Shown: positions 1 to 32,000 of the stretch, in pieces
Position numbering within the stretch: the first letter of the stretch is position 1
How the letters are laid out: every line of letters begins with the position of its first letter
Notes under the pieces: generated by a model
What the model was told of the DNA's origin: nothing
The model's database searches: none
Seen by the model: only the letters and a program-made list of their open reading frames with translations
From: Guillardia theta nucleomorph
Lineage: Eukaryota; Protista; Cryptophyta
Direction of reading: 5' to 3'
NCBI GenBank assembly: GCA_000002975.1
Contig: AF165818.4
Coordinates: forward strand, 90,001-122,000
DNA: 32,000 nt
Made by a program: the position numbers and the translations under genes

Positions 1-2
1 TG

Positions 3-1193
3 CTTTTCAGCCTTACAAATAATAAAAAGTTTTTTTTGATTAAATATATTGATTTCGCTTTGGTGATTTTTTCAGAAATTTTTTATAGTTCTCTAGAATT
101 TAAAATTTTTAGTTACTTGAACATTGAAATTAAACCAAGAGTTCAAAAAATATTTTACATAGGGTTGATTTTAAAAAAAATTTTAATTAATCAAATTTTA
201 AACCAAAAGTTATACAGATCAATAAGTTTAGATATTCTTAAATTAGTTTTTATAACAAAATTGATGTACTCTGATGATCTAAATGACTTTATAAATGATC
301 ATATAAATAAAAAAATATATTTCTTTGAAGATTTTCTGACTACTTATTTAATAGATAAATTTTTCAATCTAAATAACGTGATTCGAAATTTCATCACTGT
401 TAATAATTACATTGTCTATTATAATGAACTCTTTAAGTTAAAAAAAAAAAATTTAAGATATAAAAATATAATAATTAATATCGAACAAACATTGTTAAAA
501 AGGTTCGTATTCTCTGATGATTCTGATCAGTTATCTTATCTTAAGAAATTTTTTTCTTTAAATATAAAAAATTATTTGTTTAAAAAATCTATTCTTTTTA
601 TACAAATTAAAAATAGACTTAAAAATAAATTCATTAGTTCATTTAAAAATTTAAAAACACCAATATTTCTTAAACTCAAAAAGAAAAAAAAATTGTTTGG
701 TAATAAATTGATCGAATCTTTTTTTAGAATAAAAAATCAAATTAACAATTTTTCTATTGAATTTTTTTCTAAAGATATAATAGACGCTTTTTTGTTGAAC
801 AGCTATTTTAAGCAAACAAAAATCATTTCTATGCATAATTATTTACCAACTAAATTACAAAAAACTATTCAATATCTGTTAAATATTGTAAAATATTTAG
901 TTTTTATTCAATTCATCAGTTTAAAAAGAGATTTTCTTAAACTAAGTTACTATTTTCATGACAATTCATTTTTTAAAAAAAATCTAAAAGTAATTAATAT
1001 CTATAGAATAAATTTTTTCATAAAAAGAAATTCAAGCAAAATTAATACAAAAATCGGCTATTACTGTAATTTTTTTTTATTAGTTTTAAAAACTAGTTTT
1101 TCAGTAAAATTGGTAAAAAGTAGGTTTTTAAGAGATAATAAAAATGAAAATTCCAGACTTAATTTGATATTTAAGAGAAATTACTTAACGTAA
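3..1193 (+). CDS. 5'-truncated hypothetical protein, possibly a very divergent gamma-tubulin complex component (Spc97/Spc98 family)
   Basis: The frame is open from position 3 (LFSLTNNKKFF, then the TTG at 36), so the gene starts outside the window. The protein is F/I/K/N-rich with only weak GRIP2-like spacing. Its stop overlaps the next gene by 13 nt. Confidence 0.6.
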   Translation, partial: LFSLTNNKKFFLIKYIDFALVIFSEIFYSSLEFKIFSYLNIEIKPRVQKIFYIGLILKKILINQILNQKLYRSISLDILKLVFITKLMYSDDLNDFINDHINKKIYFFEDFLTTYLIDKFFNLNNVIRNFITVNNYIVYYNELFKLKKKNLRYKNIIINIEQTLLKRFVFSDDSDQLSYLKKFFSLNIKNYLFKKSILFIQIKNRLKNKFISSFKNLKTPIFLKLKKKKKLFGNKLIESFFRIKNQINNFSIEFFSKDIIDAFLLNSYFKQTKIISMHNYLPTKLQKTIQYLLNIVKYLVFIQFISLKRDFLKLSYYFHDNSFFKKNLKVINIYRINFFIKRNSSKINTKIGYYCNFFLLVLKTSFSVKLVKSRFLRDNKNENSRLNLIFKRNYLT

Positions 1194-3001
1194 TCTGTAA
1201 CTAAATTTTTTAAACTAATTTTAGAATTTCGATTTATAAATAGTCCTTTATTTGAAGTAAATGGTTGACAGTAGAATATTCTATCATCTTTAGACTGAAC
1301 AGTGGCTTTTTTTATGATCCAAGAAATATCAGCACCAGTGAAATTAATTCTTAAAAAAAAATAAGATATCAGTTTTGAATTAATTCCTGGTAAAACTTCT
1401 ACTTTTCTTATTGTTGTCTTAAAAATTGATATTTTTTCACGGTATGATGGGTAATTAACATTTAAAACATGATCAAATCTACCTGGTCTAAGAAAAGCTT
1501 TGTCAATAATATCTAATCTGTTAGTTGCTGCAATCAAAAAAATTTTACTTTTTCTATTGAAATTATCTATTTCAGATAAAAGTTGGTTGACAATTCTTTC
1601 TCCTGAATTGGAATCACCATGAAAAGAATCCCTTTTTAAAGCCAGTGAATCAAATTCATCGAAAAATATTATCGTTGGTGAATTTTCTTTTGCATTTAAG
1701 AATATTTTTCTAATTGCTTTTTCTGATTCTCCAAGAAATTTATCAAGTATTTCTGGGCCTTTGATGTATGAGAAATTAGCTCCCGATTCCTTTGCAGCTG
1801 CTTTTGCTATCATAGTTTTACCACATCCAGGTGGACCGTTTATTAAAATTCCATTTCCTTGTCCAAAATTACTTCCTATATGATTATTATATAAAATCGG
1901 TTCTATAATAAATTTACTTATAACTTTTTTTGTATTTTCTAACCCGCCAATTTCAGACCAGGTAACATCTGAAAAATTATGTGTAGTTATTTTATCAAAA
2001 TTATAATTAAAAAAATCAAAAGCATAATCAATATCCATTGGTCTCAACTCCTTGAGAATAGGAATAATATCTTTTCTCGGTTTCCTATAGAAACCTCCGA
2101 GTACTCTTTTTGTTTTTCTATAGTATGAATGTTCAGAGGCTTTTATGAATACATTTATAATATCTTTGCACACAAGTCCATTAGTTCTACGTGTTAAAAA
2201 AAATATATCGTCATCTCCATTTAAAAAAAATTTTTTTGAATAATTTCTAATCATTTGAAATCTTATATCAACTGAAGGTATTTTAAATTCAATTTCGTTA
2301 AATGAAAAGTCGAATTTTTTTAGCATAGTTTTAATATTTTTTGAGTTCTCTAAAATAATAAATAGCAAATGATTGTCCAAAAAATTTTCTTTCAAGAACA
2401 TAAGTGATGATAGCAGATTTTGATACTTTTTATTTGGTGAATTAAAATTGTCTTCATCAAAGAAATGATCGATATTATCGATCAATAATAGACATTTTCT
2501 AAATTTAATGTATTTCTTGAATTCATATAAAATTTTTTTTGATTTTAGACTTGAAAATTCTTCTATTTTAACATCAATTAAATTAATGCCAATTTCTCCT
2601 GCTAGCGCATTCGTGAATAAAGTTTTACCAGTACCCGAAGGGCCTGAGAGTATAATCACATTTTTATGAGGAACTGAGGGGTTTTTATAATTATTTGTAT
2701 GATTGATGTAAAATTCTAAAATATCAGATATTTTTTTAAAATAATTTTCAATTCCAATAAAATCCACAAATCTAAATGATGGTAGTCTAGGCTCACTTAA
2801 AAAAAAATTTTTTGAATAATTAAAATTAAAATTTAAAAAGTCTTGTTTTGGATTTTCAATTCTTGAAAAACAATTATTCTCCTTAGAAAAGTTATTGTAT
2901 TTATGATCAATAGTTTTCTTATTATATCTAATAACTTTTTTAGAAATTCCTAATACAAATTCGTAATAATCTATATGAATACATGTTTTAAGCAAATTCA
3001 T
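1181..3001 (-). CDS. CDC48-family double AAA+ ATPase, most like Rix7/NVL (60S biogenesis)
   Basis: D1 Walker A GPSGTGKT. D2 has DVTWSEIGGL, GPPGCGKT, IKGPEILDKFLGESE, IFFDEFD, RIVNQLLSEID and AATNR...LRPGRFD. It lacks the p97 N-domain. Confidence 0.9.
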   Translation of the reverse strand: MNLLKTCIHIDYYEFVLGISKKVIRYNKKTIDHKYNNFSKENNCFSRIENPKQDFLNFNFNYSKNFFLSEPRLPSFRFVDFIGIENYFKKISDILEFYINHTNNYKNPSVPHKNVIILSGPSGTGKTLFTNALAGEIGINLIDVKIEEFSSLKSKKILYEFKKYIKFRKCLLLIDNIDHFFDEDNFNSPNKKYQNLLSSLMFLKENFLDNHLLFIILENSKNIKTMLKKFDFSFNEIEFKIPSVDIRFQMIRNYSKKFFLNGDDDIFFLTRRTNGLVCKDIINVFIKASEHSYYRKTKRVLGGFYRKPRKDIIPILKELRPMDIDYAFDFFNYNFDKITTHNFSDVTWSEIGGLENTKKVISKFIIEPILYNNHIGSNFGQGNGILINGPPGCGKTMIAKAAAKESGANFSYIKGPEILDKFLGESEKAIRKIFLNAKENSPTIIFFDEFDSLALKRDSFHGDSNSGERIVNQLLSEIDNFNRKSKIFLIAATNRLDIIDKAFLRPGRFDHVLNVNYPSYREKISIFKTTIRKVEVLPGINSKLISYFFLRINFTGADISWIIKKATVQSKDDRIFYCQPFTSNKGLFINRNSKISLKNLVTDYVK

Positions 3002-3054
3002 AGTAAAAATTTCTTTTTTAAATTTATTAATAATCTATTACTTATATTATAATA

Positions 3055-3675
3055 ATGTCTAGCGTTAAAATGCATAAAACAATAGCTTCAAAACTTTTAA
3101 ACTGTGGTAAAAGAAAAATATGGATAGATCCAAATGAAACCAAAAATATTTTATTTACGGATAGCAGTAAGTATTATAATTATAATTTTTTTATTACTGG
3201 TTATTAATCTCTAGGAAATAGTATTAGAAAACTGATTCGAGATGGTTTTATTCTTAAAAAAAAAGATAAAAATCATTCTAGAAATAGAATTAGAAGTAGA
3301 AAAGAAGAGATAAAATTAGGAAGACACGAAGGTTTAGGTAAAAGAAAAGGTTCTAAAAATTCAAGATATTCAATTAAATTAATATGGATCATAAGAATTA
3401 GAGTAATGAGAAACTTGTTGAAAAGATTAAGGAATTCCTCAAAACTAAACAGACATTTATATAGGAGTTTATACTTAAAATCTAAAGGTAATGTATTTAA
3501 AAATAAAAAAATTCTCACAGAATTTATTCACAAAGCTAAAAATGAACAAAAAAGAAAAGAAGAGTTTTTAGATAAGTTTAAATTGATGAGAGAGAAAAAA
3601 AAGATAAATATAGAAAAAAAAAAATCAAATTTCAATTCTAGGATGAGTGAAATCGTTTCAGATATATTAGTTTAA
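3055..3675 (+). CDS. rpl19: 60S ribosomal protein L19 (eL19), join(3055..3166,3215..3675), 190 aa
   Basis: Exon 1 [28 protein letters not shown]...TDS joins [11 protein letters not shown]...[11 protein letters not shown]...[13 protein letters not shown] after removal of a 48-nt intron. Confidence 0.97.
3167..3214 (+). other. Spliceosomal intron in rpl19 (48 nt, phase 1)
   Basis: GTAAGTAT...TTAATCTCTAG. It contains an in-frame TAA, and removal restores the conserved S-R-x-x-IRKL motif. Confidence 0.95.
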
Positions 3676-3715
3676 TATAAATTATTTTTATATAAATTAT
3701 TTTAAAAATATTTTT

Positions 3716-3940
3716 ATGCTTGATATATATTTAAATGTAGAGATTAGCAATTTTATTCAGAAAAAAGTGAATGTTATATTGATTAATCAAATCAATCTAA
3801 AAGGTACACTGGTTGGTTTTGACAATTTTTCCAATATCGTTATTAAAAAAAATCAAGTAAAACAAGAAAATTGTTTTATAAATGAAATAGTGTTAATTAG
3901 AGGAGATAGCCTTGTTTCGATTGAAATTGAGGAAAGTTGA
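3716..3940 (+). CDS. Sm/LSm protein, most like SmG
   Basis: Sm1 motif EISNFIQKKV...GTLVGFDNFSNIVI and Sm2 motif VLIRGDSLVSIE. LSm7/8 cannot be excluded. Confidence 0.85.
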   Translation: MLDIYLNVEISNFIQKKVNVILINQINLKGTLVGFDNFSNIVIKKNQVKQENCFINEIVLIRGDSLVSIEIEES

Positions 3941-3951
3941 TTATTTTAAAT

Positions 3952-4458
3952 TTACAACATTATTTTTGATGTAAAATTTTTAGTTTTACTAGAGCCCATT
4001 ATATTCTCAATTAAAAATTTCATATTTAAAAGATATCTGATTCGCATCAATTTAGAATGTTTGGTACGTAATAAAAAAAAAAGATCATTTATTGAAGGCC
4101 TTTTACTACTTCTCCAATATGATATATAAGATATTAAAGATACAATCTTTAATACGTATCTCACAACACTTTTTTCCATAATAGAAATTAATTTTTTTAT
4201 TGGAAACTGATTATCTCCAAATCCAAAAACAACCTCGGTAATTTCGTTGTATAAATTTTTTTTTTTCATAATTCTATTAATCAAAATTTTTTGCATAAAA
4301 TTAAATCTAGAAAAATATTTGAATTTTGCTATCTTTATTGAATCAATTAATTCAAAATTTTTCAATTTAAAATTTAGCATGCTAAGATATTTTGTCACAC
4401 GATTTATCTTTCTTTTGTTTATTTTAAAATACATACAGCTAGATGTGATTATAAACAT
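3952..4458 (-). CDS. TAF13: TFIID subunit TAF13 (histone fold)
   Basis: EITEVVFGFGDNQFP and DLFFLLRTKHSKLMRIRYLLNM match TAF13 MYGFGD..P and DIVFLIRKDPRKFARVKDLL.M. The true start may be a downstream Met. Confidence 0.85.
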   Translation of the reverse strand: MFIITSSCMYFKINKRKINRVTKYLSMLNFKLKNFELIDSIKIAKFKYFSRFNFMQKILINRIMKKKNLYNEITEVVFGFGDNQFPIKKLISIMEKSVVRYVLKIVSLISYISYWRSSKRPSINDLFFLLRTKHSKLMRIRYLLNMKFLIENIMGSSKTKNFTSKIML

Positions 4459-4568
4459 GAATTTAAATTAAAACATTTAAAGAAATTTTATTCAGTATTT
4501 TAAATAGATTAAAGAAAAAAGTACAATTTATAATAAATATAAATTTTATATAATAAAATTTCTTTGAA

Positions 4569-5030
4569 TTAATAATAAACAATCCTAGGTTTATCTTTTA
4601 AAATGTGATATTTAATTAAATTCTGTTTAATTTTTATATTTTTTTTTGAATTTATCATAATTGACGAATAAAAATCTGAAAATACGTAAAAACCGATTTG
4701 GAAAAATTTAGTTTTAAAATTTTTAATAAACATAAAAATTAATCCACTTACACTTGAAATCTCATCATAATTTAACATATAAATATATGGAAATCTAATT
4801 TCTACTGAAAATTTGAATTTTCCAACTGTTTTGTTTGAAAGTTCTAGGAATTCTAATTCGCAATCTCTATTTTTTTCACTTGGAGACCTAACGTATATAA
4901 TTTTTAAGCTTATTATATCTAATTTAACAATTTTAGATTCAAAAAATATATCAATAACTTTGATAAAAGAAAAATCAACGTGATCTCTAATTGTCATTTT
5001 ATTTACTTTAAAATTTTTTTTAATATTCAT
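4569..5030 (-). CDS. ASF1: Histone H3/H4 chaperone ASF1-like
   Basis: IDIFFES, KIIYVRS...RDCELE, VGKFKF, FFQIGFYV and ILKDKPRI are collinear with ASF1 FEITFEC, KLTYVGS...DQELD, VGVNKF, FVRVGYYV and ILAEKPRV. Confidence 0.8.
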   Translation of the reverse strand: MNIKKNFKVNKMTIRDHVDFSFIKVIDIFFESKIVKLDIISLKIIYVRSPSEKNRDCELEFLELSNKTVGKFKFSVEIRFPYIYMLNYDEISSVSGLIFMFIKNFKTKFFQIGFYVFSDFYSSIMINSKKNIKIKQNLIKYHILKDKPRIVYY

Positions 5031-5072
5031 TAAAAAAGTTTTACTTATATTTTATTGAAATAATAAATATAC

Positions 5073-6317
5073 TTATATTTTATTTCTACAATACTTATTA
5101 TAATAATTGTTTGACCATGGATTTACAACTTCAGAGTAAAAATCCATTGGATATTTTTTTTTGTTTTTATAAAAAATTTTGGTCATATTTAATATTTCAT
5201 AAACAGTTAACATAGGATTTACAAAAAACAAACCCCAATCAATACTCAATCTTGGGCATGAATTTTGAACCCAAATATCAATACCGCTTAGTTCAAGTAA
5301 ACTAATTGTAAAAAAGTCAATCACTGAAAAAACAAATTTTACTATCCCACGATAGAATTTCTTGATCCAGAATTCTATTTTACGATATATGAAAGAGGCA
5401 CCTTGTCTACCCATTGAACCTTTGATAAATCCCATAATTTTGGAATTAGATAAAATTTTATAAGCTTCCTTTTCTCGATAAAATATAATTTCAGAAAGTT
5501 TCAGATCAAAGTTTATAAATTGTCTTGTAATTGGATTGTATTGCATAATTTTTGAACCGGGGTTAGATAATACCAATCCTTCGGGGTGAAATCTACCATC
5601 ACCTAAATAAATAAAATTTTTTATAAAAGTACCAGAATGCGTAGTACATCCTAATATTTCTCCCTGAGATAATGGAGATATTTTTGAAAACTTAAAATCA
5701 TTATTGAGAAAAGATAAATTTTTGAAGAGATTAAATGCTTTTGTTCTATATTGAATTGTTTCTACAATATTGATTGTATACTTAATTCCAATGTTTTTTA
5801 TAATTTTTTCACAAAAAAATCTATCATCAAAATTTATCTCAATAAATACATAAATTACAGGAACCAAACATCGTTTTATTTTTATTAAACAACTATGTCC
5901 AAAATGTATAATAATACATATTCCTAATAACTTTGACTCTTCATCATCAATATTACAAGCACCATATGTAATAATTTTGGATATAAATACTTTTTTTAGT
6001 TCTTGAGAACTTGAAAACAAAAACGAGAAAAGAGCTGGGAGAAACTCTAATAAACCTTGAGGCAATTGCAATAGTACTTTTTTAGGTTTAAAATTATTAA
6101 ATTGATTGATTATTTTTTCATTTTCAAAATTATAATTTAATGGAAAATATCTATTTATTTCATAGCTTTTTTTTTTTAACAAAGAACAATTAAATTTTAA
6201 ATATAAATTATTATTAGAAATTTTTTTATTATTCAGAATTAGTTCATAATTAAAATTTTTATAAATAACTAAAAGATCGGTAATGTTAGATTTTAACCAA
6301 TCCATAATTTTCTTCAT
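5073..6317 (-). CDS. DPH1: Diphthamide biosynthesis protein DPH1
   Basis: YGACNIDD, HFGHSCL, GEILGCT, YLGDGRFH, CPRLSIDWG and YPMDFY are present, and the three Fe-S cysteines are retained. Confidence 0.93.
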   Translation of the reverse strand: MKKIMDWLKSNITDLLVIYKNFNYELILNNKKISNNNLYLKFNCSLLKKKSYEINRYFPLNYNFENEKIINQFNNFKPKKVLLQLPQGLLEFLPALFSFLFSSSQELKKVFISKIITYGACNIDDEESKLLGICIIIHFGHSCLIKIKRCLVPVIYVFIEINFDDRFFCEKIIKNIGIKYTINIVETIQYRTKAFNLFKNLSFLNNDFKFSKISPLSQGEILGCTTHSGTFIKNFIYLGDGRFHPEGLVLSNPGSKIMQYNPITRQFINFDLKLSEIIFYREKEAYKILSNSKIMGFIKGSMGRQGASFIYRKIEFWIKKFYRGIVKFVFSVIDFFTISLLELSGIDIWVQNSCPRLSIDWGLFFVNPMLTVYEILNMTKIFYKNKKKYPMDFYSEVVNPWSNNYYNKYCRNKI

Positions 6318-6359
6318 ATATTCTAAAAAATATAATGAAATTTAAGAATACACTTAGAA

Positions 6360-8372
6360 TTATAGAAAGTACAGCTGTTTTTTATTTGTATCAATAATCC
6401 AAACAAAAATCTTTTCATAGAATTGCAAGCACGATAGGTAATTTTCGAATCTATAACCTTTATTTAGTATGAAAAACTCTAAACTTTTTAGATCAATTTT
6501 TTTTATTTTATTCTTTTGACAATAATTTTTGATTTGATTAAAAATCTCAAATCTGAAATCACTGTTGTTGCTTAATAATTGGATAGATTTCTTAGAACTA
6601 TAACCAAAATTAACAAAAATTTCAAAGGCCTCAATAATATTTTCTTCACTAATTATTTTTTTTAAACTCAATTTAGATAATGAAATCGAAATTCTTACAA
6701 TTAAGAAAATGAAATTATTTTTTAATTTTAAAAATTTTTCAAACTTTGTTTTAATAACCGAATAATAGTAAAATATCAAGTCAATACCAATAACACTAAA
6801 TTTCGGCTCGATAAATGTACATTCTCTTATAACGAGTTTTGACACATAAGTTTTATATGATAGAAAATTTTCAGAAATTTTATTGATAGTTTTTATTTTA
6901 TTTAATAAATTTAGTCCATAATTTAGAGCTGAGTGATAGCTTTCTTCACAATCCAGTTGATAAATTAAATCAGGTGAATTAAAATGAAAAATATCATTGT
7001 AAATTTCATTCAAGCTTTTAAAAATATTTTTTTTTGATGTCAAAAAAATCGAAAAATCGTTTGAATATAAAACTTTAAAAATACTGTTCATTATATTGCA
7101 AGTTTTATAATTTTTTAACACTGATAAATCATTGAAAAAATTATCTATAAGTAAAGTTTGCACTTGTCTATTTTTAATGTCTTTAATAAATTCAATATAA
7201 TTTTCTTTAACATACAAGAGTGATTCAAAATCAATTTTCAGATTATGCTCACATAATTGAGATAACGAATTTAAATAAGTAGTTTTTCCTGTTTTTGAGT
7301 TTCCAAAAACAAATAAAATGATTCCGGGTGTAAAATTTTTTTTAGTGGTATTTATAAAATTAACAAGATTTACCAATGATATATATTTGAGATAATCATG
7401 GCCTTTAAAATATATAGAAAATGTTTCCATAAGAAAACTTTTTATCCCGAATTTTTTTATTTTTCTTATTATCCTAGCATTTATCTTATAACGCGTGGTA
7501 GTTAGAGTATTTATTTGATTAGATATCGAAACACTACTGATTTTAAGTCTAATTTCTGAATAAAAATCTTTAATGTAAGAATCAAACAATTCGGGTAATA
7601 AAATCCCGAAAACAATAAGTTTATTTCCTAAAGAAATTTTATTTAAAGAATCATGATAAAGCGGAATCTTAATATCAAAATTATTAAATTGGTTTAAACT
7701 ATTAAATTTTAGTTTTATTATTTTAAATTTTTCAATGAAGCTTTCGTGCAAGTTAAATTTCATGGATTTTAATCTTTTGCCTAATTTACATCTTGTATTT
7801 GGACAAAAAAAATCGTTTAAATTAATAATAATATCTTTTTTATTATAAACAAAGAAATCACAAAATGAACATTCAAATTTGGCAGATTTAATTTCAAATA
7901 ATATTTCACTGATTTTAGTTACTATTCCTTTGATTTTGAGATATTTTCCGAATAATTTAGTAGATATTATTTTGAATTCATAAATAGGCATTTTTTTTGG
8001 AGGAATAATTATTAAATCTATAAAATTTTCATTTAAAATGTATTTGTAAAATTTATAAGATTTGATTTTTTCAGTTATTATACTTTTTGTATTATAATCA
8101 GTATCGAAATTTTCAAAAATATCTAAACAAATTTTAACTGCAAACTTTAATATTTTTTCAAAACTTAAACTATTCTTAAACGCAAATAATATAAATTTTT
8201 TTTTTACAAATTTAAGGTCATCCATGAAAAAAAAAAATTTTCTCGTATTATTTTTTTTTATAATCGACAACTGAAATGAATATTTTTTATTTTTATCAAA
8301 ATTTTTTGATTTATTATCTAATGATATATATAATATTAATTCTCTAACAAATAAATATTCAAAATTTTCCAT
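6360..8372 (-). CDS. MCM7: Divergent MCM helicase subunit, MCM7-like
   Basis: OB fold and Zn finger (GKYLKIKGIVTKIS...CSFC...CPNTRC), Walker A GNSKTGKT and lid IVRISISLSKL. The C-terminus KGY...CLQFYEKIFVWII resembles the MCM7 winged helix (RGF...LDEYEELNVWQV). Confidence 0.7.
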   Translation of the reverse strand: MENFEYLFVRELILYISLDNKSKNFDKNKKYSFQLSIIKKNNTRKFFFFMDDLKFVKKKFILFAFKNSLSFEKILKFAVKICLDIFENFDTDYNTKSIITEKIKSYKFYKYILNENFIDLIIIPPKKMPIYEFKIISTKLFGKYLKIKGIVTKISEILFEIKSAKFECSFCDFFVYNKKDIIINLNDFFCPNTRCKLGKRLKSMKFNLHESFIEKFKIIKLKFNSLNQFNNFDIKIPLYHDSLNKISLGNKLIVFGILLPELFDSYIKDFYSEIRLKISSVSISNQINTLTTTRYKINARIIRKIKKFGIKSFLMETFSIYFKGHDYLKYISLVNLVNFINTTKKNFTPGIILFVFGNSKTGKTTYLNSLSQLCEHNLKIDFESLLYVKENYIEFIKDIKNRQVQTLLIDNFFNDLSVLKNYKTCNIMNSIFKVLYSNDFSIFLTSKKNIFKSLNEIYNDIFHFNSPDLIYQLDCEESYHSALNYGLNLLNKIKTINKISENFLSYKTYVSKLVIRECTFIEPKFSVIGIDLIFYYYSVIKTKFEKFLKLKNNFIFLIVRISISLSKLSLKKIISEENIIEAFEIFVNFGYSSKKSIQLLSNNSDFRFEIFNQIKNYCQKNKIKKIDLKSLEFFILNKGYRFENYLSCLQFYEKIFVWIIDTNKKQLYFL

Positions 8373-8388
8373 TTTAAAAACAGGTGTC

Positions 8389-8772
8389 CTAAGATTTATC
8401 TATATAATAGTTGCCTTTTTTCACAGAAATAATTTTATTATTGTATTTCTTTTTAATTCTAGTTTTTAGATCTTTATCACATGTTGCTACTAAAAATGAT
8501 GAATTTATACTACAGTGATAAATTATGCAATTATCAGCATATTTTATTTCACACGGGTGAGAACACTTTAAAATTATCATTTTAGAACTTTTTATATATT
8601 TCAGTACAATCCTAAATTTAGGTCCTAAATTTTCTAGTTCAAGAATAACACAATTTGTTATACAGGGAATCACAAAAGAGCACAAACATTGTCTAAGTAC
8701 ATCAATTATATCTAGTCGTTTTTTGAGTGAAATATACAAAAAATTTGTATCTAAAATAATTATATTAGTCAT
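8389..8772 (-). CDS. FCF1: PIN-domain rRNA processing nuclease FCF1/UTP24, shortened N-terminus
   Basis: ILDTNF, PCITNCVILELENLG, YADNCI and VATCDKDLK. Confidence 0.88.
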   Translation of the reverse strand: MTNIIILDTNFLYISLKKRLDIIDVLRQCLCSFVIPCITNCVILELENLGPKFRIVLKYIKSSKMIILKCSHPCEIKYADNCIIYHCSINSSFLVATCDKDLKTRIKKKYNNKIISVKKGNYYIDKS

Positions 8773-8845
8773 GGTCTTATGGTCTAATGGTAATGACGTC
8801 TGACTTTGAATCAGAAGATTACGAGTTCAAATCTCGTTAAGACCT
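8773..8845 (+). tRNA. trnQ(UUG): tRNA-Gln (UUG)
   Basis: Acceptor stem GGTCTTA/TAAGACC, anticodon arm TCTGA-CT-TTG-AA-TCAGA (TTG at 8806-8808) and T arm ACGAG-TTCAAAT-CTCGT. No intron and no encoded CCA. Confidence 0.97.
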
Positions 8846-8887
8846 TAAAATTGATTAATAATTAGTTAACAAGTATGAAACAACATT

Positions 8888-10036
8888 TCAGAAATATCTC
8901 ATCAATGAAAATAAATTAACAAAAAATTGTTGAAATTCTTTTTTTTTAAAAATAAATTTTTTATTAAACTTTATAAGATAATCTATTTTGGTATTTATTA
9001 AAATTTTAATTTTTTTTTTAAAAATAAAAATACTAATTAATTTTTTAAGAATATCTAAATTGATTACTGTTAAAATTGAAAGTTCTTTAAAAGATATCCT
9101 GGAAAAATTTTCAAATAATTTAAATAAAAAATTAACTATAGATTTTGTAATTGTTTTTTTGAATATGAAGTGTGATATTATCTTCTTTTTTTTAAGACTT
9201 ATTGATTTAAATATTTCGAAACTAACAAAATTCTTAAATTTATTAAAAAAAACAATTGATTTCGAAACTAATAGATCAAAATTAAGATAAAAAAATCTTA
9301 GTTTAGTAATATTTTTGTCTGTAAAATTTTTAAGACTGCATATTGAAATGATATATTCGAAAAATTTAAATTTCAATCTTACATTATCATGTGATGAAAA
9401 CCCTTCTATCAGACAATCAGATGCATTTTTAAGTTTCCCCTTAACTATCATAATTTTTGATTTTAAAAGTAGAAAATGTACTTTTAAATTTTTTTGTAAC
9501 AAATCATTAGATAGTACTTTATTGATAGAACCTAATATTAAGTCATAATTTTTAACTGTATTCAAAAAGTTATTTGAACAAATTTTTTTACCAATAACAA
9601 TAGTTGCTATTATATTTTCAAAATCACAATTATTAAATTTATCAAAAAAATCATATATATACTGTAAAGTAAATCTTGGAAATATCATAATATTATGAAG
9701 AAAATTTGAACATAAAATGATTGAAAGCGACTTAAAATTTATAAATATTATCTCTAAAAAATAATTGAATTGATTAAAATTAGACATACATAAATTCCTT
9801 AAATAATCCAAAAAATCAAAAATTTGAAATTTAGAAAAATTTTCATCGTAATTTTTTTTAAAAAGAATAAATCTTGTAATTTCAAAAACTTCTAAAAACT
9901 TTTGTCTATGAATAAGAATTTTGATTATCTTTTTAATAATTCTTGACTTTGTAAAAAAATCTTTTTTTTTTGATTTTTTGTAAATATAAAACCGGAATTT
10001 TTCTTCGATGCTAATGTTATCATTCATTTTTAACAT
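8888..10036 (-). CDS. PCI-domain protein, most like 26S proteasome lid subunit Rpn6/PSMD11
   Basis: VHFLLLKSK is like VEVQLLESK and ASDCLIEGF is like AYSYFYEAF. The C-terminal FSRISFKELS...KKLISIFIFKKKI is like the Rpn6 PCI winged helix. CSN2 is not excluded. Confidence 0.6.
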   Translation of the reverse strand: MLKMNDNISIEEKFRFYIYKKSKKKDFFTKSRIIKKIIKILIHRQKFLEVFEITRFILFKKNYDENFSKFQIFDFLDYLRNLCMSNFNQFNYFLEIIFINFKSLSIILCSNFLHNIMIFPRFTLQYIYDFFDKFNNCDFENIIATIVIGKKICSNNFLNTVKNYDLILGSINKVLSNDLLQKNLKVHFLLLKSKIMIVKGKLKNASDCLIEGFSSHDNVRLKFKFFEYIISICSLKNFTDKNITKLRFFYLNFDLLVSKSIVFFNKFKNFVSFEIFKSISLKKKKIISHFIFKKTITKSIVNFLFKLFENFSRISFKELSILTVINLDILKKLISIFIFKKKIKILINTKIDYLIKFNKKFIFKKKEFQQFFVNLFSLMRYF

Positions 10037-10059
10037 TTATCTTTACAACTGTCTTATAA

Positions 10060-10654
10060 ATGGTAGAAATTCGAACCATGCTAAAACATCTTTTTGAAGT
10101 AAGTATATTTATAATCATTAAAAAATTCCAAAGCAATTTAGTATAATCTTAGTTATAAATCATATGAATCATATTCAAAAATAAATTTATTTAAAAATTT
10201 GAAATTAATAAAGAACTACAGTAATATTTTTATTGACAGTTACAACTCATACAAAATTAGTCCTGAAAATTTTCTATTTTGTAATGTTCTTTATGGCGAA
10301 AAAATTTCACTGTTTAAATATCTTAATCGTAGTCAAATTTTAGAAAAAGGAGACATTAATTTAATCCAAAAATCAACTTTACTGATTTTCACAAATAAAT
10401 CGCTATATTATCGTTGTATTAACTCGATTATTAATTATGTACTATTAATATCCGATACTCGAAATATGTTTGAACTAATCACATCACGTTTTATCGAAAA
10501 CTCCAAGACAGTTTTTGAATGTTATCGAGATCTGAATCCAAAGGATTCGAAATTTGAGCATGTTAAATTATTTAAAAAAATATTGTCACTAAGATTAGGA
10601 AAAGAAATTAGGGAAATAATAAGAAAATCAATAGAATCTCATGACATTGCGTAG
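10060..10654 (+). CDS. Intron-containing hypothetical protein, join(10060..10098,10142..10654), 183 aa
   Basis: The ATG exon MVEIRTMLKHLFE splices in frame, without stops, to the TTG-started ORF 10199..10654. An alternative ATG lies at 10078. Confidence 0.85.
10099..10141 (+). other. Spliceosomal intron (43 nt, phase 0)
   Basis: GTAAGTAT...AATTTAG, with the same donor and size class as the other two introns. Confidence 0.85.
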
Positions 10655-10710
10655 ATTTTTCTTTTAAAGACTTATTATTTTATAATATTTTTATAAATTC
10701 AATTCTAAAT

Positions 10711-12186
10711 ATGATCATACAAACGTATTTATTAATATCTGCCGTGCTCTACAAATTACTTAATTTTTCACTAATAATAATTAATTTATCCAACATGTAC
10801 TTAATTGGCATTGTTGATCCCATATTGAAATATTTAAAATCCTTTTTTAAAAAACACTTAACTACGGATATCAAAGGTGGAGGTGTATGCAGGAATAATT
10901 TTTACAACCAATCTACACTCAATGTAGGAATTGTGGGACATGTTGCTCATGGAAAATCAACTTTGGTCAAATCACTTACCGGTACAACCACAGTTAAATT
11001 CAAAAATGAATTAGAAAGAAATATTACAATTAAACTTGGATACGCTAATTGTAAAATATTTAAATGCATTAATGATCATTGTACTCCACCTAGCTGTTAC
11101 CAATCGCAAAACTTAGACCCATCTGCAATTAGCTATTGTTACAAATGTCATCGTAAATTAAAATTGATCAAACACATTAGTCTTGTAGATTGCCCTGGTC
11201 ATGAAATTCTGATGAATACAATGCTGAATGGCGCATCAGTTATGAATGCGGCAATTTTAGTGATAGCCGCTGATGAAGAATGCCCACAGCCTCAAACTTT
11301 TGAGCATCTTGCTGCATTAAATTTGTGTGAACTTTCTAATTTAATAATAATACAAAACAAAATAGATATTGTAAGTACTACTCAAGCTTTTAGAAACTAT
11401 TTTCAAATTCAAAAGCTTTGCGAATCAATCAAATTGAAAAATTTTAGTATAATTCCATTGTCAGCGCAAAAAAAAATTAATATGGATGTCTTATTACAAT
11501 TAATAGCTGAAAAATTTATAGAGTTTCCGAGAAGTTTTGGTTTGTCTCCATTAGTTTTTATCTTAAGATCTTTCGATGTAAATAAACCAGGTACCAATAT
11601 TAAAGATCTCAGAGGAGGAGTAGTAGGAGGTTCAATAGTAAAAGGAATGATTAAATTAAATCAGTTCTTCGAAATCAGACCCGGAATTTTTTTTAAGAGA
11701 AAAAACAAAATTCTTTGTAATTTTTTACACATTCAAATAAAAACTATTAATGTTGAAAATAGAAATCTACCTGAAGCAACGTGTGGAGGACTAATAGGAA
11801 TTGGAACGAATTTAGATCCTTCTCTAACTAAAGGAGACAAACTGTCTGGTCAAATGATGGGAAAAAGCGAATCCCTTCCGCCTATTGTTAGTAAAATTCT
11901 TATAAATTACCGTCTTTTAAAAAGGCTTTTATTTTTATCCAAAGATTCAATTAAGTCTGTAGGTATAAAGTTGGGTGAAATCATAATGATCACAGTAAAT
12001 AATTCAAGCACAAGCGGCAAAATTTATAGTAAAAAAAAGAATAATGTTTCAATCGAATTGATAAAACCAATTTGTTGTAATTTTTCTGATAAAGTTTGCA
12101 TAAGCAGAAGAATTAACAATCACTGGAGATTAGTTGGATGTGGGACAATTTCTAAACTTAATAACAATATGAATGTTTTTAACTAA
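10711..12186 (+). CDS. eif2G: Translation initiation factor eIF2 gamma
   Basis: GHVAHGKST, ELERNITIKLGYAN, DCPGH, QNKID, RSFDVNKPG, GGLIGIGT and RRINNHWRLVG. The start is uncertain (10711 or 10795). Confidence 0.96.
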   Translation: MIIQTYLLISAVLYKLLNFSLIIINLSNMYLIGIVDPILKYLKSFFKKHLTTDIKGGGVCRNNFYNQSTLNVGIVGHVAHGKSTLVKSLTGTTTVKFKNELERNITIKLGYANCKIFKCINDHCTPPSCYQSQNLDPSAISYCYKCHRKLKLIKHISLVDCPGHEILMNTMLNGASVMNAAILVIAADEECPQPQTFEHLAALNLCELSNLIIIQNKIDIVSTTQAFRNYFQIQKLCESIKLKNFSIIPLSAQKKINMDVLLQLIAEKFIEFPRSFGLSPLVFILRSFDVNKPGTNIKDLRGGVVGGSIVKGMIKLNQFFEIRPGIFFKRKNKILCNFLHIQIKTINVENRNLPEATCGGLIGIGTNLDPSLTKGDKLSGQMMGKSESLPPIVSKILINYRLLKRLLFLSKDSIKSVGIKLGEIIMITVNNSSTSGKIYSKKKNNVSIELIKPICCNFSDKVCISRRINNHWRLVGCGTISKLNNNMNVFN

Positions 12187-14176
12187 GGAATTTTTTACTA
12201 AAAATTAAAAACTTTTTATAAAAAAATTTCAGCCTAAATATCTGATTTTTCGAATTTTTATTATTCTGAAAGATTTTTAAAAATGAAGAAAATTTTTTCA
12301 AAGAAATTTCTTGCAAATATCTTTTTAATATTCTCAAGATATTCAATATAAATTCGACATTAAGATTGAAAAAATTTAAATTTCTTATTCCATTAGCCTT
12401 TTTATTTAAAATTTTAAAATATATACAAATAAAGTTTTTTAATATAGTAAATTTATTTGGAATAAATTTACATTTATTCAAGTGTGCTAATTGATTAGAA
12501 TAAAATTGAGTTTTAATATATTGAAGATTTGATATTTTATTAGGTTTTTTTAAAAAACAAATTATGTGGCATAATTTTTGATAGAAATCATTATTAGTTA
12601 CAGAAAATAAACTTATTTTCTTTGATTTAAAATAAAATTGTGTTAATTTGAAAATAAGAGTAAAAAAAGATTTTGTTTTTTTTTTTTTAATCAAATATAA
12701 ATATATTAATAGGCGAATATATATAACTTCATTATAATATACTTGTGATTTTTTGTCAATTTTAATCAAAATTATACTTAAAATTTTTAAATAATGTAAA
12801 AAGCAAACTTTATGATTTAGTAAGAGATTAGAATATTTTTTTTTTCTTGTAAAAACGAGTTTAATTAAAATAAATAAATTTTTGATTTCTTTGTAATAGA
12901 TTTTTTTACTACTAGCTGTTTGTTCATTTACATTTTGTGTAATTTTTGATATGATATTATTATTAGATATTATTTCAAAGAAAATATTTTTAATTTCTTT
13001 TGTAATTGAAAATAAAATTATTCTGGGGTTTATTAATAAAAATTTAATACAATAGACAAAACTATATGTCCTTAAATAAATAATTATGTTTCTAGACAAA
13101 ATTATAAATAATAAAAAGTTAAAATTTAGACAAATAGATAAATTTTCATTATTTATAAAAGATCTTGATTTTAAAACTAGTTTAAAATTGTAATATATGT
13201 CTGATAATAGATTACTAATTATATAGTTTTTCTTCTCGTTAATAAACATACCAATAAAATAAATATAATTTTTTTTTGATAACAACGTATTTAAAAGTTC
13301 TTTTGGTATAAATGTGTGAATCAATCTTAGAAATTTAAAAATTATTTTTAAAAATAAAAAAATGACTAGGTTTTGAACAAAATAAATTTTTATCTTAATT
13401 TTAAAATAGATTTTAAAGAAACTTAAAAAAAGATTTTGATTAAAAATATATATTTTAATACTTTTCCAAAAAAAAATTTTGATCTTATCTAAATCTACCC
13501 ATTCTCTATCGCTATTAAGAATCAATAAAAAAAAAAGTTTCTTCACAAATTTATTATTCAAATTATTTTTAACATTATTGTATTCAAAAATTTTAGAAAA
13601 ATTTCTTATTTTTAAAATATTTATAAATAATTTTTCTGCACAATTTATTTTTTCAAGAAATTTTTTATTATGTATTTTAAAATCATTACTTTTGCCAAAA
13701 GGTAATAAATTTAGGTAGCCGTTATAAATTAATCCATTTTGAGTTAAATTAGACTTAATCTCATCGAAAAAAATAAACAATGAATAAATAACCAATTTTT
13801 TGATTATAAAGAGGTGTTCTCCGTAAAAAAGTAAAGTTAAATATAAGAAATAATAGAAAAAATCACTTTCCGTAAAAAATATTTTCGAAAGTAGTGCTAT
13901 AAATCCTATAAAAATTTTTTCCACCAACAACATACTTGAATTATTTTTTTTCTGATTATAGTTTTTTTCTTTCAATAACAAAAGAAAATTAAAATTAAAA
14001 TAATTTTCTTTATTTTTAAAAAATATTATTTTATAATTTTTTTTATCACGCAAAAAAATTTGTTGCGATCTAAAGATATAATAGTTTATGGAACATAATA
14101 ATTCTATAAAATCAAAAAACAAATCATTTTTTTTTAATGAGATCTCTACGATCCGTGTAACTTTAGATTTAAGCAT
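12179..14176 (-). CDS. Hypothetical protein (665 aa ORFan)
   Basis: A long ATG-started open frame in DNA rich in stop codons. No family recognised. Confidence 0.75.
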   Translation of the reverse strand: MLKSKVTRIVEISLKKNDLFFDFIELLCSINYYIFRSQQIFLRDKKNYKIIFFKNKENYFNFNFLLLLKEKNYNQKKNNSSMLLVEKIFIGFIALLSKIFFTESDFFYYFLYLTLLFYGEHLFIIKKLVIYSLFIFFDEIKSNLTQNGLIYNGYLNLLPFGKSNDFKIHNKKFLEKINCAEKLFINILKIRNFSKIFEYNNVKNNLNNKFVKKLFFLLILNSDREWVDLDKIKIFFWKSIKIYIFNQNLFLSFFKIYFKIKIKIYFVQNLVIFLFLKIIFKFLRLIHTFIPKELLNTLLSKKNYIYFIGMFINEKKNYIISNLLSDIYYNFKLVLKSRSFINNENLSICLNFNFLLFIILSRNIIIYLRTYSFVYCIKFLLINPRIILFSITKEIKNIFFEIISNNNIISKITQNVNEQTASSKKIYYKEIKNLFILIKLVFTRKKKYSNLLLNHKVCFLHYLKILSIILIKIDKKSQVYYNEVIYIRLLIYLYLIKKKKTKSFFTLIFKLTQFYFKSKKISLFSVTNNDFYQKLCHIICFLKKPNKISNLQYIKTQFYSNQLAHLNKCKFIPNKFTILKNFICIYFKILNKKANGIRNLNFFNLNVEFILNILRILKRYLQEISLKKFSSFLKIFQNNKNSKNQIFRLKFFYKKFLIFSKKFLS

Positions 14177-14244
14177 ATTTATAATATATAGTTTAAAAAT
14201 AACTAAAAATTTAAAATCTAATTTAATACGTATTAACTAGAAAA

Positions 14245-14631
14245 TCAAATATTTAAACGAAAATAAAAACAAAATATTTTTGTAAAAATTTTTGTAAGAA
14301 TATTCATTTCGAAATATATGAAAAATTTAAACATAATCAATAAAAATTCAAAATTACATTTAAAAAAATTAGATATGAACTCTTTTCGTTGAAATTTTGA
14401 AATTAATTTTATATACTCAAGGAAGTTGTTGAAGATTCTAGTCTTTTCCAAAATGGAACAATTGTATGCTTTCATAATAATTAAACTTAATGAATTTTTT
14501 AACTTAATTTCAATATTCTTAATTTTATTGAATCTATAAAATATTCTGCGGAGAACTTTCGAATTTTGTATGATTTTGCTATCTAATTCTAATTTGTATT
14601 CATCGATACCAACATTTACTATTAACAACAT
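14245..14631 (-). CDS. Hypothetical protein, possible divergent Skp1/ElonginC-like
   Basis: 128 aa. LELDSKIIQNSKVLRRI resembles FEVDVEIAKQSVTIKTM, and NFFKCNFEFLLIMFKFFIYFEMNIL resembles [25 protein letters not shown]. Confidence 0.45.
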   Translation of the reverse strand: MLLIVNVGIDEYKLELDSKIIQNSKVLRRIFYRFNKIKNIEIKLKNSLSLIIMKAYNCSILEKTRIFNNFLEYIKLISKFQRKEFISNFFKCNFEFLLIMFKFFIYFEMNILTKIFTKIFCFYFRLNI

Positions 14632-14670
14632 CTTTTTATAGTTGCGGGTTCTTTATAAATTAAATAATAA

Positions 14671-14873
14671 ATGGTAAGTATGATTTAATTAGGAATTAAA
14701 TTAACATTCATAAATTTAAGGCTGCAATAAAATCGTTTAGGAAAAAAAAAATGTTAATAAAAAAAATTAATAAAAACCGCTCAATCCCTATGTGGATAAT
14801 TCAAAAAAATAAAACCAAAATAAAATTTAATTATAAAAAGAGAAACTGGCGTAAAAAAAAGTTAAAAATATGA
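14671..14873 (+). CDS. rpl39: 60S ribosomal protein L39 (eL39), join(14671..14673,14721..14873), 51 aa
   Basis: Spliced product MAAIKSFRKKKMLIKKINKNRSIPMWIIQKNKTKIKFNYKKRNWRKKKLKI has the eL39 length and the NRxxPxW and RNWR motifs. It is absent from the ORF track. Confidence 0.95.
14674..14720 (+). other. Spliceosomal intron in rpl39 (47 nt, directly after ATG)
   Basis: ATG|GTAAGTATG...TTAAC...TTTAAG|GCT, with an AAG acceptor. Confidence 0.9.
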
Positions 14874-15608
14874 TTTATTCTTAATAATTTTTTTTTTAAG
14901 AATTTTTTTGTTTAAAATGTTATATATATAATATTGTTTTGAACTCCAAATTTGTTTTAAAGATTTAATTTCAATGCAGTTAAAATTTTTATTATTATCT
15001 AGTTCTTGTACAATGTTATAAAAGTATTCGAAATTGAAAATCTTAATAGAATATACAGTATGGTTAAAAAAGAATCTATTTTTAAAATTTCTTAAACATA
15101 AAATTTCAATTATTTTTTTTTTTAATTTAAGATAAGTTTTTTTTTTTAAAAGAAAATTTGTCAACATTATGCTTCTTCGGAATAACACTAATAATTTGAA
15201 ATCAGTTAAAGGCACAAATATCATTAATGATAAGAGTAAATCTATAATTTTGTGAATAAAAATAAAATTTGTTAAAAAACGTGTGTCTACAATGCACTCT
15301 TTGGTATTCATCAGAATCTCTACAAAATCTAAATATAATGATTTGTGCAGAATTTGATTAAAGATTAAGATTAGATATTGATAATTTATGTTATTGTTAA
15401 AATCTTTTTCGTTTATTAAGAAGATCAAAAATAATAAATAAAAAAAAAATTGAGTAAATTTATAAAATATTATCGGAATGAATTTTTCTGGTTTATGCTT
15501 GGTTATTACAAGTGATCTCAAATTTTTCATTCTGAAAACTAATGAAATTAACTTAAAAACCAAATCAATTTTATTGATATTTCTTTCAAGGACTATTTTA
15601 TTAAACAT
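14862..15608 (-). CDS. Hypothetical protein (248 aa ORFan)
   Basis: ATG-started ORF that fills the gap. Its 3' end overlaps rpl39 by 12 nt. Confidence 0.7.
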   Translation of the reverse strand: MFNKIVLERNINKIDLVFKLISLVFRMKNLRSLVITKHKPEKFIPIIFYKFTQFFFYLLFLIFLINEKDFNNNINYQYLILIFNQILHKSLYLDFVEILMNTKECIVDTRFLTNFIFIHKIIDLLLSLMIFVPLTDFKLLVLFRRSIMLTNFLLKKKTYLKLKKKIIEILCLRNFKNRFFFNHTVYSIKIFNFEYFYNIVQELDNNKNFNCIEIKSLKQIWSSKQYYIYNILNKKILKKKIIKNKSYF

Positions 15609-15657
15609 TAATAAATTTAAAAAAATTATTACAGACTGTACTTTGGTTTATAAGTAA

Positions 15658-18141
15658 ATGACATTCGATAGTTTTGGTAATAGAGATGAAAATTTAAATG
15701 ATGCTAGTGTGAAAATAAATTCTAAAAATTTTAAAATGAAAGCATTTTTTAATAATAATAATTTAGTTCCAAAAGCCGTTTTATCTAAAAAGACATTCGT
15801 TAGAAAATTATTTACTAATTGCAAAAATATAAGGAATATTTCCATAGTTGGTAATTTACATCATGGAAAAACTAGTTTAATTAATTGTTTAATTAGAAAT
15901 GTTCATGGTTTAAATGACGATAATCTTTCATGCGATTTTTTAAACATTTTAAATTTAGAAAAACAAAAAAAAATATCTATAAATACAAAAATATATTCCC
16001 TATTATTATTCGGAAAAAAGAATTCTCAAGTCGTGACCATGATTGACTGTCCAGGTCATCTCGACTTTTATGATGAAGTATTAAGTTCAATAATATCTTC
16101 TGAATGTGCGATTCTAGTAATTGATTGTCATGATGGAATATTAATTGGGTCTGAAATTTATCTAAGAACATGTTTGTATTCAAAAACACCAATTGTTATT
16201 CTCCTGAATGGAATAGATAGACTTATATTTGAACTGAAAATGACTCCCGATGAAGTTCAAAAAAGAATATTACAAATATTAGATGAATTAAATTATTTGG
16301 CTTTACATAAAGTTATTAATAAATCAGTTCTTTCAAAAAAAAATATAAATTTTTTCAATCCATTGAATGATAATGTCTGTTTTTCGGCATTATCTCAAGG
16401 ATGGATATTTAACTTAAATCAATTTTCAGGTTTGTATATGATAAGCCAACCTTCTATTTGTTTATCTCAAAAAGATTTATCTGAAAGAATTTGGAATGAT
16501 AAAAAATTAAAAATTTCTAAAAAAAACAAAAAATCTTTATTTGAACTATATATTCTAGAGCCATTGTTCAAAATAGTAATTTTTTGTGGATTAGAATCAT
16601 TTGAAGAAGTAAAAAAATTTATAGAAGTAGATCTTGGTTTTTATGGATTCGAAAGCTTTGAATTTTTAAAATTTAAGGAAGATTTAGTTACATTTTGTTT
16701 ATCTCTATTTTTTAGTGGTTGTAAAAATTTTAAAATGTTTTCAACCCATTCGGCATTATTAGATAGTATTTTGATCAATTCAAATTCTTATTCAGTAATT
16801 TTTAAAAAAAAATATAAACATTTGAATTTGAATAAAAATGAAAAAATAGCAATATCATTTAAAACCAATTATATGTTCGTAGAAAAAAAAAACTCTATTT
16901 TAGCTAAATTAATAAATGGTAAATTTAGTATAAAATCCAGATTTGTGGTAATTACAGAAAAACATCGTTTTTACAATGATCAAAAAACTTTTAAAGTTAT
17001 TGATATTGATTTTTTTTTTTTACCATTGGGTAGATATTCTTTGGGTTTAAGTAAGTGTCCTAAAGGGCTGTTTGTCGTTTTTCATAATTCAAATATTCAT
17101 TTAAAAAAAAGCGGTTTGATTACTGGTCTTAATTCACATGATAATTATAAAATATATCTTTTTACATTTAGAAGCTATTTAAATTGTTTTAGTATTTCTA
17201 ACTCTTTTTTTTCAAATATCAAACCTGATCTGTTGAAAAATTTTGAGTATATGGTAAAATCTTTAAGAATTTTCAATCAAAAATATTATAGTTTGGTCAT
17301 AAACGTACAAAGATCCGGAAACATATTAATTAAAACTCCAGGGAAATTGTACCTTGAGTGTTTAATATATGATATCAATCAAAATCTTTCAAATGTTTGT
17401 TACGAAAGTATTAAAATCAACATTACTGAATATAATAGTATTTTACTAAAAAAAACTTTTCAAAAGTATATTTTTGATAAAAAAATTGAAATTTTCATCG
17501 CAAAATTAAGAAAATCTTACAGAAATGGAAGGTTAAAACAATTTAATTTTGAATTGAACCAAAGTAAAAATGATTTTCGTATGAAATCAGGATATATAAT
17601 TAATTCGATACAATCAAATACAAAAATAAAATTAAATATATGCAATCATATTTGGTATATAAACTCTATGAATCTTAAATACGAACCAGTTCTAATCTCT
17701 GGGAAATTGCTTAAAAAATCTATTTTAAGAAAAAATATTATAGATAGTTTTTCAGATGTTTTTTGTAATAATAATTTAAAAAAACCGATTATTGGTATTG
17801 AAGTTTTGATAAGTGAATTAAAGTATAAAAAATTTGATTATTCAAATAGTTATTTTTGTCATAAAATGTTTAATAATATTTTAAAAAAATTTACTAAAAA
17901 TAAAAAAAAAATAATAAAAAAAACATGTCTCTTTGAAGTATTAATTCACTTGGTGAATTTAGAAATTTTTTTTAATCTTATAAAAAAAAATGGGATAAAA
18001 ATATTTTACTTAAAAATGGATTATGAAAAACTAATTTACATTAGAGGAAAATGTGAATTAGATAAAATAAAATTTATTAAACAAGTTTGTGAAAAATTAT
18101 ACAATTCCTTCAATTTAATGAATTATTACACTGATGAATAG
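15658..18141 (+). CDS. snu114: U5 snRNP GTPase Snu114/EFTUD2
   Basis: IRNISIVGNLHHGKTSL, DCPGHLDFYDEV, IDRLIFELK, NPLNDNVCFS, GWIFNL and GKLYLECLIYDI. The C-terminal half is strongly eroded. Confidence 0.88.
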   Translation: MTFDSFGNRDENLNDASVKINSKNFKMKAFFNNNNLVPKAVLSKKTFVRKLFTNCKNIRNISIVGNLHHGKTSLINCLIRNVHGLNDDNLSCDFLNILNLEKQKKISINTKIYSLLLFGKKNSQVVTMIDCPGHLDFYDEVLSSIISSECAILVIDCHDGILIGSEIYLRTCLYSKTPIVILLNGIDRLIFELKMTPDEVQKRILQILDELNYLALHKVINKSVLSKKNINFFNPLNDNVCFSALSQGWIFNLNQFSGLYMISQPSICLSQKDLSERIWNDKKLKISKKNKKSLFELYILEPLFKIVIFCGLESFEEVKKFIEVDLGFYGFESFEFLKFKEDLVTFCLSLFFSGCKNFKMFSTHSALLDSILINSNSYSVIFKKKYKHLNLNKNEKIAISFKTNYMFVEKKNSILAKLINGKFSIKSRFVVITEKHRFYNDQKTFKVIDIDFFFLPLGRYSLGLSKCPKGLFVVFHNSNIHLKKSGLITGLNSHDNYKIYLFTFRSYLNCFSISNSFFSNIKPDLLKNFEYMVKSLRIFNQKYYSLVINVQRSGNILIKTPGKLYLECLIYDINQNLSNVCYESIKINITEYNSILLKKTFQKYIFDKKIEIFIAKLRKSYRNGRLKQFNFELNQSKNDFRMKSGYIINSIQSNTKIKLNICNHIWYINSMNLKYEPVLISGKLLKKSILRKNIIDSFSDVFCNNNLKKPIIGIEVLISELKYKKFDYSNSYFCHKMFNNILKKFTKNKKKIIKKTCLFEVLIHLVNLEIFFNLIKKNGIKIFYLKMDYEKLIYIRGKCELDKIKFIKQVCEKLYNSFNLMNYYTDE

Positions 18142-18157
18142 CTATTACATATTATAT

Positions 18158-19333
18158 TCAAACATTAGTTCTAATAAACCTTTTCATTGTGGAATTATTT
18201 GATTTTTTAAATAATTCTATATCATAAAAAACCTGGATTATTTTATTTAAATTTTTAGTTTTTATTATTATTATATTATTATTATTATGAAATTTATAGT
18301 CAATAAGAATCAATAAAATTGTAGTTAGATTTCTTTGCTTCAATAAATTTAATAATTTAGGCGTAATAATACTAAATTTCTTCAAAAAATAATTGGTTAT
18401 ATAAATTAAATTGAATCTATGAATATAATTTTCAAAATTAAAAGTAAAATTTAAAAAATAGAAATCATTACAATTATATCTCAATAGCGATTTTTTTTTT
18501 TTTGAAGAAAAATTTTTAAAGATGAGTATCAAAATAGGTAATAATAATACTTCCTTAAATATAGAAAGCTTATTGAGAAACTTTAGATCTAAATTTTCTG
18601 CATTATTTATTATACAAATACCTTTTTTAATAGTAAAATTAGATGTATGAAAATATTTTTTTAAGTAAAAACACAAATCATTTTTAAAAAAAGGATTTAA
18701 ATTGTTTGGTAAATATAGGTCTTCGATAGAATATCGATAAATTATTTTTTTTCTACTAAAGATTTTTCCTCTGGTTAAACTAAATAACTTTCGATTAAAA
18801 TTATCTGAAAAAAAAGACAATTTATTTTTATTTCTAACAATGAAAATTTCACTGTTTTTTAAATTAATAATAATATTATCTCCTACATGTGGTTTTCTTT
18901 TGTTAAAATTAATCCATAACTTCTTTTTTAATTTGATTTTTAATCCTTGATCGTTGTGAATTATGTATATAGTTACAATTTTATCATTATTATTTTTATT
19001 GATTATCTGGATTATTTTACCTTGAATGTATAGTAAAAATTTTTTTGTTTCTATACCAATACAATTTTGAAATTCTCTGATAAATGAATTTTTTTTTAAT
19101 AATTTTTTTTTAATTTCAGACGAATCGAGAATTTTAATAGGACAAGTTCTTGAAAATTTTTTTATGATTTGATTTATTAAAGATTTTGAATTTTCAGATT
19201 CATTATCAGTGAAAGAAATTTTAAGTATAATATCCCCTTCGGTTTGAAATGTTTTTATCAATTTAAATAAAAAATTTAATTTTTTATTTGTATAAAAATG
19301 ATTTTTCATTAATTCTATAAAGAATTTTGACAT
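18158..19333 (-). CDS. Degenerate RuvB-like (TIP49/Rvb1/Rvb2) protein
   Basis: CPIKILDSSEI, FQNCIGI, IQGKI, HVGDNIII, RGKIFSRKKII...SIEDL and GICIINNAENLDL...PILIL are collinear with TIP49 PF...GSEI, FRKSIGI, EGEV, AGDVI.I, GE..K.K.....LH.D and GVLFIDEVHMLDI...PI. Confidence 0.72.
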   Translation of the reverse strand: MSKFFIELMKNHFYTNKKLNFLFKLIKTFQTEGDIILKISFTDNESENSKSLINQIIKKFSRTCPIKILDSSEIKKKLLKKNSFIREFQNCIGIETKKFLLYIQGKIIQIINKNNNDKIVTIYIIHNDQGLKIKLKKKLWINFNKRKPHVGDNIIINLKNSEIFIVRNKNKLSFFSDNFNRKLFSLTRGKIFSRKKIIYRYSIEDLYLPNNLNPFFKNDLCFYLKKYFHTSNFTIKKGICIINNAENLDLKFLNKLSIFKEVLLLPILILIFKNFSSKKKKSLLRYNCNDFYFLNFTFNFENYIHRFNLIYITNYFLKKFSIITPKLLNLLKQRNLTTILLILIDYKFHNNNNIIIIKTKNLNKIIQVFYDIELFKKSNNSTMKRFIRTNV

Positions 19334-19360
19334 GTATATAAATTTAATTATTTAATTAAT

Positions 19361-20287
19361 ATGATTCAAAATATAACTTTGAATCTGATCATCGAGAATT
19401 TTCTTTCACTATTGAAAACTGAGAATAAAATGATTTCTATACTAATTTATTTTAATAAAGTAAGGAAGTGTTATGCAAAAAAAAATAAAATCAGAACTTT
19501 AAGAAACAAATTTTTCTTTATTAAATTCAATTTTGGAAAAAAAATAAATACCAATCTAATAAAAAAAAATTTACTAAACATATCTTTAATATTATTTAGA
19601 AGATTGGAGTTCAACTACAGCTATGTAAAATTTGAAACAAGTCAAAATACTGTATATGAAAATATTTTATTAAATAATAAAAATTTATTAGAATTTATCT
19701 TATATTTCATTATAGAAAGAATTATTAAAAAAAAAATTCAAAAAAAATATTTATATTTAAGAAAATTTTGTTTACTAGAAAGTTTTCTGTCAAATTTTTA
19801 TTTAAAATCAAAAAAAAATATTATAAAAAACAATTTCATTGAAGATAGACTCGGTGAAAAGATCTCATATTATAAATCAAATTTTAATAAGTATATCGAA
19901 TCAATGATAAACAAAGTCATAAAATGTTTTTTAAAAGTTGTTGACAATAAATGCTTAATTTTAGAAAATAAAAAAAAAAGTTTAACTAGTTTGGATTTTA
20001 TTTCTATTGATTTCATAGAAAAAAAACTTCCCGAATTTGTTTATCAAATTTGTAAAAAATCTAAAAAATTTTTTTTGCACCAATTTTTCATCTGCTCGAT
20101 TGAAAAAACATTTTCTTCTTATAAAACAATTATTTTCCCATGTTCTCATTTAAATTCTTTTTCTAGTATTATTTTGAATTTTTTTTTATTTAAAAACATA
20201 AATAAAAAATATTGCGATTTCCTAAAATGCGATTATTGCCAATCTTATTTCACTATCTTTAATTTATATTCATTAAATTTTTTTTAA
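19361..20287 (+). CDS. RMND5/Gid2-like degenerate RING protein
   Basis: The C-terminus LP...LHQFFICS...FPCSHLNS...LKCDYCQ...LNFF* matches the RMND5 pattern LP...YHSIFACP...LVCGHIIS...LKCPYCP...IFF*. Confidence 0.6.
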   Translation: MIQNITLNLIIENFLSLLKTENKMISILIYFNKVRKCYAKKNKIRTLRNKFFFIKFNFGKKINTNLIKKNLLNISLILFRRLEFNYSYVKFETSQNTVYENILLNNKNLLEFILYFIIERIIKKKIQKKYLYLRKFCLLESFLSNFYLKSKKNIIKNNFIEDRLGEKISYYKSNFNKYIESMINKVIKCFLKVVDNKCLILENKKKSLTSLDFISIDFIEKKLPEFVYQICKKSKKFFLHQFFICSIEKTFSSYKTIIFPCSHLNSFSSIILNFFLFKNINKKYCDFLKCDYCQSYFTIFNLYSLNFF

Positions 20288-21200
20288 AATAACAATTTTT
20301 TTGTTTTAATATTGAATAATATATACTTTGAATTTTCAAAAAAAAACTCTTCTGATTTGATTTTAACAAGTTTAATATGACTAAACATGACATGAAATTA
20401 GTTTTAATATTCAAATAATTACTTTTTTTTTTATTCAATGATTCACTAAAATATTTCATACTTAGTTTTTGTTTGTTTTTTATAAGATTGTAATTTTTTT
20501 TTTTAAAAATTAGATTATTTTGAATTTCTGTTCTTGCAAATTTGAAACTCAAAAAATTAAATGTAAAAATTTCTAAATTAGATACTCTATTATCTAAAAA
20601 ACTGTTAATAATGTAAAAATTGAATATATATTTTCGATACCAAAGTATTAAGAATTTTCCAATTTTAAATTCTATATAATTAGTAAATTTTAAATCATTT
20701 ATATATTTTAAAATGATATCTAATTTATTCATAATTTCTCTCAATATTTTTATGATTATAGATTCTGAACTAATGAAAACTGAACAACATTTATTTTTTT
20801 TTTTTACATTTAATCTTGTTAGCAATTTATTTACTGATTTTAAATTTTTGTAGTAAAATATTTGAAATCTAAATTTTGAATTTAAGTTATGTTTTATGAA
20901 TAAATATTTTTCAGTTGAACAAAATTTGTTAAAAAATAACTTATAGATAAATATTTTTTTGAATATCTTAGAATGGAGTTTAAACTTAATAAATCTAAAG
21001 CTCATACCTAATTTCTCAAACTTAAGAAAAAAGCACAATTTTAAGTAGTTAAATAAAAAAAATGCTCTCAACAAAATTTCTATTTTTAATTTAAATGTAG
21101 AATTTTTATTTTTTAAATAAAATCTTTGATAATTATTTTTGAAAAAATTTAAATGAATTTTTTTTATTTTATCAGAGTTCTCATCGTGTCTAATAATCAT
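20259..21200 (-). CDS. Hypothetical protein (313 aa ORFan)
   Basis: ATG-started ORF with a 29-nt tail-to-tail overlap. It has only a faint SRP68-like pattern. Confidence 0.7.
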   Translation of the reverse strand: MIIRHDENSDKIKKIHLNFFKNNYQRFYLKNKNSTFKLKIEILLRAFFLFNYLKLCFFLKFEKLGMSFRFIKFKLHSKIFKKIFIYKLFFNKFCSTEKYLFIKHNLNSKFRFQIFYYKNLKSVNKLLTRLNVKKKNKCCSVFISSESIIIKILREIMNKLDIILKYINDLKFTNYIEFKIGKFLILWYRKYIFNFYIINSFLDNRVSNLEIFTFNFLSFKFARTEIQNNLIFKKKNYNLIKNKQKLSMKYFSESLNKKKSNYLNIKTNFMSCLVILNLLKSNQKSFFLKIQSIYYSILKQKNCYFKKNLMNIN

Positions 21201-21276
21201 TTACAAAATTTAAATATTAAATAAAAATAATTAAATTAGTTACTATAGGACATAAGTTCAATTTGTTAAATATTTT

Positions 21277-21996
21277 TTAATCTAATCTTAAAATAGAATT
21301 TTCTACTAATATTCCTTTTTTAGACACAATAAATAATTGTAATATATCACCCATGTCGACTTGTTTATTACATAATGTTGAAAATATGATTTTTATCAGA
21401 GAAACAACTTGTAAAATAGTTTTATAATTTCTATCATTAGGTATTTTTCTTTCTTCGATATAATCCATAATACATTGAGCCGATGATTGACAATTTCCTA
21501 CAGTAGAAGCGTGATTACAATCAAAGCTTCCGATTGCATCGTATGTATAATTCGATGCTTTACCGAGTTCATTTATTCCAGTTAAAATATTGAATGTATA
21601 AAATGGAAAAAATCTTCTCGAATACAATAAAGAAGAAGTTAGATACACAATCCCATTTAAATTTAATTCAGTATTGTTTAAATATTTTAATCTGAAAATT
21701 TCATTTCTCAGTTTTTGATGCAAAATATTAATATCTGAAATCATACCAGAACTACCTAACAAGCATAAATTAGATATTTTTAAAATCCTGAGATTAAGTC
21801 GGGAAGGAATTGAATAACCCATAGAAATTCTTGTATCTGAAGCCATGACACAAAACTTATTACCTGTTATTGCTAAAACTAAACCCCCATTATTTTGATA
21901 TGGGTCAAAATTTCGATTTAAACTTTTAAAATTTAGATTATATGTTTTAATATTGAAATTAAGTTTTTTAATCACAAAATCCCAATATCTGATCAT
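21277..21996 (-). CDS. PSMB1: 20S proteasome subunit beta6 (Pre7/PSMB1)
   Basis: FDPYQNNGG, ASDTR, LYSRRFFPFY, YDAIGS, GDILQ and terminal LRLD. Confidence 0.95.
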   Translation of the reverse strand: MIRYWDFVIKKLNFNIKTYNLNFKSLNRNFDPYQNNGGLVLAITGNKFCVMASDTRISMGYSIPSRLNLRILKISNLCLLGSSGMISDINILHQKLRNEIFRLKYLNNTELNLNGIVYLTSSLLYSRRFFPFYTFNILTGINELGKASNYTYDAIGSFDCNHASTVGNCQSSAQCIMDYIEERKIPNDRNYKTILQVVSLIKIIFSTLCNKQVDMGDILQLFIVSKKGILVENSILRLD

Positions 21997-22058
21997 ATAT
22001 TGTTAAATTAAAATAGCTTCTAGAAGTTTCTTTTTATTATTATATATAATATTACTGT

Positions 22059-24011
22059 ATGACAAACAAAGTAGATAATTGTGCAATAGGAATAGATTTA
22101 GGCACCACCTATTCTTGTGTAGGTATATGGCAGCACGATAGAGTTGAAATTATCGCAAATGATCAAGGTAATAGAACTACTCCTTCTTATGTTGCATTTA
22201 CAGAAACAGAGAGACTTATTGGTGACTCAGCAAAAAATCAAGTTGCAATGAATCCGCATAACACAGTATTTGACGCCAAAAGATTAATAGGTAGAAGATT
22301 TCAGGATCCTGCTGTACAAGACGATATTAAACACTTTCCATTCAAAGTTATATGTAAAGATGGCGATAAACCTGCAATTGAAGTTAAATTTAAAGGTGAA
22401 ACTAAAGTTTTTGCGCCTGAAGAAATTTCTGCAATGGTGTTAATGAAAATGAAAGAAATTGCAGAATCTTTTTTAGGTAAAGATGTAAAAAATGCTGTAA
22501 TTACTGTACCTGCTTATTTCAATGATTCTCAAAGACAAGCAACTAAGGATGCAGGAGCAATAACTGGATTGAATGTTCTAAGAATCATCAACGAACCAAC
22601 CGCTGCGGCAATTGCTTATGGATTAGATAAAAAAACAGCTGGTTCTAAATCTGAAAGAAATGTTTTGATTTTCGACTTAGGAGGTGGTACATTTGACGTT
22701 TCACTTTTAACTATCGAAGAAGGAATATTTGAAGTTAAAGCCACAGCTGGTGATACTCATTTAGGTGGAGAAGATTTCGACAGTAGATTAGTTAACTATT
22801 TTGTTTCTGAATTTAAAAGAAAATTCAAAAAAGATGTAACTACAAATGCTAGATCTTTGAGAAGATTAAGAACAGCTTGCGAAAGAGCTAAAAGAACTCT
22901 TTCATCTACAACTCAAACAACAGTAGAAATTGATTCTCTTGTTGATGGTATAGACTTTTATTCAAGTATAACAAGAGCAAAATTTGAAGAATTATGCATG
23001 GACCTATTTAGAGGAACACTAGATCCAGTCGAAAAGGTATTGAGAGATTCTAAAATTGCGAAATCGGAAATTGATGATGTTGTATTGGTTGGAGGTTCTA
23101 CAAGAATTCCAAAAGTCCAACAACTATTAATTGACTTTTTTAATGGTAAAGAATTGTGTAAAAACATCAATCCAGACGAAGCTGTAGCTTACGGAGCAGC
23201 AGTTCAAGCAGCAATTTTATCTGGTGATACTTCCGAAAAAATGCAGGATCTGCTTCTTTTAGATGTAACACCACTTTCATTAGGTTTAGAAACGGCTGGT
23301 GGCGTAATGACTGTTTTGATCAAAAGAAATACAACAATTCCGACAAAAAAAACTCAAGTATTTTCTACCTATGCAGATAACCAACCTGGTGTTTTAATTC
23401 AAGTTTTTGAAGGAGAAAGGTCTAGAACTAAAGATAATAATTTATTAGGAAAGTTTGAATTAACAGGAATTCCTCCAGCTCCCAGAGGTGTTCCTCAAAT
23501 TGAAGTAACTTTTGATATTGATGCAAATGGAATTTTAAATGTCTCAGCTTGTGATAAATCAACAGGAAAATCCAATAAAATCACTATCACTAACGACAAG
23601 GGTAGATTAAGTAAAGAAGAAATAGAACGTATGGTAGAAGAGGCCGAAAAATATAAAAATGAAGATGAAAAAACTCGACAGAAAATTGAAGCAAAAAATA
23701 ATTTAGAGAACTATGCTTATAATATAAGAAATACTATAAGAGATGAAAAATTGAAAGATAAGATCGATGAAAATGAAAAAAAATTGTTAGAAGAAAAAAT
23801 CAGAGAAATTCTAGAATTTGTAGAAAACAATGAAGATTTAGAAAAAGAAGATTATGAAGAAAAAGAAAAAGAACTTAAGAACATGTCAAACCCAATAATA
23901 AGCAAAATATACCAACAAGGAAGTGGTGTTGATCCTAGTATGTTCTCTCAGAATAATGAACAGAATGGAGAAAATGACAATGCAGGTCCTAAAATCGAAG
24001 AAGTTGATTAA
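22059..24011 (+). CDS. hsp70: Cytosolic-type Hsp70
   Basis: [28 protein letters not shown] and C-terminal GPKIEEVD. Confidence 0.99.
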
Positions 24012-24018
24012 TAGTTAA

Positions 24019-24321
24019 TTAAGTTATAAAAGAGTAATGTTTTAAATCTTCTTTTTTTTTTTTAAGAATTTCTTCAACTAAATCAGTGCAGAAGCGATGA
24101 TATCCCATGTTTTGTAACATATCTAATAATTTATATTCTGAAAGTTTCCCAAATTCATTGTTTTCACAATACTTTAATGCTTCATTAGATAAATCAAGTA
24201 ATAAATTCTCAATAAAAATTTCAAATTCTTTTGAAAAATTACTGGACACTTCTAATTCCACATTTTTTGAAAATTCATTAACATGTTTTTTCAAATAAGT
24301 TTTTAATTGTTCAATATTCAT
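24019..24321 (-). CDS. Histone-fold protein, NC2beta/Dr1-like (NF-YB family)
   Basis: LSNEALKYCEN...KLSEYKLLDMLQNMGYHRF resembles Dr1 ISSEANEICNK...TISPEHVIQALESLGFGSY. The ATG at 24321 is preferred over the GTG at 24327. Confidence 0.65.
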   Translation of the reverse strand: MNIEQLKTYLKKHVNEFSKNVELEVSSNFSKEFEIFIENLLLDLSNEALKYCENNEFGKLSEYKLLDMLQNMGYHRFCTDLVEEILKKKKEDLKHYSFIT

Positions 24322-24379
24322 TAACACTATATAATTAAAAATTTTTGAAATTAAAAAAAAACTTAATAAAGAATTTATT

Positions 24380-25003
24380 ATGTTAAGGACGTTTTTAACT
24401 ACTTCTAGGAATCCATCATTAAATTTAATATCTTTTACAAAAAAATTAATTAATTTATTTCCACAATCAAAAAAAATAAATAGAGGAAGAAAATTCTTGA
24501 CTTCATTAATTTCTTATTGTGTTGAAAACGAAGTAAAAAATTTGTTGGTTATTTATGAATTAAAAGGAAATCCTAATTGTTTAATAATTTCACATTTGCC
24601 TTCAGGTCCTTCTGTATATTTTAAAATTAGTAACTATAATATTTTAATCTTCAAAAACGACATTAACATATTTTTTTCGGATCTCCCAATTCTTTTAATT
24701 TCAAATTTGAATACACCTATTGGCTCAAGAATATCCAAAATAATTACTAATCTTTATCCAAAAAGTAGTAATAATAGTAAAAGAATAATAAGCTATGTTG
24801 GTTTATCTAACAATATAGTTTGTAATCAATATTTATTTCAAAAAAAAAATTATAATAATGAGAATATGAAATTGAAGAACATTGGTCCTAGATTTTTTCT
24901 CAGACCATTCAAGATTATCTTAGGAAATATATCTGAAATTAATTCTAATGTAGAGTGGATAATCACAACACTAATTCAATCAAAAAGAAGGATGATTATT
25001 TAA
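24380..25003 (+). CDS. IMP4: Brix-domain U3 snoRNP protein IMP4
   Basis: TTSRNPS, INRG, ELKGNPNCLIISHLPSGPS, IGPRF and VEW. Confidence 0.88.
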   Translation: MLRTFLTTSRNPSLNLISFTKKLINLFPQSKKINRGRKFLTSLISYCVENEVKNLLVIYELKGNPNCLIISHLPSGPSVYFKISNYNILIFKNDINIFFSDLPILLISNLNTPIGSRISKIITNLYPKSSNNSKRIISYVGLSNNIVCNQYLFQKKNYNNENMKLKNIGPRFFLRPFKIILGNISEINSNVEWIITTLIQSKRRMII

Positions 25004-25064
25004 TTATTAAAGTAAACATTTTTTGACATATTTTTTCTAGCTAATTTTTTATAATTCGAAAATA

Positions 25065-25979
25065 ATGAGATTAAACTATTGCATATACAATATCCTAGAA
25101 TCAAATAATGACTATGGAGACTTAAATGAAAATTTAAAAAAAAATAAGATTTTTGAAACAAGACATCAAAATAAATTTATAATTTCTAGATTTATATCTT
25201 ATTTTTTATATTTTCATAGTAACAGATTCTTTGATGTAAAAAAAAAAATCATTAAGTTAAGTTTAGGTAATAGAATTAAAAATTTACTTATATTTATTAA
25301 TTATCTAGTTCTTAAAATTTTTAAGATAAATTCGGCATTATTTTTTCCAAGTTTAGATCTAACATTGTTGTTATTTGAAAAAATTATTCTTCTTAAAAAA
25401 TTGTTATTATATTCAAAAAAATATAATAAAACATCTACTAAATTATTTGAATGTAATAATATACCCAATACAAAAAAAATTTTAAAGAATTCAATAAATA
25501 TAATCAAAATTATAAATAAAATTAATACTCGTAAGTCTTTGAATAAAAAAATTTTTAACTACAGAAAATTTTTTTTAAAATTTATATCAAAACTAGATTT
25601 TAAATTTAACAATAATGTTATGGAAAAATTCGAAATAAAAGATAAATTTATTATACATTTTATATTTTTTTTTATTTTTAATGGTAACTTAGATATTTGT
25701 AATATAATAAATAGAGTTTTAAAATTTTTTTATTCTAATAACAATCGTTTTAATCTAGAATTAGAAAAAATTTATTTAATCATTGCTATGAAAAATACTT
25801 GTGAACATTTTTTGATAAAATTTTTTTTTTTAGAAGGCTTCGTTGATCTCTATAGAAGATTAAAAATTAAAAAAATATTTTTATCATCTAAAAAAGAGCA
25901 AAAAAAAATAATTTTTTCTTGGAAAAATATCGAGATTTATAATGTTGCACTTGAACATAAGTTTAAAAAAAATTATTGA
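25065..25979 (+). CDS. Hypothetical protein (304 aa ORFan)
   Basis: ATG-started ORF that fills the gap. No family recognised. Confidence 0.7.
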   Translation: MRLNYCIYNILESNNDYGDLNENLKKNKIFETRHQNKFIISRFISYFLYFHSNRFFDVKKKIIKLSLGNRIKNLLIFINYLVLKIFKINSALFFPSLDLTLLLFEKIILLKKLLLYSKKYNKTSTKLFECNNIPNTKKILKNSINIIKIINKINTRKSLNKKIFNYRKFFLKFISKLDFKFNNNVMEKFEIKDKFIIHFIFFFIFNGNLDICNIINRVLKFFYSNNNRFNLELEKIYLIIAMKNTCEHFLIKFFFLEGFVDLYRRLKIKKIFLSSKKEQKKIIFSWKNIEIYNVALEHKFKKNY

Positions 25980-26011
25980 AACTCATACTTAATTAAAAAA
26001 ATTTTATTTAT

Positions 26012-28054
26012 TTAAAAAACCAAATTGTTTACTTTAAAGTTAAAATGATCTAAAGATATTGTTTTTTTAAGAGAATTAAAATATAAAACTTTAAGAATAG
26101 TAAGATTAAAAATCCTTGTCTTTTTTTGATAATATTTCTTTTTTAAAATACTGTCTTGGAATAACATAAATAGTTCGTTGTGAAAAATAAAAAAACCTGA
26201 ATTTCCATAACATTTTAAATTAAATTTCAAATTTTGAAAAATTTTATTCATTTTCATTTTCAATCTTATTTTTGAGATAATTTGTAATTTTTTTCTATTA
26301 ATAACATAAATTTGCAACAAGTCATTAGATTTAAAGACCAAATTTCCGTTATTTAAATATACAACAGATATTTTAGATTGAAAATATCTACTTTTCTTTA
26401 AAGAATTCATAAATCCTGGTATATATATTCTAATCAAATCAAAATTATCTAAATTCAATAATGAAATCTGATTGTTTATGTTTACTAAACACATTTCTTT
26501 TCTACTACAAGTCCAATAATGCAAATTAGATTTGAAATAGAAAAAATTTATACACTTTATTTTTAAGATTTTTCTAAACTTAATTGTCCATAATTTAATT
26601 AAACCATTTTTATCAATGCTTAATAGTTTGTTATTATTGATATATACTAATTCAATTATTTGGGTTGTATTAGAATTTATACTATCTATTATTATAGACT
26701 TTTTAATGTTCCAGATATAAATGTATGAATTATCGGAACCTGAACAAAATAAAATAGAATTATTTGTATTGATATCAAAAAATTTAAGGTTTGTTTTAAA
26801 CTTACTAAAATTTTTGATAACACATAATTTTTTCAAATCCATTATTTTAATACATCCATCATTGGAAGAAGAAATTAAAAATCTTGAATTGTATTTAAAG
26901 AATTTAATTTCAATGACAGATTTAATATGTATTTTATATTTTATAACACAAACGTTTAATGAAATTATCCAAATTTGAATCTCACCTTTGTAATTTCCTA
27001 AAGCCAATACCTTTGAATTGTTAGATACAGAATAATTCGAAATTTGATCAGAAATATTTCTATGCTTAAAAAAAAATTTTTGATTATCTAAATTTAAAAT
27101 TATAATATTTTTTTTTTTAAAACATAACAAAACTAATAAATTGTAATTTGATAAATTATAAATATTACTGAAATGGTGAATTTTCAAATCATACACCTTA
27201 ATATAATTGATTTTGTAATAAGTTTTTTCAGTGAGTTTTGTAAAAATATTTAATTTGTAATGAAAAATATTAAATCTATAATCTGCTGCAAAAAAATCAT
27301 AAAAATACTCATCAAAATATACAAAATCAATCCTATTTCTTTTTAAATCTAAAAAATTGAAGTTTTTAATTTTTTTTATAAAATCTAAAGGTTTTCTTTT
27401 TACAATTTTATATTCATCCAACATCAAAGATTTTTTAAGACAAATGAAATTATCATAAGTTGAAAACCTTACGAAAAATATATTAAAATCAACAAAGAAC
27501 TTAATTTGATTCGAGTAAAAATTAATTGATAAATCTTTTATTGTTATATAGCCATCTGATGTTAAATATATTATCTTTTCTCCTGATTTATTCCAATCAA
27601 AATCAATTATATTTGAAAATTCTCTTAGGTGTAGACAAAAATTAAATTTTTTATTATCTGATTTGTTTCTATAACTAACACTGAAAATGTATATGTTTGA
27701 TAAATTCAAAAGACTTATATATTTTCCTCTTGCTGATAATTTGACCTTTGTAGAAAATTTACAAAACATAAAGCTTTTAAATATTTTATTGGTTGAGAGA
27801 TCTATTACTTTAATTACCCCTCCTATGTCGCAAATTACCAATAAATTTGAAAAACTATTAATATCGAAAGATGATATGATATTTAGAAAACCATAATCAA
27901 TCAACTTATTAGATTTTGTGTCCAAATTAAGAAAATTCAAATACCTTCCGGATATAATTATAATTTCGTTAGTTTTTTTTTTAAATTTAATAGTATTACC
28001 TGTTACATGCAATCCAATGTACTTTGTTACATTGTAATAAGAATAATATCTCAT
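26012..28054 (-). CDS. PWP2: WD40 protein, PWP2/UTP1-like
   Basis: The N-terminus GNTIKF...SGRYLNFLNL...LLVICDIGG and the repeats SSSNDGCIKIMDL and CSGSDNSYIYIWNI resemble Pwp2 SSLDGTVRAWDL and CAGSLDNFDIHVWSV. Confidence 0.7.
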   Translation of the reverse strand: MRYYSYYNVTKYIGLHVTGNTIKFKKKTNEIIIISGRYLNFLNLDTKSNKLIDYGFLNIISSFDINSFSNLLVICDIGGVIKVIDLSTNKIFKSFMFCKFSTKVKLSARGKYISLLNLSNIYIFSVSYRNKSDNKKFNFCLHLREFSNIIDFDWNKSGEKIIYLTSDGYITIKDLSINFYSNQIKFFVDFNIFFVRFSTYDNFICLKKSLMLDEYKIVKRKPLDFIKKIKNFNFLDLKRNRIDFVYFDEYFYDFFAADYRFNIFHYKLNIFTKLTEKTYYKINYIKVYDLKIHHFSNIYNLSNYNLLVLLCFKKKNIIILNLDNQKFFFKHRNISDQISNYSVSNNSKVLALGNYKGEIQIWIISLNVCVIKYKIHIKSVIEIKFFKYNSRFLISSSNDGCIKIMDLKKLCVIKNFSKFKTNLKFFDINTNNSILFCSGSDNSYIYIWNIKKSIIIDSINSNTTQIIELVYINNNKLLSIDKNGLIKLWTIKFRKILKIKCINFFYFKSNLHYWTCSRKEMCLVNINNQISLLNLDNFDLIRIYIPGFMNSLKKSRYFQSKISVVYLNNGNLVFKSNDLLQIYVINRKKLQIISKIRLKMKMNKIFQNLKFNLKCYGNSGFFIFHNELFMLFQDSILKKKYYQKKTRIFNLTILKVLYFNSLKKTISLDHFNFKVNNLVF

Positions 28055-28083
28055 AAAATGATTAATTAAATATAAAATAACTG

Positions 28084-28377
28084 TTAATCACAAATTGAAA
28101 CAAAAATAACATTCTCTCTTGTTCCGCTTCTGGAAATACTTAATCTTCTAGAAAATCTAAGTTTTAATTTGTTAGGAGGATTACTACTTCCATTAGAACA
28201 AATCTGCATATTCAATTCAGGTTCGATTCGTATATTATTACACTTAGTCAATTTCCAAGCAAATTTTTTAATTTCTTTTATTGCTATCGAAACTCTCTTA
28301 TTGAATTTTTTACCGAACACTCTCTTATGGATATTAAAACTGGCTTGAACATTAAGATTTCCTTCACAATTGTTCAT
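28084..28377 (-). CDS. rpl31: 60S ribosomal protein L31 (eL31)
   Basis: NIHKRVFGKKFNKR..AIKEIKKFA, RIEPELN and NPPNKLKLRFSR. Confidence 0.93.
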   Translation of the reverse strand: MNNCEGNLNVQASFNIHKRVFGKKFNKRVSIAIKEIKKFAWKLTKCNNIRIEPELNMQICSNGSSNPPNKLKLRFSRRLSISRSGTRENVIFVSICD

Positions 28378-28427
28378 AACTTAATAATGTAATTATTAAA
28401 ATATATTTAATAAGATATTTTATTTTA

Positions 28428-28952
28428 TTATTCAAATTTGTCTTGATTTGGTAAGAATTTATTATTGAACCAAATAATCGAATCGCTTTTTTTTATTCTT
28501 TGTTTTTTACCTATGCAAGATCTTGATCTCTTTTTATACTTTATTCTATGACCATTCCTGCATAAAACACAATAAAAATCCATCCCGAATATACCTACTA
28601 GTGGATCATACTTTATACCCAAATCTATATGTTCTTCAATTCCAAAACCAAAATTACCAGTTGTAGAAAAACTTTTTTCGTTAATCATAAAATCTTTCAC
28701 TTTAAGTGCTCTTTCAAGCAATTCTTCAGCTTTAATTCCTCTTACGGTTACTTTACAAGCAATTTCTTCATTGCGTCTAATACCCCAGTTTCTAATAGTA
28801 ATTTTTGCTTTTGAAAAAGTTGGAGTTTGACCTGTAAGTTGCTCTAAAACTCTTGCAGCTTTTTTGAGTTTATCACCAGATTCACCGATGCAACAGTTGA
28901 TTACTAGTTTTTCTAATTTAATATTTCTCATATCGTTGTCTAACTTTGTCAT
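28428..28952 (-). CDS. rpl11: 60S ribosomal protein L11 (uL5)
   Basis: [23 protein letters not shown] and [19 protein letters not shown]. Confidence 0.98.
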
Positions 28953-29034
28953 AAATATTTAAATTATTATTAATATATTACTATACATTTTTTTTATAAT
29001 AGAAAGAAAAACTCTGTTAATTATTCGTCTTAAA

Positions 29035-29478
29035 ATGTATTTAATAAAATTTAATATTTTCAATAAACTTGTAAATTTTTCAAAAATTTTTGAATATGCT
29101 ACCTACAAAAAGGTTCTCGCTAAAAATTTTAAAGAAAATTCTATTTATGCAAAATTTAATATATTTAATGTAGTAAAAATACAAAATATTGATTTAAATA
29201 AGGATTTAATATTTAAAAATAATGAAATCCTAATTACTTTAAGACACCCCAAATTATTTGAACTCTATGAAAATCTTAGTAATAGAAGAATCAGGCTACT
29301 TAATAAAAATTTGTATATTCTCACATCAGTATTGAAAAAAAATCAAAAAAATAAAAATCCAAAGAATATAATAATTTGGAAATTGATAAAAGAAAAATAT
29401 TTTGACATATTTAAAATAAAGGATATGAGTTTAACTTTTTATATAGATTATTATTTTTATTTCGAATTTCCTTTCTAG
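29035..29478 (+). CDS. Hypothetical protein (147 aa ORFan)
   Basis: ATG-started ORF divergent from rpl11. No family recognised. Confidence 0.6.
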   Translation: MYLIKFNIFNKLVNFSKIFEYATYKKVLAKNFKENSIYAKFNIFNVVKIQNIDLNKDLIFKNNEILITLRHPKLFELYENLSNRRIRLLNKNLYILTSVLKKNQKNKNPKNIIIWKLIKEKYFDIFKIKDMSLTFYIDYYFYFEFPF

Positions 29479-29697
29479 ATTTTTATTATGCATCAATATG
29501 ATCAAAGAAGTAAAAAAATTATTTGGTTAATTTTTAAATTAATTTTATTTCAAATCAAGTAACTTGTGTGTAAATAATATATTAGAGATATATCCATTTT
29601 TTTATATTTAACATTAAATAAAGTCTTAGAAGTTATTAGTTTTTTTTTTAACTTTTAAATAATAATAAATAAAAATATTAAACAAATTAAGTTTTTA

Positions 29698-31413
29698 GTG
29701 AATAAAAATATTCAGAAAAAGAATCCATTTTTTTCTAGTCAAAAAAATTTTAAAATATGGGATGATATTTCTTTTTTTACAAGAATTTTGATATTCTGTA
29801 AAAATTATTATTTGAATATAAACAAAACTATTTTAAATTCTAGTAACCTTATTGATTTTAAAATAAAACAATCATTTTCAATTATCAAAAATAAGTTATC
29901 GGGATTAGATTTAATTTTGATTGATGAAATTTTAAAATGGTATATATATTATCTTGTAAATAAAAAAAAAATTTTCAATACATTTTGTAAAAAGTCGATG
30001 ATTTTAAATTTTACTTGGAAAACAATACGAAAATTAACTATACCTGGAGATTTGTTTTACTTCGAAGCTAGAATTTATGAAATATTTAGTTTTAATAAGA
30101 TTTTAGCAGGTTTATTAGTCGAATGCTATAAATGTAATTCCTTATTCATTTATAACTTCAATTCAACAATCTTAGAAACTCCATTAGTTTGTATTAAAAA
30201 TAACTGTTCTTCTCGTAAGTTCTTTTTCAAAAAAAAAAAAATTTTACTAATGACATTTACTAAAATTAAATTTATTAAAGAGGATTTTAAAAAAAATAAA
30301 TTTTTGTTTTTTGACAAAGCTTTGATTCCAAATTTTAGAAATTCTTTGAAAATTGGAGACAAAATTATTATATTCGGAATGTTGAATGTCATTTCAATCT
30401 CCAATAATCATAATATAATTGAAAATAAAAAAAATATTTACTCATTTTATTTCATATCAAAAAAATTAGTTCTTAAAAATAAATATAATACAAATTTAGG
30501 TTACTTTAAATACAAAGAGATGTATTTTCTATTAAGAATTGTCAGATACAATGATTTTTTTTTTTTCCTGGTGAAGAGGTCAAGGTTTAATAATTTTCCT
30601 AACAAAATTTTATTTATATATATATTTTTTTTTTCATTGGCAAATTTATCATTTTTTAAAGGAATGGTTTTTCCTAAAGATTTTTTTTTTAAATTTTCAT
30701 CCTCTATAAAAAATATTTTATCTTATTTTGATGCATTCTTTTTTTTAAATTTCGAAGAAAAAAAAATGAGAAAAAATAATCAATCTATAAATTATCAGAA
30801 AAAAAAGCATGCAATTATTCTTGAAAATTTTTCCTTTCAAAATTATTGTGAAACTTTGTTAAGCTATGATAATTTAAAATCGTCAAATCAAAATAATTGT
30901 ATTTTAATCTTTAAAAGTAAATTTGAAAAATTAAGATCATTAATACAATTTTACCCATTAAATTTCATAAATCTTAATGATTATTTTATGAAGAATATTT
31001 ATTCAAACAAAAAAAAAATATCTAACATATTATTAAGTACTTTTAAGATTAAAAAATCGCACTTTGAAATTAAAAAAAAAAAACATATTAATATTACTAA
31101 ATTAGCTCTTTCAAAATATTTTTTCAAAAAATGTGTTTCAGTTTTTCAAATGCAAAAAAAACCATACTTAACAAAATTAGCTCATGAGTTTCTTCTTCAT
31201 TTGTATAGTAATAATATAAAAAATACTTGTAATGGTTTTAGGCATAATGTAGTATCATTTGTTATCAAATTGGCAGAGATAAGAATTAAATTTTTATTTA
31301 AAATATTTGTTTCATTGGAAGATATATTGGAAATTATAGATATATTATCCTTGAATAATGAATTAATTTTAAAAAATCCAATTATTAAACTAAAAAATTT
31401 TTTAAAAATTTAA
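29698..31413 (+). CDS. Degenerate MCM-family protein, most like MCM8
   Basis: Zn finger ECYKCN...TPLVCIKNNCSSRKF, OB segment SLKIGDKIIIFGML and lid KPYLTKLAHEFL...IKLAEIRIK...EDILEII. No recognisable Walker A or B. It has a GTG start, and the first ATG is at 29998. Confidence 0.62.
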   Translation: MNKNIQKKNPFFSSQKNFKIWDDISFFTRILIFCKNYYLNINKTILNSSNLIDFKIKQSFSIIKNKLSGLDLILIDEILKWYIYYLVNKKKIFNTFCKKSMILNFTWKTIRKLTIPGDLFYFEARIYEIFSFNKILAGLLVECYKCNSLFIYNFNSTILETPLVCIKNNCSSRKFFFKKKKILLMTFTKIKFIKEDFKKNKFLFFDKALIPNFRNSLKIGDKIIIFGMLNVISISNNHNIIENKKNIYSFYFISKKLVLKNKYNTNLGYFKYKEMYFLLRIVRYNDFFFFLVKRSRFNNFPNKILFIYIFFFSLANLSFFKGMVFPKDFFFKFSSSIKNILSYFDAFFFLNFEEKKMRKNNQSINYQKKKHAIILENFSFQNYCETLLSYDNLKSSNQNNCILIFKSKFEKLRSLIQFYPLNFINLNDYFMKNIYSNKKKISNILLSTFKIKKSHFEIKKKKHINITKLALSKYFFKKCVSVFQMQKKPYLTKLAHEFLLHLYSNNIKNTCNGFRHNVVSFVIKLAEIRIKFLFKIFVSLEDILEIIDILSLNNELILKNPIIKLKNFLKI

Positions 31414-31440
31414 TTTTTATTACTTTTTATCTTTTTTATC

Positions 31441-32000
31441 CTACTTAAATATTCTTTTACTGAAAATTTTAATCCAACCATTACTTCGAACTAAATATAA
31501 ATTATTATAGCCGCCAGAATAAGGATCATTTAATGCAGCTTGCACTATAGCATTTCTACCTAAATCTATCGCTTCATTAATTCTAGTAAACCAATTATAT
31601 CCAGAATCAAGAATTGAATAGGCAAATAAACATCCAGATCCTACTGAGATAATCTTTATTTTTATTCTAGATCCCTCCGAGTCAACGTAATAAATGTTTG
31701 GACCATTCTTGTCCCAACCAAGTATCATAGTTCCCATAGAAAGTCCAGCATTCTTATAATTTGATATCATACTCATTAGTACTTTTGAAGATCCTGCAAC
31801 TGAAAGTTTTTGATTGTTTCTAATTTCAAATATCTTACATAAAGAAGATAAATTCCTTTCCCAAAAAAAACAATCAGCTGCACCACCTGCCATTGTACCT
31901 AATAAGTTATTACTTATTTCTAGTATTTTTCTAACTTTCGAAGAACCAACATAACTTCCCATAGAAGCCCTTGAATCGACAGAAACAATTATGCCTCCAC
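31441..32000 (-). CDS. PSMB5: 20S proteasome subunit beta5 (Pre2/PSMB5), 5' part outside window
   Basis: The frame continues upstream as GGIIVSVDSRASMG. LLGTMAGGAADC..WER, GLSMGTMI, SVGSG and DPYSGG are present. Confidence 0.96.
   Translation of the reverse strand, partial: GGIIVSVDSRASMGSYVGSSKVRKILEISNNLLGTMAGGAADCFFWERNLSSLCKIFEIRNNQKLSVAGSSKVLMSMISNYKNAGLSMGTMILGWDKNGPNIYYVDSEGSRIKIKIISVGSGCLFAYSILDSGYNWFTRINEAIDLGRNAIVQAALNDPYSGGYNNLYLVRSNGWIKIFSKRIFK

Follow-up and report, generated by a model that had tools for sequence, protein, structure and literature searches.

In the U-box protein CHIP and the SP-RING protein Nse2, the finger is positioned at the C-terminus, behind a helical region. 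RanBP9/Gid1 joins the GID/CTLH complex through its LisH-CTLH-CRA region, and to our knowledge RMND5/Gid2 makes no contact with the SPRY domain of Gid1 in the solved GID complexes. About half of the genes of nucleomorphs are ORFans, and a functional handle is available for very few of them. The RING of Rmnd5 is of the "RING-S/T" variant, in which serines occupy positions of zinc site 1 and one zinc ion is bound (PMC3797097). Its sequence logo contains C1; serines at ligand positions 2, 5, and 6; and C3, H4, C7, and C8 (PMC3797097).

Syntenic ORFans and nORFs of cryptophyte nucleomorphs are conserved in position and size, with sequence similarity nearly absent (Lane 2007; PMC3514955), and ORF308 of the Guillardia theta nucleomorph is like them outside a single motif. 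It differs from them in having one short domain that is clearly conserved and constrained, which provides a functional handle. The motif looks like the one-zinc RING finger of E3 ligases, of the type published for Rmnd5. ORF308 is located in a 32,000-nucleotide stretch of the nucleomorph genome (the window), in which the following features were delimited:

18158–19333, reverse strand: TIP49/RuvBL-like gene (Pfam TIP49, 27.2 bits), divergent from ORF308; synteny anchor.
19361–20287, forward strand: coding sequence of ORF308, 308 codons and a stop codon, ATG start; an ORFan, with orthologues at the corresponding position in further cryptophyte nucleomorphs.
19361–20086, forward strand: N-terminal region of ORF308, residues 1–242; predicted to be mostly helical, rich in K, I, L, F, and N, weakly constrained, without a recognizable domain.
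20087–20239, forward strand: RING-like core of ORF308, residues 243–293, supported by invariant columns, motif rarity, and dN/dS.
20240–20284, forward strand: C-terminal tail of ORF308, 15 residues ending in FF; sequence of the tail not kept in the orthologues.
20259–21200, reverse strand: ORF313, an ORFan flanked by ORF308, with which it is convergent, and by the proteasome beta-6 gene; considered for synteny alone.
21277–21996, reverse strand: proteasome beta-type subunit B6; synteny anchor leading to related nucleomorph contigs.

ORF308 is a real, transcribed, and syntenic gene with a conserved C-terminal motif, in which selection is concentrated. Its start is separated from the TIP49-like gene by 27 bp, and over its last nine codons it overlaps with ORF313, which converges on it, at the 3′ end of the latter. 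RNA-seq reads that are strand-consistent with ORF308 extend across positions 19370–20054. The name Gt1_308 is not mentioned in the main text of Zauner et al. 2019 (PMC6559170). Positional orthologues are present in Baffinella frigidus (P0019; locus L005, 3861–4805, reverse strand) and in a metagenome relative (P0020; locus L017, 775–1713, forward strand), the latter being the one sequence added by a profile of two orthologues. At both loci the TIP49-like gene is head-to-head with the ORF308 orthologue. The orthologues share the orientation of ORF308 and also the convergent overlap, which in Baffinella covers positions 3861–3914 of L005. The similarity of the C-terminus to that of ORF308 was reached by 39 of 5000 shuffles for the Baffinella protein and by 0 of 5000 for P0020.

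The family alignment contains three sequences from two lineages, G. theta and the Baffinella type. Queries with ORF308 alone matched just ORF308, both in a 5.8-billion word search and in a 1.84-billion phmmer search. Metagenome scans with the family alignment and, following synteny, with an alignment of the TIP49 N-terminus returned no relatives. The nucleomorph contigs reached through the B6 gene (L002, L003, L009-L016, L018, L020, and L038) have another gene order or end prematurely. No paralogue was found by the family profile elsewhere in the G. theta nucleomorph genome (551,264 bp in three contigs, about 20% GC). Within the window, ORF308 was the only match to a degenerate DNA pattern of the motif, with zero matches expected; the five chance matches of this pattern in viral contigs all contain stop codons.

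The preliminary description of this DNA placed an open reading frame at 19361–20287 and quoted residues from its C-terminus, and both are present as described. The last 90 residues contain H240-x2-F243-x-C245, C261-x-H263-x2-S266, K289-C290-x-Y-C293, and the terminal FF. The RING-like core reads F243-I244-C245(C1)-x-I247-x-K249...C261(C3)-x-H263(H4)-x2-S266(5)-x2-S269(6)-I270...C285, C290(C7)-x2-C293(C8). Residues F243, I244, C245, I247, K249, C261, H263, S266, S269, and I270 are invariant in the three-way alignment. The core is kept in the orthologues, but not every quoted element is: H240 is replaced by F or Y; K-C-x-Y-C is replaced by a C-x-C-C cluster followed by FL-x-C-D-F; and the terminal FF is missing. 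A later pair of cysteines is present in every orthologue, but it has no unique alignment between the two lineages. The pattern is rare for a protein of this composition. ORF308 has just two histidines, one of which is H263. When the protein was shuffled 100,000 times with its composition preserved, the Cys/His pattern came up 6 times; with serines included at H+3 and H+6, it came up in none of 100,000 shuffles. In six-frame translations of the window and 21 loci, about 130 kb, ORF308 and its orthologues were the sole matches to the expression C-x-[IVL]-x(10-20)-C-x-H-x(10-45)-C-x2-C.

Constraint was calculated as dN/dS between the two Baffinella-type genes. The motif has a ratio of 0.105 and the C-terminal domain one of 0.21, against 0.66 in the first 225 codons; for the neighboring genes TIP49 and B6, the ratios are 0.21 and 0.14. 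C245, C261, and H263 are invariant in all three sequences, and the motif is under purifying selection. The N-terminal two thirds of ORF308 evolve almost freely, unlike a scaffold domain.

The order and spacing of the conserved residues agree with the ligands of a RING/U-box cross-brace: C245, the hydrophobic I247 at C1+2, C261, H263, S266, S269, C290, and C293. The spacings, 15 residues between C1 and C3 and 20–26 between H4 and C7, lie inside the RING formula given in PMC3797097. However, profile methods did not recognize the finger. Neither ORF308 nor its Baffinella orthologue matched a Pfam family at E ≤ 10; in each of the three proteins, the C-terminal part found no match at E ≤ 10 either in Pfam or, by phmmer and profile searches, in the PDB; and genome scans with zf-RING_UBOX, zf-Nse, and U-box did not pick out ORF308. 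The same Pfam and PDB methods readily found the equally AT-biased Bre1-like RING of ORF446, which is encoded 3.3 kb beyond the window (G000:C1, L030 1456–2796, reverse strand).

Structural comparisons point in the direction of a RING at low confidence. The ten nearest named ESM Atlas clusters of residues 232–308 are all of RING type; their scores of 0.86–0.88 are below 0.9, so that they count as a lead only, and are in a range that shuffled proteins attain one third of the time. The Atlas model superimposes on RING domains with TM scores by query of 0.59–0.75, and most of its structural neighbors are RINGs. The AF2 models have a pLDDT of 34 from the single sequence and 36 from the three-sequence alignment. 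The single-sequence model contains a hairpin (residues 241–261) and a helix (267–276), the beta-beta-alpha order of a RING, at low confidence. A co-fold of the ORF308 C-terminus with zinc and the nucleomorph Ubc4 scored 0.00, a value that does not speak for binding or against it. An alignment by hhalign to the RING of ORF446 (P 0.016, probability 2.8%) places C1, the C-G-H triplet, and the next serine in register.

It is possible that the C-terminal motif is not a RING, and that it belongs to a fast-evolving nucleomorph protein of unrelated function, either as another small metal-, protein-, or nucleic acid-binding module or as a motif specific to the lineage. The failure of the HMM, PDB, and AF2 approaches to recognize a RING agrees with this explanation, as do the Atlas scores within reach of shuffled proteins and the second cysteine pair that cannot be aligned. 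However, C1, the hydrophobic residue at +2, C-x-H, polar residues placed precisely at +3 and +6, the hydrophobic residue at +7, and the later cysteine pair together reproduce the RING/U-box register. The in-register alignment to a bona fide RING from the same genome and the predominance of RINGs among the Atlas feature and structural neighbors also speak against a non-RING module, which we consider a minority possibility, at about one chance in four. That ORF308 carries an unclassified degenerate RING-type E3 module has, in our estimate, an even chance of being correct. The subfamily of ORF308 cannot be assigned.

What we infer for ORF308 is a RING fold, the binding of zinc, the recruitment of an E2, and activity as an E3. 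According to the degenerate RING interpretation, ORF308 would be a small soluble protein of the nucleomorph or periplastid compartment, the functional part of which would be the C-terminal 65 residues, forming a RING/U-box cross-brace finger. Zinc site 1 would be lost, with C245 alone left and Ser266 and Ser269 occupying ligand positions 5 and 6. Zinc site 2 would be retained by C261, H263, and the downstream cysteine pair (C290/C293 in G. theta). On the model of other one-zinc RING-S/T, SP-RING, and U-box fingers, a ubiquitin-charged E2 may dock through the conserved isoleucine two residues past C1 and through the helix that follows H263, and the poorly conserved helical N-terminus may supply the binding of a substrate or partner. 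The finger, the E2 docking, and the N-terminal partner binding would most likely make ORF308 a lineage-restricted E3-type adaptor of the ubiquitin-proteasome system of the endosymbiont. Further RING E3s, E2s, and a proteasome are encoded by the same nucleomorph genome. On its E3 side, the periplastid ubiquitin system has been explicitly described as unresolved, and the nucleomorph Pex4-type E2 has no known partner E3 (PMC12412216); a conserved nucleomorph RING-like protein is therefore a reasonable candidate. ORF308 is an ORFan that now has a conserved and selected motif, which can be examined at the bench as a putative one-zinc RING.

The RING of ORF446 offers a comparison from the same genome. 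It is C-terminal like that of ORF308, has likewise lost zinc site 1, has a serine at position 5, and is in register with ORF308 over C1-P-[IV], C-G-H, and the next serine. ORF446 is recognized by Pfam and matches PDB chains of Bre1 at E 5e-7 and RMND5A at E 0.013, whereas ORF308 is recognized by none of them. Many eukaryotes use two Bre1 paralogues, and ORF308 could be such a second subunit of the Bre1 type, comparable to RNF40, HUB2, or Brl2, that would heterodimerize with ORF446 through its RING and tail and ubiquitinate H2B together with Rad6/Ubc2. The nucleomorph encodes a Rad6-type E2, and both proteins have a helical N-terminus, a C-terminal RING or RING-like finger with its first half in register, and a tail of 14–15 residues. 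However, the ORF446 RING aligns to Bre1 without gaps, with 14 residues between C1 and C3 and 17 between H4 and C7, compared to 15 and 26–27 in ORF308. The missing PDB match of ORF308 to Bre1 and the missing paralogue in the search with the family profile also make a second Bre1 subunit highly unlikely.

The finger of ORF308 would share with U-boxes and with the SP-RINGs of Nse2 and PIAS the cross-brace, the binding of one or no zinc, the hydrophobic residue at C1+2, and the polar replacements of ligands. It differs from them in having no match to the U-box, zf-Nse, or zf-RING_UBOX profiles, and the nucleomorph has no SUMO E2. It was considered that ORF308 is an SP-RING SUMO ligase of the Nse2/Mms21 type or a partner of the Pex4-type E2 resembling the RING peroxins. 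The length of about 300 residues, the helical N-terminus, and the C-terminal one-zinc finger resemble Nse2, the C1-C3 spacing of which we take to be 15, as in ORF308. Still, zf-Nse (PF11789) matches ORF446 only, no Ubc9-type E2 was found among the nucleomorph E2s, and only smc2 and smc4 have been reported in nucleomorphs (PMC9548191). A relationship to peroxins would provide the Pex4-type E2, which has no known E3 (PMC12412216), with a partner, and one Atlas structural neighbor of ORF308 carries Pex2_Pex12. We consider the SP-RING and peroxin assignments together to be very remote. A membrane RING similar to Pex2/10/12 or ptE3P was rejected: Pex2_Pex12 (PF04757) has no match in the genome, and the G. 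theta protein lacks clear hydrophobic segments, its Kyte-Doolittle profile showing no peak above 1.4 in a 19-residue window.

The preliminary description had proposed ORF308 as RMND5/Gid2, the subunit responsible for catalysis in GID/CTLH; a remnant of this ligase would then also use the nucleomorph RanBPM. In ligand order and spacing, the finger itself agrees with a degenerate one-zinc RING. Like the RING-Gid of Rmnd5/Gid2, it has a single cysteine at site 1, serines at positions 5 and 6, and, in G. theta, an intact C3-x-H4...C7-x2-C8 (PMC3797097). In both it is at the extreme C-terminus and is followed by a short tail with an aromatic end, of about 15 residues in ORF308; the solved RMND5A ends about 14 residues past its RING (8pjn_b 334–391, aligned to the end of ORF446). 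One Atlas structural neighbor is a cluster that combines CTLH with RING_UBOX. In Apicomplexa there are proteins with only the Rmnd5-like RING, and in stramenopiles proteins with only the RanBPM-like SPRY domain (PMC3797097), so CTLH-less versions exist in red-plastid lineages, which counts in favor of the assignment.

Other properties of the finger differ from the Rmnd5 logo. Ligand position 2 is E or G in the ORF308 family, not S; logo position 2 is S in G. theta and P in the Baffinella type only. The conserved prolines at logo positions 13–14 and 42 are absent, no PP precedes C3 in any of the three proteins, and the residue after C7 is D, I, or T. The spacer from the helix to C7, 26–27 residues, is longer, and there is no profile-level similarity or PDB match to RMND5, even though ORF446 reaches RMND5A. 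H240 and the K-C-x-Y-C string, on which the assignment drew, are not conserved.

The LisH-CTLH-CRA region that had been expected upstream of the finger gave no Pfam signal. CTLH/CRA (PF10607) was found neither in ORF308 or its Baffinella orthologue nor in the 551-kb genome at E ≤ 10. LisH was likewise not detected in the two proteins (Pfam, E ≤ 10) or in the six-frame genome with PF08513, a profile of unproven sensitivity here since it matched nowhere. An Atlas search with residues 1–236 of ORF308 returned nothing usable, and the weak constraint on this part of the protein (dN/dS 0.66) is not that of an assembly domain. The complex has MAEA/Gid9 and Gid8/TWA1 as partner subunits; no second RING similar to MAEA and no CTLH protein were found in the nucleomorph. 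The encoded E2s are three, of the Ubc4/5, Pex4, and Rad6 types (PMC12412216), and none is of the Ubc8/UBE2H type. Nothing that was tested shows ORF308 to be an RMND5/Gid2 subunit. A hidden GID/CTLH ligase would be striking if true, but the tests made here do not support it, and we regard the assignment as improbable.

The claim that the nucleomorph encodes RanBPM proved correct. The protein has a genuine SPRY domain, very close to that of human RanBP9/10 (E 3e-51), which was counted in favor of the RMND5 assignment. However, the open reading frame is SPRY-only: it is 280 residues long and stops before the LisH-CTLH-CRA region, so that the domains for assembly into the complex are missing. The gene ranbpm is dispensable in C. 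paramecium (PMC9548191). It is conceivable, albeit decidedly improbable, that ORF308 and the SPRY-only RanBPM, as a pair of surviving modules, make up a CTLH-less "mini-GID" in the periplastid compartment, which would lack the LisH-CTLH-CRA scaffold. Such an assembly would combine a one-zinc RING of the Rmnd5 type with a substrate or partner module of the RanBP9 SPRY type, in parallel to the apicomplexan and stramenopile proteins (PMC3797097). If it exists, it could supply a ubiquitin E3 of the periplastid compartment, perhaps one that serves the orphan Pex4-type E2 or SELMA (PMC12412216).

ORF308 is a real, conserved gene of the Guillardia theta nucleomorph, the genome of which is formed by three contigs (551,264 bp) with a GC content of about 17–32%. 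The window, G000:C1:90001-122000, matches its chromosome 1.

19361-20287, plus strand: ORF308, 308 residues

The C-terminal strings named in the preliminary description were all located in the 308-residue translation, which bears out both the reading frame and the residues: H240-x2-F243-x-C245, C261-x-H263-x2-S266, K289-C290-x-Y-C293, and FF at the end. Cysteine occurs ten times in the protein and histidine only twice, H263 being one of the two. The pattern C-x-[IVL]-x(10-20)-C-x-H-x(10-45)-C-x2-C was found in 6 of 100,000 shuffles of the ORF308 protein, and in none of 100,000 when serines at H+3 and H+6 were added. When the window and 21 other loci are translated in six frames, the pattern matches ORF308 and its orthologues only. 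The rarity of the pattern in shuffles and its confinement to the ORF308 family confirm the motif and rule out an artefact of composition.

Stranded raw RNA-seq reads (run X13) cover positions 19370-20054 at a depth of 1.6-5.7, and are oriented opposite to those over the minus-strand TIP49-like gene, as predicted for a plus-strand transcript. In the final 230 nt of ORF308 the X13 reads have only the orientation of the convergent ORFan ORF313, which is not significant because only 6% of the run was read. Probable transcriptome contigs from other runs span the full ORF308. RNA reads of ORF313 orientation reach into the end of ORF308 encoding the putative RING.

As a lone query, ORF308 found nothing in either of two large protein searches. 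The adjoining proteasome B6 gene was used to fetch nucleomorph contigs, and contig L005 of Baffinella frigidus CCMP2293 has the local gene order of G. theta: B6, an ORFan, a convergent 314-residue ORF, and TIP49 positioned head-to-head. A profile of the G. theta and Baffinella sequences retrieved a third member, the 312-residue metagenomic P0020, likewise head-to-head with a TIP49 fragment. Full-length similarity of ORF308 to the two orthologues is no better than that of shuffles (100/2000 and 119/2000), and the last 90 residues are significantly similar (39/5000 for Baffinella, 0/5000 for P0020). The BLASTP alignment is limited to 33 residues surrounding the motif. Residues F243, I244, C245, I247, K249, C261, H263, S266, S269, and I270 are identical in all three proteins. 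Each also has a downstream cysteine cluster, which can be aligned in two ways: with C290-x2-C293 of G. theta against C-x-C-C of the Baffinella type, or with the common FL-x-C-D-[FY] lined up. Of the Cys/His pattern expected to persist in syntenic orthologues, C245, C261, and H263 are conserved. Conservation does not extend to H240, the K-C-x-Y-C string, or the final FF.

The 3' overlap with the convergent downstream ORFan is kept, with 29 bp in G. theta (20259-20287) and 54 bp in Baffinella (L005 3861-3914). In Tara marine metagenome contigs L002, L003, L013, and L018, the B6 neighbourhood consists of S8e, two ORFans, B6, FtsJ, an Rpt ATPase, and an E2. This different placement of B6 in other marine cryptophyte nucleomorph lineages indicates that the B6-ORF308-TIP49 block is not universal. 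Between B6 and the ORFan, Baffinella has a 66-residue cysteine-rich ORF (L005 2114-2314, minus strand) with several C-x2-C pairs and weak matches to DnaJ-CXXCXGXG and zinc-ribbon domains (E 0.03-0.16); in G. theta a 77-bp spacer holds nothing comparable. The TIP49/RuvBL-like ORF391 (18158-19333, minus strand) lacks the Walker A loop, which is present in its Baffinella orthologue, and the public assembly X2 has a 1-nt deletion at 18491, inside ORF391.

Constraint on the C-terminal domain reaches the level of housekeeping genes; the N-terminus evolves almost freely.

dN/dS between the two Baffinella-type genes (dS ~0.5)
Whole gene (ORF308 orthologues): 0.47
Codons 1-225: 0.66
Codons 226-314: 0.21
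Motif: 0.105
Adjacent TIP49 gene: 0.21
Adjacent B6 gene: 0.14

The selected part of ORF308 is probably a one-zinc, C-terminal RING/U-box-like finger. Placed on the RING formula given in PMC3797097, C245 takes the position of ligand 1, C261 and H263 those of ligands 3 and 4, and the two serines S266 and S269 coincide exactly with ligands 5 and 6. The later cysteine pair can provide ligands 7 and 8, and the motif describes a predicted finger with zinc site 1 lost and site 2 kept. I247 stands at C1+2, where RING and U-box domains have a hydrophobic residue that makes contact with E2s. Further leads come from the ESM Atlas, in which the ten named clusters nearest to residues 232-308 are all RING families (scores 0.86-0.88), and the model supplied by the Atlas itself can be aligned to the RING domains of TRIM, Pex2/12, and NOSIP and to that of a cluster with CTLH plus RING_UBOX. 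In the first AF2 model, a hairpin and a helix lie at the expected places, but with a pLDDT of ~30. Another lead is the hhalign match (P 0.016) to the RING of a second nucleomorph protein, with C1, C-G-H, and the serine in register.

G000:C1, about 125284-126624 (L030 1456-2796), minus strand: ORF446, Bre1-like, 3.3 kb past the window end

The C-terminal RING of ORF446 can be aligned without gaps (E 5e-7) to the C-termini of yeast Bre1 and human BRE1A/BRE1B. In this RING zinc site 1 has degenerated, with C2 replaced by L, C5 by S, and C6 by F, so that it shares with the ORF308 finger the loss of site 1 and a serine at position 5. The protein was named a CBL homologue (Gt1_446) by Zauner et al. 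2019 (PMC6559170), and Cryptomonas nucleomorphs are listed as having ubc2 and a 'bre1-like' gene (PMC9548191).

Against these leads, Pfam and PDB searches with all three orthologues and their profile recognised no family. Genome-wide scans with zf-RING_UBOX, zf-Nse, and U-box profiles picked up ORF477/478 (Hrd1) and ORF446, and left ORF308 unmatched. A RING-type fold of the ORF308 C-terminus is therefore likely but unproven, and there is a smaller, still appreciable chance that the motif is something other than a RING.

The preliminary description proposed ORF308 as a candidate RMND5/Gid2 subunit of a remnant GID/CTLH ligase. In its pattern the putative finger resembles the Rmnd5 RING described by Francis et al. 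(PMC3797097), which has a single cysteine at site 1 with serines among the other ligand positions of that site, keeps site 2 intact, and binds one zinc. RING-only Rmnd5-like proteins of Apicomplexa and SPRY-only RanBPM-like proteins of stramenopiles (PMC3797097) are precedents in favor of this assignment. However, the prolines strongly conserved in the Rmnd5 RING logo at positions 2, 13-14, and after C7 (PMC3797097) are missing in the ORF308 family, save P2 of the Baffinella type. Pfam detects no LisH-CTLH-CRA region, the defining part of RMND5/Gid2, in ORF308 or its Baffinella orthologue, and an Atlas search with residues 1-236 returned nothing. Across the whole nucleomorph genome there is neither a match to the CTLH profile nor a second RING of the ORF308 type, the expected MAEA partner.

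The proposed Gid1/RANBP9 scaffold and the E2s are encoded elsewhere in the nucleomorph.

G000:C2, about 25088-25930 (L001 1354-2196), minus strand: RanBPM, 280 residues, RanBP9/10-type SPRY
G000:C2, 67366-67800 (L036 1486-1920), plus strand: Pex4-type E2, top PDB match Arabidopsis PEX4 (PEROXIN-4)
L037 1480-1923, plus strand: Rad6-type E2

RanBPM has a genuine RanBP9/10-type SPRY domain (E 3e-51 to human RanBP9, 2e-8 to yeast Vid30/Gid1). Its alignment reaches no further than residue 243 (of 280), and SPRY is the one domain detected by Pfam, which indicates that the protein is devoid of the LisH-CTLH-CRA part that builds RanBP9/Gid1 into the complex. Although SPRY-only, the protein is unusually well conserved. 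GID uses a Ubc8/UBE2H-type E2, which is absent among the three kinds of nucleomorph E2s: a subtelomeric Ubc4/5 type, the Pex4 type, and the Rad6 type. With no CTLH region, MAEA partner, full RanBPM, or Ubc8/UBE2H-type E2 detected in the nucleomorph, the GID reading hangs on a single feature, the RING-S/T pattern, which is not exclusive to GID, since ORF446 has likewise lost site 1 and has a serine at position 5. Partners encoded in the nucleus and imported may nevertheless exist. It is improbable that ORF308 is an RMND5/GID component.

The likeliest reading, at about even chances, is that ORF308 acts as an adaptor of E3 type in the ubiquitin system of the periplastid and nucleomorph, with no subfamily assigned. 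Bre1, Nse2, and RING peroxins are unlikely as its family, each failing at least one of the defining features tested. No RING peroxin domain was detected in the nucleomorph genome. The Pex4-type E2 matches Arabidopsis PEX4 with 164.8 bits, ~50 bits ahead of any other E2 (113.7 for the next match); the same nucleomorph E2 kinds, including the Pex4-type assignment, have already been reported (PMC12412216).
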